The notes under the pieces: generated by a model
Told to the model about the DNA's origin: nothing
Database searches by the model: none
What the model saw: only the letters and a program-made list of their open reading frames with translations
Part shown: piece after piece, positions 1-64,000 of the stretch
Position numbering within the stretch: the stretch's first letter is position 1
How the letters are laid out: each line of letters begins with the position of its first letter
Origin: Bacilli bacterium
GTDB lineage: Bacteria > Bacillota_I > Bacilli_A > RF39 > UBA660
Assembly (NCBI GenBank): GCA_017450205.1
Contig: JAFSVF010000009.1
Location: 107,491 to 171,490, forward strand
Direction of reading: 5' to 3'
DNA length: 64,000 nucleotides
Translations under genes and position numbers: made by a program

Positions 1-2
1 AT

Positions 3-542
3 ATGACTAAGAGAGGATGGGTAATGGCAAGAATCCCTAGTGGACTTTTCTATTACTTCTTAAATACTCCAGAGTTTAGTGTTAAGTTCCCATTCATACT
101 TAGAACAGATGTTGTTAATAATTATATAGGTACAACAATATTTGAATCTATGCCAGCTGGTTTTTTCTGGTCTAATGCATTATGTATATTAGGACTATTT
201 ATTTATAAGATAAAAAATAGATTTAAAAAGAATAAATTACCTTATATACTAAGTATAATGTTACTAGTATTTGCATTTATAATATCAGTTGTAGATACAG
301 AAATGGCTGGAATATTACCAAGATATATCTTAGACTTTGGATTTATGATTTATACAGCTACTGTAATATCATCATTTAAATTAGAAGAAGAACTTACTAA
401 GAGTAGTTTAAGATTATCTATTTTAAGACTTATATTTATAGCAACTATGATTTCTAGTATTTGTTTCTTACTTACTGACACAACTTTAACTAGATATATG
501 TTCTATTATCAAATAAGACAAATATTTGAATTTTGGGTATAA
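3..542 (+). CDS. Multi-pass membrane protein, probably the C-terminal part of a GT-C-like glycosyltransferase; likely truncated by the window edge
   Basis: Several hydrophobic helices and a PRYILDF loop motif; ORF starts at the window edge. Confidence 0.5.
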   Translation: MTKRGWVMARIPSGLFYYFLNTPEFSVKFPFILRTDVVNNYIGTTIFESMPAGFFWSNALCILGLFIYKIKNRFKKNKLPYILSIMLLVFAFIISVVDTEMAGILPRYILDFGFMIYTATVISSFKLEEELTKSSLRLSILRLIFIATMISSICFLLTDTTLTRYMFYYQIRQIFEFWV

Positions 543-574
543 AATCTACAAGATAATTTCTTGTAGATTTTTTT
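541..574 (+). terminator. Intrinsic terminator
   Basis: AAAATCTACAAGA-TAATT-TCTTGTAGATTTT plus T tract right after the stop codon. Confidence 0.8.
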
Positions 575-633
575 ATAAAAAACTTTCTTTTCGATTTGAA
601 AAATAGTAAAATGTAAATGTATAGTATAGGAAA

Positions 634-2694
634 GTGGAGAGTGAGTTTGTGAGTTTTAGATTTAAAAATATTATATTATCTATAGGATTATTATTTGTTT
701 TTCCTATGGTTGTAAATGCAGAGTTACCAGGTGCTAGAAGTGCTACTAATGAAGCTGGTGATGTATTTCTAGGTGGTAATTATATTGAGGTAGGTATAAG
801 TAAAAGTGGAAGTTTTGGAACGAGTTTAAAAGCTCCTGAAGAATTTCATTCGCATGCTTTATCTGCTTATTCATATAAGCTTGGTTTAATTGCAGACGGT
901 GATGGTTGGGATGTAGGTAATCCTCCTACAAGTGGAGATTTCTTCTTGCCAGGTAATCCTTATGAAGGTTATATTTTTTCATATGTGATGAATGGTAACA
1001 GTTATGTTTATAGAATAGCTGAAAGATCTGGTGATACTTGGGATGGTAAATATTTTACTGCTCCTTCAGTCGTAGATCAATCTGATATTGCTCATAATAA
1101 ATTAAAAGCTGTATTCTCGGTTGTAACAAAAGAAAAAGTAAAGCTAGAGTTAACAATTGAGTTTGGAGTAGATGATGTATATTACTCAACTTTAGTTAAT
1201 GTTATAAATATGAGTGAAAATGAAATAACTGATGTCATTTTTACTAGAGACTTAGATCCTGATAATGATAAAGACTTGAATGGTACTTATGATACATATA
1301 ATAAAGTTCCATGTAATCCTGATACAAGTGTAGAAGGTAGTGCTACTAACTTTGCAATGGTTGTTGCTGTTGGACCAGTTACTTATAACGGTTTCTTCTT
1401 TGTATCATTTGATAATAGGGCTATGGGGTTAATCGGTAATACGGCTCCATCAGGAATTCCAACTTATGCTGATGAATCAGCATTGGAAATTACTTCAAGT
1501 AATGCGAATGGATATTCTCTTATGGATACAAGAATTCAATTACAAACTAAATTAAAAAATTTGAAATCAAATGAAAGTGATGAAACTATTTTTTATTCAT
1601 CTTTAGATCCAAATGTAATTCAATCAATAAGTAAGATTTTAAAAGCAGTTGCTGCTAAAGTAAAAGGGTTAAGTGATACTAGAATAGAAGTAGAAACTCA
1701 GGAAGGTTATGAATATTCAATTGATAATGGTGAGCATTGGCAAGATAGTGGAGTATTTGAAAATCTTGAACCAGGTAAAGAATATGTAGTTTTATCTCGT
1801 ATTAAAGCTACTGAAACTGAAGAAGCTTCTGAACCTGAAGAAACAAAGATTACAACAAAACATTCATCAAAAGAATCTCCAGATTTATCAGAAATTGTTG
1901 TTACTGAAAATGAAGTTGTTATTAAAAGTGATCCTTTGTATGAGTATTCAATAGATAATGGAGAACATTGGCAAGATTCATCTTTATTTACTGGATTAGA
2001 ACCAGATACAGAATATACAATTATTGCTAGAATCAAAGAAACATCTACTGATATGCCAGGATATCCAACTGAACCAATTGTTATACATACTCCTGCTAAA
2101 ATTCAAACAACATTAGATGATGTGGATAATGTTTCTATTGATGTTATTGTTAAAGATGATGCTCCTGGAGTTATTATTCATAAAGGTCTTTTATATGAAT
2201 CTGTTATGGATAATGAGGATGTTAAGAATTATGTAGATGATAATCATGATGTTAAACTTATATTTGATGTTGAAGCAATTCAATTAGATGAAGAAGAATT
2301 AAATGTAGTTAAAGAAAAGTCACTTGGAGATACGATTGCATTTACTGTTAATGCAACTATTAAATTATATGCTGATTCTACTTATGTTAAAGATATAGTT
2401 TCGAGCGATAAAAAGATTACATTTACTTTAAAAGTACCTAATGAATTTGTTAAAAAAGGAAGAAAATTTAGTGTTATTAGAAAACATGTAGGTGAAAACG
2501 ATTATACTGAATATGAAGTATTAACTGATGAAGATAATGATGATACTACAATAACTATTTCTAGTGATAAGTTTTCTGAATTTACAATAATTTATAATGA
2601 TTCTTCGAATCCAAAAACAAGTGATAATTTATTAACATATGTATTTATATTATTTATAAGTGTAAGTGCTTTGTTTATAGTAAAAAGATACTAG
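634..2694 (+). CDS. Secreted, cell-surface-anchored protein with two FN3/Ig-like repeats
   Basis: Signal peptide ending VVNA; two repeats YEYSIDNGEHWQDS..F..LEP..EY....RIK; C-terminal NPKTSD + TM + KRY sorting signal. Confidence 0.75.
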   Translation: MESEFVSFRFKNIILSIGLLFVFPMVVNAELPGARSATNEAGDVFLGGNYIEVGISKSGSFGTSLKAPEEFHSHALSAYSYKLGLIADGDGWDVGNPPTSGDFFLPGNPYEGYIFSYVMNGNSYVYRIAERSGDTWDGKYFTAPSVVDQSDIAHNKLKAVFSVVTKEKVKLELTIEFGVDDVYYSTLVNVINMSENEITDVIFTRDLDPDNDKDLNGTYDTYNKVPCNPDTSVEGSATNFAMVVAVGPVTYNGFFFVSFDNRAMGLIGNTAPSGIPTYADESALEITSSNANGYSLMDTRIQLQTKLKNLKSNESDETIFYSSLDPNVIQSISKILKAVAAKVKGLSDTRIEVETQEGYEYSIDNGEHWQDSGVFENLEPGKEYVVLSRIKATETEEASEPEETKITTKHSSKESPDLSEIVVTENEVVIKSDPLYEYSIDNGEHWQDSSLFTGLEPDTEYTIIARIKETSTDMPGYPTEPIVIHTPAKIQTTLDDVDNVSIDVIVKDDAPGVIIHKGLLYESVMDNEDVKNYVDDNHDVKLIFDVEAIQLDEEELNVVKEKSLGDTIAFTVNATIKLYADSTYVKDIVSSDKKITFTLKVPNEFVKKGRKFSVIRKHVGENDYTEYEVLTDEDNDDTTITISSDKFSEFTIIYNDSSNPKTSDNLLTYVFILFISVSALFIVKRY
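1708..2040 (+). repeat. Two-copy intragenic repeat with a 231 bp (77 aa) period
   Basis: TATGAATATTCAATTGATAATGGTGAGCATTGGCAAGAT at 1708 vs TATGAGTATTCAATAGATAATGGAGAACATTGGCAAGAT at 1939. Confidence 0.8.
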
Positions 2695-2717
2695 AAGAAA
2701 ACTTCTAGTACTTTTTT
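2689..2717 (+). terminator. Intrinsic terminator
   Basis: TACTAGAAG-AAAA-CTTCTAGTA plus T tract. Confidence 0.8.
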
Positions 2718-2855
2718 ATAATAGATTAGGTAGTGATACAGAATTTATAGAAATGGAAATGAATTAAAAAATACAGGTTTTAACTGAAGTTGTAAGATAA
2801 AAGTGTACACTAAAAAAAGTGTATGCTTTTATTTTGTTATAATTAAATAAAGGAG

Positions 2856-3212
2856 ATGATCAAAATGGCAAAAAAAGGACAAAAATTTAATCGATGGACA
2901 CCAGAAGAAAAATACAATATTATAAAACCTTTATTAAATATGGAAAAAGGAACTTATTCATATTCAAAAGAAATAGGTATAAATTCTGGATTACTCTATG
3001 CTTGGATTAAAAAATATAGAGAAAACGGAATGAAAGGCTTAGAAAATAAAAGAAAACCAGGCAATCCAATGTGCAAATATTTTTCAAAAAAAAATCTAAC
3101 TAAAGAAGAACAATTAGAATATGAAAATATGAAACTAAGAATCGAGAACGAAATGTTAAAAAAAGGATTCCTAATGAAAGAAGATGGTACGTATGTAAAA
3201 TTCATGAAATAA
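2856..3212 (+). CDS. IS3 transposase OrfA (HTH)
   Basis: HTH with WIKKYRENG and coiled coil ENMKLRIENEMLKK; inside the IS IRs. Confidence 0.9.
   Translation: MIKMAKKGQKFNRWTPEEKYNIIKPLLNMEKGTYSYSKEIGINSGLLYAWIKKYRENGMKGLENKRKPGNPMCKYFSKKNLTKEEQLEYENMKLRIENEMLKKGFLMKEDGTYVKFMK
3158..3164 (+). other. -1 programmed frameshift site (A AAA AAA) joining orfA and orfB
   Basis: TTA AAA AAA GGA in orfA; the -1 frame is open from 3125 and reads LCKILKVSRSGYYKW into orfB. Confidence 0.8.
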
Positions 3213-3331
3213 CACAAGCCAAATTTGAAATAATAGAATTATTAAGTAAAGAATATAATATCAAATCTTTATGTAAAATATTAAAGGTTTCTAGATCTGG
3301 TTATTATAAATGGTTAAAGAATAAAGATATA

Positions 3332-4099
3332 TTGAATAATTATGAATTAGTCCGAATAAATTTAGGAGAAATGATTAAAGACATACATAAAAGAAAACCA
3401 AGTTATGGATATCATAGAATAAATGCAATAATCAGACGTGATATAGGTTGGGTTGTATCAGATAATTTGGTTCATAAAGTATGTAAAATATTAAAAATAA
3501 AATCTAAAGCAAAGCATTATAAATATAAACCAGCTGGTGAAGAGTCTATTAAATATTCAAATATTGTTAATGGCAATTGGAATGTATCGAGACCATTTGA
3601 AATTATAGTTTCAGATACAACTACAATTGGCTTTAAAGGAAAACCATACGATTGGACATTTTACTTGGATGTGTTTAATAATGAAATTGTTGGTTATGAT
3701 GTAAGAGAATCAATGCACGGTAATGGCGTTTTAAATCATCGTGAAGCATTAAACGATATGTTAAAAAACAAAATAAAAAGAGGATACGAAAACCTTGAGA
3801 CTATTGTTCACACAGATCAAGGAGCTGTTTATTCCTCAGTGTCATTTAACAATATGTTTAATTCTTACAATATCAAACGCTCAATGTCTAGAGCTGGAAC
3901 ACCAACCGACAATCCTGTTATTGAATCTAAAAATGGTTGGATGAAAAAAGAAATGCATATTGATTTTGACAAAAATAATTATAACACAGTTCAAGAATTT
4001 ATTGATGATATTGTTTGGGACAATAACAATTATCGACCAAGTTTTGCTTTACAATATAAAAACCCAGTTGAGTATAGAACTCAACTAGGTTTTAAATAG
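3332..4099 (+). CDS. IS3 transposase OrfB (DDE integrase core); the frame extends upstream to the frameshift
   Basis: SDTT, HTDQG and SRAGTPTDNPVIES DDE motifs. Confidence 0.92.
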   Translation: MNNYELVRINLGEMIKDIHKRKPSYGYHRINAIIRRDIGWVVSDNLVHKVCKILKIKSKAKHYKYKPAGEESIKYSNIVNGNWNVSRPFEIIVSDTTTIGFKGKPYDWTFYLDVFNNEIVGYDVRESMHGNGVLNHREALNDMLKNKIKRGYENLETIVHTDQGAVYSSVSFNNMFNSYNIKRSMSRAGTPTDNPVIESKNGWMKKEMHIDFDKNNYNTVQEFIDDIVWDNNNYRPSFALQYKNPVEYRTQLGFK

Positions 4100-4156
4100 T
4101 CTTTTTAGTGTCTACTTTTCATTGACAACTTCAGTTTTAACCTGTATTTTTTTTTA

Positions 4157-5500
4157 TTATTCAACTTTATGATCGTTTACTACAAGTCCAGTAGCAACTG
4201 GTCTAGTTACATTTTTAAGGCTTCCATTGATAGGTCTTGAAATTGTAACTCCTTTTTCAACCATTACTGTTGATGTTCCACCATCTAGTGCTGCTGCATT
4301 AATAGCTCCATAATGTGTCATTATGTCTGTTAAATCTTTCATGCTAGCGCCACTAGTTCTTGTTTCATTTGAGTCTACTACTAGAAGTAGGGTAACACCA
4401 TCAATTCTTTGACCAACTGCTGTTCTTGCAGCATAACCATAACCACCATTTCCTTTAGTAAATGAAGGAACTCCATTAACTATTAAGAAAGGTACTGATG
4501 TAACACAATCTCTAACTCCTAATTCTAGAAGTTCTTGTGCTGATTTATTTTTATATAGTACTAATATATTATCTTTATTAAATCCGATTGTACCCCAACC
4601 AGTGCCTTCGTAATCATGATCTGTTATTATTTTACGTTTTTGAATAGTAACTCCAGCTGGATTATTACCGTTACTTTTATTTGTTGGATCTATAAATCTA
4701 CCACCATTAACTGCTACTAGAGCATTTGTTCTTTTAGCCATATCTACAATGTATTCACCACTATAAGGAAATTTACCACTAGTTAAGAATTCACAGTAGG
4801 CAGGATCATATACAACTGCTAAGTAAGCATTTTGTCCATTTACTTTAAATCTTAGTATTCTATATATTTCATCTTTAGTATGATTCTTAAACATTAGAAC
4901 TTCATATTCATTATTTTCATCATATTCAAATGAATTATCTAAGTTATATTTAATTAAATTTGTATTCATTTCTTCATTAGGTTCGATTAGATAGTTTTGA
5001 CTTAATAAGTTATTTATATAAGCATCACTATAAAATATTTTACATAAGTATTGATGATTCATTGTTTCCATTGCTGTGGTTATTAACCATTCTCTAAACT
5101 TAGGTAATGGTCCATATAATAGATTAATAAATATTATACATCCTAAAACATATAGAATAGTTATTGTATTAAGTATCCATCTTTTAAGAGGAAGTTTTAG
5201 ATTAGTGTCTAATTTTACATAACCTACAATGAAGTAGAGAAATGCTATAAAACTTATAATAAATAGAATAAAGAATATCCATTTGCATACTGAATTAAAT
5301 AAGTAATTACTATGACAAGAAATTATAAATAAAACTAAGAATGTTGAGTTAATTATTAAGAAGAATCTAGATAGTCTTAATTTACTTTGTTTTTTCTTTA
5401 ATAGTAGTTTTTTTAATTTTTCTAGTTTTTTAGATTTATTATATTTAGTTTTACGTTTTTTAATTGTTTTCTTTTCTTTTATTTCTTCCATAATTATCAC
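4157..5500 (-). CDS. Membrane-anchored phosphodiester glycosidase (NAGPA/EpsL-like) family protein
   Basis: AVNGGRF, ARTAVGQRIDG..LLLVVD and AAALDGGTST motifs; three N-terminal TMs. Confidence 0.85.
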   Translation of the reverse strand: MIIMEEIKEKKTIKKRKTKYNKSKKLEKLKKLLLKKKQSKLRLSRFFLIINSTFLVLFIISCHSNYLFNSVCKWIFFILFIISFIAFLYFIVGYVKLDTNLKLPLKRWILNTITILYVLGCIIFINLLYGPLPKFREWLITTAMETMNHQYLCKIFYSDAYINNLLSQNYLIEPNEEMNTNLIKYNLDNSFEYDENNEYEVLMFKNHTKDEIYRILRFKVNGQNAYLAVVYDPAYCEFLTSGKFPYSGEYIVDMAKRTNALVAVNGGRFIDPTNKSNGNNPAGVTIQKRKIITDHDYEGTGWGTIGFNKDNILVLYKNKSAQELLELGVRDCVTSVPFLIVNGVPSFTKGNGGYGYAARTAVGQRIDGVTLLLVVDSNETRTSGASMKDLTDIMTHYGAINAAALDGGTSTVMVEKGVTISRPINGSLKNVTRPVATGLVVNDHKVE

Positions 5501-5589
5501 TATTTAATTATAACATGATATATGTAAATAACCACTATGTTTACTTAAAGTTTATGTTATAATTTAATAGTATTGTAGGTGAAGGTGTT

Positions 5590-6534
5590 ATGAAAATAAG
5601 AGATTATATTGATGCTGGAAAATCAAAAGATGAAATTTTTAATTTTATTATATATGTGTTCCCAATTTATATACTTAAACTTCTTTTTGAAGATTTTATT
5701 TTCTTATCTAATTTTTTAGATTATGCAATAAAACATGTTTGGCCTGCGTTATTATTGTTAATTGGAGTTGTTATATTATATTTTATATTAACTAATTTAT
5801 TGTTTTTATTATTTGGATTTATTTTATATTTATTTTCTAAAAGTGAGAATTTTGAAAAGATAGTTAAAAGGGCTTTAATTTTTCTTTTACTTTTGCCTTT
5901 TATAGGTTTTTTCTTTGTAAAATTATTTGAATTATTTGGTTTTATATCATTTAAAGCACAAGGTAATGTGTTAACTACTGCTTATGTATTTGTTGGTATT
6001 GGTGTTGTAGTTACTTTAATAGTTATTTTTAGAAGTTATATTGTTAAATTTTTTAAATATATAGGTTCTGCTATTTCTGATTTCTATAAATCAGAAAAAT
6101 ATTTAAAAGTTATTCCTATTGCTTGTGCATTATTAAGTGGAAGCTATTTTTATAGATTGATAACAATAGAAGCTGAGAGAATGAAGTTCGATTTAAACTA
6201 TAATGATAATTTAACTACTTATGTGCTTTGTTTGGTTATAGTTCCTTTTTTAGTATATTTTTTATCAGGAACTATTTTTTATAAAATATATGATAAATTT
6301 AAATCTGATAAATTAAAAATTATAATTAAAGTAATTAATATTATTATTTATATAATTGCATTTTTCTTTGTTGGTTCTTTTATTATCAAGGTTTTTAGTC
6401 CTAGTGCACTTGTATCAAATGGACTTTTATTATTTTTTGGTATTTTATTAGGACTTGAGATTACATTATTCTTTTTTATTTATAAAAGTGTTCTAGAAAT
6501 AATTAGACTTGTTAGAGGTGATTCTTATGAGTAA
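5590..6534 (+). CDS. Polytopic membrane protein of unknown function
   Basis: About 8 hydrophobic segments; RBS AAGGTG. Confidence 0.65.
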   Translation: MKIRDYIDAGKSKDEIFNFIIYVFPIYILKLLFEDFIFLSNFLDYAIKHVWPALLLLIGVVILYFILTNLLFLLFGFILYLFSKSENFEKIVKRALIFLLLLPFIGFFFVKLFELFGFISFKAQGNVLTTAYVFVGIGVVVTLIVIFRSYIVKFFKYIGSAISDFYKSEKYLKVIPIACALLSGSYFYRLITIEAERMKFDLNYNDNLTTYVLCLVIVPFLVYFLSGTIFYKIYDKFKSDKLKIIIKVINIIIYIIAFFFVGSFIIKVFSPSALVSNGLLLFFGILLGLEITLFFFIYKSVLEIIRLVRGDSYE

Positions 6535-7540
6535 GAATAGAATAGGTATTATATATTTTTATGTTCATTATGTAGTTGAAGTATTATCATTCTTCTTTTT
6601 ATATTCTAATTATAAAAGTAGTTATGTATGGTTAATACCACTAGTATATGATTCATTTGCTTTTGTACCTCAAAGTTTAATTGGATATGTATCAGATAAA
6701 TATAAAAAGATTAATATGGGATTAATTGGAATTGCTTTATTCTTTATAGGTTACTTATTCTTTTTATATACAAAAGTTAATATATTTGTTCCACTTTTAA
6801 TTATTTGTTTAGGTAATGCATTCTTACATGTAGATGGAGCAGAGAACACTATTAGGTTTGGTAATGGTAAGCTTTCTAACGTTGCAATATTTGTTGCAGG
6901 TGGATCTTTTGGAGTTTTATCAGGAAGATTACTTGTAAATAATCTTAATACGCCTGAAGTTTTATTTTTACCCTTAATTTCTTTAATACCACTAGTTATT
7001 ATGTGTAATGATGAAACTAGAGACTTAAAAGGATATAAAAAGTATGATTATGTTAAAGAATCTGTTAATGGATTGGTTGCAATATTAATTGCATTCTTAA
7101 TTGTTATTATTAGAGGATATATGGGATATGGAATTCCTACATCTTGGAATAAAACAACATTTGAGATGATACTTTTATTTTCATCAATGGGAATAGGTAA
7201 AGCATTAGGTGGAATATTAAGTGATAAGTATGGTATTAAAAGAATAGCGCTTATTAGTACTTTGGGTTCAATTCCATTCCTTTGCTTCGGAGATAAAATA
7301 ATGCTTATTTCATTACTTGGTATATGTAGTTTTTCAATGACTATGTCTATTACTTTAGGAATTATACTTTCTGTTTTAAAGAATAAACCTGGTTTATCTT
7401 TTGGTATAACAACAATTGGATTATTCTTAGGTACACTACCAATATTCTTTATTAAATTATCATTTATATATAATGTAATTATGATTATAGTATTTTCTAG
7501 TATATGTGCATATTTACTTACTAGAATATTAAAGGAGTAA
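6527..7540 (+). CDS. MFS-like membrane transporter
   Basis: GYVSDK and GGILSDKYG MFS loop motifs, many TMs; likely start MSKN overlaps the previous stop. Confidence 0.7.
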   Translation: MSKNRIGIIYFYVHYVVEVLSFFFLYSNYKSSYVWLIPLVYDSFAFVPQSLIGYVSDKYKKINMGLIGIALFFIGYLFFLYTKVNIFVPLLIICLGNAFLHVDGAENTIRFGNGKLSNVAIFVAGGSFGVLSGRLLVNNLNTPEVLFLPLISLIPLVIMCNDETRDLKGYKKYDYVKESVNGLVAILIAFLIVIIRGYMGYGIPTSWNKTTFEMILLFSSMGIGKALGGILSDKYGIKRIALISTLGSIPFLCFGDKIMLISLLGICSFSMTMSITLGIILSVLKNKPGLSFGITTIGLFLGTLPIFFIKLSFIYNVIMIIVFSSICAYLLTRILKE

Positions 7541-7544
7541 TATT

Positions 7545-7679
7545 ATGAGTTTTATATTTAATTCTATTTTTATTAAAAATTATGAAATATTATTTATAAT
7601 TCTTTCAATAATTACTATAATTATAATTGGTATAACAATATATTTAGTTATTAAAGAGGTTAATAATGGGAATAGATAA
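7545..7679 (+). CDS. Small single-TM protein (44 aa), absent from the ORF track
   Basis: RBS AAGGAG then MSFIFNSIFIKNYEILFIILSIITIIIIGITIYLVIKEVNNGNR; fills the operon gap and overlaps the next start. Confidence 0.6.
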   Translation: MSFIFNSIFIKNYEILFIILSIITIIIIGITIYLVIKEVNNGNR

Positions 7680-8022
7680 TATACCAATCACTATGGTAGT
7701 TTGTTTAAGTCTTACGATTATTTTAGAAACTTTATTGGCTTTTCTAATTGGAGTAAGAAAGAAAGATTTGATATTTGTGGTTTTAGCACAAGTAGTTACA
7801 AATCCAATTGTAGTAACAGTACCGTATTTAATATTTATATTATTTGGTTATAAAAACTATTTAATATCTATTTATGTTTTAGAAGTATTAGCATTTTTAG
7901 TTGAAGGACTAATTTATTCTAAAAGTTTAAGAAATAAGAAAATAAATCCATTTCTTTTATCTTTAATATTAAATGTATGTTCATATGGATTTGGATTATT
8001 AATGAATGGAGTTTGGCAATGA
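7666..8022 (+). CDS. Small 4-TM membrane protein
   Basis: Hydrophobic with an intramembrane Glu and VTNP motif; RBS GAGGT. Confidence 0.7.
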   Translation: MGIDNIPITMVVCLSLTIILETLLAFLIGVRKKDLIFVVLAQVVTNPIVVTVPYLIFILFGYKNYLISIYVLEVLAFLVEGLIYSKSLRNKKINPFLLSLILNVCSYGFGLLMNGVWQ

Positions 8023-8207
8023 AAAAATTAAAGTTTCTTTTATTAAGTTTATTATTAGTACCTATTACTAGTAAAGCTGATGTAATAAGTGATATTAGTG
8101 AAACTAGTAATAATAGTCAAATATTTATTTTTATTGGTATATTATTTACAGCAATACTAGTTACTGTTGTAATTACTATATTAAGATCAAGAAAGGATAA
8201 GAAATAA
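8019..8207 (+). CDS. Small protein: signal peptide, short linker and C-terminal TM anchor (62 aa)
   Basis: ATGA overlap with the upstream stop; MKKLKFLLLSLLLVPITSKA-D signal, then TM and basic tail. Confidence 0.6.
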   Translation: MKKLKFLLLSLLLVPITSKADVISDISETSNNSQIFIFIGILFTAILVTVVITILRSRKDKK

Positions 8208-9481
8208 TGAAAAAAATATTTAAGATTTTATTAATATGTATGTTTTTAATTCCATTTGCAGTTAGTGCTGATATGGGTGCTCCTTATATTAAACCAATTG
8301 AAGCTGTAATTACTAAGAAGGGTGGAATTACTGCTAAAGACTATTCTGGTAAAACAAAACATTTTGCTGAAAATGAAGTTGTTTTAGTAACTGGTGTAGG
8401 TAATGAGATAAATATCATTACAAAGAGTAATGATTATTATGATGTTAGTAGTAGTGATATTAAATATATTATCCCTAAAACTAGTGAAGTTAAACCTGGA
8501 GATGATGGAGTAAATAAACTTCAAAAACAAAGAGAGTTTGAAGTAGTTATTGATGAAATTAAAGTTTATAAAGGACCTTCAATCGTATTTCCTGAAGTTG
8601 GTACTTTTAAAAAAGGAACTCAATTAACTGCTTTTTATGAAATGGAAACACCTGAAGCTTTTAGTGAGTGGTTTTATATTCAAGAAGAATCTTTAAGTGG
8701 CTGGATTCAAATCCAAGGTGATGGTGATAATAGTTATCCAGTTTATGAAGTAAATGCTAAACCATTAAAAGTATTATTTACTAGTAATGTTACACTTAAT
8801 GGTGTTGAAATTAAAGAAAATAGTATTTATAAAATCTATTATTGGAGTAATCCTTATTTAACAATTGGACCAGTTATAAAAATAAATAATGATTTTTTAG
8901 ATGTTACAAATGAAAAAGTTGAAATTATTTCTGATTCTAAAAAAGTAACTGGATTATTTCATATGACTCAATTTAATTTTAGCCTTAAAAAAGATACTAA
9001 ATTATATTCAGATTATAAATTAAGTGATGAAATTACAATAATACCAGCTGGTACTAAGTTATCAAATATTAATCTTTTACCTGATTATGTATTTGGTGAT
9101 GAAAATGAAAATTTTATTATTTATGTATCATATAATAACAAATTAGGTTGGATTAAAGTAAATGACAAAGGTGTTGAAAATATAGAAATAGATAATGATG
9201 AGTTAGTTAGTCCTTATATTGATCCTGAAGGCGATGATGGAGAAGAAGATGAAGAACAAACTACTGAACTTGCGGTTGTAGAAGAACCTAAAAAAGGAAA
9301 AAAATTAATAGATAAGAATACTATTATAATTTCTGTTGTAGTTGCTGTAAGTGCTGCTGTTATAGCATTCTCATCAATTGTTTTACTTAATAAAAAGAAC
9401 AAAAAAGATACTTTATCGGAAATTAATGAAGAATTAAGTAAAACTCAAAGTATTAAAATTAATAATAATGATGAAAAATAG
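8207..9481 (+). CDS. Secreted protein with SH3b-like segments and a C-terminal TM anchor
   Basis: Signal peptide VSA-D; VYKGPS...VGTFKKG...WFYI...GWI and YVSYNNKLGWI SH3-like patterns; C-terminal TM. Confidence 0.65.
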   Translation: MKKIFKILLICMFLIPFAVSADMGAPYIKPIEAVITKKGGITAKDYSGKTKHFAENEVVLVTGVGNEINIITKSNDYYDVSSSDIKYIIPKTSEVKPGDDGVNKLQKQREFEVVIDEIKVYKGPSIVFPEVGTFKKGTQLTAFYEMETPEAFSEWFYIQEESLSGWIQIQGDGDNSYPVYEVNAKPLKVLFTSNVTLNGVEIKENSIYKIYYWSNPYLTIGPVIKINNDFLDVTNEKVEIISDSKKVTGLFHMTQFNFSLKKDTKLYSDYKLSDEITIIPAGTKLSNINLLPDYVFGDENENFIIYVSYNNKLGWIKVNDKGVENIEIDNDELVSPYIDPEGDDGEEDEEQTTELAVVEEPKKGKKLIDKNTIIISVVVAVSAAVIAFSSIVLLNKKNKKDTLSEINEELSKTQSIKINNNDEK

Positions 9482-9549
9482 ATAGACAGGATTATTTCCT
9501 GTTTTTCTTTTTTAAAAATGCTATAATAATAAATAGTAGGAGGATTGTT

Positions 9550-10254
9550 ATGATTGAAATTAAAAATGTAACAAAAAAATATGGGAATAATATTGCCGTA
9601 AATGATGTCTCTTTCAAAGTTGGAGATGGAGAAATATTTGCATTTATTGGACACAATGGAGCAGGTAAAACAACTTTAATTAAATGTATTACAGGTATTC
9701 AAGAATTTGATTCTGGAGATATTTTGATTAATGGTAAATCTATAAAAAAAGATTCAGTTGAATGTAAAAAAGAGATGGCTTTTGTTCCAGATAATCCTGA
9801 ACTTTATGAACAAATGAAAGCAATTGATTATATTAATTTTATTTGTGATATGTATGAAGTTAATGATGAAGATAGACAAAAATCTATTAAAAAATATGCT
9901 GAATTATTTGAAATAGAAGATAAGCTTAATGATACACTTGAGTCTTACTCACATGGTATGAAACAAAAGATTGCTCTTATTAGTGCACTTGTACATAATC
10001 CAAAAGTTTTAATAATGGATGAACCATTTGTAGGTTTAGATCCTAAAGCTGTATTTGATGTTAAAAAGATTATGAAAGATTTAACTAAGGAAGGTACTAC
10101 AATTTTCTTTTCAACTCATATCTTAGAGGTTGCAGAAAAACTTTGTTCTAGAGTTGCTATTATTAAAAAGGGTGAATTAGTAAGTATTGGTACTATGAAA
10201 GAAGTTAAAGGTGACAAATCACTAGAAAAAGTCTTCTTAGAATTAGAGGATTAA
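9550..10254 (+). CDS. ABC transporter ATP-binding protein (ABC-2 type)
   Basis: GHNGAGKTT, YSHGMKQK, IMDEP. Confidence 0.95.
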   Translation: MIEIKNVTKKYGNNIAVNDVSFKVGDGEIFAFIGHNGAGKTTLIKCITGIQEFDSGDILINGKSIKKDSVECKKEMAFVPDNPELYEQMKAIDYINFICDMYEVNDEDRQKSIKKYAELFEIEDKLNDTLESYSHGMKQKIALISALVHNPKVLIMDEPFVGLDPKAVFDVKKIMKDLTKEGTTIFFSTHILEVAEKLCSRVAIIKKGELVSIGTMKEVKGDKSLEKVFLELED

Positions 10255-10255
10255 A

Positions 10256-11866
10256 ATGAAAAAGTTATTATCTTTAATAAGAGCATGTTTTAAAGATAAC
10301 ATGTCTATATTTAAAATTAAATCTAAGAATAAGAATAGTAAGTATTTACCATTTATTCTTGCATTAGTTTTAATGATTTCTTTTTATAATTATTCTGAAC
10401 TTTTAATAGAACCTCTAATAGAAGTTCATTTAGAATATGTTGTTATTACACTTTTTGTAGTTGGTACATGTGTTATGACATTTATGGAAGGAATCTATAA
10501 GAGCAGTGGAATATTATTTAATTGTAAAGATGATGATTTATTATTGTCACTTCCTATAAAAAAGTCTACTGTTCTTTTCGTAAGATTACTTAAGTTTTAT
10601 GTATTTGAACTTATATTTAATAGTCTATTTTTAATACCTGCACTTATTTCTTATGCAGTTCATGTTAATCCTGGAATTATGTATTATATTGTATCTGTAT
10701 TTGGAATTCTTTTACTTCCTATTATTCCAATTGTATTATCTACAATTATGGGTATATTTATATCTTTTGTTTCATCTCTAGCTAAAAATAAGAATATTAT
10801 GCAAACAATTTTTACATTTTTCTTATGTGGTGTAATTTATGTAATATTATTTAGAATGAATGGTTTTGTAGAGAGTCTTGCAGAAAATGCTAAATCAATA
10901 AATGATTTAATTATTAAAATATATTATCCAGCTGGACTATTTATTAATATGATTATTGATTTTAAGTTTATTGATTTAATTAAATTTATTTTTGTTAATG
11001 TATTACCTTTAGTTATATTAGTTTTAACATTTAAAAATATGTATTTTAGTATTAATTCTTCATTAAAGATTGTTAAAAAGAAGAGTGGTTATAGTAAGGA
11101 CACTAATTATAAAATTGTTACTAGTTCAAAAAGAAGTGCATTTATAAAAAAAGAAATTAAGAAACTTATTAATACTCCAGTATATATACTGAATTCATGT
11201 TTTGGATTAGTATTATATTTAGGAATTATTATTTATGCTGTTATAAATGTTGATGGTGTTATAAGTAAATTTCAAGCAGGTGGTGCAAATATACCATTTG
11301 ATTTATATTCAATAATTCCTTTAGTTATATTAGGATTAGTTATTTTTACATCACTATTATCATCACTTACTTGTTCAATGATTTCATTAGAAGGTAAGTC
11401 ATTTAATATATTAAAGAGTTTACCAATTAAACCAATTGAAATTATTATGTATAAAGTATATACAGTGTTAGTTGTAGAAATACCGATTATACTTATTGGA
11501 GTTATTATATCTATTATTAAATTTAAAATAGGTATTGTACCAAGTTTATTATTAATAGTTGCTTCTTGTGTATTTCCATTTATATCAGGAATATTTGGTA
11601 TTATAGTTAATATTAAATATCCTAAATTAGATGCTAAGGATGATACTGAAGTAGTTAAACAAAGTATGTCTTCATTTATAGCAGTTACTGGTGGTATGCT
11701 TGGAACAGGTGCATTTATTTACTTAATGTTTAAACTTATTGATTTTAAATTAAATATATCGCTAGTAATGTTAGCTGTTTTAATACTTGCTCTTATTATT
11801 TCTTCTTGCTTATATTGGTATGCTAAAAAGGTAAGTTCTAAAGAATTTGAAAAATTAGTTGTATAG
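10256..11866 (+). CDS. ABC-2 type permease
   Basis: Many TMs with duplicated LLSLPIK / ILKSLPIK motifs; follows the ATPase. Confidence 0.85.
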   Translation: MKKLLSLIRACFKDNMSIFKIKSKNKNSKYLPFILALVLMISFYNYSELLIEPLIEVHLEYVVITLFVVGTCVMTFMEGIYKSSGILFNCKDDDLLLSLPIKKSTVLFVRLLKFYVFELIFNSLFLIPALISYAVHVNPGIMYYIVSVFGILLLPIIPIVLSTIMGIFISFVSSLAKNKNIMQTIFTFFLCGVIYVILFRMNGFVESLAENAKSINDLIIKIYYPAGLFINMIIDFKFIDLIKFIFVNVLPLVILVLTFKNMYFSINSSLKIVKKKSGYSKDTNYKIVTSSKRSAFIKKEIKKLINTPVYILNSCFGLVLYLGIIIYAVINVDGVISKFQAGGANIPFDLYSIIPLVILGLVIFTSLLSSLTCSMISLEGKSFNILKSLPIKPIEIIMYKVYTVLVVEIPIILIGVIISIIKFKIGIVPSLLLIVASCVFPFISGIFGIIVNIKYPKLDAKDDTEVVKQSMSSFIAVTGGMLGTGAFIYLMFKLIDFKLNISLVMLAVLILALIISSCLYWYAKKVSSKEFEKLVV

Positions 11867-11874
11867 GAGTATAT

Positions 11875-12813
11875 ATGCATAAAGGAATAGATAATTATAA
11901 AGATAATTGTTATTATTTGAATGATGTAAAAAAAGCTATTGATGAAAATAGAACTGTATTTCTAGATATTGATGGTGTTATTCAACCAGGAACACAAAAA
12001 AGATTTGATCATGATAATGAATATTTAAAGAAATATTTATATGAAAAGTATGATGACGAGAGATATCTTGAAATGATGCATTATGATGCTGGTGCAGTAT
12101 TTTATGATTGGAGACCTTCATCAGTAGGATTTTTAAGAGAATTATTAGATACTACTTATTCTCACATTGTTCTTTCTAGTGACTGGAGAAGTGGACACTC
12201 ATTTGAAGAATTAAAAGCATTCTTTAAAATGTATGATTTAGATGATTATTTAATTGATAGAACTCCTTTTGATGATACATATAAAAAGTTTTATTCACAT
12301 GAAAGTTCTATAAAAGAGTATTTAAGTCTACATCCGGAAATAAAAAAGTATATTGTGTTAGATGATATTAATTTATATGAAAGTTTTGGAGAAAATTTTA
12401 GATTAGTTAATAATATGTATAACTCTCTAGGATTAGGTGATTATGAGTATGCAAAATTTGTATTAAATCATAATCCTGAGATAAGAATAGAAAATAATAT
12501 TATTTCTTTTGATGATTTTATTATGATGCATTTTAATATTATTGAAGATGATAATTATAAAATAATGTATATCGATTCTATATATAATAAATATAATTCT
12601 TTAAATATTGATTTATATATAACTTATATTTTAGCTTATATGTTTAAGAGATACTTAGATATTAATGAATTTATAATTAATGATTTTAAATATAAATTTA
12701 ATGATTTAGGAATAGGTTATAAAGATTCATTTGGTTGTTTAATTGTAGTTAGAGATTATTATGAGAGTAGTAAACACAATAGTTTAAAAACAAGAATACT
12801 TAAGAAGATTTAA
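11875..12813 (+). CDS. HAD-superfamily protein (HAD_SAK_2-like) with C-terminal extension
   Basis: FLDIDGVI, IVLSSDWR, YIVLDD. Confidence 0.8.
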   Translation: MHKGIDNYKDNCYYLNDVKKAIDENRTVFLDIDGVIQPGTQKRFDHDNEYLKKYLYEKYDDERYLEMMHYDAGAVFYDWRPSSVGFLRELLDTTYSHIVLSSDWRSGHSFEELKAFFKMYDLDDYLIDRTPFDDTYKKFYSHESSIKEYLSLHPEIKKYIVLDDINLYESFGENFRLVNNMYNSLGLGDYEYAKFVLNHNPEIRIENNIISFDDFIMMHFNIIEDDNYKIMYIDSIYNKYNSLNIDLYITYILAYMFKRYLDINEFIINDFKYKFNDLGIGYKDSFGCLIVVRDYYESSKHNSLKTRILKKI

Positions 12814-12830
12814 AATTAATCTTCTTTTTT
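12802..12830 (+). terminator. Intrinsic terminator
   Basis: AAGAAGATT-TAAAATT-AATCTTCTT plus T tract. Confidence 0.7.
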
Positions 12831-12844
12831 GATATAATAGATAT

Positions 12845-13777
12845 GTGATCTTTATGAATATGAAAAAGTTTAAGAAAAAATTAACTCTTTTAAGTCTGGT
12901 TCTTATGACTACTTTAAGTTCTAGTGGATCTAAAGGAGTTATAAATGAAAGACTTCCTTTTGATAAGAATCAAATAAGAAATGAAATAGATATAGAAAAG
13001 GACTCATATGTTATTCAAGGAATATGTGTTGTAGATGATTATATTTTTGTTTCTCTTTATAATGATTCAATAAGTAAATCATCTAAAGTGTTTATATATG
13101 ACTTAGATATGAACTTTATTAAAGAATGTAGTCTTAATAATAATAGTCATGTTGGTGGTATAGCTTATGATGATATAAATCAAATAGTTTGGATTACAGA
13201 TATTAAAGGTACTGTTAGTGGATATAATAAAGATGAATTTATTGTAAATGATCATATAAATCCTAAATATTATAGATTAGATGTATCTAATGGACTTACT
13301 AATATATATGGAAATAATTCAGTTGCTTATATTACTTATTATGATGGATATTTATTCTTAGGAGATTATGCATTAGAAACTTTTTCTACTTTGAAAAAGT
13401 TTAAAATACAAGATAATGGTTCAATAAATCCTGATGATTATGAAAAAATATATTTTTATGGTTTAGTACAAGGATTATCTTTCTTTGAACATGATGGTAG
13501 TACTTATATGTTAGTGTCTTCATCTATTGGTACTAATTTTAAATCTAATATAAAGTTAGTTAAGTATGATCCTAATATTAAAGATTATCGTAATGAAAAG
13601 TGTTTAAATATTGAAATGCCTAATATGCTTGAACAAATATATATGGATAAATCTAATATACTATATAGTACTTTTGAATCTAATGCTGATAAATACAAAA
13701 AGAGTATTAAACATTCAGGAGATATTATTATTGAAGATTTAGATGAAAAAATAGATGATTATATACATAAGTTGTAA
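12845..13777 (+). CDS. Secreted, probable beta-propeller protein
   Basis: Signal-like N-terminus; repeated QGI/HVGGIAYD/QGLSF blade-like motifs. Confidence 0.55.
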   Translation: MIFMNMKKFKKKLTLLSLVLMTTLSSSGSKGVINERLPFDKNQIRNEIDIEKDSYVIQGICVVDDYIFVSLYNDSISKSSKVFIYDLDMNFIKECSLNNNSHVGGIAYDDINQIVWITDIKGTVSGYNKDEFIVNDHINPKYYRLDVSNGLTNIYGNNSVAYITYYDGYLFLGDYALETFSTLKKFKIQDNGSINPDDYEKIYFYGLVQGLSFFEHDGSTYMLVSSSIGTNFKSNIKLVKYDPNIKDYRNEKCLNIEMPNMLEQIYMDKSNILYSTFESNADKYKKSIKHSGDIIIEDLDEKIDDYIHKL

Positions 13778-13805
13778 ATTTTTAAAAATTTACAATTTTT
13801 TTATT

Positions 13806-13839
13806 TTGTAACTTACTTGTAACTTTAGCTTCATATAAT
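13806..13839 (+). promoter_or_regulatory. OmpR-type direct-repeat operator and -10 box
   Basis: TTGTAACTT-AC-TTGTAACTT (11 bp period) followed by TATAAT at 13834. Confidence 0.6.
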
Positions 13840-13866
13840 GAAGATGTAAAAAGGAGAGAAAAGTGT

Positions 13867-14025
13867 ATGGAAAATTTAGAAAGAAAATTTAATATTGGAT
13901 TTTTATCAGTTAGTTTATTCGTATTATTATCTTTATTAGGATTATATATACTACTTGAAATAACTGAATCAAAACCAAATGTGAATTTAGCAAGTAATTA
14001 CAATATAAATGAAAATATAATATAA
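13867..14025 (+). CDS. Small single-TM protein (52 aa), absent from the ORF track
   Basis: AAGGAGAG upstream; MENLERKFNIGFLSVSLFVLLSLLGLYILLEITESK...; precedes the ABC ATPase. Confidence 0.55.
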   Translation: MENLERKFNIGFLSVSLFVLLSLLGLYILLEITESKPNVNLASNYNINENII

Positions 14026-14035
14026 TAATTAAGGA

Positions 14036-14716
14036 GTGATTAAGATGGAGATATTAAAAGTAGAGAATTTAACTAAAGTTTATGGTAAAGGATCAACTGA
14101 AGTAAGAGCACTTGATGATGTTAGTTTTAGTGTTAAGAAAGGTGAATTTGTTGCAATTGTTGGAGCTTCTGGTTCAGGAAAATCAACACTTTTACATTTA
14201 CTTGGTGGAGTAGATAGACCAACTAGTGGAAAAGTATTTATAGATGGTGAAGATATATTTAAACTTAATGATGAAAAACTTGCTATATTTAGAAGAAGAC
14301 AAGTAGGATTAATTTATCAGTTTTATAATTTAATTCCAATTCTAAATGCTGAAGAAAATATTACATTACCTTTATCTCTTGATAATAGAAAAGTAGATAA
14401 AGTAGAGTTAGATGAACTTATCAAGTTATTAGGTTTAGAAAGAAGAAAGAAACATTTACCTAATGAACTTTCTGGTGGCCAACAACAAAGAGTATCAATT
14501 GGTAGAGCTTTAATTACAAAACCTACGATTGTACTTGCAGATGAACCAACAGGTAACTTAGATAGTAAGTCTAGCGATGAAATAGTAGCATTACTTAAAA
14601 AGAGTAATAAAGAATATAAACAAACCATTGTAATGATTACTCATAATATGGAAATTGCTAAGGAAGCAGATCGTGTTATAAAAATTGAAGATGGAAAAAT
14701 TATTGAGGAGGTTTAA
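14036..14716 (+). CDS. ABC transporter ATP-binding protein (LolD/MacB/BceA-like)
   Basis: GASGSGKST, LSGGQQQR, ADEPTGNLD. Confidence 0.95.
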   Translation: MIKMEILKVENLTKVYGKGSTEVRALDDVSFSVKKGEFVAIVGASGSGKSTLLHLLGGVDRPTSGKVFIDGEDIFKLNDEKLAIFRRRQVGLIYQFYNLIPILNAEENITLPLSLDNRKVDKVELDELIKLLGLERRKKHLPNELSGGQQQRVSIGRALITKPTIVLADEPTGNLDSKSSDEIVALLKKSNKEYKQTIVMITHNMEIAKEADRVIKIEDGKIIEEV

Positions 14717-14718
14717 TA

Positions 14719-17319
14719 ATGAACTTGCTTAATAAATTAACTGTTAAGAATTTAAAACTAAATAAAAAGAGAACAATAGTTACTATTATAGGTATAATAC
14801 TTTCAATAGCACTTTTAACTGCTGTATCTTCTTTTTATACTAGTGGAATAAATTCTTTAATTGAATATGAAAAGTATATAACTGGTAATTATCATGTTAA
14901 ATTTGAAAATGTTAGTGAAGAAGACTTAGAGTTTCTTAAATTAAATGAGAATTTTGAATTTATTAGTGTAATGAAAGATATTGGTTACTCTAAGATAAAA
15001 TCTAATAATGAGAATAAACCATATGTTTTTGTTAAAGGTTATACTAAAGAATCATTTAATCAATTAGGAGTTAGATTAATTGATGGAAGACTTCCCGAAA
15101 ACGATTCTGAAGTATTAATTCCAACTCATCTTTATACTAATGGAAGAGTTAAATATGAGATTGGTGATAAGATTAAATTAAATCTTGGTAAAAGATATAT
15201 AAATGGTGTAGCTGTTAATCAAAATGCACCTTATGAAAAAGAAGAAATGTTCAAAGCTGAAGAAGAAAAAGAATATACAGTTGTAGGTAAGATAGAAAGA
15301 CCTATTTCTAAAGTAGAACCTTATTCAGCTCCAGGATATACTTTGATTACTTTATTACCAGAAATTAAAAAAGACGATTCTCTAGATTTATATATTAGAT
15401 TTAAGAAAGATAGACTTAAAAATTTTTATAGGAGTATTGCTTTAATTGAAGGTTTTGATCCTGATTTATTTACTAAAGCAACTGATACAAGTAAACTTTC
15501 TGACTTTACCGAAGAGGAAGAAGCGAAATTAGATGAACAATACGAAAATAGAAAATATGATTTTGTATTAAACCAATATTTAGCTGAATTTGAAAAGAAT
15601 CCTCTTACTGGTTCTGCAATGGGAGATATGGGTAGAGTAGTAATACTTGTTTTAGCTATTATTGTAGTATCTTCAGTATTTTGTATAAGAAATAGTTTTG
15701 ATATTTCAATTACAGAAAAGATTAAACAATATGGTATGTTAAGAAGTGTTGGAGCTACTAAGAAACAAATTAGAAAAAATGTATTATATGAAGCAACCGT
15801 TTTAGGCCTTATTGGTATTCCTTTAGGTATTATTTTAGGATTAGTTGCAACTATAATTCTTATGATTATTACTAATGTTTTAACAGATGGAATGTTAGGA
15901 AATGGACTTACATTAAAGTTTGTATTTTCATGGATTGCAGTTATTGCATCTATTATACTTGGATTTGTAACTATTTATTTATCTGCATTAAAGAGTGCGT
16001 TTAAAGCATCTCATGTTTCTCCAATTGAATCTATTAGAAATTCTGCTAATATCAAGATTAAAAGAAAAAGCTTGAAAGTACCTAAAATTATTTCTAAGAT
16101 TTTTAAAATTGGTGGAGAAATTAGTTATAAAAACATTAAGAGAAATAAAAGAAAATTTAGAACTACTGTTATTTCTATTATAATATCTGTTAGTGTTTTT
16201 ATTGGTTTAACATCATTTATGAATGTTGCTATGATGTCTGTAAAAGATGAAATTAAAAATGCTGATTATACAATCTCTGTTTCGATTGATTATCCTCTTG
16301 ATAAAACATTACAAAAATATAGAGACTTTAAGAATGTTACAAATGTAGATAAAGTATCTATAACGAAAACTGATTATATGTTTTTAGATAATGTATCATT
16401 CAGTGATGATTATAAAAGAATAGAAAAAGATAATGTAGAGTATCAAGATACTTATGTTCAAGTTAAAGCTTTAGATAATGATTCATTTAATGAATATTTA
16501 AAGAGTTTAAAACTAAATCCAGATGATTATAAAGATAAAGCTATTTTAAATAATATAGTTTTAAAATATGATAATAGTAAAAAGGTAAAGATAAATACAT
16601 TTAATATTAATGAAGGAGATTCTATTAAGAATAGAATTGAAGTCGAAGGTGATAAGGATTTTTCAATTAAAGTAGGAAAAATTACTTATGATAGACCATT
16701 TGGTGAAGCTAATAATGTTAATCAACCTTTATTAATTATTAATTATGATTTATATAAAAATACATTTAATAAAGACTTTGATAAAATTAAAATTTATATT
16801 AATTCAAGTGATTCTAAGACTAGTCAAGATGAATTAGAAAAATTACTAAATAATGAAGGATATAGTTTAGAAAATATTGAAGAAACTGTAAGACAAATGA
16901 ATAATATAATTCTTTTAGTAGGTATATTCCTTTATGGATTTATTACTGTAATTACTTTAATTGGAGTAACTAATATATTTAATACAATTAATTCTAACAT
17001 TAGTTTAAGAAGACAAGAATTTGCTATGTTAAAATCGATTGGTATGACTAAAAAGGAATTTAATAATATGATTCGTTTAGAGAGTATATTTATTGGAATT
17101 AAATCACTTGTATTTGGTATTCCTGGTGGAATAGGTATTTCATTACTTGTATATAAATCTTTTGATGTAGGTAGTGCTATTCCATATCAATTACCATTAA
17201 ATGCAATTATTATTTCTGTAGTAGCAGTATTCTTACTTATTTCAATTATAATGAGTTATTCTGTTAAGAAATGTGAGAATCAAAATATTATTGAAACTAT
17301 TAGAAATGAAAATATTTAA
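14719..17319 (+). CDS. FtsX/MacB-like ABC permease
   Basis: Two FtsX repeats (QYGMLRSVGATKKQI, EFAMLKSIGMTKKE) with large extracellular domains. Confidence 0.9.
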   Translation: MNLLNKLTVKNLKLNKKRTIVTIIGIILSIALLTAVSSFYTSGINSLIEYEKYITGNYHVKFENVSEEDLEFLKLNENFEFISVMKDIGYSKIKSNNENKPYVFVKGYTKESFNQLGVRLIDGRLPENDSEVLIPTHLYTNGRVKYEIGDKIKLNLGKRYINGVAVNQNAPYEKEEMFKAEEEKEYTVVGKIERPISKVEPYSAPGYTLITLLPEIKKDDSLDLYIRFKKDRLKNFYRSIALIEGFDPDLFTKATDTSKLSDFTEEEEAKLDEQYENRKYDFVLNQYLAEFEKNPLTGSAMGDMGRVVILVLAIIVVSSVFCIRNSFDISITEKIKQYGMLRSVGATKKQIRKNVLYEATVLGLIGIPLGIILGLVATIILMIITNVLTDGMLGNGLTLKFVFSWIAVIASIILGFVTIYLSALKSAFKASHVSPIESIRNSANIKIKRKSLKVPKIISKIFKIGGEISYKNIKRNKRKFRTTVISIIISVSVFIGLTSFMNVAMMSVKDEIKNADYTISVSIDYPLDKTLQKYRDFKNVTNVDKVSITKTDYMFLDNVSFSDDYKRIEKDNVEYQDTYVQVKALDNDSFNEYLKSLKLNPDDYKDKAILNNIVLKYDNSKKVKINTFNINEGDSIKNRIEVEGDKDFSIKVGKITYDRPFGEANNVNQPLLIINYDLYKNTFNKDFDKIKIYINSSDSKTSQDELEKLLNNEGYSLENIEETVRQMNNIILLVGIFLYGFITVITLIGVTNIFNTINSNISLRRQEFAMLKSIGMTKKEFNNMIRLESIFIGIKSLVFGIPGGIGISLLVYKSFDVGSAIPYQLPLNAIIISVVAVFLLISIIMSYSVKKCENQNIIETIRNENI

Positions 17320-17342
17320 AGGAACTTTATGTTCCTTTTTTT
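17318..17342 (+). terminator. Intrinsic terminator
   Basis: AAAGGAAC-TTTAT-GTTCCTTT plus T tract. Confidence 0.8.
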
Positions 17343-17457
17343 GTTATGTTTTGTTATAATCTTTAGTAGATGGTAGTAAATAGAGTTTTGATATTTATTG
17401 ATTTAGATAATTTAAACTTGTTACTATATTTTAACAACTTTTTGTGGAGGACTTTTT

Positions 17458-18414
17458 ATGAAAAAATATATTATGTTTGCATTTATTATGTTTATGCCAA
17501 TTGTTGTTAATGCGGCTAGTATTCAAATTGTATGTGAAAAAGATACAATAACAGTTGGAGACAGTGTTAGATGTGATATCATTGGTAATGATACTACAGT
17601 TGGTGGCGCCAAAGCTGATAGTGTATCTGTAACTAATGGAACTATTACGAGTTTTATAAAAGGAAATTGTATAGAGTTAGCTGCAGGTGCAGTTTCTAAT
17701 TCATCTTTTGAATGTATTAGTGATGAAGCACCTAATAGTACTAAAATAGTTTCATATGTATTAAAATCTCAAAATGAAGGTAATATGGTTTTTGAACTTA
17801 CTAATGCGCAATTAGTTGGATATGAGTATGCTACAATTGATTTCCCATCAATTACTAAAACCATAACTGTAAAAGCTAAAGAAACTACTCAAGCTACTAC
17901 TAAGCCTGCAGTTAAACCACAACCAAGTCCAAGTGAACCTAGTCCATCAGGCCCTAATACACAAGCTCCTGTACAAACTGAACCTGTAATTGAAGCACCA
18001 ACAACTGAGGTTGTAACTGAACCGGAGTCAGAACCAACTAGTGAGGTTGTTAAACCAAATCCTAAGAGTGATGAAGTTATTTATTTAAAATCATTAAAGG
18101 TTGATGGTATAGAAATTAATTTTAGTCCTACTAGTTTTAATTATAATTTTAGTGTTGGAAAAGATATTAATGAATTAAATATTACTTATGAAACTGAAGA
18201 TGATGAAGATGTAGAAGTAAGTGATACTAAATTAAAGAGTGGATTAAATAAAATATATATTGTAGTTACTAAAGGAAATTTAAGTTCAACTTATACTTTA
18301 AATGTTACTAAGGAATCTAGTAATAAAACAGTAAAGACAATAAAGATTGTTGGATCTGTTTCTGGAATTGGAGTATTAGTTTATTGCTTATTTAGAGTAC
18401 TTAGAAAATTCTAG
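17458..18414 (+). CDS. Surface protein: cohesin-like domain, Pro/Thr linker, cadherin-like beta sandwich, TM anchor
   Basis: Signal VVNA; P/T/E-rich linker; YLKSLKV...FSP..FNY...YTLNVTK; C-terminal TM. Confidence 0.7.
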   Translation: MKKYIMFAFIMFMPIVVNAASIQIVCEKDTITVGDSVRCDIIGNDTTVGGAKADSVSVTNGTITSFIKGNCIELAAGAVSNSSFECISDEAPNSTKIVSYVLKSQNEGNMVFELTNAQLVGYEYATIDFPSITKTITVKAKETTQATTKPAVKPQPSPSEPSPSGPNTQAPVQTEPVIEAPTTEVVTEPESEPTSEVVKPNPKSDEVIYLKSLKVDGIEINFSPTSFNYNFSVGKDINELNITYETEDDEDVEVSDTKLKSGLNKIYIVVTKGNLSSTYTLNVTKESSNKTVKTIKIVGSVSGIGVLVYCLFRVLRKF

Positions 18415-18442
18415 ATTAGTATTAAGAAAATTAACAGTTTAT

Positions 18443-18473
18443 AAGAGAACTAATATTAAATAGTTCTCTTTTT
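18443..18473 (+). terminator. Intrinsic terminator
   Basis: AAGAGAACTA-ATATTAAA-TAGTTCTCTT plus T tract. Confidence 0.7.
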
Positions 18474-18498
18474 ATGTTATACTTTAATTGGTGATTAT

Positions 18499-19152
18499 AT
18501 GAATATCTTATTAGTTGAAGATAATGAAATGATTATTAAAGGTCTTGTTTTTTCATTTGAGAAAAGCGATTATAAACTTGAATATAAAACAAGTATTATT
18601 GATACTAAGAATTATTTATTAAATAATAAACCTGATTTAATTATTCTTGATGTTACTTTACCAGATGGTAATGGTTTTGATTTTTATAAAATGAGTTTAA
18701 AGGAAAAAGAAATACCTGTTATATTCTTAACTGCTTTAGATGATGAAAATGATATTGTAAATGGATTAGAATTGGGTGCAGATGATTATATTACTAAACC
18801 ATTTAGTACTAAAGAATTAATGGCTAGAATTAATAAAATATTATTAAGAAAGATTAAAAAAAATATAATTAAAGTTAATGATTTAACTTTTGATTTAGAT
18901 AGTTTAGTTTTAACTAAAAATGGAAAAATGCTTGAATTAAGTCCGCTAGAATTAAAAATAATTACGTTACTATTTACTAATAAAGGAAGTGTTATTACTA
19001 GAGATACTTTACTTGATAAAGTATATGATTGGACAGGGAACTATATAGATGATCATACTATTACAGTATATTTCAAAAGAATAAGAGAGAAACTTGGAGA
19101 AGACTCTATTAAAACAGTTAAAGGAATAGGTTATAGAATAAATGAAGAATAA
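18499..19152 (+). CDS. OmpR-family response regulator
   Basis: LLVEDN, LDVTLPDG, GADDYITKPF, IKTVKGIGY. Confidence 0.95.
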   Translation: MNILLVEDNEMIIKGLVFSFEKSDYKLEYKTSIIDTKNYLLNNKPDLIILDVTLPDGNGFDFYKMSLKEKEIPVIFLTALDDENDIVNGLELGADDYITKPFSTKELMARINKILLRKIKKNIIKVNDLTFDLDSLVLTKNGKMLELSPLELKIITLLFTNKGSVITRDTLLDKVYDWTGNYIDDHTITVYFKRIREKLGEDSIKTVKGIGYRINEE

Positions 19153-20350
19153 TATTAATTATAAAAAGTATATATTTTTTTCTTTAATTATTACTATTAT
19201 ATTTAGTATTTGTTTTTATTGTTTTAATTTATATAATTATAAGAATTATTCTTATAAATATAATTTAGAAATTGATCATTTAATTACTTATATAAAAGAG
19301 ATTAATCCTGAGATAGATGAAAAAGAAATATTTAATTCAATTAGAAATAATGAAAGTACTTCTTTATTTGAAAAGTATGGTGTAGATATTAGGAATGAAT
19401 CTATATTTAAAGATAATAATAAAAGATTTAATAGTAGTTTAATTATTAGTTCCATAATATTTATATTGTCTTCCTTAACTAGTATATTAGTATTTTGTTT
19501 TTATTCTTATAAAAAAGAAAATGAAATTAATAAAATAACTAAGATTATTAAAGAGATTAATAAGAAAAATTATGAATTAGATATAAAGACTATGAGTGAA
19601 GATGAATTATCTATTCTTAAAAATGAGATATATAAAACTATGATTAATTTAAAAGAAACTAGTGAATTAAATATCTTAGATAAAGTTAATTTAAAAAGAA
19701 GTTTAGAAGATATATCACATCAATTAAAGACACCTTTAACATCTATACTTATTATGTTAGATAATTTAATTGATAATCCAGATATGGATTTAAGTTTAAG
19801 AGAAGATTTTTTAAGAGATATTAAGCTTGAAACAAATAAAATTAATTTCTTAGTACAAAATATACTTAAACTATCTAAGTTTGAATCTAATACGATTGAA
19901 CTTAAAAGAAGTGAAGAATCGATAAGTAAATTAGTAAATGAATCTATTAATAATGTAGATGTATTAGCAGATTTAAAGAATATAAAAATAAATAAGAAGA
20001 TTATTAGTGATTCTTTAATTAAAATTGACTTTTCATGGCAAAAAGAAGCCATTACTAATTTAATTAAGAATGCAATTGAACACTCAGAAAGGGACACTAA
20101 TATAGATATAATAGTAGATACTAATAACGTATATTCTAGTATTAAAGTTATTAACTATAATTCAATGATTGATAAAGAAGATATAAAAAATATATTTAAA
20201 AGATTTTATAAAAGTAAAAATTCTAGTAAAGAATCTATTGGTATTGGACTTTCTCTTGCTAAAACAATTATAGAAGCTGATAATGGGTCTATTACTGTTG
20301 AGTCTAATGAAGAAAAGACTATTTTCGTAGTAAAATATTTTAAGATATAA
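19142..20350 (+). CDS. Sensor histidine kinase
   Basis: Two TMs, DISHQLKTPLT H-box, NLIKNA, GIGLSL. Confidence 0.95.
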   Translation: MKNNINYKKYIFFSLIITIIFSICFYCFNLYNYKNYSYKYNLEIDHLITYIKEINPEIDEKEIFNSIRNNESTSLFEKYGVDIRNESIFKDNNKRFNSSLIISSIIFILSSLTSILVFCFYSYKKENEINKITKIIKEINKKNYELDIKTMSEDELSILKNEIYKTMINLKETSELNILDKVNLKRSLEDISHQLKTPLTSILIMLDNLIDNPDMDLSLREDFLRDIKLETNKINFLVQNILKLSKFESNTIELKRSEESISKLVNESINNVDVLADLKNIKINKKIISDSLIKIDFSWQKEAITNLIKNAIEHSERDTNIDIIVDTNNVYSSIKVINYNSMIDKEDIKNIFKRFYKSKNSSKESIGIGLSLAKTIIEADNGSITVESNEEKTIFVVKYFKI

Positions 20351-20360
20351 GAGTGATAAA

Positions 20361-21554
20361 ATGAATAAAAGATTAAAGATAGGTATATTTATGGATAGTT
20401 ATTATCCTGCAATAGATGGAGTAGTTTTAGTAATTGATAATTTATGTAAAGAATTATCTAAGTTTAATGATGTTGTTTTAGTAGTTCCTTATACTAATAC
20501 AATTGATGAAGATAAGAATAAACCTTATAAAATTATTAGAGTTAAAAGTATTGATGTACCTTTTACTGAATATAGATTAGGTATACCATCACTTAAGAAA
20601 TCCAAGATTTATAATGAACTTTTAAAAGAAAAGTTTGATGTTATTCATATTCATAGTCCTTTTACTATCGGTAAGCTAGGAGTGGATTTAGCCAAGGACT
20701 TAAATGTTCCGTCTGTTTGTACAATGCATACTAGATTTGATTTTGAAATTAGAAAAGTAGTTAAGAGTGAATCTATTAATAAATTTGTAATTAAAAGAAT
20801 AATTAGTGTATTTAATAAGTGTTATGCTGGTATTGCAATAAACTCTAAAATGATTAAAGTTTTTGAAGATTATGGTTATAAAAAGAAACCAAGAATTATA
20901 TATAATGGAACTGATTTAAAACCTTTAAAAGAAAATTCTAAATATATTGATATTATAAATGAAAAATATAATATTGAAGCAAACGATAAAGTATTATTAT
21001 TTGTTGGTAGAATTACTTCTGTTAAAAATATATTCTTTATATTAGACTCACTTAAATTATTAAAAGAAGATGGATATCAATTTAAAATGTTTTTTGTAGG
21101 TAGTGGTTCTGATGAAAAAAAGTTGGCTTTAAAAATACTTGAATATAATTTACAAGATTCAGTTATTATGACTGGTCAAATTAAAAATAGGGAAGAACTT
21201 TCTGCAATGTATAAAAGAGCTGATTTATTTTTATTTCCATCCCTTTTTGATGCATCTAGTTTAGTTCAAATAGAAGCAGCTGTTAATGAAACACCTGGAC
21301 TTTTTATAGAAGATTCAGTAACTGCAGATACTGTTACAAATGAAGTGAGTGGATTTACATCAGTTTTAGATGAAGTAAAATATAAAGATAGAATTAAAGA
21401 AATATTAGATGATAAGAAACATTTAAAAGAAGTATCTATTAATGCCCATAAGTTGTTAGGTAAATCTTGGGATGAAATCAGTAAAACTACATATGAATAT
21501 TATTTAGAATTAATTGAAAACTTTAAAAAAGAATTTGGTGAACCTAAAAAATAA
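20361..21554 (+). CDS. GT4 glycosyltransferase (diacylglycerol glucosyltransferase-like)
   Basis: DSYYPAIDGV, IHIHSPF, LFVGR, FPSLFDA...EAA. Confidence 0.9.
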   Translation: MNKRLKIGIFMDSYYPAIDGVVLVIDNLCKELSKFNDVVLVVPYTNTIDEDKNKPYKIIRVKSIDVPFTEYRLGIPSLKKSKIYNELLKEKFDVIHIHSPFTIGKLGVDLAKDLNVPSVCTMHTRFDFEIRKVVKSESINKFVIKRIISVFNKCYAGIAINSKMIKVFEDYGYKKKPRIIYNGTDLKPLKENSKYIDIINEKYNIEANDKVLLFVGRITSVKNIFFILDSLKLLKEDGYQFKMFFVGSGSDEKKLALKILEYNLQDSVIMTGQIKNREELSAMYKRADLFLFPSLFDASSLVQIEAAVNETPGLFIEDSVTADTVTNEVSGFTSVLDEVKYKDRIKEILDDKKHLKEVSINAHKLLGKSWDEISKTTYEYYLELIENFKKEFGEPKK

Positions 21555-21557
21555 TTA

Positions 21558-21585
21558 TTGACAATTAATACTTTAAATATATAAT
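21558..21585 (+). promoter_or_regulatory. Sigma-A promoter
   Basis: TTGACA-16 bp-TATAAT upstream of RBS GGAGG. Confidence 0.7.
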
Positions 21586-21607
21586 AAACCATACATATGG
21601 AGGATTT

Positions 21608-22138
21608 ATGAAAGTTATTATTTTAGAAACAAGTGGAGTTTTAAATGACTATAATTCATTGACTGAATATGTTAATCATTATTTTAATTATGTTAATAAA
21701 AGTGATTGCTTAAGAGGATACGATGAATCAAAGTTTATGTTATTAAGTAAAATATGTAATGAATTAGGTGCAGGTGTTGTATTACCTTCCTCATGGAAAT
21801 TTTACTTTAGTGATGATTTTAGGTTTGATAATGAATTAACTAGAATTATAAAAGAATTTAAAAAGTTTAATATTCCATTCTTAGGATTTACTCCTGATAT
21901 GAAAGATGAAGATATTAAAGGTAGAGAAACAATTGATGAATGCAATATTGATGAGTATTTAAATAATCATAATGATATTGAAAATTTTTGTTTAATTACT
22001 ACAGATAATTATGATTTAGATGATTTTCAAGATAATAGAGTAATAACAGATTTTAATGAAGATGGGTTAGGTAATGGAGGATTACTTCCTCATCATGAAA
22101 AAGAGATAGTAAAGATTTTAAGTAGAAAAAACAAATAA
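21608..22138 (+). CDS. Degenerate HAD_SAK_2-like protein
   Basis: Paralog of the next gene; LETSGVL replaces LDIDGVL; SSWK and GFTP retained. Confidence 0.7.
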   Translation: MKVIILETSGVLNDYNSLTEYVNHYFNYVNKSDCLRGYDESKFMLLSKICNELGAGVVLPSSWKFYFSDDFRFDNELTRIIKEFKKFNIPFLGFTPDMKDEDIKGRETIDECNIDEYLNNHNDIENFCLITTDNYDLDDFQDNRVITDFNEDGLGNGGLLPHHEKEIVKILSRKNK

Positions 22139-22199
22139 TGATTTATTTGTTTTTTTATCCCTATAGGACTATAATTTAATTAGAATAGAGGTTGTATAT

Positions 22200-23024
22200 A
22201 TGAAAGTATTATTCTTAGATATTGATGGTGTACTTAAAGATGATAATTGTTTTCAATATGAAACTAATCATTTTGATGAATATAAGGGAAAATCTTTTCT
22301 TTTAGAAGATAAATTTAAAATTCTTTCAGAAATTTGTAAAAAGTATGATTTAAAAGTTGTTGTGACTTCAGCATGGAAATGTGATATATCTAAAGTAAAA
22401 TCAATTAAAGATGTAGAGGAAGATAATCCTGGATTATACGAATTACATTCTTTATTAAATAAATATGGAATAGAATTATATGGATATACTCCTGATGTTC
22501 CTAATCCTGGTAAACCTTGGTGTCAAAATATGTGCAAAGAGTATGATATTGAAGCATTCTTAATTGAACACCCTGAAGTAACTCACTATGTTATTGTTGA
22601 TGATGTTTCTGAAAATGATATATATACTCTTCAAGATCATCTTTTAAAAACTAAATTTGATGAAGATGGATTAGGTAATGGAGGATTACTTCCTCATCAC
22701 ATTGATGATATAAAAGAGTTTATTAAACCAAGGGAAGAAGTTATTCCAGAGAATATGGAAGATAATCCTCTATATAAGAAGATAAAATACTCTGAATTCA
22801 ATGTAAAAGACTTCCAATCTTTTGGATTATTTATAGATGTTGGAGAAGTTAAAATACATATAAGTTTATCTTTTGATAAGAGTACTGTATTCTATCACTG
22901 GTATGATGAATATGAATATCAAAGAGGTGTTCTTCATAATTATGATGAATTTCTTGATTTATTAAGATATTTTAATATTGTTGATGATAAAGAAAATATA
23001 AAGAAATTAGAGAGAAAAGTGTAA
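22200..23024 (+). CDS. HAD-superfamily protein (HAD_SAK_2-like)
   Basis: FLDIDGVL, VVTSAWK, YVIVDD. Confidence 0.8.
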   Translation: MKVLFLDIDGVLKDDNCFQYETNHFDEYKGKSFLLEDKFKILSEICKKYDLKVVVTSAWKCDISKVKSIKDVEEDNPGLYELHSLLNKYGIELYGYTPDVPNPGKPWCQNMCKEYDIEAFLIEHPEVTHYVIVDDVSENDIYTLQDHLLKTKFDEDGLGNGGLLPHHIDDIKEFIKPREEVIPENMEDNPLYKKIKYSEFNVKDFQSFGLFIDVGEVKIHISLSFDKSTVFYHWYDEYEYQRGVLHNYDEFLDLLRYFNIVDDKENIKKLERKV

Positions 23025-23042
23025 GATTATCTTACACTTTTT
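23016..23042 (+). terminator. Intrinsic terminator
   Basis: AAAGTGTAAGA-TTA-TCTTACACTTT plus T tract. Confidence 0.8.
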
Positions 23043-23127
23043 ATGTAAAAGAATTTTTAATAAAATTTTTATATGAATATTTATGATATAATTTAAAAGA
23101 GAATAATATAAAACTAGTGGTGATTAT

Positions 23128-24504
23128 ATGAAAAAAACAAAATTATTTATTCTTCTATTTTTAGTTGGATTAGTGATAGTTTTACCACATGCAAAGGTAG
23201 CAGATTCTGGATTTGATTCTTCTTATGATGGAGGATACTCTAGTAGTGATTCTAGCTGGTCTTCTTCTGATAGTTATAGCAGTCATTCTTCTTATGATTA
23301 TGGTAGTTCTCATAGTGGGTCATATACATCATCATTTGCAGATGTTATTCTTGAGTTTTTGTTTGTTTTAGTTATTTTAGTTTTGTCTACAGCTAGTGGA
23401 ATTTATTCTGTTCGTCAATATTCTTACCAAAGTAATTCTAATTTAAGAAAACAGGTTGATATAATTGATGATGGAAATATTGCTAAAATAATTGAATCTA
23501 TTAAAAAAGTATATCCAAACTTTGATTATAATATGCTTATTAATGATGCATTAGTTTTATATAAAGAATATTCTGAATATATGAATAATAGAGATTTAGA
23601 CTCTATTAAAACTATCGTAGATAGTTCTTTATATAAAAAATCAAATGATATTCTTTTTAATTATAAAGTAAATAATAATTATTCAATTGTTAAAGATATT
23701 AAAATTATTAGAGGTTTTATTGAATTTTTAGATTTCTTTAATAATACAATAACTGCTAGAGTAGTTCTAGGTGTAAGAGAAATACAATACTTTGTTGATA
23801 AAGATTATAATTATATTAGAGGAAATAAAGATGAAATTGAAAGTAGTACTTATACTATTACAATTTCTAAAGCGTTAGGGGCTAATAGAACAATTATGAC
23901 TAACAAAGTAATATGTTCTAACCCAAATTATTTAGTTTCAAGTTTTGATACTGATAGACATAACTCATATAAAAGTATGCAAGAAATACTTAAAATTGAT
24001 CCTGAACTTACAGAAAATAATATTGTAGATAAAACATTTGAAATATACAAAGAATTACAATATGCTTGGTCTAATTTTGATTATGATAAAATGCGTACTT
24101 TAGTATCTGATGAATTATATAATAATTATAGAATGCAATTAAGAACATTGAATGTTAAGAAACAAAGAAATGTTATGGAAGATATTTCTTTTATTAGAGG
24201 TGCAATTAAACATTATGAATTAACTGAATCTTCAATTAATATAAGTGTAGAATTAGTTGTTGAACAAAATGATTATATTGTAGATGATATTGGAAATATA
24301 GTTAAAGGTGATAAAATTAAAGATCATAATACTTATGAGTTATTAATAACAAGAGCAATATCTAAACACAAAGAGAATTGTCCTAACTGTGGTGCAGAAT
24401 TAAGTGGTGAAGCAAGTCAAACATGTTCTCATTGTGGTGCATCTTTAATAACTTTAAGTAAAGACTTTGTAATTGCAAAGAAAAGAATTCTTAAACAAAG
24501 ATAG
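23128..24504 (+). CDS. Tim44-like domain protein (two domains) with Ser/Gly-rich N-terminus and zinc ribbon
   Basis: Signal peptide, Ser-rich tract, TM, LQYAWSNFDY..MR.LVSDELY, CPNCG...CSHCG. Confidence 0.8.
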   Translation: MKKTKLFILLFLVGLVIVLPHAKVADSGFDSSYDGGYSSSDSSWSSSDSYSSHSSYDYGSSHSGSYTSSFADVILEFLFVLVILVLSTASGIYSVRQYSYQSNSNLRKQVDIIDDGNIAKIIESIKKVYPNFDYNMLINDALVLYKEYSEYMNNRDLDSIKTIVDSSLYKKSNDILFNYKVNNNYSIVKDIKIIRGFIEFLDFFNNTITARVVLGVREIQYFVDKDYNYIRGNKDEIESSTYTITISKALGANRTIMTNKVICSNPNYLVSSFDTDRHNSYKSMQEILKIDPELTENNIVDKTFEIYKELQYAWSNFDYDKMRTLVSDELYNNYRMQLRTLNVKKQRNVMEDISFIRGAIKHYELTESSINISVELVVEQNDYIVDDIGNIVKGDKIKDHNTYELLITRAISKHKENCPNCGAELSGEASQTCSHCGASLITLSKDFVIAKKRILKQR

Positions 24505-24514
24505 GTGGGTTTAA

Positions 24515-25051
24515 ATGAATATACATGATTATGATGAAACTATAGATAATACTAAATTCTTATCTAAAGTGGATAATATTTATATATCATTAGTGTGTGG
24601 AGTTATGTTTGATGAACTTGATAATGTTAAACATAAGGTTAGTGATGAAGTTTATAAAAAGTTTGAAACTATTTGTTTAAATAATAAAACTAGAAATTAT
24701 TCTACAATATATGAAGAGTTAAATGTAAAATCTACTGATATTATTAAAATAACTAAAGATGAAGAAAAAATCACTGTATATGTTGAATTAGTATCTGGTT
24801 ATATTGGATATACACTTAATAATGTGACTGGTGATGTTGTAATTGGAAATAAATATAATAAAAATTTTCATAGATATACTTTAGTTCTTGAAAAGAATGT
24901 TAATGCTAAAACTATGAAAGCAAGTGTACATTGTCCTAAGTGTGGGAATCCAATTGACTATAATGCTGATGGCACATGTAATTATTGTGGAGCTGTTTTT
25001 AATACTGAAGATTTTGATTATATTTTAACTAGCATTGAAAAAAATTATTAA
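24515..25051 (+). CDS. Tim44-like domain protein with zinc ribbon
   Basis: Similar pattern to the C-terminal half of the upstream gene; CPKCG...CNYCG. Confidence 0.7.
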   Translation: MNIHDYDETIDNTKFLSKVDNIYISLVCGVMFDELDNVKHKVSDEVYKKFETICLNNKTRNYSTIYEELNVKSTDIIKITKDEEKITVYVELVSGYIGYTLNNVTGDVVIGNKYNKNFHRYTLVLEKNVNAKTMKASVHCPKCGNPIDYNADGTCNYCGAVFNTEDFDYILTSIEKNY

Positions 25052-25169
25052 ATACAGGTGTCTTTAATAAAGACATCTTTTTTATGATATAATTTAGTAT
25101 GGTGATACTATGATAATTTTAAGAAATTTTGAAAAGAAATTATAAAGTTATAAAGTGAGGAGTAAAAAT

Positions 25170-25823
25170 ATGAAAAAAATAATAATTATATTTTTTGTTT
25201 TATTATTATTATTATTTATTGTCTTAATATTTGGTATAAATTTTTATGTTAAAGCATCTACTAAAAAAAGAATTATTAATGATATTAATAATATACCAAA
25301 TGTAGATTGCATTCTTGTTTTAGGTGCAGGAATTGATGGTAATAAACCAAGTTTAATGTTAAAGGATAGATTAAATAGTGGCATTGAATTATATGATAAT
25401 AATATATCTAATAGAATAATTATGAGTGGAGACCATGGAAGAATAGAACATGACGAAGTAAATATTATGAAAAATTATGCTATGGAATATGATATACCAT
25501 CTAATGATATATTTATGGATCATGCTGGTTTTAGTACTTATGACAGCATTTATAGATTAAAACATATTTTTAATGTTAAAAGTGTAGTTGTTGTAACTCA
25601 AAAGTATCATCTTTATAGAAGTATTTATATTGCTTCGTCTTTAGGTATAGATGCTTATGGTTATCCTTGTGAAGATATAAAATATTCTGGTGAAACTTAT
25701 AGAAATTTAAGAGAGGTACTTGCAAGAGATAAAGACTTTTTAAAGACTTTATATAAGCCTAAATCTACTTATTTAGGCGATAAAATAGATATTAATGGAA
25801 GTGGTGATATAACTAATGATTAA
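25170..25823 (+). CDS. SanA/YdcF/ElyC (DUF218) family protein
   Basis: LVLGAG, PSLMLKDRL, MSGD, DHAGFSTYDS, VTQKYHLYR; start MKKII after RBS GAGGAG. Confidence 0.9.
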   Translation: MKKIIIIFFVLLLLLFIVLIFGINFYVKASTKKRIINDINNIPNVDCILVLGAGIDGNKPSLMLKDRLNSGIELYDNNISNRIIMSGDHGRIEHDEVNIMKNYAMEYDIPSNDIFMDHAGFSTYDSIYRLKHIFNVKSVVVVTQKYHLYRSIYIASSLGIDAYGYPCEDIKYSGETYRNLREVLARDKDFLKTLYKPKSTYLGDKIDINGSGDITND

Positions 25824-26949
25824 TATTTTTGATTTATTTTATGAGTCTATTGCTAAAGAGGCTGCAACTGGAAGAGTTAATTGTGGCAAAGATTATAAAG
25901 TTATGTATAATGTTTTGTTTGAAACTAAAGTTAATGGTAAATATTTATATAAAGCAAGTGATGAATTAAAGAATGATGGGACTTTTTTTATTCCTACATT
26001 AGAAATAAATGATATGGTTGAATTTAATAATTGTTTACTTAAATATTATTATTTAACAAAAGAATTTTATAAAGATAAAATAGAAGATGATGAAGATTAT
26101 TTTAAGACTATTTTTACATTGCTTTGGTGTAATGCATGTGAAGAAGATTTCAAAAATCCAATTACGTTTATTAATAGATATATTGATTTTATAAATAATA
26201 AATTAGATATAGATTCTAATTATACTGATATAGGTTATAGTAGTATATTAGATTCAAATATAGAGATAGCTTTAAAAGAAGAACCTATTTTTGAAGAAAC
26301 TCCTTATGCTTTATATACTAGATCAACTAGTAATAATTCTTCTTTTGATTTTCCTATTGTTAGATTTGGTATAAGTGATGGAAAAGCTTATATTTATGCT
26401 GTACAACAAGGGAAAAAGAAAAATAATTTTGATGAAAATTATGATAAAAAAATACGTAGAAAACTATTTAAAGTTAATGAAAATTTTGAAAAAGAAGAAA
26501 ATATAGATAATATTATGTATCCTGAGAATTTAACTGGAATTAATCCTTCTGCTTTAATTCCTCTTACTATTCTTTTTTCTATTTTAGAAAAGAATAATAT
26601 AAATGAAATAGTAGTCCCTTCGTTTTTACCCGTTAGATATAATGGTAAAGAAATTAGTTTTATTATAAAAAGAAATAAACTCTCACTTAAAAATAAAAGT
26701 GATGTTGATCTAGATAAATATTTCGAAGAGTTAAGAGATAACCATGAGGAAATTCAAAGAAATATAAGTGATAAAACTCTTAGAAATTTTAGAAGATTAG
26801 ATTATAACTTTGATAATATTAATATTGTTTCTTTACCATTTGAATTAGATAGTAATATACATATTAATTTAAGCGAATATAATGATTGTATAAATCCTTT
26901 ATTGAAAGAATTATATGAATTAAGTAGTATAAAATTACGTAAACTATAG
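25816..26949 (+). CDS. Hypothetical cytoplasmic protein
   Basis: 377 aa ORF coupled to the upstream gene; no recognised motif. Confidence 0.6.
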   Translation: MINIFDLFYESIAKEAATGRVNCGKDYKVMYNVLFETKVNGKYLYKASDELKNDGTFFIPTLEINDMVEFNNCLLKYYYLTKEFYKDKIEDDEDYFKTIFTLLWCNACEEDFKNPITFINRYIDFINNKLDIDSNYTDIGYSSILDSNIEIALKEEPIFEETPYALYTRSTSNNSSFDFPIVRFGISDGKAYIYAVQQGKKKNNFDENYDKKIRRKLFKVNENFEKEENIDNIMYPENLTGINPSALIPLTILFSILEKNNINEIVVPSFLPVRYNGKEISFIIKRNKLSLKNKSDVDLDKYFEELRDNHEEIQRNISDKTLRNFRRLDYNFDNINIVSLPFELDSNIHINLSEYNDCINPLLKELYELSSIKLRKL

Positions 26950-27016
26950 ATTTTATTTTTTTCTTTCATTTTTCAAATTGTCTTATATGTTAAAATGAAT
27001 TCTGGTAGGGGTAATT

Positions 27017-27292
27017 ATGAAAAAAATAAAATTGAATACATGGTATGTTAATGAAAATAATTTAAGTACAATTGTTAATTGTTTTAATATTACGATTGTA
27101 CCTATGAATTATCATATTGAATTAAACTTAATTTACGGAGAGCAAATTATAAAAAAATATAAATTTTATAGTTTTGAAGAAGCGATTGTATTTACAGAAG
27201 ATGTTATTTCTAATTTAAATAGTATTGATGAAATAGATAATAAATATTATGAATTAAATCCGAAACCAAAATTAAAAAGTAAAACTAAATAA
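27017..27292 (+). CDS. Hypothetical protein
   Basis: 91 aa ORF with RBS AGGGG and a downstream hairpin. Confidence 0.6.
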   Translation: MKKIKLNTWYVNENNLSTIVNCFNITIVPMNYHIELNLIYGEQIIKKYKFYSFEEAIVFTEDVISNLNSIDEIDNKYYELNPKPKLKSKTK

Positions 27293-27327
27293 AAAAACAC
27301 ATTTTTGTGTTTTTATTTTATATCTAT

Positions 27328-27366
27328 TGTTAGTTGATGTATAAAAATCCTCAAACTCAACTAACA
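27328..27366. promoter_or_regulatory. Inverted repeat, candidate operator of the downstream XRE regulator
   Basis: TGTTAGTTGA-N19-TCAACTAACA. Confidence 0.45.
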
Positions 27367-27427
27367 GTTCATATAAAAAGAATAAATTCCATGTTAAAGT
27401 AAATTTGTACTATAGGAGGAAGACAGA

Positions 27428-28567
27428 ATGAATCAAGAAAAAATTGGGAAATTTATCAAAACAATTAGAAAGGAGTTAGAATTAACACAACAAGAATTAG
27501 CTGATGAACTTGGAGTTACTAATAGAGCAGTTTCTAAATGGGAAAATGGTTTATGTTTGCCTGATTATTCTTTAATTAATGATTTGTGTAAAACATTAAA
27601 AATAACTTCAAGTGAACTTCTTTCAGGGGAACGTTTGGAAAAAGAAAACACAAAAGAAAAGTTTGAGGAGAATGTTATGAAAACAATCATGAAAAATAAA
27701 AAATTAAAAAACAAAAATTTAGTATTAACAGTTGTAGTAGCTATTATTTTTGTTAGTCTTGTTGGAGTATATTTTGGTTTTAAAATTCGTTTATTAAATT
27801 CTTATGGAGTACTTACTTTAAAAAATAATTTGATTGGTATAAATGAATTAAAATTTATCGATGAATATATTGATAATAATGTTCCTGGTAATACAATATA
27901 TGATGATCATGATCATGATGAATTATATAAACAAAAGAATATGAGTTATTATATTTCAGAAGGATATAGTGTAACTAAAAGTATTGATGATGGTGCTGAA
28001 TATGGAAAAGTAACTTATGTTAAGAAAGATTCTAATGGAAGAATTATTTCAACTATTAAAGTTGAAGGTTATTATGGTCCATATGTACCTGATTTAGGAT
28101 TAAGTGGTGATTTAAGTAAAATTGATTATAGAGAAGTTGATAGATTATTAGATAAATATAATATTCATAGCATAATTGATCTTATTAAATATTTTGATAA
28201 AAATAGAAGCGTTAATATTTTTTCTCCTATAGATAAAATAAAAATGTTTGCTTTAATTGGTGAAAATGACATACTATATGAGGTAAGCGATATAGTTGAA
28301 ATACATACTATTTCTAATGATACTATTAATGGATATTATAATATTGGTAAACTTAATGATGAGACAGTAAAAAAAATTAAAGAAGTAGATCCTGAATTTG
28401 AAGATGATTTATGGATTATTCATATTTTTGTTACAAATAAAAATATGAATAATACTTTAAAAATTGAATATGAATTTGAACCTGGTACTAGAGAAGAACA
28501 ATTAAAAGAATTAGATAAATTCATTCATAGTATTAAAATTGGTGAAGAAGTTAATTATAACTATTAG
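27428..28567 (+). CDS. XRE-family HTH regulator with TM and extracellular domain
   Basis: LTQQELADELGVTNRAVSKWENG..LPD; one TM; long C-terminal domain. Confidence 0.85.
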   Translation: MNQEKIGKFIKTIRKELELTQQELADELGVTNRAVSKWENGLCLPDYSLINDLCKTLKITSSELLSGERLEKENTKEKFEENVMKTIMKNKKLKNKNLVLTVVVAIIFVSLVGVYFGFKIRLLNSYGVLTLKNNLIGINELKFIDEYIDNNVPGNTIYDDHDHDELYKQKNMSYYISEGYSVTKSIDDGAEYGKVTYVKKDSNGRIISTIKVEGYYGPYVPDLGLSGDLSKIDYREVDRLLDKYNIHSIIDLIKYFDKNRSVNIFSPIDKIKMFALIGENDILYEVSDIVEIHTISNDTINGYYNIGKLNDETVKKIKEVDPEFEDDLWIIHIFVTNKNMNNTLKIEYEFEPGTREEQLKELDKFIHSIKIGEEVNYNY

Positions 28568-28626
28568 TATTAACTACTAATAGTTTTTTTTGTTCATTTT
28601 TATACTATAATTATTAATAGTAGGAA

Positions 28627-29328
28627 GTGATTAAGATGACTTTATATCATGGAAGTCCTGTACATGGGATAAAAACTTTAGTTCCTAATAATTCTACTCA
28701 TGGGAAATATATTTATGCTACATCTAATAAAGATATTGCAATTGTAATGGCTGCTAAATATGGAGATGATGCATTGTATTCTTTTGGTAGTATGTATAAA
28801 AATGGTCCATATGATTTAGTTGAAAGAGTAGCTGGTGTTTTTGATAAGATATTTGCTAATGATTTTTCTTTATATACTTTAGATGAAAGTAATTTTAAAG
28901 ATATACATACTGGTTTTAATGAAGTAGTTAGTGAAGAAGAAGTAGATGTTATTAGTGAAGAATATTATCCTAATGTATTTGATGAAATTAAGAGAATTGA
29001 AAGTGAAGGAAGAATCAAGATATATAGATATCCTGATAGACCTGAAAACAAACCAATAGATGATTCTGATTTAGTAGAAAAAGTAAGAAGAAATTGTGAA
29101 TTAAGATTTAATGAAAATACATATAATTCTTTATGTAGATGGATATTTTTACATCCTAATTTAGAAGATGATATTAGACTAATCGCTAATAATAAAGGTC
29201 TTGATTTACCTTCATATGATGTAATCAAGGAAAGCTATATTAAAAGTCAAAATGAATCACCTGATAAAGAGTATTTTTTAGAAGAAGCTGCAATTATGAA
29301 AGATGTGTGTAAACAAAAAGGCAGATAA
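28627..29328 (+). CDS. Hypothetical protein with an ADP-ribosyltransferase-like motif pattern
   Basis: LYHGS...IYATS...A and later NEVVS, resembling an H-Y-E ART/Arr-like triad. Confidence 0.45.
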   Translation: MIKMTLYHGSPVHGIKTLVPNNSTHGKYIYATSNKDIAIVMAAKYGDDALYSFGSMYKNGPYDLVERVAGVFDKIFANDFSLYTLDESNFKDIHTGFNEVVSEEEVDVISEEYYPNVFDEIKRIESEGRIKIYRYPDRPENKPIDDSDLVEKVRRNCELRFNENTYNSLCRWIFLHPNLEDDIRLIANNKGLDLPSYDVIKESYIKSQNESPDKEYFLEEAAIMKDVCKQKGR

Positions 29329-29377
29329 TTGTTTAAATAATATATCGTGATACAATTAAAGTAGAGAGGTATAGAAA

Positions 29378-30031
29378 ATGAAAAAGCAAACAGCAAAAAG
29401 CAAAAAGAAAAGTTTATTCAAAAGATTCAAAGGTTTTACATTAGTTGAATTACTTGCTGTAATTGTAATTTTAGCAATTATTATGATTATTGCTATTCCT
29501 GCTGTTCTTAATACTTTAGAAGCTTCAAGAAAAAAGACAATGGTTGAGTTTGCTCAAAAGGTATTTGTTACAGGCGAACGAAAGTATTTAGAAGATAAAT
29601 CTTTTAATGGAATGGTTAATATCTCTAGAGGAAATTATTATTATTCTATTAAAGATGATTTAGATATGTCTAATACTGGAGATTATGATGGTTATTATAT
29701 TCTTTGGGTTGATGGTGATATTTTAAATCATAATATTCTTTTATGGGATAAAAATTATGTTCTTGTTAAACTTTATGTTGAAGATCATGAGATAACTGAC
29801 CAAGATGTTTTAAGTATTGGAGAATATAAACAACAATTAGTTAGTATTGCTGGTGAAGCATTTGCAAACGAATTTGGAGATTTTAAAACTTTAAATAAAG
29901 AAAAATTAATGTATAGTTTATTTTTGATGGCAGACTTAGATTGTAATGATGAATATGATCAAAAAATCTATGTTGTTGATGCTAGTAAACCAACTGAATC
30001 ATTTAATTCTTGTGAGCGTTTTGGTAATTAG
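29378..30031 (+). CDS. Prepilin-type N-terminal cleavage/methylation domain protein
   Basis: Basic leader then KG|FTLVELLAVIVILAIIMIIAIP. Confidence 0.9.
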   Translation: MKKQTAKSKKKSLFKRFKGFTLVELLAVIVILAIIMIIAIPAVLNTLEASRKKTMVEFAQKVFVTGERKYLEDKSFNGMVNISRGNYYYSIKDDLDMSNTGDYDGYYILWVDGDILNHNILLWDKNYVLVKLYVEDHEITDQDVLSIGEYKQQLVSIAGEAFANEFGDFKTLNKEKLMYSLFLMADLDCNDEYDQKIYVVDASKPTESFNSCERFGN

Positions 30032-30146
30032 ATTAATTATTTGAATAGACATTCTGATGTCTTTTTTTAATTTTTATATAAATTCAAGTATATGTGTTAA
30101 TTATTTAAATATAGGCTTTAATATGATATAATTTTTAGGAAAAGAG

Positions 30147-31295
30147 TTGATTATTATGTATCGTAAAACATATGTTGAAATCGATTGTGAAGCTTTAGAA
30201 AATAATGTAAAAAATATAAGAGAAAATTATCCTGGATATAAGTATTATATTGGTGTTGTTAAAGCTAATGCTTATTCTCATGGATTTAACTCTATTAAAT
30301 ATATACTTAAAGGTGGAGTTAATTATTTAGCTACTTCATCACTAGAAGAAGCGCTTAAAGTAAGAAGCATGTATAAAGATACTCCAATACTTGTTTTAGA
30401 ACCAATTCATTATGATGATATTATTGTTGCTTCTAAGAATAATATTACTGTTACAATTGATAATAAGGTTTTGTTTGATGCATTACTAGAAAATAAAGTT
30501 AAAGTTAAATTTCATTTAAAAATTGATTCTGGAATGAATAGATTTGGAATTAAAGATAAAGAGATAGTTAAATATATAGTAGATAATTCTAATAAAGATC
30601 TTTACTTAGAAGGTATATTTACTCATCTTTCTACCGGTAGTGGTAGTGAATTTTTAAAAGAAAAGAATAGATTTGAAGAATTAACTAGTTTAATAGATTT
30701 ATCTAAGATTGATATTGTACATTTAGAAAGATCACTTACTATGCAACAACATGATAAGTTACCTTATGATAATGGATGTAGATTAGGTATATCAATGTAT
30801 GGATTTGCAATGACTAATTCTGCGCCTTCTTTAAAAAGGAAAATATATAATATATTAACTTTTAAGAAACCAAAGATAAGAAAAACAAAGTTAGATACTA
30901 GATTTACTTTTAAGTTCTTTACTGAAATAATAGAAGTTAAAGAAGTTAAAAAGGGTGAGATAGTAGGATATGCAGGAATGTATGATGCAAATGAGGATAT
31001 AAAGGTTGCAATACTTCCATATGGTTTTGCAGATTACTTATATGTTAATCCTAGTTTCGTGGTTATTAATGGAAAGAAATATAAAATATTAACTAATTAT
31101 ATGGATATTACTACAATACTTATTGATGATTCTGTAAGTGTTGGTGATACTGTAGAAATATTTGGAGATAAGATTAGTATTAGAGAAGCAGCAGCACTTG
31201 CTCATCAAAATCCATATAAAACTATGTGTAGTGTAACTAATAGGGTACCAAGAGTTTATGTGTATAAAGATGAAAAAGAAGTAATTGATTATTAA
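30147..31295 (+). CDS. alr: Alanine racemase family PLP enzyme (divergent)
   Basis: VVKANAYSHG PLP lysine, HLKIDSGMNRFG, EGIFTH, VGY, RVPRVY. Confidence 0.85.
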   Translation: MIIMYRKTYVEIDCEALENNVKNIRENYPGYKYYIGVVKANAYSHGFNSIKYILKGGVNYLATSSLEEALKVRSMYKDTPILVLEPIHYDDIIVASKNNITVTIDNKVLFDALLENKVKVKFHLKIDSGMNRFGIKDKEIVKYIVDNSNKDLYLEGIFTHLSTGSGSEFLKEKNRFEELTSLIDLSKIDIVHLERSLTMQQHDKLPYDNGCRLGISMYGFAMTNSAPSLKRKIYNILTFKKPKIRKTKLDTRFTFKFFTEIIEVKEVKKGEIVGYAGMYDANEDIKVAILPYGFADYLYVNPSFVVINGKKYKILTNYMDITTILIDDSVSVGDTVEIFGDKISIREAAALAHQNPYKTMCSVTNRVPRVYVYKDEKEVIDY

Positions 31296-32523
31296 GGGTG
31301 ATATTATGAAAGACTTTAGATGTTTAATTATTGGTAGTGATATAAATGCTTATTATTTAGCAAGATGCTATCATGAATATACTGGAAGAAAAGCAGACTT
31401 ACTTGCTACATTTCCGTTTTCTTATACAAAATATACTAAAATATTAGATATTAAATATATTAATAATTTATGGGATGAAAAAGTATTCTTAAATGAATTA
31501 GATAAGTATTATAAAGAACATAAAGATGAAAAAATATTACTTGTAAGTAGTAATGAAACTTATGGAGAGTTTATTGCTAAGAATCAAAATAGTTTAAAAA
31601 AGAAATTCTATTTTAGTTATCCAAGCGTTAAGTTACAACATACACTTGTTAATAAAGAAGATTTCTATAAGACTTATGAAAATTCTGTATTAGATTTACC
31701 TGATACATATTATTTTGACTGTTCTAAAGATACAGAGATAAAAAGAAAATTAACATATCCAGTTATTGTTAAACCTGCAAATGTAATTATGTTTAAACAT
31801 ATGGAATTTGAAGGTAAGAAAAAGATATATAGATTAAATTCTTTAGAAGAAGTAATGCATGTATGTGATCTATTTAAGAAGGGTGGGTATACTGATACAT
31901 TAATTATTCAAGAGTATATTCCTGGAGATGATTCATATCTTTTTGATGCAGTTGTTTATGTAGATAAGAATCATAAGACTAAACTTGTATCATTTGCACA
32001 AATTGGTTTACAAGAACATAATTCAAGAATGATTGGTAATGCTGCAGTTATTATTAACGGTTATTCAGAACATCCTGGTGTTAAAGAACAAATTGAAAAG
32101 ATTACTAAGTTTATGGATACAATTGGATACCAAGGTTTTGCTGAATTTGATATGAAATATGATGCAAGAAGTAAAAAGTATAAAGTAATGGAAATTAATG
32201 CTAGACAAGGAAGATGTTCTTATTATATAACTCCATGTGGATATAATTTAATCGAAGTGCTAGCAAGAGATTTAATTGAAAATGAAGAATTAGAATATAA
32301 AATTATTGATAAAGTTCAATTAGAAACTTTTGTATCTAAATCAATAGTTAAAAAATATGTTACTAATGAAAAATTTAAAAAGAAAGCTTTAAGTTTATGG
32401 AACAAGAGAGTAATGCCTCTTAATTATAAAAAAGATAATGGTTTATTAAGAAAATTATTACTTTTAAAAATTAAATTAAATTACATCAGAGATTACAAAA
32501 ATAGTAAATGGGACTGGAAGTGA
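31285..32523 (+). CDS. ATP-grasp carboxylate-amine ligase (D-aspartate ligase-like)
   Basis: IGSDINAY.LAR, YPVIVKPAN, IIQEYIPGDD, EFDMKYD.R, MEINARQGR. Confidence 0.85.
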   Translation: MIIKGDIMKDFRCLIIGSDINAYYLARCYHEYTGRKADLLATFPFSYTKYTKILDIKYINNLWDEKVFLNELDKYYKEHKDEKILLVSSNETYGEFIAKNQNSLKKKFYFSYPSVKLQHTLVNKEDFYKTYENSVLDLPDTYYFDCSKDTEIKRKLTYPVIVKPANVIMFKHMEFEGKKKIYRLNSLEEVMHVCDLFKKGGYTDTLIIQEYIPGDDSYLFDAVVYVDKNHKTKLVSFAQIGLQEHNSRMIGNAAVIINGYSEHPGVKEQIEKITKFMDTIGYQGFAEFDMKYDARSKKYKVMEINARQGRCSYYITPCGYNLIEVLARDLIENEELEYKIIDKVQLETFVSKSIVKKYVTNEKFKKKALSLWNKRVMPLNYKKDNGLLRKLLLLKIKLNYIRDYKNSKWDWK

Positions 32524-32527
32524 TAAT

Positions 32528-34360
32528 ATGTGTGGAATATGTGGTTTCGTAGGTGAAGATAAAAATAAAAAAGAAATTCTAAAAGAAATGGCTAATAGAA
32601 TTATTCATAGAGGGCCAGATAGTGAAGGTATATATGTTGATGGCAATTATGCTTTAGGTTTTAGAAGACTTTCTATCATAGATTTAAAAGGTGGAGATCA
32701 ACCACTATTTAATGAAGATAAAACTGTTGTGGTTAACTTTAATGGTGAAATATATAACTTTCAAGAATTAAGAAGTGAACTTGAAGAAAAAGGACATACT
32801 TTTGTTACAAAAACTGATACTGAAGTTATTGTTCATGGATATGAAGAATATGGAACTGATATCTTTAATAAATTAAGGGGTATGTTTGCAATTGTTATTT
32901 ATGATAAAAAGAAAGATATATTAGTTGGTGCTAGAGATATCTTTGGGATTAAACCATATTATTACTATAATCATGATGGATTATTTATATATGGTTCTGA
33001 GATTAAATCATTTTTATCTCATCCTAGATTTAAAAAAGAATTAAATAAAGAAGTATTAGGACTTTATATGTGTTATGGTACTAATCATAAAGAAGATACA
33101 TTCTTTAAATATACAAAGAAGTTAATGCCTGGACATTATTTTATTTATAAAGATGGTAAAGTAACAACTAAAGAATTTTATAAACTTGAATATCAAAAGA
33201 CTGAAGATTCTTATGAAGCATATGAAAAATTAGTTCAAGAAACTCTTGAAGATTCAGTTAAATATCATCAAATAAGTGATGTTGAAGTTGGATCTTATCT
33301 ATCTGGTGGAGTAGATTCATCTTATGTTGTTAGTGTTGCAAAACCTAATAAAACATTTACAGTTGGATTTGAAAGTAAAAAGTTTAGTGAAATAGATAAT
33401 GCTAAAGCTTTATCTGACCACTTTAATGTTAAACATTATAGTAAAGTAATTACTGGAGATGAGTTCTTTGATATTTTACCTACAGTTCAATATCATTGTG
33501 ATGAACCATCAGCTAATGTTTCAACAGTTCCACTTTATTTTTTAAGTAAACTTGCAAGAAGCCAAGTAAAGGTTGTTTTATCTGGCGAGGGTGCTGATGA
33601 AATGTTTGGTGGTTATAATGAATATAATTTAACTAAAGAAGAAAAAATGTATCTTAAACTTCCATTATTCTTAAGAAAGTTTAATGCATTTGTTGTTAAA
33701 CCATTACCACATTTTCCTGGTAAGAATACTTTAGTTAAATATGGACATGATATTAAAGATAGATATTATAATAAAACAGAAATGTTTTTATATGATGAAG
33801 TTAAAGATTATGTTAAAGAAGAATATTTATCTAAAGTAACTCCATATGATTTATGTAGACCATATCATGAAGAGTTAAAAACAAATAAAGATGAAGTTAT
33901 TAGAAGAATGAATATTGATTTACATTTTTGGCTTCCAAATGATATTTTATTAAAAGCTGATAAGATGTCTATGGCTAATAGTGTAGAGTTAAGGGTACCT
34001 TTCTTAGACAAGAAAGTATGGGAATTATCTAGTAAGATACCTACTAAATATATGGTTCATGATAATCAAACTAAATATATATTTAGAAAAGTAGCAGAAA
34101 AGTTTATTCCACTTGAATGGGCTAAACGTAAAAAGTTAGGTTTCCCAGTTCCTTTTGGTGATTATCTATTTGAAGATAAATATTATAATTATGTTAAAGA
34201 TTATTTTAATAAAGATTATGTAGATGAATTCTTTAAAAAAGATGTAATCAATAAGATGTTAGATGATCATCACTTTAAGAAACAAAGAAATGGTAAGAAG
34301 ATATATACTATTCTTACATTCTTAGTTTGGTATGATAGATTCTTTGTTCAAGAAGCATAA
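32528..34360 (+). CDS. asnB: Glutamine-hydrolysing asparagine synthase family amidotransferase (AsnB/AsnH-like)
   Basis: MCGICG, HRGPD, RRLSIID, NGEIYN, LSGGVDSS, LSGEGADE. Confidence 0.95.
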   Translation: MCGICGFVGEDKNKKEILKEMANRIIHRGPDSEGIYVDGNYALGFRRLSIIDLKGGDQPLFNEDKTVVVNFNGEIYNFQELRSELEEKGHTFVTKTDTEVIVHGYEEYGTDIFNKLRGMFAIVIYDKKKDILVGARDIFGIKPYYYYNHDGLFIYGSEIKSFLSHPRFKKELNKEVLGLYMCYGTNHKEDTFFKYTKKLMPGHYFIYKDGKVTTKEFYKLEYQKTEDSYEAYEKLVQETLEDSVKYHQISDVEVGSYLSGGVDSSYVVSVAKPNKTFTVGFESKKFSEIDNAKALSDHFNVKHYSKVITGDEFFDILPTVQYHCDEPSANVSTVPLYFLSKLARSQVKVVLSGEGADEMFGGYNEYNLTKEEKMYLKLPLFLRKFNAFVVKPLPHFPGKNTLVKYGHDIKDRYYNKTEMFLYDEVKDYVKEEYLSKVTPYDLCRPYHEELKTNKDEVIRRMNIDLHFWLPNDILLKADKMSMANSVELRVPFLDKKVWELSSKIPTKYMVHDNQTKYIFRKVAEKFIPLEWAKRKKLGFPVPFGDYLFEDKYYNYVKDYFNKDYVDEFFKKDVINKMLDDHHFKKQRNGKKIYTILTFLVWYDRFFVQEA

Positions 34361-34363
34361 ATT

Positions 34364-34387
34364 AAGTAGGATTATTCCTACTTTTTT
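34364..34387 (+). terminator. Intrinsic terminator
   Basis: AAGTAGGA-TTAT-TCCTACTT plus T tract. Confidence 0.8.
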
Positions 34388-34565
34388 GTTTGACTTATGA
34401 ATTTTAAGATGCTAGTATATTTTCTAATTAAAAGAGAGCTTATAAACTAATATTTTAGCATTTCAAACTTGTTATCAAGCTCTAAGTGATATAAAGGTAA
34501 GAAGTAAAAAATTACAAGCATAATATATTATTATGTTAAACTATATCTAGAAAGAGGAAGATTAA

Positions 34566-35207
34566 ATGATATTTTTTAAGAAAAAGAAAAAAGAAGAAGT
34601 AGTTGCTGAAAATAAGAAACAAGAAGAAAATATTAATACTAATGTAGTTGAGTTTAAAGAAAAAACTGATAGTGATTATTTGGATGATATAATTAATGCT
34701 GAAACTATAGAAGAATATATGGAAGCTTTTCGAAAAAGAGAAGAATATTGGCAAAAAAGAACTCAAAAAATAATTGATGAAATGAATAGACAAGTTTCAG
34801 GGAAACCTCTTAAAAATAATAATGGTGTTAAAGGAAAAGCTTTTTTAGAGGTAAGAAGTTGTATTAATGATACTTGTAGTGCATATGATCCTTTTGGATT
34901 ATGTAATGTCATGGAATGTTTAAAGTGTGAAAATGCTTATTATAAAATTACTTTGGAAGATGGTTCTATAGTTAGTAATAATGAAGAAGCATTTGAAAAC
35001 ACAAATATTAAAGTAGGTTTTAAAGAAGATGATCATAATATTTTATTTTATGATTATGTTCCAACTAAAGATGAATTACTTGATTATTTAGATGATAAAA
35101 AATCTCAATATCGTGTAGTTAGATTATTTGATAATATGGTTATGAATGATTATGTTGGAGAATTTAATAGAGATTATAAAGAAAGAAAGTTAGTGAAATT
35201 TAAATAA
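34566..35207 (+). CDS. Hypothetical protein with a five-Cys cluster
   Basis: CINDTC...LCNVMECLKC; RBS GAGGA; downstream terminator. Confidence 0.6.
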   Translation: MIFFKKKKKEEVVAENKKQEENINTNVVEFKEKTDSDYLDDIINAETIEEYMEAFRKREEYWQKRTQKIIDEMNRQVSGKPLKNNNGVKGKAFLEVRSCINDTCSAYDPFGLCNVMECLKCENAYYKITLEDGSIVSNNEEAFENTNIKVGFKEDDHNILFYDYVPTKDELLDYLDDKKSQYRVVRLFDNMVMNDYVGEFNRDYKERKLVKFK

Positions 35208-35289
35208 CATCTTTAATAAAAGATGTTTTTTTTGTTATAAAAATCTATTATGTTATAATTAATTTATGAAATAATTGAGCGAGATAATA

Positions 35290-35976
35290 ATGAAATATAT
35301 TTTTATGTTAAATTCTTTTAGTAACAGAGATGTTTTAAAAACATATGAAAAGATTAATGAGATTTCTAAATATTTAGGAATAGATTATTTGATTGAAGTT
35401 AATAGTAAATTTGAATTTACGGAAGAAATATTAAATAGATATAAGTATTCTAATGATATTATTGTTCCAGTTGGTGGAGATGGGATGATCAATCGTGTTT
35501 TAAATGGAATAATAGATACTGATAATTTATTAAGCTATCTTCCCAATGGAACAGGTAATGATTTTAATAGAACAGTTAAAGAAACACTTAGCCCTGGTAG
35601 TAACAAGATAGATGTAGTAAGAATTAATGATAAATATTTTATGAATGTTGCTTGTTTTGGAATTGATGCTGATTATAGTTTATTTAAATATGGTGGAAAA
35701 GTTTATATTGACGGTAAAGAAATAAGTGACTATTCAAGTAAAAGTGGAAGTACTATTATTTCTTTAAATAAAAATTATCTTTCAAAATTAGATTATGGTG
35801 TTCATACTATGAGAGTTACTTTTAATAATGGTAACTATGCTGAAACTAATTTTACAGTCTTAAAAGAAGGTTCTAAAAAGAATCCTCGTACAGGTGATTA
35901 TTTATCATTTTATATAGTTTTACTAGTGATTTCTATAATAAGCTTATGGTTATTAAAAGTTTTTAGAAAAGATTAA
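35290..35976 (+). pseudogene. Chimeric ORF: N-terminal half of a diacylglycerol-kinase-family protein fused to the C-terminus of a surface protein
   Basis: VGGDG, LPNGTGNDF, FMNVACFGIDA, then an abrupt switch to YSLFKYGGKVYIDG..SGSTIISL.. and NPRTGD + TM. Confidence 0.7.
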
Positions 35977-36058
35977 TCTAATTTAAATTTAAAATTTTTA
36001 TTATTTAAGATATGAAGATGGTTATCCCATCTTTTTATCATGTTATAATAATTAAAGG

Positions 36059-36754
36059 GTGAGTATAAATATGGAAAATGAAATTTTTAAAAAATGTAAA
36101 CCTAATTTTAAAAAGATTGAAGAATATGGTTTTGAAAGAAAAAATAATTATTATATTTTTGAAAAATATTTTCTTGATAATGATTTTAAAGCAATTATTA
36201 CAATCAATGAAGATGGTTTGGTAAGAGGTGAAGTCATTGATTTACAATTTGATGAAGAATATAAAAATATAAAAACTGAAATGAATGGTAAGTTTGTTAA
36301 TAAAGTTAGAAATATATATTTAGATATTTTAAATGATATTAAAAAGAATTGTTTTGATGAAAGTTATTTTATTTTTGATCAAACAAATAGAGTTAATAAG
36401 TATATTAAAAAAAGATATAACTGTGAACCTGAATTTTTATGGAAAAAATTTCCAAAATATGCTGTTTATAGAAATAAGAAGAACAATAAGTGGTTTGGAA
36501 TTATTATGAATTTAGAATTATCTAAATTAGAAAAAGGTAGTGGTGAAGTAGAAATTATTAATATTAAATTAAATAGGGATAAAGTTAAGAAATTACTGAG
36601 TAAAAAAGGTTTTTTTGAAGCTTATCATATGAACAAAGTTGATTGGATATCGATAATTTTAAATGATACATTAAATGATGAAGAAATATTTTTACTAATA
36701 GATGAGTCTTATAATTTAGTAGATTATGATATAATTTCTATAGAAAGAGTGTGA
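36059..36754 (+). CDS. MmcQ/YjbR family protein
   Basis: PEFLWKKFP..AVYR...KWFGII, AYHMNK..WISI. Confidence 0.9.
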   Translation: MSINMENEIFKKCKPNFKKIEEYGFERKNNYYIFEKYFLDNDFKAIITINEDGLVRGEVIDLQFDEEYKNIKTEMNGKFVNKVRNIYLDILNDIKKNCFDESYFIFDQTNRVNKYIKKRYNCEPEFLWKKFPKYAVYRNKKNNKWFGIIMNLELSKLEKGSGEVEIINIKLNRDKVKKLLSKKGFFEAYHMNKVDWISIILNDTLNDEEIFLLIDESYNLVDYDIISIERV

Positions 36755-37620
36755 TTTTTTTGAAAAAAATATTTGGTGGAATTAATTTAACTTGGTTTAA
36801 ACTAATAGTAATGGCAATAATTGCTGGAGTTTATACTGCTTTAATGGCTATGCTTCCAATAGTTAAAGATACTTCTTTTAGTGATTTGACTGTTACTTTT
36901 GAAGTATGGATTTTTTTAGGAATATTTATAATTATGAATAGTAAATCTCCAATAGATTCTGCATTAAAATGTTTTATATTCTTCTTAATTAGTCAACCAT
37001 TAGTATATTTGGTACAAGACGTAGTTAATCATAGTAATTTATTTAATACTTATTATAGATTTTGGTTTCTATGGACGATAGCTTGTATTCCTATGGGTTT
37101 TATTGGATATTACATGAAAAAGGATAAATGGTGGGGATTATTGATTCTTATTCCTATGTTATTATTAACTGGAGAAATGTGTGCTGGTTATTTGTCTGAT
37201 ACAATGTTTTCTTTTCCAAGACATCTTTTAACTACTATTTTTTGTATGGGTGTATTAATAATCTATCCATTAGCTATATTTAATAATAAAAAAATAAAAA
37301 TTACTGGGGTAGTAATAAGTGGATTATTGATTATTTCAATATTTGTTGCATGTATAATCAATCCTCCTGTTTATAGTACTGATATATTATATAATGGAGA
37401 TAATTATCATTTTGATGATTCATATAAAGTTTATTTAATTGATAAAAAATATGGAGATTTAAGTGTTAAATATGAGCCAGGAATAGAAGATTGGTTAATT
37501 CATGCTGATTTTAAAAAAGCCGGGAAAACTGAAATTATATTAGAGTCTTCAGAGGGGGAAAAAATAGTATTTGATATTACAATTAAGAGAAACACGTATT
37601 CTATAAAAGAAAGAAAATAA
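36751..37620 (+). CDS. Membrane protein of unknown function
   Basis: About 7 TMs plus a soluble C-terminal domain; overlaps the previous stop. Confidence 0.7.
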   Translation: MIFLKKIFGGINLTWFKLIVMAIIAGVYTALMAMLPIVKDTSFSDLTVTFEVWIFLGIFIIMNSKSPIDSALKCFIFFLISQPLVYLVQDVVNHSNLFNTYYRFWFLWTIACIPMGFIGYYMKKDKWWGLLILIPMLLLTGEMCAGYLSDTMFSFPRHLLTTIFCMGVLIIYPLAIFNNKKIKITGVVISGLLIISIFVACIINPPVYSTDILYNGDNYHFDDSYKVYLIDKKYGDLSVKYEPGIEDWLIHADFKKAGKTEIILESSEGEKIVFDITIKRNTYSIKERK

Positions 37621-37814
37621 TGAATAAAGCAGGTTTTGGTAAATTAAAGAGTGAATGGTGGCATTTTCAAGATATATATGATGAAAATAAAAACAAATTA
37701 ACACTAGGTGGTAAAGAAGCTCCTATATTTACATTTGAAATTCAGAAACAGAAAACTACATTAAAGTTCTTTTTTGTTTCTTTTTTTTATTGTACAATTA
37801 TGGTAGGAGAGTAG
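37620..37814 (+). pseudogene. C-terminal fragment of an M15 D-Ala-D-Ala peptidase
   Basis: MNKAGF..L.SEWWHFQD motif only; the rest of the domain is missing. Confidence 0.55.
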
Positions 37815-37820
37815 ATTTAT

Positions 37821-39707
37821 ATGAAAAAAATTAAGACGTTTTTTAAAAAAATAAAAGATAAGATTAAAGGTTTTACTTTAGTTGAGTTATTAGCTGTAAT
37901 TGTAATCCTAGCAATTATTATGCTTATAGCTATTCCAGCTGTATTAAATACACTTCAATCTGCAAGAAAAAAAGCTTTTGTAGAATATACAGATAAAATA
38001 GTTGGTCTTTCAGAACAAAAATACTTAGAAGGTGTTATGACAGGTGAAGCAAGTTATACTTGTTATATATATAATATAAAAACCGATTTAGGACTTAGTA
38101 ATACAGGTGAATATAATGGATATGTTTTAGTTGCACCTACTGAAGATGATAATTATCAATATTGGGTTTTATTATATGATGATAATTACTTTTTAGATGT
38201 AATTGAATATAAAGAATTTCAAACTGATACTGTAGCTAAATTAGTCAATGCACCATCTCAAACGAGTAAATTTGATATGAATTATTTTGCTAAAACTTTA
38301 AAAGAAAAAGGTGTTAATTGTAGTTCTTTTGAATATAATGGTGGTTCAATTGAACCTTCTGATAATATAGATGGTGACAATGAAGGAACAGATTGTGCAG
38401 GACAAACAGTTCATAATTCAGTACCAAAGAGTGCAACTGGTTTATATAAACTAATTGCAGAACAAGCATATATGGATAATGTTAAATCTGAACATGTGGC
38501 ATTCTGTGATGGTATTAAAATAACTGAAGGAAGTGAGGGTTATTTTAAAAACGAAGAAACTAATTCATGGGAATATTTAGAAAATGGTATTGGTGTTTAT
38601 GAGGTTGCTAGTACTAAAGATAACAAGTATCCAATATATTATTTTAGAGGTGATGACATAGATAATAATTATGTTACTTTTGCTAACAAGTGTTGGAGAA
38701 TTGTTAAGACAACTTCAACTGGTGGTATAAAGATTGTTTATAATGGTAATACATGTGACGCTACTGGTAAAAACCTTGGAATTGGGTATCAAGGTTATGA
38801 TACTGGTTATATGAATATTCCAAGTAATTTATATATGCATGGTCCAGTTACTCCTAGAAATAGTTTGAAAACAGCAAATGGAACTGAATATTTATATGGT
38901 CGTGATTTTACATATAGTAATGGTGAATATACTTTAGTTGATACTATATCTTTACCTTATAAAGAAGATATTAGATCAGAGCTTTCAACTCATCATTATA
39001 CTTGTTTAAATACAACAGGAAAGTGTACAACAATTAATTGGGTATACAATATCTATGGTCAAGGATTAGAGTATTATATGATGACTGACGGAAAATCATT
39101 TGATGATGCGTTAAACGAAATGGTATATAGTAATTCTGTTTCTTCTTTAGCAAAACAAACAATTGATAAATGGTATGAAGATAATTTAATAAGTTATGCT
39201 TCTTATATTGAAGATACTCCTTATTGTGAATTTAAAAAATTACAATCATTTGATGCAAAGACAGCGGATATTTCTAGCTATGGAAAGTTCAAGTTATATT
39301 ATGAGTCATATGGTTCTACTGGTAGAAGTTTTAATAATGGTGTTTGTGAGAAACAATATGCTTATACTGTTTCTTCAAGCATTGGTAATGGTGCTTTAAA
39401 ATATCCAATTGCGATATTAAATTCAGATGATCTATTTTATACTGGTGAAGAAGATGGATATTCATTCTTAGATGCTCCTGCTTCATGGGTAATGAATCCA
39501 AAGTTCTTTACGCTTATTTCTACTGACGATGGTGGAAGAGGTGCATTTATGGAAAGTACTAATTACTGGGATGGCGGAGGATTTGAATATTGTGGTGGTG
39601 ATGAAGCCGGCTGCGATAATAATATAAGACCTGCTATTTCCTTAAAACCTGGTACTGATGTTTCTGGTGGAGATGGAACAAAGTCAAATCCTTATGTAAT
39701 AAGATAG
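37821..39707 (+). CDS. Prepilin-type protein with a large C-terminal adhesin-like domain
   Basis: KG|FTLVELLAVIVILAIIMLIAIP; YYFRG...NNYV.FA..CWRIV; IRPAISL...GDGT.SNPY. Confidence 0.85.
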   Translation: MKKIKTFFKKIKDKIKGFTLVELLAVIVILAIIMLIAIPAVLNTLQSARKKAFVEYTDKIVGLSEQKYLEGVMTGEASYTCYIYNIKTDLGLSNTGEYNGYVLVAPTEDDNYQYWVLLYDDNYFLDVIEYKEFQTDTVAKLVNAPSQTSKFDMNYFAKTLKEKGVNCSSFEYNGGSIEPSDNIDGDNEGTDCAGQTVHNSVPKSATGLYKLIAEQAYMDNVKSEHVAFCDGIKITEGSEGYFKNEETNSWEYLENGIGVYEVASTKDNKYPIYYFRGDDIDNNYVTFANKCWRIVKTTSTGGIKIVYNGNTCDATGKNLGIGYQGYDTGYMNIPSNLYMHGPVTPRNSLKTANGTEYLYGRDFTYSNGEYTLVDTISLPYKEDIRSELSTHHYTCLNTTGKCTTINWVYNIYGQGLEYYMMTDGKSFDDALNEMVYSNSVSSLAKQTIDKWYEDNLISYASYIEDTPYCEFKKLQSFDAKTADISSYGKFKLYYESYGSTGRSFNNGVCEKQYAYTVSSSIGNGALKYPIAILNSDDLFYTGEEDGYSFLDAPASWVMNPKFFTLISTDDGGRGAFMESTNYWDGGGFEYCGGDEAGCDNNIRPAISLKPGTDVSGGDGTKSNPYVIR

Positions 39708-39725
39708 CTTTTGCTATCTTTTTTT
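39702..39725 (+). terminator. Intrinsic terminator
   Basis: AGATAGC-TTTT-GCTATCT plus T tract. Confidence 0.8.
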
Positions 39726-39794
39726 GTATATATGAATTATCTGTTTTTAAATAAATATGAGTTATAATTATTTAGTAAGGAGAATGTTTAGTAT

Positions 39795-40696
39795 ATGAAT
39801 AAAGTATTGAGTATTATTAAAGACTTAAATCCTTTTAGTAATAAAAGAATAGATAATAAAATAATTTATACGTTAAAAATATTATTGTCTGCATTTGTGG
39901 TGTATTTTGCTAGTTTAATTATTGCAGAAGGGATTATTATAGGCGGTTCATATTTATTTGGATACAATGCTACTGACAAACAAATGCCTTATGATATTAT
40001 GCTATTATGTACATTTTATGGTTATTTAATTACTATATTATTATTTATATTATTTGCTAAAAAAATAAATAAAATTGAATTAAATAAAATTGGATTAGAT
40101 AAAAATTTTAAAACTTTTTTAAAGGAATATTAATTGGAATGGTATCATTATCATTAATAATAATTTCATTATTAATGATTGGTGCAATTAGATTTAATGG
40201 AATAAACAATAATATTGATTGGTTGTTTTTGGTATTATATTTATTTGGATATTTAATTCAAAGTTTTATGGAAGAGTTAATATGTAGAGGATATTTATTA
40301 CATAGATTAAAAGAAAGAATACCTCTTGTATTAGCTATTATTATAAGTATATTATTCTTTTCAATAGGACATTTTAATAAGATGTTTGTTGATGGTACAT
40401 TGATAGGCGTTATAGGAATAATAAATCTATTATTAATTAGTTTAATATTTGTTGTCATTACATTAAAAAACAAAAATATTTATGGGGCAATAGGTTTTCA
40501 TTTTATATGGAATTTTGCATTATTTAGTATTATAGGTTTAAATCTAAGCGGACTTGAAATTACCAATCCTATTTTTCAAATAGAAGTGGCTAATAAATTC
40601 TTAACTGGATATAGTTATGGAATTGAGTCAAGTTTTATAACAACTATTATACTTATAATTATATTATTATTAACAAAGATAAATGTAAGAATATAA
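39795..40696 (+). pseudogene. CPBP (CAAX/Abi) intramembrane metalloprotease split by a 1-nt frameshift near 40120
   Basis: ORFs 39795-40133 and 40139-40696 join as KTFLKGILIGMV if one A is added; EELICRGY, FSIGH and HFIWN motifs. Confidence 0.8.
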
Positions 40697-40754
40697 TGAT
40701 CGGAAGATTAAGATATTATGATTAGCTATATAGCAAGGGGACTTTAATTAATAT

Positions 40755-40909
40755 TTGATACCGATTTATAGTAACTATAAAAATGATTTAATATTAGAAG
40801 GGATTATAATTAATTTCGTCTTTTTTATGCTATAATTGAATAGAAATTGAGTAATTTCTATGAATAATAAAACTAATATCAATTGGTTGATAACAATTTA
40901 GTCAAGACT
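40755..40909 (+). repeat. Copy 1 of a ~155 bp unit: arm, terminator remnant, promoter, rbgA-like 5' end, arm
   Basis: Shares AATTTCGTCTTTTTTATGCTATAATTGAATAGAAAT and ATG-N8 codons ending TGGTTGAT with 43154-43308; encodes MNNKTNINW. Confidence 0.85.
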
Positions 40910-40929
40910 AATAAGAATTAGGTGATAAA

Positions 40930-41445
40930 ATGAGTAATTTATCTAAAGTAATTTTAGGAACTGGTAATTATTATGATGTAAAAAGTGGTAATACTGTATC
41001 TGTTACAGGTGATGGTGGTAATGCATGGGGATATTTTGGACCAGCATATAAAAGACTAGCCCCTAAACTAGTTACTTATACACCTTATGCTGAAAAATTA
41101 GAAGTATTAGAAGAATTAAAAAAAGATGTCTCTAAATTAAAAGAATATATAGAATTTAGAAAAGAAATAGAAGATGAATATATAAAAAGTTATTATGACA
41201 TAAGACTAAAAGATTTAGATGTTAAAGAGTTACTTTATATATTAAATGAGAAATTTGGTGATTGTATAATATTTTTATGCCATGAACCAATTGATGAATT
41301 TTGCCACAGAAGATTAATTGCAGATTATATAGAACTTGAAACAGGAATATATATTCCAAAAGTAAGTGTAGATGAACAAGGTAATGTTAAAAAACTTGTT
41401 CCAATAAGATATAAAAATAGATTAAAAGAAGTAATGAATAAGTAG
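40930..41445 (+). CDS. DUF488-like protein
   Basis: LAP...; IIFLCHE...FCHRRLIADYIE motif. Confidence 0.65.
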   Translation: MSNLSKVILGTGNYYDVKSGNTVSVTGDGGNAWGYFGPAYKRLAPKLVTYTPYAEKLEVLEELKKDVSKLKEYIEFRKEIEDEYIKSYYDIRLKDLDVKELLYILNEKFGDCIIFLCHEPIDEFCHRRLIADYIELETGIYIPKVSVDEQGNVKKLVPIRYKNRLKEVMNK

Positions 41446-41510
41446 ATGATTTACATTAATAACGAAAATAAAACAAATATAAATTTGTTGATAACAATTT
41501 AATCAAGACT
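41446..41510 (+). repeat. att-like junction: degenerate rbgA-like N-terminus followed by an arm
   Basis: Reads MIYINNENKTNINL then TTGATAACAATTTAATCAAGACT (22/23 identical to 40887-40909). Confidence 0.8.
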
Positions 41511-41532
41511 GATGCAAAAAGAGGTGATAAAA

Positions 41533-42198
41533 ATGACTTTGGAGGATTTAAAAATAGAATATGATAAACTTCAGTTAAAGTATGGAGCTAAAGAATTAGA
41601 TTCTATTTATAATGGTGGATGTATTGATAATCCAGATATATGTTTTGTATTTATGAATCCAACTGGCAAGAATATTGCTTCATCTAAATCATGGAAAGGT
41701 TTAAAATCACCTTGGATAGGTACTAAAAATATTTGGGATTTATTCTATGAATTAAAATTATTAGATAAAGATATATATGATAAAATAAAAACTATTAAAG
41801 GACTTGATTGGACGGAAGAATTTGCAAATGAAGTTTATAATAATGTAAAAAAACATAAATACTTTATAACTAATTTAGGGAAATGCACTCAAATTGATGC
41901 AAGACCTCTTCCTGATAGTGTATATAAAGAATATCTACATCTACTAGAAAAAGAAATAGAAATAATAAATCCTAAAGTAATTGTATTATTTGGTAATCAA
42001 GTTTCTTCTATTGTATTAAATCAAAAAGTGTCTGTTTCACAATGTAGAAAACAAAAATTTGAAAAAAATATTAATGGTAAAAAATATAAGTTTTATTCAG
42101 TTTTTTATCCAGTAGGTAATGGTAGATTTAATATAGGAAAATCTATTGAAGATATTAATTATATTATTGATAATATTAATGATAAAATTGTAGTATAA
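41533..42198 (+). CDS. Uracil-DNA glycosylase superfamily protein
   Basis: FVFMNPT, FITNLGKC, EIEIINPKVIVLFG, FYP; start MTLED after RBS GAGGTG. Confidence 0.75.
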   Translation: MTLEDLKIEYDKLQLKYGAKELDSIYNGGCIDNPDICFVFMNPTGKNIASSKSWKGLKSPWIGTKNIWDLFYELKLLDKDIYDKIKTIKGLDWTEEFANEVYNNVKKHKYFITNLGKCTQIDARPLPDSVYKEYLHLLEKEIEIINPKVIVLFGNQVSSIVLNQKVSVSQCRKQKFEKNINGKKYKFYSVFYPVGNGRFNIGKSIEDINYIIDNINDKIVV

Positions 42199-42383
42199 AA
42201 AAGAAGATGACTCATTATTCAAGAATAAAAGAAAAACTAGGTATAATAAGGGATTGAGAAATTTAATAACTTGTATGTTTAATACAAAATATGAGTAGAA
42301 GTTTAAAGGTGATTACTTCACATAATAATAAGAAATTTAAAGTATAATTAAAGTAAAATATCTCATAGTAATGGAGGTGTAAA

Positions 42384-42833
42384 ATGAGTATAATTTCATC
42401 AGCTAGTTCATCTTCTTCTTGGAGAGGATTAGATTATTATAAGAAAAATAAAATTAAAAATCTTAAGAAGCTAAATGATTTTGAATATACTAGTGAAGTT
42501 ATTGGTAGTGAAACTTATAGTGTTTATTTAGATGTATCTCATCCTAGAAGGTCTACTTGTAATTGTCCTCATGCTAATGGAAAAAGAATAATTTGCAAGC
42601 ATATTGTTGCAACATTCTTTGAAGTGTTTCCTCAAGAAGCAATAAACTTTGAAAAGGAACAAGAAAGATTACAAGAAGAATATGAAGATTATCAAGCAAA
42701 ATTATACAATAAAACACAAAGTTATATTAAATCATTGACTAAAAAAGAATTAATTGATGAATTATCATACATTTTAGATTATGCGCCAGATTGGGTGTAC
42801 AATGATTTTGTAAGAAGAAATGATATTGAATAA
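42384..42833 (+). CDS. SWIM zinc-finger protein
   Basis: RGLDYY, V.GSETY.V, CNCPH......CKHIVA. Confidence 0.85.
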   Translation: MSIISSASSSSSWRGLDYYKKNKIKNLKKLNDFEYTSEVIGSETYSVYLDVSHPRRSTCNCPHANGKRIICKHIVATFFEVFPQEAINFEKEQERLQEEYEDYQAKLYNKTQSYIKSLTKKELIDELSYILDYAPDWVYNDFVRRNDIE

Positions 42834-42850
42834 TAAAAATGGAGGCAATT

Positions 42851-43131
42851 ATGAATAATAAAACGAGGTATTAATATATGAAGATAATGATGGTTTAATA
42901 AGAGTTGATGTAAAGTTTATTGATGAAGATGTTTGGTTAAATCAAAGTCAGTTAGCTGAAATATACAAGACATCTCATGAAAATATTACTATGCATATTT
43001 CAAATATATACAAAGATAAAGAATTACCAGATTCAACTTGTAAGAAATTCTTACAAGGTCAAAAAGAAGGTAATAGGGAAGTTAAAAGAAATATTGATCA
43101 TTATAATTTAGATATGATAATTGCCATATGA
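42851..43131 (+). pseudogene. Truncated, frameshifted RhuM-family DNA-binding protein
   Basis: RBS GGAGG; reads LIYEDNDG..RVDV.F.DEDVWLNQSQLAE...HISNIY...EGNREV.R....YNLDMIIAI. Confidence 0.8.
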
Positions 43132-43153
43132 CCAAGTAAAAAATTATATTTTT

Positions 43154-43308
43154 TTGATTACACCATATTCAAGAACATAAAAATGACTTAAAAATGGACG
43201 AAACTATACTAAATTTCGTCTTTTTTATGCTATAATTGAATAGAAATGGAGTGAATCCTATGGATAATAAAACTAATGTAAACTGGTTGATTACAGTTTA
43301 TAGTAACT
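43154..43308 (+). repeat. Copy 2 of the ~155 bp unit; putative attL containing a displaced rbgA promoter, RBS and first nine codons
   Basis: Terminator GACGAAA..TTTCGTC-T6, TGCTATAAT, GGAG, ATG at 43260 MDNKTNVNW, then arm TTGATTACAGTTTATAGTAACT. Confidence 0.85.
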
Positions 43309-43517
43309 TTTGGAGAAACCCTTTATTTATAAGACATTGCGAGGATTTAAACCTTGCATGTTTATAGTAAAAAATATAAAAAATGATAAATAATAGTCAA
43401 AAATGCCTAAAATATATTAAAAATGGTATAAGAATTAAGGTATTGATTACTGGACAGTAACTACCTTAATTTGACACATCTTATAATGTGTTTTTTTATG
43501 TTCAAATGGAGGTATTT

Positions 43518-43647
43518 ATGAAAGAAGAAATAATTAAAATTAATGTATCTGAAATAGCAGATTTTTCAAAATACCCATTTAAAATTAATAATGATTTAAA
43601 CTAAGAAGAATTAAAAGAGAGTATTAAAGAAAATGGTGTTTTAGTAA
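43518..43647 (+). pseudogene. ParB/RepB/Spo0J N-terminal remnant
   Basis: RBS GGAGG; MKEEIIKINVSEIADFSKYPFKINNDLN*EELKESIKENGVLV. Confidence 0.75.
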
Positions 43648-43870
43648 CTAGCTCTTTTTTTCTTCAATTTCTTTTCCATAGAAAAGCATGATGTAATTAT
43701 AGAAATCTATAATTGCATCACTGTTAATTAAATCATTATATAGATTTTTGTTGTAATCAAAATGTTCTTTTAATATACTGAATAGTTTTCCATTTTCTTC
43801 AAAAATTTTGGAAAAAAGTTTTCTACATAGGTGAACCATATTTTTTGATATAATACAAATCATCTTTCAT
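43648..43870 (-). pseudogene. Frameshifted, truncated hypothetical gene
   Basis: RBS AGAGGGG and ATG at 43870 (MKDDLYYIKK) shift into the 71 aa ORF HLCRKLF...; abuts the ParB remnant. Confidence 0.45.
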
Positions 43871-44020
43871 GGTAACCCCTCTTTTATGTCGTTATTGTTA
43901 TACCATTTTATAAGAAATGCAATTGATTGAATAATACTTTTTATGATACGTAAATACCGGTAATTATGATTGTATCATTTAAGATTGTGTGATATTATCT
44001 ATATGGTAGGAGTGATTTAA

Positions 44021-45013
44021 ATGATATGCAAAAAGTGTGGTACAGCTAATAGTGAAAATGCAGAATTTTGTATTACTTGTGGAAGTAATTTAAAAGAAGA
44101 GATAACTACCATTTTTAATAATAATCAAAATAATCAAGTACCTAATAATGGTACCTCAGCTAACTTATATGACCAAAGTGTAATAGAACCTCAACCAACT
44201 GTTGTTTCTTCGCAATCGGTAGTTAGTAGCCAACATATGGGAAATATGGTAAATACTCAATCTCAACCAAGAAAAAAAAGAAATAGTTTAAATATTATAA
44301 TAATTTTATTAATTATGTTTATCATAGTTATTGCTGGTGGAGCATATTATCTTTTAAATAATAAAGGAAGTATTCCATCTATCAATAAAAGTGATTTAAA
44401 TACTGATGGTGATGTTAAAGAAAATAATAATAATAATGATGATAATTATTATTATTTAATTTTCTCTGACTATAAATTTAGATTTCCGGTTTCATGGTTT
44501 GATAAAAATAAATTATATGGAATAAGTAGTGAACCTGGTTCTATTAGTAATAGGTCAATTATAGGTGTTGCTGATAATGGCAATGAATCATTTTCATTTG
44601 ATTATTACTCTGAGTCTAATTCAACTGGTAAGTATGGACCAGAGTATCAAATTCATAAGTTATGGTCTGCTGGATTATCTAGTAGTTTTTATCCGGCTGA
44701 AGCTCCAGCAAATGATGATCAAATACGTGAAAAAGGTCCATACGTACAGCAAGGAGATACTTATGTAAGAAAAAGTGGTTGTGAGCAATTAAATGGTTAT
44801 AGATTGTTTTGGTATTTAGTTGCTAGTTATGATCAAAATGCAGATGGCACTTATACGACGTCTAATTATTTAACTGCATTTGTTCAAAAAGATGGCGTTA
44901 ATTCTTATTTATGTGCTAGTATAAATAAATTTGTTAAAAAGACTAGTAGTAATGACTCATATGCTTTTACAATGGATGATATATATAAATATTCTGGTGA
45001 AATGGTTGAATAA
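44021..45013 (+). CDS. Zinc-ribbon, single-TM membrane protein
   Basis: CKKCG......FCITCG, N/Q-rich linker, TM, extracellular domain; own promoter and terminator. Confidence 0.8.
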   Translation: MICKKCGTANSENAEFCITCGSNLKEEITTIFNNNQNNQVPNNGTSANLYDQSVIEPQPTVVSSQSVVSSQHMGNMVNTQSQPRKKRNSLNIIIILLIMFIIVIAGGAYYLLNNKGSIPSINKSDLNTDGDVKENNNNNDDNYYYLIFSDYKFRFPVSWFDKNKLYGISSEPGSISNRSIIGVADNGNESFSFDYYSESNSTGKYGPEYQIHKLWSAGLSSSFYPAEAPANDDQIREKGPYVQQGDTYVRKSGCEQLNGYRLFWYLVASYDQNADGTYTTSNYLTAFVQKDGVNSYLCASINKFVKKTSSNDSYAFTMDDIYKYSGEMVE

Positions 45014-45015
45014 TG

Positions 45016-45045
45016 AAAAGTATTGTTACAATACTTTTCTTTTTT
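45016..45045 (+). terminator. Intrinsic terminator
   Basis: GAAAAGTATTG / CAATACTTTTC hairpin plus T tract. Confidence 0.75.
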
Positions 45046-45104
45046 ATATGTAAGGAAGAGTGTTAAAATATTTATAAATTAACTAAAGGTTATGTGTTTA
45101 GACT

Positions 45105-45458
45105 ATATCTTAATGAAAAACAAAAAAACTAATTGAAGAATTAAAAAATTATTATAAAAAATGATTTATTATCAAAAGCAGATTTTGAAGATTTTCATAA
45201 ACAATATATGTATGAATTAAACTCTTTGAGATTATCAAAAAGAAGAATTATAAAACGAAAAAGATAATAAATTTATTTGGATTGGCTTAAAGAAATTAAA
45301 AAAATAAATAAGATTAATACTATAACTAGAAATGTTGTAGATGAGTTTATTTAAAATATATATGTATGTGAAGATAAAAAATAAAAATAGAATTTAAATA
45401 TAAAGATCAATATGAAGAAGCTATTAGGTATCTAAAATCTCAGAAAAGTATGATATAA
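45105..45458 (+). pseudogene. C-terminal remnant of a large serine recombinase with several frameshifts and stops
   Basis: Pieces read LLSKADFEDFHKQY..ELNSL, WLKEIKKINKINTITRNVVDEFI*NIYVCEDK and IEFKYKDQYEEAIRYL, matching the typical recombinase tail. Confidence 0.65.
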
Positions 45459-45459
45459 T
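45451..45459 (+). promoter_or_regulatory. Extended -10 promoter for rbgA, inside the last codons of the recombinase remnant
   Basis: TGATATAAT, 36 bp upstream of the rbgA ATG. Confidence 0.6.
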
Positions 45460-45495
45460 GTAATAGTGAGTTGTCATTAAAAAGGAAGTGATCTT

Positions 45496-46377
45496 ATGAC
45501 AAATAATAATGAAAATAACGAGTTACGAAAAAACGTAATCAATTGGTATCCTGGTCATATGGCTAAAACTAAAAGAGAAATAAATGATTTATTACCATTA
45601 ATTGATGTAGTGTATGAAATAGTTGACGCTAGAATACCACAATCTTCTAGAATTGAAGATATAGATAATATTGTTAAGAATAAACCTAGAATTATTATTA
45701 TGACTAAAAAAGACTTATGTGATTTAGAAGAAACTAATAAATGGATTAATAAATATAGAAATGAAGGTCATACTGTAGTTTTAGTTAATTTAAATAATAA
45801 TGATGATTTGAAATATGTTTTAAATGAAACTAAAAAAATTGGTGATGAAATTAATAAGAAACGTCTTGATAAAGGCTTAAAAGAAAAAGAATTAAAAGCT
45901 TTAGTAGTAGGAATACCTAATGTAGGTAAATCCACTTTTATAAATAGAATGGCTGGTAAAAAAGTTGCGGGTGTAGGTAATATGCCAGGTGTAACTAAAA
46001 ATCTAGTTTGGCTTAAAACAAAATCTAATATCCTTTTACTTGATACTCCTGGTATTTTATGGCCTAAATTTGATTCACAAGAAATCGCTAGAAATTTAGC
46101 TGCTATGAGTGCAATAAAGATGGAAGTATATGATAATGATGAAGTTGCTATTCATGTTCTTAATAAATTAAGTAAATATTATCCTAATTATTTAGAAGCT
46201 AGATATGGATTAACTGAATTTGATAATGATGATATTGGTGAAATGTATGATAGAATTGGTAAAAAGTTAGGATATATCATTAGAGGTGGAGAAATAGATT
46301 ACGCTCGTGTTTCTACATCAGTTATTAATGATATTAGAAATGAAAATATAAAAGGAATTACATTCGATAGAATTTAA
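45496..46377 (+). CDS. rbgA: Ribosome biogenesis GTPase RbgA (YlqF)
   Basis: INWYPGHMAK, DARIP, GIPNVGKST, DTPGILWPK. Confidence 0.97.
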   Translation: MTNNNENNELRKNVINWYPGHMAKTKREINDLLPLIDVVYEIVDARIPQSSRIEDIDNIVKNKPRIIIMTKKDLCDLEETNKWINKYRNEGHTVVLVNLNNNDDLKYVLNETKKIGDEINKKRLDKGLKEKELKALVVGIPNVGKSTFINRMAGKKVAGVGNMPGVTKNLVWLKTKSNILLLDTPGILWPKFDSQEIARNLAAMSAIKMEVYDNDEVAIHVLNKLSKYYPNYLEARYGLTEFDNDDIGEMYDRIGKKLGYIIRGGEIDYARVSTSVINDIRNENIKGITFDRI

Positions 46378-47165
46378 TGGAAATTGAAGGATTTTTAATT
46401 GATAGTGAAGTATATGATTTAACTCCAATAAAAAATATACCTAACTATCAATTTTTATCGTTAGAAAGCATATTATCTGAGTTAAAGAAAAGTTATAAAA
46501 AAAATAAGAAATTATGCGAAGCAATTGAAATGCATTTAGCAAGTTTAGATAATATGCGTTATGAGCGTAAACTTAAAAGTGAAGGATATAATTATATTGC
46601 AGGAGTAGATGAAGTTGGTAGAGGACCTTTATGTGGTCCAGTTGTAACTTGTGCTTGCATTTTACCTGATAATTATTCATTACCAGGACTTACTGATTCT
46701 AAAAAGATAAGTGAAAAGAAACGTGATGAATTATATGAAATATTAATTAAAGATTGTATTTATTCAATTGGCATTAGAGATGATAAAAGAATAGATGAAA
46801 TAAATATAAGAGAAGCTACAATTGAAGCTATGTATGACTCTATTAATAATTTAAAAGTTAAACCTGATTATGTTTTAATAGATGCTATGGATTTAAATAA
46901 ACTTGATATGCCATATAAAGCTATGATTAAAGGGGATTTTAAGTCTGCTTCTATTAGTGCAGCATCCATTATTGCTAAAGTTACAAGAGATAGAATGATG
47001 ATTGAACTTGATAAAAAATATCCTGAATATGGATTTGCTAAACATAAAGGATATCCCACTAAAGATCATATTGAAGCAGTTAAAAAATACGGAGTTAAAG
47101 ACTTCTATAGGTTTACTTTTTCACCAATAAATGAAATAATTAATGAAGGTGATACAAATGACTAA
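46377..47165 (+). CDS. rnhB: Ribonuclease HII
   Basis: GVDEVGRGPLCGPV, DSKK, AASIIAKVTRD, HKGYPT. Confidence 0.97.
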   Translation: MEIEGFLIDSEVYDLTPIKNIPNYQFLSLESILSELKKSYKKNKKLCEAIEMHLASLDNMRYERKLKSEGYNYIAGVDEVGRGPLCGPVVTCACILPDNYSLPGLTDSKKISEKKRDELYEILIKDCIYSIGIRDDKRIDEINIREATIEAMYDSINNLKVKPDYVLIDAMDLNKLDMPYKAMIKGDFKSASISAASIIAKVTRDRMMIELDKKYPEYGFAKHKGYPTKDHIEAVKKYGVKDFYRFTFSPINEIINEGDTND

Positions 47166-49326
47166 AGAGAAAAAAGTTAAAGAAAAAGTATCTAAAAAAG
47201 ATGGAAAAAAGACTTCTTTCTTAGATAAAATAAATACTAATAAAGTTAAGAATATCGTTACTAATAAGTATTTAGTTAGTAGTGGTGCTTTAACTCTAAA
47301 TATATTTATTATTGAAATGTATTTAAGATTTTTAACTGATGGATCTTTTAATGATTTTGGTGTAGTTAGAATATTTATTAGTTCTTTAATTATTGGTATG
47401 TCTATTTCTTGGATATTACATTTCTTTAAAAGAATTATTGTTAGAATTATAAACGCTATATTAATAGGTGTTATTGGTATATATGCATTTGTAGAACTAC
47501 TTTTATATAACTTAATTGGTTTTTATATGGGTATTGGTAATGCTGATCAAGGAACTAAAGTAGGTGAGTTTGTAGAATCTACTTTAAAGACTATGAATTT
47601 ATTACATGCAAGTCTTCTTATTGTTACTATTATACTTGTTTTAGTTTATATATTTAGTGATATTCATATTTCTAAAAAAGCTAATAAACCAAAGAAAAGA
47701 AAATTTGGTAAAGCATTACTTATTAATATGATTCCTTTACTTGTAATTGGACTATTATGTGCTTTTTATTATCATACAGTTAGAGATAAAAAGTATCAAA
47801 GTGAATTACAAGCTGACTCAAATTATAGTTTATGGTTATATCCAGAAAACTCTAATTTAACTGTAAATAATTATGGGGTAGTAGTTTATATATTCTTAGA
47901 TATTAAAAATCAAATAACTGGTATTACTTCTGAAGATATTTTACTTCTTGAAAATAAAGAATTAGAAGAAAAGCCACAAGAAGAAGAACCAGTTACAGAT
48001 TATACTAGAATTATAGATGATACTGCTTGGAAAACTTTAATTGATAATACAACTAACAGTACATATAATGCAGTAAATAATTATTTGATTAATAGAAGTA
48101 TTACTCCTAAAAATGAATATACTGGTTTATTTAAGGGTAAGAATTTAATAATCATCCTTATGGAATCAGTTAATGAGATTGCTATTTATAATAAAGATTA
48201 TTTCCCTACATTATATAAAATGTATAATGAAGGTATTAGTTTTAAAAATAATTATAGTCCTAGAAATAATTGTTCAACTGGTAATAATGAAATGACTGTT
48301 TTAACAAGTCTTTGGACTATTAATAATACTTGTACAGCTAATTCTTATAATAAGAATAAATATTTTCAAGCTTCATTTAATGTGTTTAATAGGGAAGGTT
48401 ATAAGACTGCAGCATTCCATGATTATACTCAAAAGTTCTACTTTAGAGGCACATCTTTACCTAATATGGGTGCAAGTGCTTATTATGGAGTTGAAAAGTT
48501 AGGTATTCCTTATTCAACATCTTATACTGAAGCAGATGACAAAGATATGTTTAAAGCTGCAAAACAATATTATATGAATGATGCACCATTTATGGTTTAT
48601 TTTGCATCCGTTACTCCTCATCAATCTTATACTGCTAGTCAAACATGTAGTGATAGATATTTTGCTAAATATAAAGAACTTGGTTATAGTGATTATTTAT
48701 CTAGATATTTATCTAAGATGCAAGTATTTGATGAAGCTATGAAAGAGTTATTAGATGAACTAGAAGAAACTGGTGAATTAGATAATACAGTTATTGCTAT
48801 GTTTGGAGATCATTTTCCATATGGATTAACTGATAATGATATTAATGACTTTTTTAATAAAAATAATGCTGGTTATACAATTAATAGAAACTCTACTACT
48901 AATAAGAATGTAGATAAGACTCCAATGTTAATATATAATTCTACGCTTGAAAGTCCTATTCAAGTAACAGATTATACTACTATTATTGATTTACTTCCTA
49001 CATTATTAAATTTATTTGATATGAATTATGATCCTAGACTTTACTTAGGAACTGATGCTTTGAGTGAGACTCATGTATCTCGTGCATACTTTAGTGATAA
49101 GTCTTGGGTGGATGAAAATGGTTTCTATTATGCTCCTAATAATAAGATGACTTATACTAGTGATAAAAAGTATGATGCAGCAACTATTGCATCTATTAAT
49201 AAAGAAATATCACAAAGACAAAATATGAGTGCTACCGCTATTCAAAATAACTATTTTAAATACTTAGGAGAAGGTTTAGAAAAGTATAAAGTAGTAGAAG
49301 AACCAAAACAAGAAGAAACTGAATAA
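47158..49326 (+). CDS. LTA synthase family / sulfatase-like membrane protein
   Basis: Five N-terminal TMs; GKNLIIILMES, STGNNE, TPH, FGDHFPY; likely start MTKEK. Confidence 0.88.
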   Translation: MTKEKKVKEKVSKKDGKKTSFLDKINTNKVKNIVTNKYLVSSGALTLNIFIIEMYLRFLTDGSFNDFGVVRIFISSLIIGMSISWILHFFKRIIVRIINAILIGVIGIYAFVELLLYNLIGFYMGIGNADQGTKVGEFVESTLKTMNLLHASLLIVTIILVLVYIFSDIHISKKANKPKKRKFGKALLINMIPLLVIGLLCAFYYHTVRDKKYQSELQADSNYSLWLYPENSNLTVNNYGVVVYIFLDIKNQITGITSEDILLLENKELEEKPQEEEPVTDYTRIIDDTAWKTLIDNTTNSTYNAVNNYLINRSITPKNEYTGLFKGKNLIIILMESVNEIAIYNKDYFPTLYKMYNEGISFKNNYSPRNNCSTGNNEMTVLTSLWTINNTCTANSYNKNKYFQASFNVFNREGYKTAAFHDYTQKFYFRGTSLPNMGASAYYGVEKLGIPYSTSYTEADDKDMFKAAKQYYMNDAPFMVYFASVTPHQSYTASQTCSDRYFAKYKELGYSDYLSRYLSKMQVFDEAMKELLDELEETGELDNTVIAMFGDHFPYGLTDNDINDFFNKNNAGYTINRNSTTNKNVDKTPMLIYNSTLESPIQVTDYTTIIDLLPTLLNLFDMNYDPRLYLGTDALSETHVSRAYFSDKSWVDENGFYYAPNNKMTYTSDKKYDAATIASINKEISQRQNMSATAIQNNYFKYLGEGLEKYKVVEEPKQEETE

Positions 49327-49331
49327 ATCAT

Positions 49332-49358
49332 TAAAGAAAGTGTCAAACACTTTCTTTA
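49332..49358 (+). terminator. Intrinsic terminator
   Basis: AAAGAAAGTGT-CAA-ACACTTTCTTT. Confidence 0.7.
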
Positions 49359-49385
49359 ATTTTGTATACATATAAAATTTATGTG

Positions 49386-49415
49386 TTGACATATAAGTTT
49401 AAACTATCATATAAT
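49386..49415 (+). promoter_or_regulatory. Sigma-A promoter of topA
   Basis: TTGACA-18 bp-TATAAT. Confidence 0.65.
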
Positions 49416-49472
49416 TCAACTTGACTTAAAAGTTAAAATCAATTTAATATATAAAATGAAAGAGGGAGTAAA

Positions 49473-51506
49473 ATGACTAAACTTGTTATTGTGGAATCTC
49501 CAGCTAAGACACATACAATAGGATCTTACTTAGGTAGTGAATATAAAGTAGTATCTTCTAAAGGACATATTAGAGATTTAGCTACTACTGGTAAATTTGG
49601 TTTAGGAGTAGATATAGATAATAACTTTAAAGCTAATTATGTTTCTATTAAAGGTAAGACTAAAGATATAAAAGCTTTAAAGAAAGATATTAAAGAATCT
49701 GATTTTGTTTATCTTGCAACCGACCCAGACCGTGAAGGAGAAGCTATTTCTTGGCACCTTTATGATGCTTTAGGTATTAAAGATAATAATTATGAAAGAA
49801 TAGTTTTTAATGAAATTACTAAACCTGCTGTTGAAGATGCTTTTAATCATGCAAGAAAAATAGATATGGATTTAGTTAAATCTCAAGAAACAAGAAGAAT
49901 ATTAGATAGAATTATTGGATTTAGATTATCTAAATTAATGAGAAGTAAAACTGATGGAACAAGTGCTGGTAGAGTACAATCTGTTGCTTTAAAACTTGTT
50001 GTTGATAGAGAAAGAGAAATAAGAAGTTTTGTTCCTGAAGAATATTGGGAAGTAGTTGCACATGTTAATGGATTAGATTTTGATTTAGATAAATATAATA
50101 ATGAAAAGTTAGAAATACATTCTAAAGAAGAAGTAGATAAGATTTTAAATGATTTAAGTGATACTTATAAAGTAAGTTCTATAGAAAAGAAAGCTAAGAA
50201 AAGAAATTCTTTAATGCCTTTTATTACTTCAACCTTACAACAAGCTTGTATTAATAAGTATGGATTTAATTCAAGTAAAATAATGAGTATTGCACAAAAG
50301 TTATATGAAGGTATTGATATTGGTAGTGGTACAGTTGGTTTAATTACTTACATGAGAACTGATTCTACTAGACTTTCACCAGTATTTATTAATGAAGCTT
50401 TTGATTATATAAGACATGAATTTGGTGAAAAGTATGTTGGTGTTGTAAAACAAGCAAAAAAGAAAGAAAATGTTCAAGATGCTCATGAAGCTATTAGACC
50501 AACATCTGTAATGCGTACTCCTGAATCAGTTAAAAGATATTTAACTGATGATGAATATAAAGTATATTCAATCATTTATGCTAGAGCATTAGCATCTTTA
50601 ATGGCTCCTGGTGAAACTTTAACTACTACTATTAATTTAGATAATAATAATTATAATTTTAAAACTAGTGGTACTATTGAAACATTTGATGGTTTTTTGA
50701 AAGTATATAGAGAATTCTTTAATAGTGAAGAAAAAGAGTTGCCTGATAATATTAAAGAAGGAGATACTTTAAAATCTAATGATTTAGAAACACTTCAAAA
50801 GTTTACTAAACCAGCTCCAAGATATACTGAAGCTACTTTAATTGAAGAAATGGAAAAATTAGGTATTGGTAGACCATCTACATATGCTCAAACTATGAAA
50901 ACTATAAAACAAAGAGATTATGTAGAAATTAAAGATAAAAGATTTATTCCGACTGATACTGGTTTTGAAGTTACTGATAAACTTCAAGAATTCTTTTCAG
51001 ATATTATAAATGTCACTTATACTGCTGAGATGGAAGATGAACTTGATAAGATTGCTGATGAAAAGTTAGATAATGTAAAAGTATTAAGAGACTTTTACAA
51101 TAAGTTTGCACCACTTCTTGATAAAGCATTTAAAGAAATGGAAAAAACTCAACCACAAGAAACTGGAGAAACTTGTCCTGAATGTGGTTCACCTTTAGTA
51201 ATTAGAAAAAGTAAATATGGTCAATTTGTTGCTTGTTCTAATTATCCTGAATGTAAGTATATTAAACAAGAAGAAAAAGACGAAAAACCAATTGTAGAGG
51301 TTTGTAAATGTCCAACTTGTAGTGATGGTATGATTATTGAAAGAACTACAAGAAAAGGCAAAATTTTCTATGGATGTTCTAGATTCCCTAAATGTAAAAC
51401 TGCTTATTGGGATAAACCAACTGGTGAAAAGTGTCCTGAATGTGGATCAATGCTAGTTGAAGGTAAAGAAGGAATTAAATGTTCTTCTTGTGATTATTCA
51501 GAATAG
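49473..51506 (+). CDS. topA: DNA topoisomerase I
   Basis: LVIVESPAK, ATDPDREGE, SAGRVQS, ITYMRTD, C-terminal zinc ribbons. Confidence 0.98.
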   Translation: MTKLVIVESPAKTHTIGSYLGSEYKVVSSKGHIRDLATTGKFGLGVDIDNNFKANYVSIKGKTKDIKALKKDIKESDFVYLATDPDREGEAISWHLYDALGIKDNNYERIVFNEITKPAVEDAFNHARKIDMDLVKSQETRRILDRIIGFRLSKLMRSKTDGTSAGRVQSVALKLVVDREREIRSFVPEEYWEVVAHVNGLDFDLDKYNNEKLEIHSKEEVDKILNDLSDTYKVSSIEKKAKKRNSLMPFITSTLQQACINKYGFNSSKIMSIAQKLYEGIDIGSGTVGLITYMRTDSTRLSPVFINEAFDYIRHEFGEKYVGVVKQAKKKENVQDAHEAIRPTSVMRTPESVKRYLTDDEYKVYSIIYARALASLMAPGETLTTTINLDNNNYNFKTSGTIETFDGFLKVYREFFNSEEKELPDNIKEGDTLKSNDLETLQKFTKPAPRYTEATLIEEMEKLGIGRPSTYAQTMKTIKQRDYVEIKDKRFIPTDTGFEVTDKLQEFFSDIINVTYTAEMEDELDKIADEKLDNVKVLRDFYNKFAPLLDKAFKEMEKTQPQETGETCPECGSPLVIRKSKYGQFVACSNYPECKYIKQEEKDEKPIVEVCKCPTCSDGMIIERTTRKGKIFYGCSRFPKCKTAYWDKPTGEKCPECGSMLVEGKEGIKCSSCDYSE

Positions 51507-51554
51507 TATATTTATACTATTCTTTTTTTGTGCTATTATTTTAATGGTGATAAT

Positions 51555-52076
51555 ATGGCAGAAGAAAGTAAACTTATAATAAGATTCCCAAGTGAAACAG
51601 ATAAGAATGCTTGGTTAGATTTTGTTAAAGATGCTAGAAAGTTTTATAGTGATGCAACACCACTTAGTTTTAAAGATGAAGCTCATTATAGAGAGTGGCT
51701 TAATAGACTTATTAATTTAAATATTGGTACTACTTTGAAACCTGGTGAAATACCACAATCAACATTCTTTATGTTTGATGGTGCAAGAATTGTTGGTTAT
51801 TTAACTATTAAAAGACAAATAATTAATCATAATCCAATCGGACAAATATATATTAATATTAGACCTTCTGATAGAAAGAAAAAATATGGTACTAAATTAA
51901 TGATTGCTGCGTTAAATAAATGTAGAGAAATACAATTAAAACAAGCATTAATTTCATGTCCTGAAGAGTCTTTAGGTGGTATTAAAATAATTGAAGCTAA
52001 TAAAGGTAGACTTATAGAAACTAAATTCTTAAAAGGTACAGAAATAAAGATGAGAATATACTTAATCGATTTATAA
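51555..52076 (+). CDS. GNAT family acetyltransferase
   Basis: IVGYL.I, IRPSDRKKKYGTKL; start MAEE after GGTGA. Confidence 0.8.
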   Translation: MAEESKLIIRFPSETDKNAWLDFVKDARKFYSDATPLSFKDEAHYREWLNRLINLNIGTTLKPGEIPQSTFFMFDGARIVGYLTIKRQIINHNPIGQIYINIRPSDRKKKYGTKLMIAALNKCREIQLKQALISCPEESLGGIKIIEANKGRLIETKFLKGTEIKMRIYLIDL

Positions 52077-52141
52077 GATTAAGTCTTTTTATTTGTATTA
52101 TTAACTGTTTTAGATTATAATTTTGTTGTAAGGTGATTATT

Positions 52142-53227
52142 ATGCATTCAGTATATATTCATATTCCATTTTGTACACATATATGTTCTTATTGTGATTT
52201 TACTAAGTTATTACATCTAGAACCATTTGTAGATGATTACTTAGAAAACTTACAAAAAGAAATACTTGATAATTATGATGGAGAAAGATTAAAAACATTA
52301 TATATTGGAGGAGGAACTCCTTCATGTTTAACTAGAAAAGAAAGAATTAAATTATTTCAAATATTAGAAATTTTTATTAAAGATCCAGATTGTGAGTATA
52401 CAATTGAATGTAATCCAAGAGATATTACTGAAGACTTCTTAGATGATGTAGTAGCTGCTGGTGTAAATAGAATTAGTATTGGAGTAGAATCTTTTAATGA
52501 AGATAATTTAAAAATACTTGAAAGAAAAGCTGATTTTAAAGATTTAGAAAAAAGAATTGAATTAATTAAGAATCGTGGAATTGATAATATAAATATAGAT
52601 TTAATGTATGCATTACCTAATGAAACTATTAAAGTATTAAGAGATGATTTAAAGAAATTTATTAAATTAAATGTATCACATATTAGTACTTATTCTTTAA
52701 TGATTGAAGATCATACTAAATTAGGAAATACTAATACTGAATATGTTCCAAGTGAATTAGATGCTAAGATGTATGAAACTATTTGTACTAAACTTAAAAA
52801 AAGCGGTTTTGTTCATTATGAAGTATCTAATTTTGCACTTCCAGGTTTTGAATCAAGACATAATTTAAATTATTGGGATAATGGTGAATATTATGGATTT
52901 GGTTTAGGGGCTTCAGGTTTTAAAGCAGGATTTAGATATACAAATACTTCTAATTTAAGAGAATACAATGAAGGTAATTATCGTAAAGAAAATGAAATGA
53001 TGTCTTATAAAGATATGATGGATAATGAACTTATGTTAGGTTTAAGAAAACTAAAAGGTATCAATGTTGATGACTTTTATGACAAGTATGGAGAAAATAT
53101 TCAAGATGTTTATCCTAGAATAAATGATTACCTAAAATCAGGGGAATTAATATATAGAAAAGGATATCTATCTATTCCTGAAGAAAAGATTTATGTAATG
53201 AATGAGATACTTGTAAATATTATGTAG
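52142..53227 (+). CDS. hemW: Radical SAM heme chaperone HemW (HemN-like)
   Basis: YIHIPFCTHICSYCDF, YIGGGTPS, HYEVSNF, HNLNYW. Confidence 0.92.
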   Translation: MHSVYIHIPFCTHICSYCDFTKLLHLEPFVDDYLENLQKEILDNYDGERLKTLYIGGGTPSCLTRKERIKLFQILEIFIKDPDCEYTIECNPRDITEDFLDDVVAAGVNRISIGVESFNEDNLKILERKADFKDLEKRIELIKNRGIDNINIDLMYALPNETIKVLRDDLKKFIKLNVSHISTYSLMIEDHTKLGNTNTEYVPSELDAKMYETICTKLKKSGFVHYEVSNFALPGFESRHNLNYWDNGEYYGFGLGASGFKAGFRYTNTSNLREYNEGNYRKENEMMSYKDMMDNELMLGLRKLKGINVDDFYDKYGENIQDVYPRINDYLKSGELIYRKGYLSIPEEKIYVMNEILVNIM

Positions 53228-53285
53228 ATTATTGATTGATATATTTATGAGTGTTATAATTCAAAATATAAAGGGTGATTAAATA

Positions 53286-54995
53286 ATGAGAAAAAAGATT
53301 AATATATTATTTATTTTATTAGCGCTATTTATACCAGTTGTTGCTAATGCAGGGACAATAGAAACAGGATCTGCTAAAACACAAGAAGGAAGTACAACTT
53401 GGCCAGTAATCTATAAAGGGGATAAGATTATAGCTAATGATTATTTTCTATTAGAAGCATATGGAAATGATAATGGGATGGTTACTTGTTCTATTTCTTA
53501 CGTATCTCCATTTGGAAAAAATGGAGCAGCTGTAAGTGATACTGAAGTTTCTAGTAGCGGTCTTGAGGTTGCTACTTTAACTTGTATTACAAACAGTTCA
53601 GAAAATCAAAATGGAAATGTTGGAGTTAAAGGAACTTTAAATAGAAGCACTGGTGTTAAAGAAGATTTAAACATGAGTGCAAAGAAATATACTGTAAATG
53701 CTGCTAGAAAGAAATCTAGTGATTCTAAATTAAAATCACTTTCTACTAGCCAAGGAACTATTTCTCCTGAATTTAGTGATAAAACATTTGATTATACAGT
53801 TTATAATATTAAAGATACTATAAACTCAATAAGAATTAATTTTACTTGTGATCATTGTGATACTAGTATTAAATTAGAAGACGCCAATGTATCTGCTAAT
53901 AAGAATTCTTCAGGATATGAACTAAAAAATATTCCAAAAGGAAATTGTGAAGTTAGTTTAACAGTTGTATCTGAAGATGGAAAAAATAATGATACTTATA
54001 AAATTACTATTATTAAGGGTGAAACTGAATATGATTCAGCTAAAGTAACTAATATTACAATTGGTGATAGTAAAATTAATCCAGATTTTAAAGAAGATGT
54101 TTATGAAGGATATACAATAACAGTTCCTTATGATGTAAAGGATATATCTAAAGTAGCTACTATTGTACTTAAAGATCCTGAAGCTAAATATGAATTTAAG
54201 AATGGTGATAACTTACAAGTTGGTTCTAATGAAGTAGAATTAGTTGTTACTAGTGTACTTGAAGATAATACTCAAACTTATAAGATTACTGTTATTAGAT
54301 TAAATAGTGAAAATATTAAATTAATAAGTTATAAAAATGGTGAAATTAAATTTAATGATGCTGATAAGAATGAACAAACTTTAAGTGAAGAAGAATTTGA
54401 AAAACAATATCCAACTGTATGGAAAGATATTAAAGATGGTAAATACAAATTTGATGAAAATGGTAATTTAATTGAAGATAAGACTGAAAAAAAATCTAAT
54501 AAAAAGACTTTAATTATTATTTTAGTACTTGTTATTGGAATTCTAGTTATTGGTGTTTCTGGATACTTTATCTTTAGAAAGAAAGATCCTGAAAAAGAAA
54601 AAGAAAAGATTAAAAAGAAAGCTATGAAAAAAGCTCGTAAGGATGAATTAAAGAAATTAGAAGAAGAATATTATAAAGAATACTATGGTGAAGACTACGA
54701 AGATGAAGAAGCTGAAGATGAGTCTAATTTAGAAGAGTCTGAAGAAACTGATGAGGTAGAAGAAGCTAAAGAGGATAAAACTAGCAGATCTAAAAAGAAA
54801 AAAGAAGAGTCTTTACTAGAAGATGATTATATCTTTGAACAATCACTTATCGAAGAAGAAAATGAAAGTGATGAAGATAGTGATTCAAAAAAGAAAAAGA
54901 AAGAAGAAGTAGTAGATGTTGATACTGCTTTGGAAGATTTGATGAACACTAAAACATATGATTTTAGTGATGAATTCGAAGATATTGATAAATAA
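53286..54995 (+). CDS. Surface protein with cadherin-like beta sandwiches, TM and acidic cytoplasmic tail
   Basis: Signal VANA; SSDSKLKSL...PEFS...YT and VVSEDG...TYKITI; TM; E/D/K-rich tail. Confidence 0.75.
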   Translation: MRKKINILFILLALFIPVVANAGTIETGSAKTQEGSTTWPVIYKGDKIIANDYFLLEAYGNDNGMVTCSISYVSPFGKNGAAVSDTEVSSSGLEVATLTCITNSSENQNGNVGVKGTLNRSTGVKEDLNMSAKKYTVNAARKKSSDSKLKSLSTSQGTISPEFSDKTFDYTVYNIKDTINSIRINFTCDHCDTSIKLEDANVSANKNSSGYELKNIPKGNCEVSLTVVSEDGKNNDTYKITIIKGETEYDSAKVTNITIGDSKINPDFKEDVYEGYTITVPYDVKDISKVATIVLKDPEAKYEFKNGDNLQVGSNEVELVVTSVLEDNTQTYKITVIRLNSENIKLISYKNGEIKFNDADKNEQTLSEEEFEKQYPTVWKDIKDGKYKFDENGNLIEDKTEKKSNKKTLIIILVLVIGILVIGVSGYFIFRKKDPEKEKEKIKKKAMKKARKDELKKLEEEYYKEYYGEDYEDEEAEDESNLEESEETDEVEEAKEDKTSRSKKKKEESLLEDDYIFEQSLIEEENESDEDSDSKKKKKEEVVDVDTALEDLMNTKTYDFSDEFEDIDK

Positions 54996-55075
54996 TTCGT
55001 ATGCGAAAAAAACCTCTTGCAAAAGGGGTTTTTATGTAATATAATACTATTGGTTATTGGAAGGAGGGAAGTATA

Positions 55076-55270
55076 ATGGCAAGCACAAGAGTTGAAGTTA
55101 AAAACGGAGACGTTAACGGAGCAATTAGAAGATGGAAAATGAAATTTGCTAAGAGCGGAGTTCCTTCTGAATTAAAGAAACATAAAGAATATTCAAAACC
55201 AGGCGTTGTAAGACGTGAGGAAAAGAAAGAAAATATTAAAAATTCTCGTAAGAGAAATAGAAGAGGATAG
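55076..55270 (+). CDS. rpsU: 30S ribosomal protein S21
   Basis: AIRRWK...KSG..SELKKH.EY.KPG..RR; strong RBS; upstream of the yqeY region. Confidence 0.9.
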   Translation: MASTRVEVKNGDVNGAIRRWKMKFAKSGVPSELKKHKEYSKPGVVRREEKKENIKNSRKRNRRG

Positions 55271-55321
55271 TAATATCCTTTTTTTTATTGTAAAATTATC
55301 CTTAGAAAGGATAGATGATTA

Positions 55322-56482
55322 ATGAAAAGAATTTATATGTTATTATTAGTTTTAGTAGCTTTATTTGCTTTTAACTTTAATGTTTTAGCCGAGGGTGAAA
55401 CGAATTGTTTAGGAGAAGCTGGTACTAACTGTGGTTCTGCAGAAGATATTGCACCATTGATTTCTCCTAATGAAGAAAATATTACTGATCAAGCATTTTA
55501 TGTAGATGATGATTTAAATGTTACTAAAGATATTGATGCATCAGCGTTTATGATTGGTAATACTATTAAATCTACTGGCACTATATATGGCTCACATTTT
55601 GTTGCTGGTAATGAACTTAATATTAGTGGAGTTACTGATTATAGCTTCTATGCTGGACAATCTTTAAAGATTCATGATTTTCATAGTAATGATGCTTTTA
55701 TCGCTGGTAAAGATCTTGAATTTAATAATGTTTTAGGAAGAACTTATTATATAGCTGGGCAAAATATTACTATTAGTGATTCAACTATTGATAAGTTATA
55801 TTTAGCTGCTGAAAAAGTAGTTTTAAATGGTGAATTTGAAAATGTTACTGTTGCTGCTGAAAAAGTTATAGTTAATGGTTCTATTACTGGTGTTTTAGAG
55901 ATTAATGAATCAGCTAAACTTGAAACAATGGGTGACACAACTATTGAAACTATTAATAAGTATAAAGATTCTGAAAAAGATAGTAAGTTCTCTAAAGGTA
56001 ATTCTTTTACTGCTTTGTTATTTGTTATAGTTGTAGCATTTATTAAAGGATATGTTAATCTTGCTTTAATTGGAGTTATTATAATTGCATGCTTCAAAGG
56101 AATAGTTAAAAAACTTAATAAAGAAGATATTGATGCATCATTTGTATTTAGTCGTATTGGAATTGGATTATGTACTTTAATAGTTGTTCCAGTTGTATCT
56201 ATTATTGCACTATTTACAGGATTTGCATCACTTATTGGTATAATTTTGTTACTAGCTTATATTATTGGTATTATAATTTCTACTCCAATTGTAACTATTT
56301 ACTTAAGTGATAAGTTATTAAAATCTATTAAGAATGATTACTTAAGATACTTAGTTGGATTACTTATCTTACAATTAATTAAGAGAGTGCCTGTAATTGG
56401 TGGACTTGTTACATTCTTATCATTATTGCTAGGTTTAGGTTTAATTATTCAATTATTGAAACAAGAAAAGAAGGAAAAATAA
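55322..56482 (+). CDS. Membrane protein with beta-helical (polymer-forming/bactofilin-like) repeats
   Basis: Signal peptide; repeated F.AG..L.I motifs; C-terminal TMs with VPVIGG. Confidence 0.65.
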   Translation: MKRIYMLLLVLVALFAFNFNVLAEGETNCLGEAGTNCGSAEDIAPLISPNEENITDQAFYVDDDLNVTKDIDASAFMIGNTIKSTGTIYGSHFVAGNELNISGVTDYSFYAGQSLKIHDFHSNDAFIAGKDLEFNNVLGRTYYIAGQNITISDSTIDKLYLAAEKVVLNGEFENVTVAAEKVIVNGSITGVLEINESAKLETMGDTTIETINKYKDSEKDSKFSKGNSFTALLFVIVVAFIKGYVNLALIGVIIIACFKGIVKKLNKEDIDASFVFSRIGIGLCTLIVVPVVSIIALFTGFASLIGIILLLAYIIGIIISTPIVTIYLSDKLLKSIKNDYLRYLVGLLILQLIKRVPVIGGLVTFLSLLLGLGLIIQLLKQEKKEK

Positions 56483-56536
56483 TTTCCTTTTTTCTTTTGC
56501 AAGAGTATAATATTACTCAAGAAAGAAGGCATAATT

Positions 56537-56983
56537 ATGTACGAACAAATTAAAAAAGATTTAATTGAAGCAATGAAGTCTGGAGATAAATTTAAATTAA
56601 GCGTAATAAAAATGCTTAAAAGTGCTTTAATGAACGAAGAAATTAATCTTGGAGGTAATGGTTCAGGATTAACTGATGATGAGGTACTTGCAGTTATAAA
56701 AAGAGAAGTTAAAAAAAGAAATGGATCTATCGAAGAATATACTAAGTATGGAAAGATGGATGCAGTTGAAGATTTAAAGAAGGAAGTAGAAATATTATCA
56801 GTATATCTTCCTGAAGAGATGAGCGAAGAAGAATTAAATAAACATATCGATGAAATAATTAAAGAAATTGGTGCTGAATCAATTAAAGATATGGGTAGAG
56901 TAATGAAAGAATTAACTGCTAAATATGCTTCACAAATTGATATGGGAAAAGCATCTGTAATTGTTAAATCTAAATTAAACTAA
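56537..56983 (+). CDS. yqeY: GatB/YqeY domain protein
   Basis: DLIEAMKS.DK, REVKKR..SIEEY, YLPEEMSEEE, KDMGRVM. Confidence 0.92.
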   Translation: MYEQIKKDLIEAMKSGDKFKLSVIKMLKSALMNEEINLGGNGSGLTDDEVLAVIKREVKKRNGSIEEYTKYGKMDAVEDLKKEVEILSVYLPEEMSEEELNKHIDEIIKEIGAESIKDMGRVMKELTAKYASQIDMGKASVIVKSKLN

Positions 56984-57054
56984 GAAGTGGATTTATTCAC
57001 TTCTTTTATTTTAAAAAGATAAAAATAATAGTATAATCTTTATAGGTGATGTAA

Positions 57055-57675
57055 ATGTTTCCACCAAAAGCATTAGAAATAGTTTATGGTGTAATACCTA
57101 TGGTTATTTTGTTTTCTATTATAGCTATTCTTTTAAGAGTTGTAATAGCTTCTTATAATCATGAAAAAATAAATGTATTTAATGATTTTAAAATACTTAT
57201 GTATATAATATATTTATTTGTATTATTCCAACTTGTAACTACTACAGATTATTCTTCTTATTCTAATAATTTTGTACCTTTTAAAGAAATTTTAAGATAT
57301 AATTTTAAAAGTGCTTTATTTATAAGAAATGTAGTAGGTAATATACTTTTATTTATACCATTTGGTTATTTGATATCAGATGTTATTTATATGACTACTA
57401 AACATAAGAATGTATTTGTTTCTTTACTTTTTACACTTCTTACAAGTGCAGGTATCGAAACAATTCAAATGTATATTGGAAGAAGTTTTGATATAGATGA
57501 TATTATATTAAACTTTATTGGTGGTTTATTTGGATATATTGCATTCTTAATTGTAAGAGCAGTTTTAAAAGAAGATTCTATATTAACAAAAATGATAAAG
57601 GTACTTATATTTATAGTATTTATTGGACTTATAAGTCTTTGGATATATAAAATAATCCTAAAGGGGGAATTATAA
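57055..57675 (+). CDS. VanZ family protein
   Basis: NFVPF, GNILLFIPFG, IETIQ, GRSFDIDDIILN. Confidence 0.9.
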   Translation: MFPPKALEIVYGVIPMVILFSIIAILLRVVIASYNHEKINVFNDFKILMYIIYLFVLFQLVTTTDYSSYSNNFVPFKEILRYNFKSALFIRNVVGNILLFIPFGYLISDVIYMTTKHKNVFVSLLFTLLTSAGIETIQMYIGRSFDIDDIILNFIGGLFGYIAFLIVRAVLKEDSILTKMIKVLIFIVFIGLISLWIYKIILKGEL

Positions 57676-58115
57676 TGAATTATGAAATTTATGATGAATA
57701 TGGTGTAGATTTTGATTATTCTTATTTAGATGATGTTATTAAAGCTACACTTAAACATGAGAAGGCAGATGGTGCTTATCTTTCAGTTATATTTATTGAT
57801 GATGAGAAAATGCATGAAATGAATAGAGATACTAGAGGAATTGATAGAACTACTGATGTATTATCTTTTGCTTTAGAAGATAACGATAATATAAAAGGAG
57901 ATATTAGAATACTTGGAGATATATTTGTAAGTATTCCTAAAATGAAAGCACAAGCTAAGGAATATGGACATTCTGAAAAAAGGGAATTATCTTTTCTAGT
58001 TTGTCATGGTCTTCTTCATTTACTTGGATATGATCATACAAGATCAGTTGAAGAAGAAAAAATCCAATTTGGATTACAAGATGAAATATTGAATGATTTA
58101 AATATCATTTCGTGA
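57675..58115 (+). CDS. ybeY: rRNA maturation endoribonuclease YbeY
   Basis: TDVLSF, LGDIFVS, HGLLHLLGYDH. Confidence 0.97.
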   Translation: MNYEIYDEYGVDFDYSYLDDVIKATLKHEKADGAYLSVIFIDDEKMHEMNRDTRGIDRTTDVLSFALEDNDNIKGDIRILGDIFVSIPKMKAQAKEYGHSEKRELSFLVCHGLLHLLGYDHTRSVEEEKIQFGLQDEILNDLNIIS

Positions 58116-58152
58116 TATAATTAAATACGAAAAATAATAAGGGAGTGTTATT

Positions 58153-59034
58153 ATGAGAAGTGGATTTGTTAGTATTGTAGGTAGACCTAATACTGGTAAG
58201 AGTACTTTAATAAATGCAATTGTTAATGAAAAGATAGCAATTGTATCTAATGTTGCAGGTACTACTAGAAATACAATTCAAGGTGTATATCATGGTGATG
58301 ATTTTCAAATAGTATTTGTAGATACACCTGGTATTGCAAGAGCAACTGATAAATTAGGGAAAAAACTTAATAAAGAATCATATGATTCACTTGATGATAT
58401 AGATGCAATTCTTTTTGTTGTAGATGCTGCTGGTGGTTTAGGTAAAGGTGATAAGATGATTCTTGAAACTTTAAAGAAAACAAATACACCAGTAATACTA
58501 GTATTAAATAAAATAGATAAACTTACTAAAGAAGGTATATTTAAAGCTATTCTTAAATATAAAGATCTTTATGATTTCCAAGAAATCATTCCTGTAAGTG
58601 CTCTTAAACATGTAAATATTGATGAACTTATTAATATTACTAAAAATTATTTAAGTGATTTGGTTAAATATTATGATGATGATGTTACAAGTAGTAATGA
58701 TCCTAAATTTATGGTTACTGAATTGGTTAGAGAAAAAATACTTAATTTAACTAATGATGAAGTACCTCATTCAATTACATGCGTACTTCAAAACTATAAT
58801 GAAAAATCATCACTTATCGAAGCACAAGTTGATATTATTGTATCAAGAGATTCTCTTAAGAAAATTATTATTGGTAAACAAGGTAGTATGTTAAAAGAAA
58901 TTGGTACTCAAGCAAGAAGAGATATTGAAAAAATGTATAAGAAACCTTGTTACTTAGAGTTATATGTTAAAACAATTAAAAATTGGAGAAATAAAGATTC
59001 ATTCTTAATAGATAACTTAGGTTTAGGGGAATAA
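58153..59034 (+). CDS. era: GTPase Era
   Basis: GRPNTGKST, TTR, DTPG, NKID, IIIGKQG. Confidence 0.97.
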   Translation: MRSGFVSIVGRPNTGKSTLINAIVNEKIAIVSNVAGTTRNTIQGVYHGDDFQIVFVDTPGIARATDKLGKKLNKESYDSLDDIDAILFVVDAAGGLGKGDKMILETLKKTNTPVILVLNKIDKLTKEGIFKAILKYKDLYDFQEIIPVSALKHVNIDELINITKNYLSDLVKYYDDDVTSSNDPKFMVTELVREKILNLTNDEVPHSITCVLQNYNEKSSLIEAQVDIIVSRDSLKKIIIGKQGSMLKEIGTQARRDIEKMYKKPCYLELYVKTIKNWRNKDSFLIDNLGLGE

Positions 59035-59064
59035 TTTTATTCTCCTTTTATTTTTGGAGGGTTT

Positions 59065-59802
59065 ATGTTAAAACAAATAAAGGGATATGTTATACATACT
59101 ACAGATTATCAAGATTCTTCTAGAATACTTAATGTACTTACTGAAGATGGAATAGTAGCTATTATTTCTAAAGGATGTAAGAATGTTAAATCTAGTTTAA
59201 GACTTGTAAGTCAAAAACTAATATATGGTGAATTTGTAATATATTATAAAGAAAAGGGTATGTCTACTTTAAAAGAAGGTACTATTATTAATGAATTCAG
59301 TAATATAAAAAAAGATTTAACTAAGTTTAGTTATTTTTCTTATATTACTGAACTTACTAGTCAAGTTGTAAAACAAAATAATAATAAGAAAATATTTGAT
59401 TTATTTAATAGTACAGTTTTAAAGATTGAAAGTGGATTAAATCCTAAAGTAATGACTAATATATTAGAATTAAAATTATTAGATTTTCTTGGAGTACCTC
59501 TTAATTTAAATGAATGTGTTAAATGTGGAAGTAGAAAAGATATAGTTACAATTGATCCTGATGAAGGAGGACTTATTTGTAAGAATTGTTATACTAATGA
59601 AATTATATATGATATGAAAGTAATAAAGATGTTAAGAAATTATTCATTAGTAGAAATTAAAAGTATTACAGAACTTAAAATAAGTGATGAGTTAATAGAA
59701 TTCATTAATAGAATTATAAGTATGTATTATGATAGATATACTGGTATATATATACATAGTAAAAAGTTTTTAGAAAAAATAGATAATCTTAATTTAAAAT
59801 AA
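59065..59802 (+). CDS. recO: DNA repair protein RecO
   Basis: Follows era; N-terminal OB fold; CVKCG...GGLICKNC. Confidence 0.93.
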   Translation: MLKQIKGYVIHTTDYQDSSRILNVLTEDGIVAIISKGCKNVKSSLRLVSQKLIYGEFVIYYKEKGMSTLKEGTIINEFSNIKKDLTKFSYFSYITELTSQVVKQNNNKKIFDLFNSTVLKIESGLNPKVMTNILELKLLDFLGVPLNLNECVKCGSRKDIVTIDPDEGGLICKNCYTNEIIYDMKVIKMLRNYSLVEIKSITELKISDELIEFINRIISMYYDRYTGIYIHSKKFLEKIDNLNLK

Positions 59803-59829
59803 ATTATATTTTTATTATAATTAAGTAAG

Positions 59830-61212
59830 GTGAATAATATGGGTGTGTTTAATAAATTAAAAGAATTTTTTAACAACTTAAGTAAAAAAATTAAAAAAGA
59901 TATTCTTTTTAAAAAAAGAGATAAAATGATTATTAAACAACAAATGGCTTTGTATAAAGAAGTAGAAAAAGAATACAAAGAAGAGGAAAAAAGATTAAAA
60001 AAAGAAAAAGAAGAAAAATATAAAGACATGCCTAAAAGTAAAAGAAGATTACTAGAAGTAAAAGAATTCTTTGATGAATTAATGAATAATGATGAATTTG
60101 AAGAATTAGAAAAATATAAAACTGAAAAAGAAAAGAAACGTGAAATTGAAGAGAAAAAAGAAGCAAGAAAAATAACAATAAAAGCTGCCTTAGTATTTGT
60201 TTTCGTTATTTGTATTTCTACAGTTGGATTACTTGTTTTTGGTGAAATGATAAAAACAGATTTAGAAAAGGTTACACAACCTATGTTAGAAGATTATTAT
60301 TTAAAAACATTTAATGAAAAGCCTAAATTACAAGGTATTACTTATTTAGATAAAGAAAAACATATTGTTCTTGCAAGATTTAAATCTGGTATTAATGTTA
60401 TGTGTGTTGAAAATAAGCATATTGGTAATGATTCTAATTATGATAGTATTTATAGTGATTATAAAGCTTATTTAATTAATACTATGCAAGCACAAGACTT
60501 TATTATTCATAAACCAAAGCTTTCTTATGTACCTTATGAAGTTAATTATAATTACTATATAGATTATATTGATACTTTACCAAGTGATTTAAACTTTAAT
60601 GAATTATTAAGTAGTAATTCACTTGATATAGTAGATATTATTATATATGAAAGAGATATTAATAAAGAAAATATTAAAAATATGTTAAATAGCTTTGGTA
60701 ATAATTCAATAATATATTTAATTAAAACTAGTGGTCAAAATGTTATTAATTTTAGTGTAGTAACTAAAGATAAAATAGAGTCTTTTGATGTTATAGAAGA
60801 AAAATATTCAAATCAAAATGATACCTTCTTTAAATTTGATCAATCTATTAACAAAGTAGAATATGTAGATATAATAACTCTAAGAGATGGCTATGATAGA
60901 AAAAATTATATGTATACCAACGTTAAAAAGTTTGATATTGATCAATCTTATTTACCTTATAGTGGTTCTAGAGAAGAAGATACTAGAAGTGAGTATTATT
61001 TAGTTAGATTAAAAAAAGAATTATCATATGATAACTTTACTCTTTTAACTGGATATGGTGAAAGTTATGGTTTGTATGATGAAGATGAAACACCCTTAGT
61101 TTTAGGTATTGAAACACAAAGTGGATATTTAGTATTTGGAACAAAAGAAGTTATGATTGGAAATAAAGATACAGAACCTAAATCTTGGTTATGTAGATTT
61201 AATTTATGTTAG
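59830..61212 (+). CDS. Hypothetical single-TM protein with a charged coiled-coil N-terminus
   Basis: K/E-rich N-terminus, one TM, large C-terminal domain. Confidence 0.65.
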   Translation: MNNMGVFNKLKEFFNNLSKKIKKDILFKKRDKMIIKQQMALYKEVEKEYKEEEKRLKKEKEEKYKDMPKSKRRLLEVKEFFDELMNNDEFEELEKYKTEKEKKREIEEKKEARKITIKAALVFVFVICISTVGLLVFGEMIKTDLEKVTQPMLEDYYLKTFNEKPKLQGITYLDKEKHIVLARFKSGINVMCVENKHIGNDSNYDSIYSDYKAYLINTMQAQDFIIHKPKLSYVPYEVNYNYYIDYIDTLPSDLNFNELLSSNSLDIVDIIIYERDINKENIKNMLNSFGNNSIIYLIKTSGQNVINFSVVTKDKIESFDVIEEKYSNQNDTFFKFDQSINKVEYVDIITLRDGYDRKNYMYTNVKKFDIDQSYLPYSGSREEDTRSEYYLVRLKKELSYDNFTLLTGYGESYGLYDEDETPLVLGIETQSGYLVFGTKEVMIGNKDTEPKSWLCRFNLC

Positions 61213-61230
61213 AATATAAGTGGTGATATT

Positions 61231-63636
61231 ATGGGAAAATATAAAGTAATAGCAATAGATGGACCTAGTGGGTCTGGAAAAGGTACAATTTGTAAGGAAT
61301 TAACTAAAATTACGGGTTACTTTTATGTTGATTCTGGTGTATACTATAGGGCGATAACTTATTTGGTGCAAAAAAATAATGTTAATCCAAGCGATATAGA
61401 TGCTGCAGTTGAATTAGGAAAGAACATGAAGCTTGAAGTTAAGGATAATAAATATATTCTTAATGGAGAAGATGTTACTACATTAATTAGAACAGAAAAG
61501 ATTAATGAAATGTTACCTAAGTTAACTCCAGTTGAGGAAATACGTAATGTGGTTAATTCTCATGTAAGAAACCTTACTAATAATAAAAATATTATTATTG
61601 ATGGTAGAGATACTACTACTGTATTATTCCCTGATGCTGATTATAAGTTCTATGTAGACTGTGATGTTTTAGTTAGAGCTAAAAGAAGATATGATCAAGA
61701 AATAGAAATGGGATTATCTCCTGACTTTGAAGAAATTAAAGATAACATTATTAAAAGAGATTTAAAAGATACTACTAGAAGTATCGCACCTTTAATAAGA
61801 AATAGTAGTCAAATATATATTGATACTACAAATGATACAATCGAAGAGAGTGTGAAAAAGATTATGGAAAAACTAGAAAATAAAGTAAATTTAAAGAAAT
61901 TATATATAGATTTCTTTGTAAGTAAAGGACATAAACAAATTCCTTCTGCTCCAGTAGTTCCTGAAAATGATCCTTCAGTATTATTTAATACTGCTGGTAT
62001 GCAACCATTAATTCCATTTTTAATGGGTGCTCATCATCCTTATGGAACTAGACTTACTGATTATCAAAAATGTGTAAGAACTAATGACCTTGAAAATATA
62101 GGAGATACTTATCATCATACATTCTTTGAAATGTTAGGTAATTGGTCTTTAGGAGATTATTTTAAAAAAGAAGCTATTACATGGAGTTTTGAATTCTTAA
62201 CTGAAGTGCTTAATATTCCAGTTGAAAGACTTGCTGTTACTGTATTTGCTGGTAACGATTCAATTCCATTTGATAATGAAGCTCATGATATTTGGAGAAG
62301 TTTAGGAATACCTGAAGAAAGAATTGTTCCTACTAAAGATGATAACTTCTGGATAGCTGGTGAAACTGGACCATGTGGACCTGATTCTGAAATGTTCTAT
62401 TGGAGAAGTAATGACCCAATTCCTGAAAAGTTTGATACTGAAGATAATAGATGGGTTGAAATTTGGAATGATGTATTCATGCAATATGAAAAACATGAAG
62501 ATGGTACATTTACTGAACTTCCTAAAAAGAATGTAGATACTGGTATGGGTGTTGAAAGAACAACTGCTATTCTTGAAGGTAAGAATGATAACTATCAATC
62601 ATCTATTTGGACTCCTGTTATGGAAGAAATTGAAAATATTACTGGACTTACTTATGAAAATAACGAAAAAGCTATGAGAATTATTGGAGACCATATTAGA
62701 AGTGCTGTATTTATTTCAGCAGACCCTGCTGGAATTAAACCAAGTAATACTGATCAAGGATATATTTTAAGAAGACTAATTAGAAGAGCAATTAGATATG
62801 CTAAGAGTTTAAATATTGAAATTAATTCTAATTGGGAAGAGAGAATTGCCAATAAGATAATGGATGAATATGAAGAATATTATTCAGAAATTAAACAAAA
62901 TAGAAATATTGTTTTAGAAGTTCTTAAAAATGAAAAAGTTAAATTTAATAGAACTCTAGAAAAAGGACTAAAAGAATTTGAGAAAATTGCTTCAATTAAA
63001 ACAGAAATTGATGCTACAGATGCTTTCCATTTATATGATACATTTGGTTTTCCTATTGAGTTAACTGAAGAAGTTGCTAAAGAAAGAAACTTAAGTGTAG
63101 ATGTAGAAGGATTTAAAGTTAAATTTAAAGAACATCAAGAATTATCTAGATCACAATCTCAAGGTAAATTTAAAGGTGGTTTAGCTGGTAACAGTGAAAT
63201 TGAAACAAGATATCATACTGCAACTCATTTATTAAATGCTGCACTTAAAAAGGTAATTGGACCTTCAGTACATCAATTAGGTTCAAATATTACTGAAGAA
63301 AGACTAAGATTCGATTTCCCATGTGATCATAAGATGACTGAAGAAGAAAAAAAAGAAGTAGAAAACTTAGTTAATGAATGGATTCAAGCAGGTTTAGATG
63401 TTAGAGTAGATGAAATGAAGAAAGAAGATGCAATTGCAAGTGGTGCTGAATGTATGTTCATTGAAAGATACCCTGATGTTGTAACTGTTTATACAATTGG
63501 AGATAATGTTTCTAAAGAATTATGTGGAGGTCCTCATGTTAAAAATACTAAAGAATTAGGACACTTCAGAATTAAGAAGGAAGAATCATCATCTTCAGGT
63601 GTAAGAAGAATCAAAGCTGTATTAGAAAGTGAGTAG
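61231..63636 (+). CDS. cmk-alaS: In-frame fusion of cytidylate kinase and a short-form alanyl-tRNA synthetase
   Basis: AIDGPSGSGKGT, DSG.YYR, DGRD, RD.KD..R..APL in the first ~215 aa; then NTAGMQP, HHTFFEMLGN, VDTGMGVER, HTATHLL, ELCGGPHV. Confidence 0.93.
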   Translation: MGKYKVIAIDGPSGSGKGTICKELTKITGYFYVDSGVYYRAITYLVQKNNVNPSDIDAAVELGKNMKLEVKDNKYILNGEDVTTLIRTEKINEMLPKLTPVEEIRNVVNSHVRNLTNNKNIIIDGRDTTTVLFPDADYKFYVDCDVLVRAKRRYDQEIEMGLSPDFEEIKDNIIKRDLKDTTRSIAPLIRNSSQIYIDTTNDTIEESVKKIMEKLENKVNLKKLYIDFFVSKGHKQIPSAPVVPENDPSVLFNTAGMQPLIPFLMGAHHPYGTRLTDYQKCVRTNDLENIGDTYHHTFFEMLGNWSLGDYFKKEAITWSFEFLTEVLNIPVERLAVTVFAGNDSIPFDNEAHDIWRSLGIPEERIVPTKDDNFWIAGETGPCGPDSEMFYWRSNDPIPEKFDTEDNRWVEIWNDVFMQYEKHEDGTFTELPKKNVDTGMGVERTTAILEGKNDNYQSSIWTPVMEEIENITGLTYENNEKAMRIIGDHIRSAVFISADPAGIKPSNTDQGYILRRLIRRAIRYAKSLNIEINSNWEERIANKIMDEYEEYYSEIKQNRNIVLEVLKNEKVKFNRTLEKGLKEFEKIASIKTEIDATDAFHLYDTFGFPIELTEEVAKERNLSVDVEGFKVKFKEHQELSRSQSQGKFKGGLAGNSEIETRYHTATHLLNAALKKVIGPSVHQLGSNITEERLRFDFPCDHKMTEEEKKEVENLVNEWIQAGLDVRVDEMKKEDAIASGAECMFIERYPDVVTVYTIGDNVSKELCGGPHVKNTKELGHFRIKKEESSSSGVRRIKAVLESE

Positions 63637-63643
63637 GATCAAA

Positions 63644-64000
63644 ATGAAAAAAGAAGATTTAAAAAAACGCGCATTAGAAAAATCAAAAGCACTAGCTGGA
63701 AAAGGTAAAGGATTTATTGGAGAATTCAAAGAATTTATTTTAAGAGGTAATGTTGTTGATATGGCTATCGGTGTTATTATTGGTAGTGCATTCTCATCAT
63801 TAATTACTGAATTTACTAAAGACTTTATTAATCCACTTATTAATGGTATTGGTGGAGTTGAAGTTGGTGGAACAATTAAGATTTATGGTGGACAAGAAAT
63901 ACTTTGGGGTAATTTTGTTACTGCTGTAATCAATTTTGTTATCATTGCTTTTGTATTATTCATGATGTTAAAAGTTATGAATAAACTTCTTTCAATCAGA
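63644..64000 (+). CDS. mscL: Large-conductance mechanosensitive channel (runs off the window)
   Basis: EFKEFILRGNVVDMAIGVIIGSAF; GNFVTAVINFVIIAF. Confidence 0.95.
   Translation, partial: MKKEDLKKRALEKSKALAGKGKGFIGEFKEFILRGNVVDMAIGVIIGSAFSSLITEFTKDFINPLINGIGGVEVGGTIKIYGGQEILWGNFVTAVINFVIIAFVLFMMLKVMNKLLSIR

What the first reader, a model, noticed from the sequence alone, without database searches (positions are those of the whole stretch)
40755..45547. Tandem att-site/cassette array at the 5' end of rbgA, built from displaced copies of its N-terminus
Seen in sequence: three junctions each encode an rbgA-like N-terminus that stops at the Trp-codon position (40860 MNNKTNINW, 41446 MIYINNENKTNINL, 43260 MDNKTNVNW). 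Each is followed at once by a related arm: TTGATAACAATTTAGTCAAGACT, TTGATAACAATTTAATCAAGACT, TTGATTACAGTTTATAGTAACT. The real gene continues NW-YPGHMAK at 45541. Joining 40886 or 43286 to 45547 restores an in-frame rbgA with an upstream TGCTATAAT promoter. The junctions split the region into units of about 0.6, 1.8 and 2.3 kb. Established: SCC elements accumulate in tandem at rlmH/orfX using serine recombinases, and rbgA is a known ICE target in streptococci. Inference: this is an SCC- or integron-like gene-capture platform driven by a serine recombinase, where each unit regenerates the target site. I do not know of it being described in this lineage.
Basis: partly seen in the sequence, partly recalled or inferred. 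Interest (0 to 1): 0.88.

Follow-up and report, generated by a model that had tools for sequence, protein, structure and literature searches.

The report
Serine-recombinase cassette array at rbgA
Upstream of the essential ribosome-assembly gene rbgA lies a stack of small mobile gene cassettes and a gutted conjugative element, each of which once supplied the gene's first codons, and the same kind of stack, resembling an integron but built on serine-recombinase sites, recurs across a whole family of uncultured gut bacteria.

Summary
Three displaced copies of the rbgA start, each followed by a TTGATWAC arm, divide 40755-45546 into units of 601, 1799 and 2260 bp.

The unit next to rbgA is a gutted conjugative element. 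Window 45111-45458 is the broken 3' end of a 527-aa large serine recombinase (LSR). It is 88.7% identical in DNA to an intact gene that sits directly before rbgA in relative G188, at the end of a 38-kb element with transfer genes.

Arrays of this kind occur in 38 of 301 genomes of the family, with up to 11 cassettes. I delimited 286 distinct cassettes. Their median length is 849 bp, most hold one ORF, and 268 are co-oriented with rbgA. They fall into 228 sequence clusters and have different neighbours in different genomes. One window cassette is 94% identical to a copy whose adjacent rbgA is only 68% identical. An intact LSR lies just upstream of rbgA in 12 of 30 LSR loci examined.

This genome holds no intact rbgA-type LSR, so its array is probably frozen. 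I found no published description. No recombination was observed.

The parts
40755..40777 (+). Arm-like sequence (TTGATACCGATTTATAGTAAC..). It is the left edge of a 131-bp unit without an ORF, here called promoter module copy 1.
   Evidence: 4 mismatches to the arm consensus; the same arrangement is seen in L097
40777..40886 (+). Promoter module copy 1: extended -10 TGCTATAAT at 40828-40836, an RBS, and a displaced rbgA start MNNKTNINW at 40860-40886.
   Evidence: D1; similar sequence in more than 30 loci of other genomes
40887..41487 (+). Cassette U1 (601 bp): arm 40887-40909, a 171-aa ORF at 40930-41445 (weak DUF488 match), and a degenerate displaced start at 41446-41487 that ends TTG instead of TGG.
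   Evidence: 92-94% nt identity to cassettes in L155, L177, L145, L080 and L170; cluster 2
41488..42203 (+). Cassette with a gene of the uracil-DNA-glycosylase superfamily (41533-42198) behind arm 41488-41510. Its right junction is degenerate.
   Evidence: UDG family 4, below the curated cut-off; 88-93% nt identity to L153, L166, L234, L083 and L093; arm-like remnant at 42206-42238 (D10)
42204..43153 (+). Unit holding a SWIM zinc-finger gene (42384-42833) and a frameshifted, truncated RhuM-family gene (42862-43131).
   Evidence: the same SWIM plus RhuM-fragment block is 83% identical in L177 and L129
43154..43286 (+). Promoter module copy 2: arm-like sequence at 43154-43176, TGCTATAAT at 43228-43236, and a displaced start MDNKTNVNW at 43260-43286.
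   Evidence: up to 95% identical copies in L143, L224, L191, L090, L097 and others
43287..43465 (+). Left end of a decayed ICE: arm 43287-43309 plus a conserved leader of about 175 nt. The leader includes a second arm-like motif at 43441-43465.
   Evidence: same arm and leader at the left end of the 38-kb element of G188 (position 9425)
43518..43650 (+). Fragment of the ICE's ParB_N gene (first ~44 codons, with an in-frame TAA at 43602). Homology stops near 43650.
   Evidence: the intact 301-aa homologue in G188 (L249 9622-10524) is ParB_N, E 1.6e-18. The match of the fragment was read by eye from the two translations.
44021..45013 (+). A 330-aa zinc-ribbon membrane protein gene followed by a terminator-like hairpin at 45015-45039. 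It is cargo of the decayed unit and its origin is unknown.
45111..45458 (+). Pseudogene remnant: the 3' ~115 codons of a 527-aa large serine recombinase. It is truncated at the 5' end and carries frameshifts and stop codons. It contains an outward-facing extended -10, TGATATAAT, at 45451-45459.
   Evidence: blastn 88.7% over 453 nt to L115; alignment; tblastn 76-77% aa identity, E 5.8e-32, in two frames
45496..45546 (+). The first 17 codons of rbgA, MTNNNENNELRKNVINW, supplied by the element. This is the right end of the decayed ICE.
   Evidence: G188 has the same N-terminus with one difference (T for N), directly behind its intact recombinase
45547..46377 (+). The host part of rbgA (YPGHMAK..). 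Homology with the closest relative starts at 45538.
   Evidence: (MMR_HSR1 GTPase)

Best explanation
The 4.8 kb before rbgA is a tandem pile-up (accretion) of mobile units at the attachment site of a family of large serine recombinases (LSRs). The site lies in the first codons of rbgA, and the exchange point is in or next to the Trp codon of ..NW|YPGHM.

How it works. Every element of this family carries at its right end its own RBS, start codon and 9-17 codons ending AAYTGG, often with an outward-facing extended -10 promoter. It carries a TTGATWWCRATTTA.. arm at its left end. Integration therefore gives the essential gene a new 5' end. The previous 5' end is pushed upstream, where it is now followed by the newcomer's arm. 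Repeated arrivals build an array, with the newest unit nearest to rbgA.

What is in this window. The proximal unit (43287-45546) is a conjugative element that has lost everything between its two ends. What remains is the left arm and leader, about 44 codons of its ParB gene, some cargo, the last ~115 codons of its second recombinase, and the N-terminus it donated. The distal units are small cassettes without a recombinase (a DUF488-like gene, a UDG-like gene, SWIM plus a RhuM fragment) and two 131-bp promoter modules. All of these also occur, nearly identical, in other species.

The genome has no intact recombinase of this type, so the array is probably immobile unless a visiting element supplies the enzyme.

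What is shown: the repeats, the remnant, the intact homologous element and the recombinases next to rbgA in relatives, the diversity and reshuffling of cassettes, and their horizontal spread.

What is inferred: that the LSRs are the enzymes acting on these junctions, that cassettes move as units in trans, the exact exchange point, and the order of arrival.
For: Repeats and unit sizes.

Recombinase remnant: 88.7% nt identity over 453 nt to G188, whose intact 527-aa LSR ends 37 bp before an rbgA starting MTNNNENNELRKTVINW. At protein level the match is E 5.8e-32.

G188 element at 9425-47604: it has the same arm and leader and an intact ParB_N gene. It also has a type IV coupling protein, a MobA/VirD2 relaxase and an M23 peptidase. 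Two overlapping LSRs with Resolvase, Recombinase and Zn_ribbon_recom domains close its right end. Upstream of it lies a second LSR pair with its own displaced N-terminus followed by the arm.

LSR position: an intact LSR lies 900 bp or less upstream of rbgA in 12 of 30 LSR loci, and two more loci have degraded copies.

Distribution: the junction pattern occurs in 38 of 301 family genomes and 34 of 214 genera, against 1 control hit. Nearly all were gut or rumen MAGs titled Bacilli, Erysipelotrichaceae, Acholeplasmatales or Tenericutes.

What follows the N-terminal ends: of 396 distinct ends, 299 are followed by the TTGAT arm, 44 by rbgA and 53 by something else.

Cassettes: 286 were delimited, median 849 bp. 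The longest ORF is co-oriented with rbgA in 268, opposite in 4, and absent in 14. They fall into 228 clusters, 193 of them singletons. Shared cassettes have different neighbours.

Horizontal spread: U1 is 94% identical to an L155 cassette whose rbgA-rnhB is 68% identical. The UDG cassette is 88% identical where the core is 66%.

Synteny with the nearest relative breaks at the AATTGG.

No tyrosine recombinase lies on the array contigs of G062, G070, G067 or G197.
Against: No recombination product was seen. Public-run contigs simply break at the repeats and gave no clean excision or circle joint.

Most arrays have no recombinase on the same contig. G070 has a 6-junction array in a 93%-complete assembly and no resolvase-domain hit at all.

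LSR homologues are no commoner in array-bearing genomes than in the family at large. By my own tally, 25 of 38 array-bearing genomes have one, against 198 of 301 overall.

The left half-sites of the elements resemble the host's. Under the textbook LSR model, the junctions would then be attL-like and locked without a directionality factor (PMC3783163, passages).

The dyad symmetry of the sites is weak, and the best symmetry centre of the host site (the A of TGG-TAT) is 1-2 nt from the end of shared sequence.

Some junctions in the window are degenerate (41485 TTG; about 42204).
Confidence: 0.8

Rival explanations
1. The array is a dedicated gene-capture platform that works like an integron. Single-gene, promoterless cassettes are its normal currency. 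They are inserted, excised and reshuffled one at a time by a recombinase acting in trans. They are expressed by read-through from promoter modules and are retained because rbgA downstream is essential. On this reading the conjugative elements are only one user of the site. The natural short LSRs, which lack the coiled-coil that enforces direction, would be the cassette recombinase.
For: Cassette architecture is uniform: 203 of 285 hold exactly one ORF of 60 aa or more, with a median of 45 nt from the stop codon to the next junction. Of 272 cassettes with an ORF, 268 are co-oriented with rbgA.

The pool is very diverse, and order is shuffled between genomes. Up to 8 junctions lie within 8.4 kb (L175).

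The cargo spectrum is dominated by GNAT acetyltransferases (15 of 148 scanned), NUDIX hydrolases and methyltransferases.

Promoter modules of 131 bp without an ORF recur inside arrays.

Short LSRs of 410-417 aa sit inside or next to arrays or directly before rbgA (G067, G111, G104, G311). They lack about 100 aa exactly where the coiled-coil lies in longer relatives.
Against: No cassette circle or insertion polymorphism within a species was observed. Many arrays have no short LSR in the genome. Cassettes could also arise by decay of larger elements. Removing the coiled-coil from the LI integrase abolished integration in one assay (PMC3783163, passages). Structure prediction to confirm the missing coiled-coil could not be run.
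Confidence: 0.4
2. The units are only debris. Each is what is left of a separate large element after deletion, and later shuffling is by homologous recombination between the 70-100-bp conserved junctions. There is no site-specific movement of cassettes.
For: The proximal unit in the window is clearly a deletion remnant. The SWIM unit carries a truncated RhuM gene. Some arrays persist without any LSR. The junction repeats are long enough for homologous exchange.
Against: There are 286 cassettes with precise common boundaries and mostly one intact ORF each. The same cassette is found at 92-99% identity, with the same ends, in species whose rbgA is about 68% identical. Independent deletions would not give the same end points.
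Confidence: 0.15
3. A tyrosine integrase of the Tn5252/Tn5253 kind drives the array. Such integrases target the 5' end of rbgA in streptococci, and the long direct repeats would be its identity segment.
For: Streptococcal ICEs integrate in the first ~20 nt of rbgA and restore the reading frame by duplication of the site (PMC8571831 and PMC4701971, passages). The geometry is the same as here.
Against: None of the tyrosine-recombinase hits in G062, G070, G067, G197 or G000 lies on an array contig. The genes that abut rbgA or the junctions are LSRs.
Confidence: 0.03
4. The repeats are an assembly artefact: mis-joined strain variants of one rbgA promoter region.
For: Contigs of relatives often break at or within a few bases of the TGG (L019, L030, L020). 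Public-run contigs break at the repeats.
Against: The same architecture is seen in more than 100 independently assembled records. These include a one-contig 1.19-Mb genome (G150) and a 742-kb contig (G005). The three window copies differ from each other (84% and 68-89%). A run of another study holds the proximal unit in the same arrangement (X5 records 14-16).
Confidence: 0.02

Closest known systems
Staphylococcal cassette chromosome (SCC/SCCmec) and the enterococcal cassette chromosome (ECC), moved by the ccrAB pair of large serine recombinases
   Same: Both insert at the end of a conserved housekeeping gene and duplicate the gene's terminal codons as a direct repeat. Both form tandem composite arrays that include recombinase-less members. 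In both, two adjacent LSR genes sit at the end of autonomous members, and gene content is highly variable. ECC abstract: PMC6222049. The SCC details are recalled.
   Different: The target here is the 5' end of rbgA, not the 3' end of rlmH, so elements must also supply translation and transcription signals. Most units are tiny single-gene cassettes (median 849 bp). Autonomous members are conjugative. Orthology of the LSRs to Ccr was not tested. The best solved relative by sequence is TnpX.
CIME-ICE accretion in streptococci (cis-mobilizable elements)
   Same: [quoted passage not shown] Unit 43287-45546 fits this definition exactly.
   Different: The described cases mostly use tyrosine integrases and involve one or two decayed elements of several kb. 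They are not arrays of up to 11 one-gene units spread over a bacterial family.
Tn5252/Tn5253-type ICEs at rbgA
   Same: The target gene and position are the same: the site overlaps the first ~20 nt of the coding sequence, and duplication restores rbgA (PMC8571831). Some of these insertions replace the upstream promoter (PMC4701971).
   Different: The streptococcal rbgA-targeting ICEs are reported to encode tyrosine integrases (PMC4701971). The passages I read describe no arrays of cassettes.
Integrons
   Same: Both have arrays of mostly promoterless, co-oriented, single-ORF cassettes drawn from a very diverse pool, with insertion next to a fixed site. GNAT acetyltransferases are prominent among the cargo. 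That they are also prominent in chromosomal integrons is recalled, not checked.
   Different: There is no IntI tyrosine recombinase and there are no attC hairpin sites. Cassette ends are half-sites of a double-stranded att site that doubles as the 5' end of an essential gene.
Tn4451/Tn4453 TnpX and Tn5397 TndX, the LSRs of clostridial transposons
   Same: These are the closest solved sequence relatives of the catalytic domain (TnpX 2mhc, E 6e-22 for one protein and 3.6e-38 for the profile). They are LSRs of conjugative or mobilizable elements of Firmicutes.
   Different: Those enzymes act alone and choose different targets (recalled). Here the LSRs come as pairs or as short coiled-coil-less forms, specific for rbgA.
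Tycheposons of Prochlorococcus
   Same: They are cargo-carrying integrative elements that pile up at a conserved gene end in small, streamlined genomes. I saw only the search listing and the start of the abstract (10.1101/2020.12.28.424599); the rest is recalled.
   Different: They use tRNA gene targets and mostly tyrosine recombinases. They are not one-gene cassettes that mimic a protein's N-terminus.

Membership tests
Large serine recombinase | Resolvase catalytic domain plus Recombinase domain plus zinc-ribbon domain | tested here: met
   The feature is met in the intact relatives: G188 LSR1 and LSR2 and the G104 short LSR. The window holds only the last ~115 codons, broken, so the window's copy is a pseudogene fragment of a member.
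Large serine recombinase | Coiled-coil motif inserted in the zinc-ribbon domain, which controls directionality | tested here: inconclusive
   The 522-527-aa forms have about 100 aa there, and this stretch aligns to SPbeta integrase ~395-485. The 410-417-aa forms lack it.
SCC-type element | ccr-type LSR gene or pair on autonomous members | tested here: inconclusive
   Overlapping LSR pairs lie next to the site in G188, G283, G183 and G247. Orthology to CcrA/CcrB was not tested.
SCC-type element | Integration at the 3' end of rlmH (orfX) | tested here: not met
   The site is the 5' end of rbgA.
SCC-type element | [quoted passage not shown] | tested here: met
Integron | IntI-type tyrosine recombinase next to the array | tested here: not met
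   No Phage_integrase hit lies on the array contigs of 4 relatives or near the window array.
Integron | attC sites (imperfect hairpins) ending each cassette | tested here: not met
   Cassette ends are the conserved RBS plus N-terminal mimic and the TTGAT arm. No Rfam match.
Integron | Co-oriented, mostly promoterless single-ORF cassettes | tested here: met
   268 of 272 cassettes with an ORF are co-oriented, and 203 of 285 have a single ORF. Lack of promoters was not tested.
CIME / ICE accretion | Element without integration and transfer genes that keeps both att ends, next to the target gene end | tested here: met
   Unit 43287-45546 keeps the ICE's left arm and leader and its right end, with a dead recombinase. 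The units at 40887-43286 have no recombinase.
CIME / ICE accretion | A related functional ICE with the same site specificity exists | tested here: met
   The G188 38-kb element has a coupling protein, a relaxase and an LSR pair. Function is inferred from intact ORFs only.
CIME / ICE accretion | Excision or mobilization together with an ICE | not testable with these tools
   Public-run contigs gave no usable joints.
Tn5252/Tn5253-type rbgA ICE | Tyrosine integrase at the element end | tested here: not met
   The genes at the element ends are LSRs. The tyrosine integrase is stated in PMC4701971.

The most novel reading that the evidence does not exclude
A family of uncultured gut and rumen Bacilli runs a serine-recombinase counterpart of the integron. 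It is a standing gene-capture platform in the first codons of the essential gene rbgA. One-gene cassettes, each ending in a mimic of the gene's ribosome-binding site and N-terminus, are inserted, excised and reshuffled. The enzyme would be a natural coiled-coil-less, and therefore direction-free, large serine recombinase, or the LSR pairs of visiting conjugative elements. Cassettes would be expressed by read-through from mobile 131-bp promoter modules. As a by-product, the N-terminus of an essential ribosome-assembly GTPase would be continually rewritten by mobile DNA.
Probability: 0.4. Interest if true: 0.9.

Novelty: new variant of a known kind. Interest (0 to 1): 0.78.

Why it matters
Integrons are the textbook system for stockpiling and reshuffling single genes, and they rest on tyrosine recombinases. 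This locus and its many relatives suggest that a lineage of small-genome, AT-rich gut and rumen Bacilli reached a similar solution with large serine recombinases, by placing the attachment site inside the start of an essential gene.

If the cassettes move as units, three things follow:
- It would be a new route of gene flow in a large uncultured group: 228 sequence clusters among 286 cassettes in the sample examined.
- It would offer a natural set of LSRs with matched att sites, including naturally coiled-coil-less forms that bear on how direction is controlled.
- It would be a case where mobile DNA repeatedly replaces the promoter, RBS and N-terminus of an essential protein.

All of this can be tested with plasmid recombination assays using sequences already in hand.

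Tried and rejected
Own-genome LSRs. The three intact LSRs elsewhere in the genome (C15, C1, C11) do not match the remnant. They are 34% identical or less to the rbgA-type enzymes, so they are not candidates by similarity.

Profile search for the remnant. A profile of seven short LSRs did not detect it significantly (45202-45408, i-E 1.1). The remnant was identified only once the 527-aa homologue was in hand.

Sequencing runs. Four runs of one study hold 0.89-0.97 of the stretch, and runs of other studies hold 0.11-0.18. All are short assembled contigs that stop at the repeats. The listed joints have 20-25-nt sides and look like repeat noise. One contig that joins 43284 to 45549 has 4 unexplained letters at the joint. 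I draw no conclusion from it about excision, habitat or strain.

Viral contigs. The scan gave 4 hits, all chance matches in unrelated phage genes, so no free phage-like form was found.

Rfam. Nothing lies in 40500-45700 except a sub-threshold CRISPR-repeat match.

Promoter scan. The consensus scan found no more sites than in shuffled sequence (68 against 62). The promoter calls rest on the TGnTATAAT motif read directly from the sequence.

Dyad symmetry. The test of the consensus sites was weak and did not fix the exchange point.

LSR co-occurrence. LSR presence does not track array presence.

Defence and naming libraries. PADLOC and NCBIfam added nothing firm for the window's cargo.

Full report
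**Context.** The window is C28:107491-171490 of a 1.41-Mb, 28-contig, 92%-complete genome with 25% G+C. Records with similar loci are MAGs titled Bacilli, Erysipelotrichaceae, Acholeplasmatales, Tenericutes or Bacillales, from rumen and gut samples.

**1.
- The three rbgA-like starts and their arms are at the stated coordinates.
- The repeat finder reports a three-copy 47-nt family at 40866, 41467 and 43266, with spacings of 601 and 1799 nt. It also reports a 124-nt repeat at 40777-40900 and 43177-43300, 84% identical, which carries TGCTATAAT.
- The real gene, 45496-46377, is an MMR_HSR1 GTPase of the RbgA kind. It starts MTNNNENNELRKNVINW and then continues YPGHMAK.
- In the window's own genome the probe finds only these three places at E<1e-10.
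- Additional features: arm-like sequences at 40755 and 43154, about 105 nt before each promoter-bearing copy, and an arm-like remnant just after the UDG-like gene (D10).

**2. Gene content of the units.**
- 40930-41445: a 171-aa protein with a weak DUF488 match.
- 41533-42198: uracil-DNA-glycosylase superfamily. It resembles family 4 but scores below the curated cut-off.
- 42384-42833: a SWIM zinc-finger protein.
- 42862-43131: a frameshifted, truncated RhuM-family gene.
- 43518-43650: a fragment resembling the start of a ParB gene, with an in-frame stop.
- 44021-45013: a zinc-ribbon membrane protein, followed by a terminator-like hairpin at 45015-45039.

**3. The unit next to rbgA is a gutted conjugative element.**
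- Window 45111-45560 is 88.7% identical over 453 nt to locus L115 of relative G188.
- In G188 the sequence is the 3' end of an intact 527-aa recombinase. That gene stops 37 bp before an rbgA starting MTNNNENNELRKTVINW.
- The window copy lacks everything 5' of about 45111 and carries frameshifts and stops. At protein level it still matches at 76-77% identity, E 5.8e-32, in two frames.
- In G188 this recombinase is the second of two overlapping LSR genes (564 and 527 aa). Each has Resolvase, Recombinase and Zn_ribbon_recom domains. They lie at the right end of a 38-kb element.
- The left end of that element is TTGATTACGATTTATAGTAACTTTT.., followed by an intact 301-aa ParB_N gene. The element also has a SpaA/thioester adhesin, an M23 peptidase, a MobA/VirD2-like relaxase and a type IV coupling protein.
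- The window's arm at 43287, its ~175-nt leader and its ParB fragment correspond to that left end.
- Unit 43287-45546 therefore keeps both ends of an ICE and almost nothing between them. This is the published definition of a cis-mobilizable element (PMC5704250, passages).
- The remnant also holds an outward-facing TGATATAAT at 45451-45459, 37 nt before the rbgA start codon (read). The element thus appears to bring a promoter as well as an RBS and N-terminus.

**4. Relatives show that this is a system and not a local accident.**
- The junction pattern AAAACNAATATNAAYTGGTTGA, with up to one mismatch, occurs in 38 of 301 genomes of the family and 34 of 214 genera. Within a genome the hits are on one strand and clustered. 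The pattern read backwards occurs once.
- An exact-pattern scan of one genome per species reached its limit at 120 stretches. One 8.4-kb contig holds 8 junctions (L175).
- A few single hits in unrelated phyla lack the N-terminal context and look like chance.
- In all fetched loci I found 396 distinct N-terminal ends. Of these, 299 are followed by a TTGAT-type arm, 44 by the real YPGHM, and 53 by something else. Several of the last group are other recurring arm types.
- The consensus of 293 junctions is AAGGAGTTGATCCAAATGAATGAAAATAAAACTAATATAAACTGG | TTGATAACGATTTATTCAAGCCC.., followed by a second conserved block at +30 to +48. That block was not part of the search pattern.
- Contigs of several relatives end at or within a few bases of the TGG (L019, L030, L020).

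**5. Cassette statistics.**
- Between consecutive junctions I delimited 286 distinct intervals. One, in the window, is a false interval caused by a chance match in the CAAX protease gene. It was dropped.
- Median length is 849 bp, with an interquartile range of 704-1283 bp.
- The longest ORF of 60 aa or more runs the same way as rbgA in 268, the opposite way in 4, and is absent in 14.
- 203 of 285 hold exactly one such ORF. The median gap from the stop codon to the next junction end is 45 nt, which is just the RBS plus the N-terminal mimic.
- At 75% identity over 70% of the length, the cassettes form 228 clusters, 193 of them singletons.
- Cassettes shared between genomes have different neighbours. 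Cluster 8 occurs in L234, L178 and L143; cluster 7 in L138, L234 and L189; cluster 5 in L133, L131 and L236.
- I scanned 148 of the 208 cluster representatives that have an ORF of 70 aa or more. GNAT acetyltransferases are the commonest family (15), followed by NUDIX (5), methyltransferases (4), RhuM, histidine phosphatases and HAD hydrolases (3 each), and others.

**6. Evidence for horizontal movement.**
- The window's 601-bp cassette is 92-94% identical to copies in five other records. In L155 the adjacent rbgA-rnhB is only 68% identical to the window's.
- The UDG cassette is 88% identical in L093 and L181, where the core is 66% identical.
- The SWIM plus RhuM-fragment block recurs at 83% in L177 and L129 with the same truncation, so it travels as a unit.
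- The promoter module recurs at up to 95% in more than 30 loci, sometimes several times per array.
- In the closest relative, G001 (core 87% identical), homology with the window begins at 45538, at the AATTGG. Upstream it has an unrelated gene, a TGTTATAAT promoter and MNDNKTNINW.

**7. Which enzyme.**
- No tyrosine recombinase lies on the array contigs of four relatives.
- LSRs abut the site. Of the 30 best LSR loci from a family-wide search, 12 have an intact LSR 900 bp or less upstream of rbgA, 10 of them within 37-73 bp. Two more have degraded copies there. In every such case rbgA has a non-standard N-terminus.
- These LSRs come in two forms. One is pairs of about 565-590 plus 522-534 aa, as in G188, G283, G183 and G247. 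The other is short single forms of 410-417 aa (G104, G311, G111, G067, G098).
- The short forms are 40-43% identical to the second LSR of the pairs along their whole length. They lack about 100 residues between the zinc ribbon and the C-terminal strands.
- A profile of these proteins aligns with SPbeta integrase (9dxh) over 7-474/16-485, E 6.6e-34. The missing stretch aligns with about 395-485 of that integrase.
- In LSRs the coiled-coil that enforces attP x attB selectivity and locks attL and attR is inserted in that domain (PMC3783163 and PMC11722253, passages).
- That the short forms are natural coiled-coil-less enzymes is therefore an inference from alignment.

**8. Exchange point.**
- Host and element sequences share AAYTGGT and then diverge.
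- In a second arm family (CTG[TC]C[CT]TGTATTTAT..), 6 of 9 displaced junctions read TGC rather than TGG (one search list). This suggests that the last base of the Trp codon already belongs to the incoming arm, which would put the exchange at or left of the TG. This is inference.
- The symmetry test did not settle it.

**9. Tandem growth is seen directly in G188.** A displaced standard start MNENKTNINW is followed by an arm and by homologues of the ICE's genes on contig C3. On contig C10 an LSR pair with its own displaced N-terminus is followed by the arm of the second ICE, whose own LSR pair abuts rbgA. That the two contigs join is inferred.

**10. State of the array in this genome.** The only rbgA-type recombinase sequence is the remnant. 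One junction has lost its TGG (41485), and another is barely recognisable (about 42204). The array is best read as a fossil that an incoming element could still use or mobilise.

**11. Literature.**
- ICEs at the 5' end of rbgA are known in streptococci. They are reported with tyrosine integrases (PMC4701971, passages; PMC8571831, abstract and passages).
- Accretion and CIMEs are known (PMC5704250, passages).
- ccrAB-driven cassette chromosomes are known in staphylococci (recalled) and in enterococci (PMC6222049, abstract).
- Six full-text searches found no paper describing serine-recombinase-linked arrays of one-gene cassettes at rbgA. The library does not hold most subscription journals, so this is absence from those searches only.

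**12. Weaknesses.**
- No recombination event was observed. The public-run contigs were uninformative.
- Arrays often lack a recombinase nearby, and G070 lacks any.
- LSR presence does not track array presence.
- Junction detection used a pattern derived from the window, so conservation inside the pattern is partly by construction. Other arm or N-terminal types are under-counted.

Noticed in passing
own genome C28:102476-104110 versus window 45496: rplS and lepB lie 48.9 kb upstream of rbgA in this genome. lepB is 55 bp from rbgA in G016, about 3 kb away in G019 and about 8.8 kb away in G022. The variable region before rbgA may therefore be far larger than the recognisable array. The window's first 40 kb holds accessory-looking genes (FtsX/MacB, a histidine kinase, asparagine synthase, NAGPA) and no ICE hallmarks.
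   Followed up: partly
L101 904-2133, L099 1501-2736, L107 1483-2718 and others: Short LSRs of 410-417 aa lie next to rbgA or inside arrays. They lack about 100 aa at the position of the coiled-coil that controls direction in other large serine recombinases.
   Followed up: partly
relatives' rbgA starts (L012-L041, L099-L128): The N-terminus of RbgA before the invariant W(Y/F)PGHM is very variable in this family: MNENKTNINW, MTNNNENNELRKNVINW, MDMYQKRKMRAEKKN..SISW, MNEEEILKKTKIPQW and others. The long forms sit behind recombinases (for example L113), so part of an essential protein is supplied by mobile DNA.
   Followed up: partly
window 43287-43465 and 50 of 281 cassettes: A conserved leader of about 175 nt follows the arm in the ICE and in a subset of cassettes. 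It holds a hairpin (43338-43358), A-rich direct repeats and a second arm-like motif (43441-43465). Its function is unknown.
   Followed up: partly
junction consensus, +30 to +48 after the TGG: A second conserved block, AACCCTTATAAAATAAGG (a short palindrome; AAC present in 95% of 293 junctions), lies beyond the ~25 bp expected for an LSR half-site.
   Followed up: no
L068, L084, L147, L160, L210, L230, L136, L233, L184: A second arm family (CTGTCCTGTATTTATGACGAC..) and others (TATAAACCGACTTATGGAAAA.., TAAGTTCCGCCTTATG..) follow the same N-terminal mimic. Different recombinases may share the site.
   Followed up: no
window 37620-37811: A 64-aa ORF matches the C-terminal end of a 194-aa ORF that lies two genes before rbgA in G006 (L047 15314-15898). 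It is probably another gene fragment in the variable region. It has no Pfam match.
   Followed up: no
window 37821-39707: A 628-aa protein has a prepilin-type N-terminal methylation motif (N_methyl, E 1.3e-07). ORFs of 660 aa (L043 10968-12950) and 604 aa (L087 16945-18759) with an N-terminus that looks similar by eye lie near rbgA in two relatives; their similarity to it was not tested.
   Followed up: no
JAGAWU010000040.1, JAGAWU010000009.1 and three more contigs of the same MAG (L175, L188, L189, L166, L173, L137): One MAG carries at least 19 exact junction matches spread over five contigs. This is the largest set seen.
   Followed up: no
L092 13273-14442 (G197:C24): A 389-aa ORF on the opposite strand interrupts the array just after its last junction. 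By its N-terminus it looks like an IS110-type transposase. This was not tested.
   Followed up: no

Follow-up and report, generated by a model that had tools for sequence, protein, structure and literature searches.

A tandem array of single-gene cassettes at the 5' end of rbgA in uncultured Bacilli, probably moved by a serine recombinase pair of large conjugative elements

The textbook example of a system that stockpiles and shuffles single genes is the integron, and we know of no established equivalent in Firmicutes. Non-autonomous, att-flanked elements that stand in tandem and are moved by the recombinase of an autonomous element occur in streptococcal ICE accretion (CIMEs) and in tycheposon arrays; these systems rely on tyrosine recombinases, occupy the 3' ends of genes or tRNAs and comprise a few kb-scale units without a shared RBS leader. 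In staphylococcal SCC and SCCmec composite islands, as the available part of the source describes them, a two-gene serine recombinase (LSR) operon goes with integration at one end of a conserved housekeeping gene; a copy of that gene end is brought in by the element, so that direct repeats lie at every boundary, and tandem islands include units without a recombinase (PMC12648241). Streptococcal ICEs such as Tn5253 occupy the 5' end of rbgA, where, according to the available portions of two reports, the RbgA N-terminus is kept and the upstream promoter is sometimes replaced (PMC4701971, PMC6079316).

The locus described here lies in a stretch of 64,000 nucleotides from a Bacilli bacterium (GCA_017450205.1, contig JAFSVF010000009.1); this whole stretch is called the window, and all features given below with coordinates are on its + strand. 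We interpret the region from ~39.8 to 45.5 kb as an accretion array of mobile units that would have accreted at one point of the rbgA 5' end, right after the codons ..Asn-Trp, probably moved by the LSR pair of ~40-kb ICEs, and we put the probability of this reading at roughly 60%. The left side of each unit would be an element-side half-site (the arm), and the right side a substitute for the RBS, the start codon and the first ~10 codons of rbgA (the tail). We found no description of this array type in the literature, and it is apparently widespread in uncultured gut bacteria and unpublished.

Of the systems known to us, staphylococcal SCC composite islands come closest. As in SCC, so far as the available part of its description extends, there is a two-gene LSR operon, a target in the end of a housekeeping gene, and tandem composites with ccr-less, psiSCC-like units; direct repeats that include the target-gene end are present at every boundary, and recombinase-less units stand in tandem. 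The two differ in that the target here is the 5' end of rbgA and not the 3' end of rlmH (orfX), so that a unit has to bring its own RBS and start codon and joins the transcription unit of its target. One-gene units measure 0.3-1.5 kb here, with up to 16 or more in succession, compared to 3-60 kb in SCC; the leader geometry is fixed, and a conjugative element serves as the autonomous partner. The array-associated LSRs are not Ccr proteins, since their scores fall far below the NCBIfam cut-offs: four LSR proteins scored 55.7-94.2 bits for CcrB (cut-off 900 bits), and three of the four scored 56-69 bits for CcrA (cut-off 700 bits), the fourth being without a match at E <= 1e-5.

With the streptococcal rbgA ICEs, as partially described in the sources available, the array shares the target gene and the end of that gene, whereas those are single large ICEs with tyrosine integrases, and the available part of PMC4701971 mentions no arrays of miniature cassettes. 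With CIMEs and tycheposons it shares non-autonomous units in tandem with an autonomous element, but differs in its serine enzymes, 5'-end target and shared RBS leader. Like sedentary chromosomal integrons and CALIN arrays, it consists of co-oriented and, by appearance, mostly promoterless single-ORF cassettes with GNAT-rich cargo, orphan arrays occur, and entry of new cassettes is expected at the end nearest the promoter or target. In contrast to integrons, the presumed core is a double-stranded tail/arm junction, and the array ends in an essential gene whereas an integron starts at attI/Pc; the analogy holds for layout only.

The initial annotation described the unit at 40887-41487 as a minimal single-gene cassette, promoterless in appearance, that has a conserved arm and RBS leader and a regenerated rbgA tail, and the sequence confirms this anatomy. 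Cassette 1 (601 bp) consists of an arm, a 20-nt spacer with an RBS, one DUF488-family gene and a degenerate copy of the rbgA start; it has the make-up of a recombinase-less mobilisable element, with att-derived ends and a single gene and without recombination or transfer genes. The arm, read directly from the sequence, is the 23-nt TTGATAACAATTTA[G/A]TCAAGACT, with copies at 40887-40909 and 41488-41510 (2 in the window, vs. 0 expected from 100 shuffles); these are the only two copies at <=2 mismatches in the 1.41-Mb genome. In the short leader of cassette 1 (40887..40929; RBS AGGTGA at 40920-40925), the arm is followed by AATAAGAATT, AGGTGATAAA and ATG 40930. The short leader of cassette 2 (41488..41532; RBS GAGGTGA at 41521-41527) reads arm, GATGCAAAAA, GAGGTGATAAAA and ATG 41533, which bears out the claim of a near-identical leader on the following unit, with start codons 43 nt (leader 1) and 45 nt (leader 2) from the first base of the arm. 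Both arms have an rbgA-start-like tail directly 5' of them: ATG AAT AAT AAA ACT AAT ATC AAT TGG (40860-40886) before arm 1, and a degenerate ATT..TTG copy (41455-41487) before arm 2. The latter belongs to the degenerate tail of cassette 1 (41446..41487), identified by alignment with intact tails in loci L094 and L073 and by the nhmmer junction profile (E 8e-8); in it, RBS and cargo stop codon overlap, ATT (41455-41457) replaces ATG, and TTG (41485-41487) stands in place of TGG.

Cargo functions were assigned from Pfam and Atlas. Cargo gene 1 (40930..41445) encodes a 171-aa DUF488-family protein, whose own Pfam match (DUF488, E 0.0055) is below the cut-off; its homologues match DUF488 and DUF488-N3a at about 2e-4, and its Atlas feature score against DUF488 clusters is 0.96. 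Cargo gene 2 (41533..42198) encodes a 221-aa protein of the uracil-DNA-glycosylase (UDG) superfamily (PF03167, E 7.5e-9), and the two cargoes are unrelated, as had been stated (BLASTP E 6.3). At the DNA level, cargo gene 1 recurs with 92-94% identity in L031, L073 and L094 and 83% in L035, and the metagenome locus L309 has the same leader and cargo as cassette 1.

Unit 2 (41488-43286, 1799 bp) had been taken for one cassette; instead it comprises at least two fused cassettes (UDG and SWIM) with eroded junctions. Elsewhere, the UDG cargo has other leader families in L091, L108 and L151 and an intact tail in L109, L197 and L274. Comparison with L109 shows that the UDG gene is followed by an eroded junction, at which about 40 nt of tail and arm are deleted, and then by a partial long leader (together 42199..42383; nhmmer long-leader profile at 42215-42291, E 0.012). 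The SWIM zinc-finger gene (42384-42833; PF04434) and its truncated tail occupy 42384..42864; this tail has an RBS (GGAGG, 42841-42845) and ATG 42851 and breaks off after AAAAC. The block 42374-43131 is conserved in L026 and L300 at 82-83%.

A third junction lies at 43286/43287; the final unit, which follows it, is a decayed ICE. Its left end (43287..43640; nhmmer long-leader profile at 43287-43465, E 1e-22) has the arm TTGATTACAGTTTATAGTAAC (43287-43307), a long leader and a second arm copy (43443-43461), followed by a broken, putatively ParB-like gene start (43519-43640) that is labelled from the resemblance of its DNA to the left end of the ICE in L244, where ParB is preceded by the same arm family and leader. 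Near its right end, tblastn with the 527-aa L243 recombinase identified a pseudogene remnant of the C-terminus of its second LSR (45157..45455; interrupted by stop codons, 76% identity across residues 428-527), and the DNA of 45111-45587 is 88.5% identical to L243. The rbgA gene itself (45496..46377; Pfam MMR_HSR1 and related families), encoding a ribosome-biogenesis GTPase with RNase HII downstream, contains the genuine junction, ..GTA ATC AAT TGG followed by TAT CCT GGT CAT ATG, with TGG at 45544-45546. The first 17 rbgA codons, up to this TGG, came with the ICE; the N-terminus MTNNNENNELRKNVINW is that of the RbgA encoded after the L243 recombinase pair, except for N13 vs. T13. The window thus holds three tail/arm junctions and the real rbgA junction, and none occurs elsewhere in the genome.

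The 5' flank of cassette 1 is a promoter-bearing tail module (40777..40886), with an extended -10 element TGCTATAAT (40828-40836), ATG 40860 and nine codons to TGG 40884-40886; the mini-ORF from this ATG enters the arm and ends at TAG 40899-40901. An 84% identical copy of the module lies at 43177-43300, where a second promoter-bearing tail (43177..43286; nhmmer junction profile E 3e-9) has a hairpin (43197-43220) with a T-run, TGCTATAAT at 43228-43236, ATG 43260 and TGG 43284-43286. Homologous modules are found at junctions in many loci, inside the arrays of other genomes, and TGnTAWAAT occurs <=60 nt upstream of 20 out of 212 distinct junctions. The initial annotation had read 40828-40836 as the displaced rbgA promoter, for which the data give no support in this form, as this ~110-nt module of promoter, RBS and first codons recurs in other arrays and at 43177-43286. 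We likewise rejected 40777-40886 as the native rbgA promoter, a role that is unproven given the recurrence of the module within other arrays. The module follows a frameshifted CAAX (Rce1-like) protease gene (39777..40696; ORFs 39795-40133 and 40139-40696; PF02517, E 7e-18) that was left behind by a multi-gene unit upstream in the array region: over 39777-40889 the DNA shares 91% identity with the interior of a 2880-bp arm-bounded unit in the L056-L070 array, in which the protease gene is an intact 300-aa ORF. Recurrence in arrays and the position after a gene of array origin indicate a mobile promoter-bearing tail that is not demonstrably native. The variable region reaches left to at least 39777, and a profile from 212 junctions (nhmmer) found no degenerate junctions left of 40860; a pilin-like gene further left (37821-39707) shares only the N-terminal ~110 aa with a same-genus protein.

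A Pc-like action of the TGCTATAAT module at 40828 on the cassettes is plausible, and cassettes 1 and 2 would be transcribed from it. No terminator-like sites were found on the + strand from 40836 to 42782, and a 12-kb stretch of 13 cassettes has 2, compared to 1.5 expected. As the cassettes are co-oriented with rbgA, lack terminators and have tail RBSs overlapping cargo stop codons, the array would be read as one operon that ends in rbgA. In this AT-rich DNA, a promoter consensus scan returned 62 sites vs. 57 expected in the window and 97 vs. 110 expected in L058, numbers at the level of chance. The short leaders are too short to hold a promoter, and cassettes 1 and 2 appear to be the promoterless short-leader form. 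The short leader is probably a promoterless form of a ~200-nt leader, as this cargo is found at another locus with an exact, promoter-like insert of ~155 nt: L281 has the cargo and spacer of cassette 1 plus this insert and a second arm copy. The long and short leaders differ by deletion between the two direct arm copies. Many cassettes have the long leader, with a promoter-like TTGCAT motif, and ICE left ends have the arms and long leader in common with cassettes. The leaders match no known RNA family; a search of 40600-45700 against Rfam (E <= 1) gave only a chance match to CRISPR-DR6 (E 0.73).

Of 301 genomes sampled from the family, 22 contain the strict junction motif, corresponding to 20 of 214 genera; the reversed control gave 0 matches. 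Among species-representative genomes, at least 198 stretches were found, most of them in gut or rumen Bacilli-type MAGs, some matches being single chance ones in unrelated taxa; one MAG has 16 strict junctions in a row within 13 kb. The arm, with TGG before it, was found in 105 metagenome stretches, which together with the genome loci gave 117 distinct arm contexts, 83 of them scorable. Short leaders (start codon at 42-48) account for 39 contexts and 26 protein families, long leaders (start codon mostly at 199-206) for 44 contexts and 32 families, and in all 49 unrelated families follow the arm. According to the initial annotation, many unrelated genes downstream of the leader in metagenomes would support a cassette pool, and this outcome was obtained, with cassette 1 as one member of a large pool; since the leader precedes 49 families over the 83 contexts, it is not confined to the two genes in the window. 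The 68 distinct units have a median length of 811 bp, and 65 of them have their longest ORF in the same orientation as rbgA. Clustering of 99 distinct units gave 80 clusters; the cluster of cassette 1 has five differing neighbour contexts and is the last unit before rbgA in two of them. Cargoes include many GNAT acetyltransferases and small enzymes, as well as NADAR, ASCH, HD, NUDIX and dUTPase proteins.

These counts bear on the possibility that the region is a succession of ICEs or IMEs at rbgA, each shrunk by internal deletion to its ends and one gene, whose small units were never independently mobile. Unit 3 of the window is just such a decayed ICE, the ICE left end is the long leader, some junctions are eroded, and in L091 the UDG cargo lies within an ICE beside LSR genes. 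Deletion would, however, hardly produce so regular an arm-to-start geometry across the 83 contexts and 49 families, the cargo ORFs are intact, cassette 1 recurs in its five differing contexts at 92-94% identity, and the cargoes are of the kinds listed above, with no conjugation genes. We regard this origin as improbable.

Overlapping LSR genes lie directly upstream of rbgA in L243 (586 and 527 aa) and L245 (566 and 522 aa), each protein with Resolvase, Recombinase and Zn_ribbon_recom domains; in L244 the order is LSR pair, tail/arm junction, ICE left end. In the ICEs of all three loci, three-domain LSR genes are at the element end beside the att site, and the enzyme of the array would most likely be the overlapping pair at the rbgA-proximal end of the ~40-kb ICEs that use this site, with the small, recombinase-less cassettes moved in trans. 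No intact cognate ICE or LSR pair was found in the genome of the window, where only the C-terminal pseudogene is left, and the array is therefore likely to be frozen and in decay. The three LSRs of this genome (contigs C15, C1 and C11) were rejected as the cognate enzyme, with no match to the remnant (tblastn E >= 0.37), and the best other match to LSR2 of the ICE is 28% identical. Of the 21 array-bearing genomes, 10 lack an LSR2-like match (E <= 1e-20) and 2 have full-length matches at >=50% identity; with so few co-occurrences, the link between enzyme and cassettes rests on their shared ends.

An integron-type system, in which an unrecognised tyrosine recombinase acts on folded single-stranded sites, would fit the co-oriented, mostly promoterless single-gene cassettes after a promoter and the existence of recombinase-less, CALIN-like arrays, and the streptococcal ICEs at the rbgA 5' end have tyrosine integrases, as stated in the available part of PMC4701971. 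We consider it highly improbable: attC-like folding was not found in six folds of the three junctions on both strands (-5.4 to -6.5 kcal/mol, z -1.1 to -1.6), which is within chance, 11-28 of 200 shuffles folding at least as well. No tyrosine recombinase was found among the flanking ORFs examined next to arrays, the three PF00589 matches of this genome are on other contigs, and the enzymes at element ends are LSRs.

In the accretion of units by the LSR pair, the tail would mimic the left half of the target, so that each insertion regenerates a target-like site beside rbgA, and older junctions would become tail/arm, the same joint as an ICE-ICE (or circular) junction. New units would consequently be added next to rbgA, and the two junctions of any unit would allow its excision. 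The junction is the centre of a 6-bp inverted repeat (TATCAA-TTGG-TTGATA), whose symmetry places the presumed crossover there. Tail/arm crossover by itself cannot produce the same cargo with different arms and leaders, so another exchange process must also act: one cargo ORF occurs with differing arm and leader families and varied tails, with homology that begins at the RBS and ends at the stop codon.

Such ORFs, together with tails that are near-identical between cassettes, might be taken to indicate that homologous recombination, following DNA uptake for instance, is the main means by which units are swapped, and that site-specific recombination brought in the ICEs only; the flanking homology would be the conserved ~45-nt tails and the ~25-45-nt arm/RBS leaders. 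Leader forms that differ by deletion between direct arm copies, and arrays that in many cases lack the cognate recombinase, agree with this possibility. We nevertheless consider it unlikely as the main route, as RecA-type exchange would have only short conserved flanks to work with, units are bounded precisely at the tail/arm junction, the arms are common to ICE ends, which adjoin LSR genes, and recurrent cassettes are rbgA-proximal, as predicted by insertion at a regenerated target.

A more far-reaching form of the LSR-based reading, which we hold only tentatively and with the odds somewhat against it, is that of a serine-recombinase counterpart of the integron, characterised by half-site mimicry, read-through forced by anchoring in an essential gene, and a detachable ~155-nt promoter module. 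Canonical LSRs require a directionality factor for recombination between attL and attR. If the junctions correspond to attP and the one next to rbgA to attB, the recombinase alone could insert, excise and reshuffle cassettes; from the likeness of the half-sites, we infer that shuffling may be free of such a factor. Anchoring in the start of an essential gene would force read-through and thereby expression of the whole array, the ~155-nt module between two arm copies would toggle cassettes between self-driven and promoterless states, and cargo ORFs would be grafted at a fixed start-codon position by some capture process.

If the proposed mechanism is correct, these arrays would provide natural pairs of att sites and LSRs with one half-site common to both sites, which bear on the control of serine-integrase directionality and on its use in genome engineering. 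The fixed leader, with its set distance from arm to start codon, would be a ready-made expression slot, and raises the question of precise ORF capture. In annotation, the repeated mini-ORF MNENKTNINW.. and orphan promoters upstream of rbgA should not be taken for gene fragments or duplications. Small-genome gut and rumen Bacilli would possess an LSR-based cassette platform, in which integron logic would have arisen independently on another enzyme, and which would account for some of the accessory-gene flux of these uncultured groups.

The rbgA gene (45496-46377; GTPase families) lies upstream of an RNase HII gene, and its codons 16-17 are AAT TGG (45541-45546), followed by TAT CCT GGT CAT ATG, which gives the conserved WYPGHM motif. 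The ending AAA ACN AAY ATH AAY TGG was found three further times upstream of the real rbgA, and all three copies (tails) continue into an arm beginning TTG, vs. TAYCC in the real gene. The tail-arm junctions, at 40886/40887, 41487/41488 and 43286/43287, were recovered exactly (E = 4 × 10−11, 8 × 10−8 and 3 × 10−9) by searching the window with a profile of 212 distinct junctions; a whole-genome pattern search found no junctions beyond these three. The arm TTGATAACAATTTA[G/A]TCAAGACT occurs at 40887 and 41488, its sole two copies in the window vs. 0 expected, and the sequences on either side of TTGG at the junction show 6-bp dyad symmetry. At all 212 distinct junctions a mini-ORF is encoded that has an RBS of its own; it runs for 10 codons before reaching the junction in 128 cases and stops at the fifth arm codon in 98. 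These mini-ORFs may provide translational coupling along the array.

Sequence reading confirmed the arm and RBS leader, single-gene unit and rbgA-like tail described in the initial annotation, and supports the cassette reading. Cassette 1 (40887-41487, 601 bp) comprises, in order, the arm, a 20-nt spacer that includes the RBS AGGTGA, a 171-codon gene whose stop codon is overlapped by the tail RBS, and the tail; cassette 2 starts at 41488 with the same arm, followed by GAGGTGA and an ATG at 41533. As claimed, the distance from the first base of the arm to the start codon is 43 nt in cassette 1 and 45 nt in cassette 2, and protein comparison shows that the cargo genes are indeed unrelated, one product being a predicted DUF488 family member and the other belonging to the UDG superfamily. 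For the former, the direct Pfam match to DUF488 is weak (E = 0.0055), its homologues match DUF488 and DUF488-N3a, and the Atlas feature score is 0.96.

The arm preceded by TGG was identified in 105 metagenome stretches, and adding the genome loci brought the number of distinct arm contexts to 117 (83 scored, 34 too short to score). A short leader, with the start codon at position 42-48, was found in 39 contexts (26 protein families), and a long leader, with the start codon mostly at position 199-206, in 44 (32 families). This catalogue of downstream ORFs, the check proposed in the initial annotation, thus comprises 49 protein families, nine of them with both leader types; with so many unrelated genes behind the arm, the leader is a backbone common to them. 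The long leader contains, in order, arm1, a conserved segment of ~155 nt that includes a CTTGCATG motif resembling a −35 box, arm2 (a second arm copy in the same orientation, whose type co-varies with the arm1 family), an A-rich spacer and the RBS. In three cargo families, the identical cargo-specific spacer and ORF occur with or without the ~155-nt insert (homologous loci L281 vs. the window and L309; L007 vs. L258 and L296; L005 vs. L052 and L284), and in a second arm family an 84-aa cargo has its start codon at position 36 in one unit (306 bp) and at position 161 in another (431 bp). These precise pairs indicate that cassettes 1 and 2 have the promoterless version of a leader whose counterparts elsewhere include a promoter-like module, and they are stronger support for the earlier description of the leaders as promoterless than the lack of a consensus match. 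That the displaced native promoter acts as a Pc is a plausible guess. Arms of the arm2 type are found at true junctions in a few units (L040, the first unit of a 16-junction array), a small sample suggesting that the inner arm2 site might also be usable as a junction.

Among 300 other sampled genomes of the family, 10 contain the arm (≤2 mismatches), compared to one match for a reversed control pattern; an rbgA-like tail precedes 10 of the 11 arm matches, and the one without it (L006) looks like a chance match. The strict junction motif was found in 22 of 301 genomes, belonging to 20 of the 214 genera; the control gave no matches, and at least 198 stretches with the junction motif were identified among species-representative genomes. 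Among the matches listed, most are gut or rumen MAGs labelled Bacilli, Erysipelotrichaceae, Tenericutes or Acholeplasmatales, and a minority are single matches in unrelated taxa, which we take as chance. Cassette arrays are a widespread system. One MAG contains 16 strict junctions in 13 kb, with one plus-strand ORF per unit, followed by a ~40-kb ICE and then rbgA, and two same-genus genomes have different cassettes at the same rbgA site. The 68 distinct units in the gathered loci span 306-4917 bp (median 811 bp), and in 65 of them the longest ORF has the same orientation as rbgA. Their cargo is diverse, with many GNAT acetyltransferases, NADAR, ASCH, HD, NT5C, dUTPase_2, NUDIX and HAD proteins, as well as methyltransferases, DUF3841, peptidases and an NMN transporter; a family scan of 61 cargo proteins gave no match for 21.

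Single units appear to be mobile in that several of the 80 clusters formed by 99 distinct units recur with different neighbours. The cassette 1 cluster is found in five contexts (the window, L309, L073, L031 and L094), with 92-94% cargo identity among copies. In L031 and L094 it is the unit adjoining rbgA, and its tail is intact where it abuts the gene; in the window, where the tail no longer serves rbgA, ATG has changed to ATT and TGG to TTG. A single ORF was also seen behind different arm and leader families, with homology beginning at the RBS and, in one case, ending at the stop codon. This pattern is the main argument for the alternative that units are exchanged mainly by homologous recombination across conserved tails and leaders, site-specific recombination having brought only the ICEs. 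Because a crossover at the tail-arm core cannot part an arm from its gene, another exchange process must act besides it, which could be homologous or microhomology recombination in conserved flanks, or a further capture step. Cargo genes also pass between ICEs and cassettes, given that an ICE at L091 (~1770-2432, minus strand) contains a UDG cargo 93% identical to that of the window, immediately preceding a terminator, a promoter and the first LSR gene.

Unit 2 (41488-43286) has a composite structure. Other genomes have a normal tail and arm straight after the UDG gene; compared to these, the window's UDG junction has ~40 nt deleted and continues into a partial long leader. A SWIM-domain gene with a truncated tail (42841-42864) follows, and then a promoter-type module (43177-43286; hairpin and T-run, TGCTATAAT, RBS, ATG..TGG), which is an 84%-identical second copy of the module at 40777-40886. 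The segment 39777-40889, with a frameshifted CAAX-protease gene and the first promoter module, is 91% identical to the interior of a 2880-bp, arm-bounded unit inside another genome's array, so that the left side of the interval is not clean chromosome. The frameshift splits the CAAX (Rce1-like) protease gene (39795-40696) into ORFs of 112 and 185 aa; the 91%-identical gene in the other array is an intact 300-aa ORF, preceded by ADP-ribosylglycohydrolase-like and XRE-type genes (names assigned by reading the N-termini).

Further left, a 166-nt direct repeat (74% identity) occurs at 29429-29594, inside the ORF 29378-30031, and at 37866-38031, in the 5' part of an N-terminal-methylation (pilin-like) gene (37821-39707); this may be a pair of paralogues encoding pseudopilin-like proteins. 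Similarity between the large pilin-like protein and its same-genus homologue is confined to the first ~110 residues. In a same-genus genome (L226, G257:C1), a UDG homologue (607-1260, 79% DNA identity) lies ~15 kb upstream of rbgA, beyond a pilin-like gene, and the interval between the UDG homologue and rbgA contains genes known elsewhere as cassette cargo and lacks strict junctions. The variable region may extend far beyond the recognisable array and greatly predate it.

Unit 3 (43287-45546) is the remnant of a decayed ICE. It opens with the arm TTGATTACAGTTTATAGTAAC, followed by a long leader of the conserved type (E = 1 × 10−22) and a broken ParB-like start (a label from reading the sequence). 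Its right end has 88.5% DNA identity to the 3' end of the LSR gene (527 aa) and the rbgA leader of L243, an ICE-bearing locus, and, with stop codons, 76% protein identity to the last 100 residues of that LSR; the window's RbgA N-terminus, MTNNNENNELRKNVINW, is the version supplied by the L243-type ICE family. The decayed ICE also has a gene (44021-45013) for a protein of 330 aa that carries a zinc ribbon at its N-terminus; 3' of this gene lies a hairpin and T-run terminator (45015-45039).

In both L243 and L245, rbgA is immediately preceded by a pair of overlapping LSR genes, and every LSR of these pairs has Resolvase, Recombinase and zinc-ribbon domains; comparison with Ccr models ruled out that they are Ccr proteins. 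The order in L244 is LSR pair, tail-arm joint and left end of another ICE, the joint being putatively attP-like judging from its sequence. One genome (G162; L244 on C10 and L018 on C3) apparently has a tandem pair of ICEs at rbgA, both of which end in an overlapping LSR pair of their own; the joint between the ICEs reads LSR-tail-arm-ParB. No LSR2-like match (E ≤ 1 × 10−20) was found in 10 of 21 other array-bearing genomes, and the window's genome has only a pseudogene counterpart of LSR2, indicating that many arrays are orphans.

ICEs at the rbgA 5' end are known from streptococci and have tyrosine integrases (PMC4701971; PMC6079316), in contrast to the LSR pairs of the ICEs here. Full-text searches of literature largely outside the subscription journals turned up no account of arrays of miniature cassettes at this gene. 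SCC composite islands (PMC12648241) share with this array an LSR pair, a location at the end of a housekeeping gene, direct repeats and recombinase-less units. We read the array as a novel form of SCC-like accretion, probably driven by LSRs, with an integron-like layout and expression logic.

Follow-up and report, generated by a model that had tools for sequence, protein, structure and literature searches.

A likely remnant of a serine-recombinase ICE in the first codons of rbgA

Gene content upstream of rbgA

The window, by which we mean the whole 64,000-nt stretch of Bacilli DNA analysed here, carries rbgA at the end of a tandem array of small units that extends over about 40.75-45.55 kb. 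The last unit of this array, 43286-45545 (~2.3 kb, of which 2.26 kb lie between two inverted arms), is the subject of this work. The features of the locus are:

40755-40776, + strand: arm-like sequence (TTGATACCGATTTATAGTAACT), matching the left arm below at 18/22 positions (our count); approximate left limit of the array
40777-40886, + strand: copy 1 of the rbgA 5′ module, ending in TGG, 84% identical to 43177-43300; holds a degraded terminator hairpin, a TGCTATAAT promoter-like box, an RBS, an ATG and nine codons (MNNKTNINW)
40887-41487, + strand: cassette with a short leader and one ORF, 40930-41445 (weak DUF488 match), ending in a degenerate RBS and N-terminal module (...aaatttg)
41488-43286, + strand: next unit or units, ending with copy 2 of the rbgA 5′ module
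41512-42198, + strand: UDG-family gene
42384-42833, + strand: SWIM zinc-finger gene
42901-43131, + strand: RhuM fragment
43197-43220, 43228-43236, 43248-43253 and 43260, + strand: hairpin, TGCTATAAT box, RBS and ATG of copy 2, with nine codons (MDNKTNVNW)
43284-43285, no strand: TG of attL, putative exchange dinucleotide (from dyad centre and junction variants)
43287-43308, + strand: left arm (P′ half-site), with inner TTGATTAC, 8-nt spacer and outer GTAACT
43309-43517, + strand: conserved non-coding leader, common to an intact ICE and many small cassettes
43338-43358, + strand: terminator-like hairpin in the leader
43443-43462, + strand: arm2, a second, direct arm copy (TTGATTAC-N6-GTAACT) in the leader
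43518-43652, + strand: ParB-like remnant of 45 codons with an in-frame TAA at 43602; homology to the intact element ends at 43649
43648-43863, - strand: 71-aa ORF, no family match; absent from the intact relative
44021-45013, + strand: 330-aa zinc-ribbon protein with a hydrophobic segment; absent from the intact relative
45015-45039, + strand: terminator-like hairpin after the 330-aa gene
45111-45458, + strand: pseudogene, the last ~125 codons of a large serine recombinase (LSR), with several stops and frame changes (TAA 45456-45458)
45451-45495, + strand: putative element-borne rbgA expression signals, with a TGATATAAT box at 45451-45459 and the RBS GGAAGTG at 45484-45490
45496-46377, + strand: rbgA, 293 aa, GTPase domain
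45496-45546, + strand: first 17 rbgA codons, supplied by the element (MTNNNENNELRKNVINW)
45521-45542, + strand: right arm (P half-site), with outer AGTTAC, 8-nt spacer and inner GTAATCAA, inside the replacement N-terminal codons
45544-45545, no strand: TG of attR, putative exchange dinucleotide (from dyad centre and junction variants)

An earlier, sequence-only reading had treated the left flank of the unit (43100-43286) as host DNA. This flank is not simply chromosome, as the promoter, RBS and first nine codons of rbgA occur there a second time. A search of 40600-45700 against Rfam gave one match at chance level and no known RNA in the leader. Given that a promoter scan found 49 candidates versus 44.9 expected in shuffled sequence, our promoter calls are made on position and conservation only; the TGATATAAT box and its RBS, whose layout recurs behind intact recombinase genes, would together drive rbgA. 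The 330-aa zinc-ribbon protein is probably cargo.

Ends of the element and an intact relative

The left arm TTGATTACAGTTTATAGTAACT and the right arm AGTTACGAAAAAACGTAATCAA, the reverse complement of TTGATTACGTTTTTTCGTAACT, form a 22-nt inverted pair with 82% complementarity. With up to one mismatch allowed, the pattern TTGATTAC-N8-GTAACT matches the window twice, at the two arms and nowhere else (0.05 matches expected; 1 of 100 shuffles reached two), and TGGT adjoins both arms, at 43284-43287 and 45544-45547. The arm positions, their shared motif and the flanking TGGT are as the sequence-only reading had described them.

A complete counterpart of the unit is present in a relative sampled as both G326 and G188 (JAGAFD010000010.1). 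Its left junction reads ...CAATTGG|, after which come TTGATTACGATTTATAGTAACT, the leader and an intact parB of 301 aa; at its right end a 527-aa LSR is followed by TGATATAAT, an RBS and MTNNNENNELRKTVINW with the arm AGTTACGAAAAACCGTAATCAA, then by TTGG|TATCCC of rbgA. The 38.2 kb of this element encode a VirB4/TraG-type ATPase (TraG P-loop/DUF87), a coupling protein, an SSB, an M23 peptidase, a sortase, an adhesin and two tandem LSRs, of 527 and 586 aa. The window matches it at its two ends only: 43265-43649 is 80.8% identical over 390 nt to its left end and parB, and 45111-45645 is 86.4% identical over 538 nt to its recombinase tail and the rbgA start. The proposed ParB remnant, which falls under the cut-off in a profile search (ParB_N, E 0.017), is borne out by the first of these matches. 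The left arms of the two elements are identical at 20/22 positions, with both changes in the spacer, and the right arms at 21/22, again with the change in the spacer, such that the window unit has kept both arms with inner and outer motifs unchanged. Because the right arm lies within coding sequence that rbgA needs, its conservation need not mean recombinase binding. No conjugation or type IV secretion genes were found in the window unit; as the intact relative has them, we regard the unit as an ICE remnant and not an ICE.

The recombinase remnant was assigned by similarity. Read through its stops, 45103-45375 is 71% identical (62/87; E 9.8e-28) to residues 416-502 of a 529-aa protein with Resolvase, Recombinase and Zn_ribbon_recom domains, and the stretch 45105-45458, previously suggested to be a recombinase C-terminal remnant, corresponds to the last ~125 residues of an LSR. 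Full-length relatives were found by a word-index search for longer proteins. The 527-aa LSR of the intact element (L034 7001-8581), whose gene adjoins the att site, is 87% identical to P0002, and both carry PF00239, PF07508 and PF13408, that is, resolvase, recombinase and zinc-ribbon domains. The best solved relative of the recombinase is the TnpX catalytic domain (2mhc, E 3.6e-20); its match to DUF4368 is weak (19.7 bits against a curated cut-off of 25). We also considered a clade of short, ~410-aa LSRs and rejected it, since blastx of 45000-45500 against nine such proteins gave only E ~0.1; judged by its similarities, the remnant belongs to the ~527-aa type. The intact homologues that the sequence-only reading had suggested looking for exist, and the elements that carry them have these arms too and join rbgA at an identical base; both of the contrary outcomes it had named, a lack of recombinase similarity and differing boundaries, were looked for and neither was seen.

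If the element ends were joined, the arms would form the symmetric attP proposed earlier, a dyad of about 48 bp whose 23-nt halves agree around TG at 18/23 positions in the window and 19/23 in the intact relative (hand count). Junction variants are consistent with this centre: the base 3′ of TG follows the right partner (TGC with the TTGAGCATG arm in 3/3 cases), and the Y 5′ of TG follows the left partner. From the dyad centre and these variants we infer that TG is the exchange dinucleotide. TGGT is the sole sequence common to all four site types. Between the P arm and the native B arm, 13/22 positions are alike (our count) because both encode ...NW; this is above the usual likeness of LSR attP and attB. 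Agreement at this level is also the pattern expected of a tyrosine-integrase direct repeat.

In the family, 27 of the 301 sampled genomes have this attR type, with no control matches; among the 150 of 569 LSR matches listed, at least 8 of the 27 have co-oriented LSR genes no more than 2 kb upstream. Both ends are known for two types, AGTTAC/GTAACT in the intact relative and GGGGGTTGC/GCAACCCCC in G294, where a right end GGGGGTTGC-N8-GTAATCAA and a left end TTGATTAC-N8-GCAACCCCC lie on one contig 58 kb apart. Two more types match across genomes only (GGTTAG...GTCATCAA with TTGATGAC...CTAAC; GTTCTTA with TAAGAAC). The outer motifs thus co-vary between element ends, as would be expected of attP half-sites. 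Searches with the type-1 arm pattern did not find the left ends of the element types in G248, G183 and G247. In four other relatives (G001, G006, G002 and G016) the sequence to the left of 43287 runs directly into that to the right of 45546 (...AAACTGG|TATCC...), and the flank examined in each holds no cassette junction. A fifth genome, G005, was rejected as an empty site, since it has two junctions upstream.

A proposed history and its rivals

We conclude that 43286-45545 is very likely the deletion remnant of a ~38-kb ICE in the first rbgA codons. Under this reading, the ICE would have inserted by LSR recombination after the N-terminal Trp codon of RbgA that precedes YPGHM. The attP of the circular element, about 48 bp with two 23-nt arms in dyad symmetry around TG (inner motifs GTAATCAA and TTGATTAC, outer motifs AGTTAC and GTAACT), would have recombined with an attB formed by the rbgA sequence ...AAY-TG-GTAYCC.... 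Integration would have left rbgA without the promoter, the RBS and the nine initial codons that it had before, a loss that the element would make good with the promoter-like box, the RBS and the 17 replacement codons, the right arm among them, that follow its recombinase gene. Either of the two tandem LSRs is a candidate for the enzyme that acts. A later internal deletion would have removed the conjugation genes and reduced the recombinase to its last ~125 codons. The present unit would then consist of attL with the leader and 45 parB codons, a pair of cargo ORFs, and the end of the recombinase gene followed by attR and the replacement N-terminus, on which rbgA would still depend. For the middle 1.46 kb (43650-45110) the intact relative has nothing equivalent, and a single deletion is therefore not the whole history.

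Signs of a cognate recombinase, and of movement, were sought in several data sets. None was found in the unit's own genome (G000), where the best LSR besides the remnant is 27% identical to P0002, so that the unit should be unable to move by itself; as this assembly (28 contigs, 92% complete) is incomplete, a cognate enzyme could sit in the missing part. With the remnant (P0001) as query, tblastn against 40 relatives and the own genome matched only the window itself, and a search of 50,697 phage records gave no match. In contigs of four public runs, short, low-side joints are common, and none is a clean excision joint, a circle junction or a precise attB or attP joint. In one contig (X1, depth 5.3), 43284 is followed, after four other letters, by 45549; we rejected this as an excision product and read the contig as the contiguous rbgA start of a relative.

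Two readings would remove the serine recombinase from the explanation. The arms could be a chance inverted repeat in very A+T-rich DNA, in a hypervariable intergenic stretch shaped by homologous recombination; indeed, 2.8 kb here hold 494 inverted pairs, among which the arms rank only 23rd by length. However, the specific pattern occurs far more often than expected, and the same two arms bound the intact 38-kb element at the same rbgA base, which makes coincidence extremely improbable. Alternatively, a tyrosine integrase of the Tn5253/Tn5252 kind could have used the RBS and first-codon module as its direct repeat (attL/attR), with the inverted arms incidental. Excerpts of PMC6079316 describe a Tn5253 attB of 83 bp, made up of 63 nt upstream of rbgA and its first 20 nt, with Int/Xis at the right end; according to parts of PMC4701971, Streptococcus ICEs at the rbgA 5′ end encode tyrosine integrases. 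In the same vein, a right module of ~45 nt recurs at every array junction. Yet no Phage_integrase was found among 89 tested array ORFs (of 137 extracted) and no PF00589 among 35 ORFs of the intact ICE region, nor was a tyrosine recombinase seen on the array contigs of G062 and G070 or near the G005 array. The only two tyrosine recombinase matches in the genome of the intact relative, C10:136000 and one on C3, are both outside the element, the former on the element's own contig (C10) about 88 kb past its right end. Given also that LSR genes stand beside attR in at least 8 genomes and that the arms co-vary as a dyad, we consider a tyrosine integrase very unlikely.

A further reading keeps the serine recombinase and changes the role of the unit, which together with the units upstream would be part of a working cassette system. 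LSRs acting in trans would move recombinase-less units with a P′ arm; units may be carried out by an adjacent ICE through excision at an outer attL (accretion and cis-mobilization), and would be left behind when the ICE exits, making rbgA an integron-like collecting site. Several observations favour this. The junction pattern occurs in 42 of the 301 sampled family genomes (75 matches versus 7 for a reversed control), with up to 7 junctions per array. In 14 loci and the window together, 47 regex-defined junctions delimit 32 cassettes of 306-4917 bp. These are recombinase-less and mostly single-gene (~0.3-2 kb), with diverse cargo in the orientation of rbgA and a common leader, which is all that 59 cassette pairs share. 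Whole cassettes are near-identical across genera (G070 versus G197, 96.2% over 662/664 nt; G009 versus G070, 94.8% over 306 nt). The window unit itself has both arms with their motifs intact, and another study's sample contains it at ~94-96% identity, with a 3-nt change as the sole indel in the 330-aa gene. On the other hand, small cassettes keep the P′ arm only, and their right end is of the B type, as it repeats the start of rbgA (RBS and first codons). Once circular, each would bear an attL-like site, and no LSR is known to recombine a site of that kind with attB. Moreover, no Resolvase-domain gene was found in G070 (6 junctions, 93% complete) or in G005 (96% complete), the four public runs yielded no circle or excision joint in their contigs, and the first formation of a cassette is left unexplained. 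We rate a working cassette system as a serious contender that falls a little short of an even chance.

Extending this idea, the rbgA start in this family of small-genome gut and rumen Bacilli could be a serine-recombinase gene-collecting site, a counterpart of the integron built on a different enzyme. Several orthogonal LSR types would share one attB, each with its co-varying outer motif, and one-gene cassettes, each with a type-specific P′ arm, a leader of its own, another arm copy ahead of the cargo RBS and a portable rbgA start, would be taken up, rearranged and exchanged across genera, with the window unit caught in transition from ICE to cassette. We put this forward tentatively, and would sooner doubt than assert it.

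Relation to known mobile elements

Conjugative and mobilizable transposons of Firmicutes that are moved by LSRs include Tn4451 (TnpX) and Tn5397 (TndX). The elements described here resemble them in combining Resolvase, Recombinase and zinc-ribbon domains and in placing the gene at the element end beside the att site. They differ in that their target is fixed, a single site among the initial codons of an essential gene, and in carrying a promoter-like box, an RBS, replacement codons and two tandem recombinase genes. CIMEs, known from ICESt-type accretion and cis-mobilization, are att-flanked, lack recombination and transfer genes and lie in tandem with ICEs at the same site; described cases involve tyrosine integrases and few units, whereas arrays here have up to 7 junctions and serine-recombinase sites. 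With integrons the arrays share co-oriented, mostly single-gene cassettes with a conserved boundary, collected at one site and shared between taxa. In contrast to the IntI and attI/attC of integrons, the boundary here is an LSR half-site plus a gene-start copy, with no IntI and no attC-like hairpin found at cassette boundaries. The common left arm and leader tie the small rbgA cassette arrays to full-size conjugative elements, which makes the origin and movement of recombinase-less cassettes a testable question.

Tn5253/Tn5252-type ICEs, as far as the excerpts of PMC6079316 and PMC4701971 go, use the same end of the same essential, conserved gene and restore the rbgA start, with a tyrosine Int/Xis and an 83/84-bp direct repeat; by comparison, the recombinases here are of the serine type, the sites share TGGT only and attP is a dyad. 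The earlier suggestion of a new target specificity must be narrowed in this light: the rbgA 5′ end is a known ICE target of tyrosine integrases, and its use by a serine recombinase was not found in print in a full-text literature search. The locus would thus offer an att pair, predicted at the sequence level, for a serine integrase whose landing site is a near-universal bacterial gene and whose element itself repairs the gene start, an indication that the 5′ end of an essential gene can act as a landing pad without loss of function. At least two, perhaps four, arm types differ in the outer motif and have the same attB; these are naturally occurring candidates for orthogonal integrase/att pairs in genome engineering.

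SCC/SCCmec elements (rlmH, Ccr LSRs), going by the abstracts of 10.1101/336396 and PMC13739063, likewise form tandem stacks at one end of a housekeeping gene, with recombinase-less units interspersed and the gene end repeated at each junction. Here, however, the site is at the 5′ rather than the 3′ end, so that each unit must supply translation signals, and the units are mostly single genes of ~0.3-2 kb with a common leader.

Arms and junctions at the start of rbgA

The sequence-only reading had proposed a pair of att-site arms of a serine-recombinase element, each beside a TGGT:

Left arm, 43287-43308: TTGATTACAGTTTATAGTAACT (window letters)
Right arm, 45521-45542: AGTTACGAAAAAACGTAATCAA (window letters)

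The window letters, an inverted-repeat search and a pattern search agree on this placement. The arms pair over 22 nt with 82% complementarity, TGGT adjoins each of them, and their positions are the sole matches to TTGATTAC-N8-GTAACT (≤1 mismatch) in 64 kb, where 0.05 were expected; two matches occurred in 1 of 100 shuffles. With the junction marked by a slash, the left side reads ATG GAT AAT AAA ACT AAT GTA AAC TGG / TTGATTAC, and the right side reads ...AAC GTA ATC AAT TGG / TAT CCT GGT CAT ATG, running on into a 293-aa RbgA GTPase. An orphaned start (MDNKTNVNW, preceded by a TGCTATAAT box and RBS) thus stands at the left junction, and at the right one rbgA has a different, replacement start (MTNNNENNELRKNVINW, preceded by a TGATATAAT box and RBS). 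In four relatives (G001, G006, G002 and G016) the flanks are contiguous, ...AAYTGG/TAYCC..., which puts the insertion precisely at the boundary of the Trp codon with YPGHM of RbgA; the fetched flanks of these four contain no cassette junction. A further genome, G005, was rejected as an empty site, having two junctions further upstream.

An intact relative and the window unit

A recombinase C-terminal remnant had also been proposed at the unit's right end, the unit being the stretch between the arms. Read through with stops as X, 45103-45375 matched only DUF4368, and that weakly (below cut-off, E 3.9e-4). A query with the remnant matched the window itself alone among 40 relatives and the window's own genome, and nothing in phage records. 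A longer-protein search recovered two full-length large serine recombinases (LSRs; 529 aa and 527 aa) that have Resolvase, Recombinase and Zn_ribbon_recom domains, to which the remnant is 71% and 67% identical (E 9.8e-28) and whose final residues are identical to the window's third-frame piece, bearing out the proposal.

As the sequence-only reading had suggested checking, intact homologues abut rbgA with like arms. In JAGAFD010000010.1, from a rumen 'Bacilli bacterium' assembly (G326, the same as G188), a 527-aa recombinase gene ends in the TGATATAAT box, followed by an RBS, MTNNNENNELRKTVINW holding the arm AGTTACGAAAAACCGTAATCAA, and TTGG/TATCCC of rbgA; HF990769.1 (Clostridium sp. CAG:1193) shares this right-end layout. 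The left end lies 38.2 kb upstream on the same contig, where ...CAATTGG is followed by TTGATTACGATTTATAGTAACT, a window-like leader and an intact 301-aa ParB_N gene. The interval holds genes for a TraG-P-loop/DUF87 ATPase, coupling protein, SSB and M23 peptidase, for a sortase with an SpaA/thioester adhesin, for restriction (GmrSD and Eco57I-type) and for a tandem pair of recombinases (586 and 527 aa); the only two tyrosine recombinases of this genome are both outside the element. The 38.2-kb element is an integrative conjugative element (ICE). The arms and junctions are confirmed, and their reading as sites of a serine-recombinase element is supported; the att pair is real and part of a serine-recombinase element family targeting the rbgA start.

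Ahead of this ICE stands a further serine-recombinase element (locus L036 of G326, contig C10, 723-2327; junction ~2425), whose right end supplied the target; here, therefore, one element's attR served as attB for the next.

Compared with the ICE, the window matches at the ends only (43265-43649 at 80.8%, 45111-45645 at 86.4%), and the 1.46 kb between the matched ends, without counterpart in the ICE, includes:

71-aa ORF
330-aa zinc-ribbon protein, followed by a terminator-like hairpin of its own

The best other recombinase in the window's genome, which has four Resolvase-domain genes, is 27% identical to a full-length LSR used for comparison (P0002). The unit is therefore a deletion remnant of 2.26 kb still holding attL, attR and the rbgA start. 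The whole stretch is present in four public read runs of one study, and one contig spans 43297-45570 with zero differences; these data may come from the source sample and are not independent. In a run from another study the unit is at about 94-96% identity, with indels of 1, 1, 1, 8 and 1 nt in the recombinase tail and a sole indel of 3 nt in the zinc-ribbon ORF, a pattern consistent with decay of the pseudogene and maintenance of the gene next to it.

The same reading had raised a new integrase target. The rbgA 5′ end is already known for tyrosine-integrase ICEs: Tn5253, with its tyrosine Int/Xis, has an 83-bp attB there (63 nt upstream and 20 nt of CDS; PMC6079316), and other streptococcal ICEs behave likewise (PMC4701971, PMC7168690). 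In the full-text articles searched, none was found to assign a serine recombinase to rbgA.

Cassette arrays upstream of rbgA

More unusual than the att pair is the cassette array that ends in the window unit as its last member. Window 43177-43300 is copied at 40777-40900 with 84% identity, and further junctions lie at 40886/40887 and 41487/41488, so 40755-45546 is a tandem array, in this order:

DUF488-like cassette
Stretch holding UDG and SWIM genes plus a RhuM fragment
Second native-like terminator-promoter-RBS module
ICE remnant

The window's UDG cassette (41512-42198) recurs in three other genera. Four genomes of the genus (window 40703-40725, L002 ~830-850, L009 ~1395-1415, L005 ~1436-1455) have a short motif, AAGATTAAGATATTAYGA, ahead of the rbgA upstream region, which makes it a marker of the array's native left flank.

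Of 301 sampled genomes of the family, 42 show the junction pattern (75 matches versus 7 for the reversed control; at most 7 per genome). Applied to the window and 14 fetched loci, a regex that drops degenerate cases such as 41487 picked up 47 junctions; an arm follows 36 of them and rbgA the other 11, and together they bound 32 cassettes of 306-4917 bp. The right module of ~45 nt (RBS, ATG, MNENKTNINW) is nearly constant between genera. Whole cassettes are common to different genera (96.2% over 662/664 nt; 94.8% over 306 nt), and 59 cassette pairs have only the leader in common. Among the 89 of 137 extracted array ORFs given to Pfam, cargo included GNATs, NUDIX, MazG, dUTPase, deaminase, UDG, ASCH, NADAR, RhuM and Bro-N, with two serine recombinases inside one array and no tyrosine recombinase. 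Nucleotide-handling enzymes (UDG, dUTPase, MazG, NUDIX, dCMP deaminase, ASCH, NADAR, HD, queuosine salvage) are abundant in L014, L015, L016, L018, L023 and window 41512-42198, alongside GNAT acetyltransferases.

Functional analogues are SCC composite islands, CIMEs and integrons. An active system mobilising such cassettes in trans is a rival reading of the arrays; however, the small cassettes hold P′-type arms only (the left element half-site), a Resolvase-domain gene is absent from G005 and from G070 with its 6 junctions, and the public read contigs examined contained no circles.

In G104, G090, G311, G225 (broken), G111 and G098, rbgA has a member of a ~410-aa recombinase clade directly upstream. 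At L026, L028, L029, L033, L025 and L024, short serine recombinases of one clade (~406-412 aa) stand either directly upstream of rbgA or just behind a cassette junction; some are part of ~4-kb elements in which the recombinase gene comes first behind the leader. In L027 (G325:C19, ~5785-5900), a 412-aa recombinase unit adjoins, with its right end and at TGG, a divergent arm, TAAAGTACGACTTATATAAACTC, at the head of a UDG cassette; G325 rbgA is on a different contig, and this join may represent another array site or a piece of the array left unplaced. In L017 (G197:C24), the array's last junction is immediately followed by an opposite-strand gene for an IS110-family transposase (7277-8470).

Architecture of the att sites

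Counted by hand over 23 nt each side of TG, the arms agree at 18/23 positions in the window and 19/23 in G326; window and intact-element arms differ in the 8-nt spacers only, by 2 and 1. Of 301 family genomes, 27 carry the right-junction type, and the reversed control gave no match. At least 8 of the 27 (G188, G248, G242, G294, G183, G247, G104, G098) have same-strand recombinase genes ≤2 kb upstream, among the 150 of 569 recombinase matches listed. In G294, the right arm is GGGGGTTGC-N8-GTAATCAA and the left arm, on the same strand at a distance of 58 kb, is TTGATTAC-N8-GCAACCCCC; the outer motif has changed jointly in the two. Third and fourth right-arm types, GGTTAG...GTCATCAA (G183/G247) and GTTCTTA...GTAATCAA (G248), have mirror-image left arms, TTGATGAC...CTAAC and TTGATTTC...TAAGAAC, in cassettes of other genomes, a pairing across genomes and thus a weaker match than the same-contig pair of G294. 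Junction variants locate the exchange: the base following TG goes with the right partner (TGC beside the TTGAGCATG arm, 3/3 cases) and the pyrimidine preceding TG with the left. The sites are consistent with predicted serine-integrase half-sites around a TG crossover.

Each long leader repeats its own left arm, as a second direct copy with a 6-nt rather than an 8-nt spacer, shortly before the cargo RBS (window 43443-43462; L036 ~2585-2605; leaders of 27 cassettes in L003-L023). In cassettes with 43-44-nt leaders the first arm directly precedes the RBS. The outer motifs of the two copies co-vary (outer 12-mer ≥10/12 in the own leader in 7/27, versus 1/608 cross-type comparisons). The second copy might be an additional binding site for a recombinase, or else a scar that an older junction left.

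A conserved motif, ...CATATGACC.AG.AAC..., lies upstream of each native-like promoter module (window 43123-43145 versus 45541-45563; also L005, L014, L015). It is the reverse complement of the PGHM-coding B′ side of rbgA (23 nt, 78% complementary), and so resembles an inverted B′ half-site, beside arm-like sequence.
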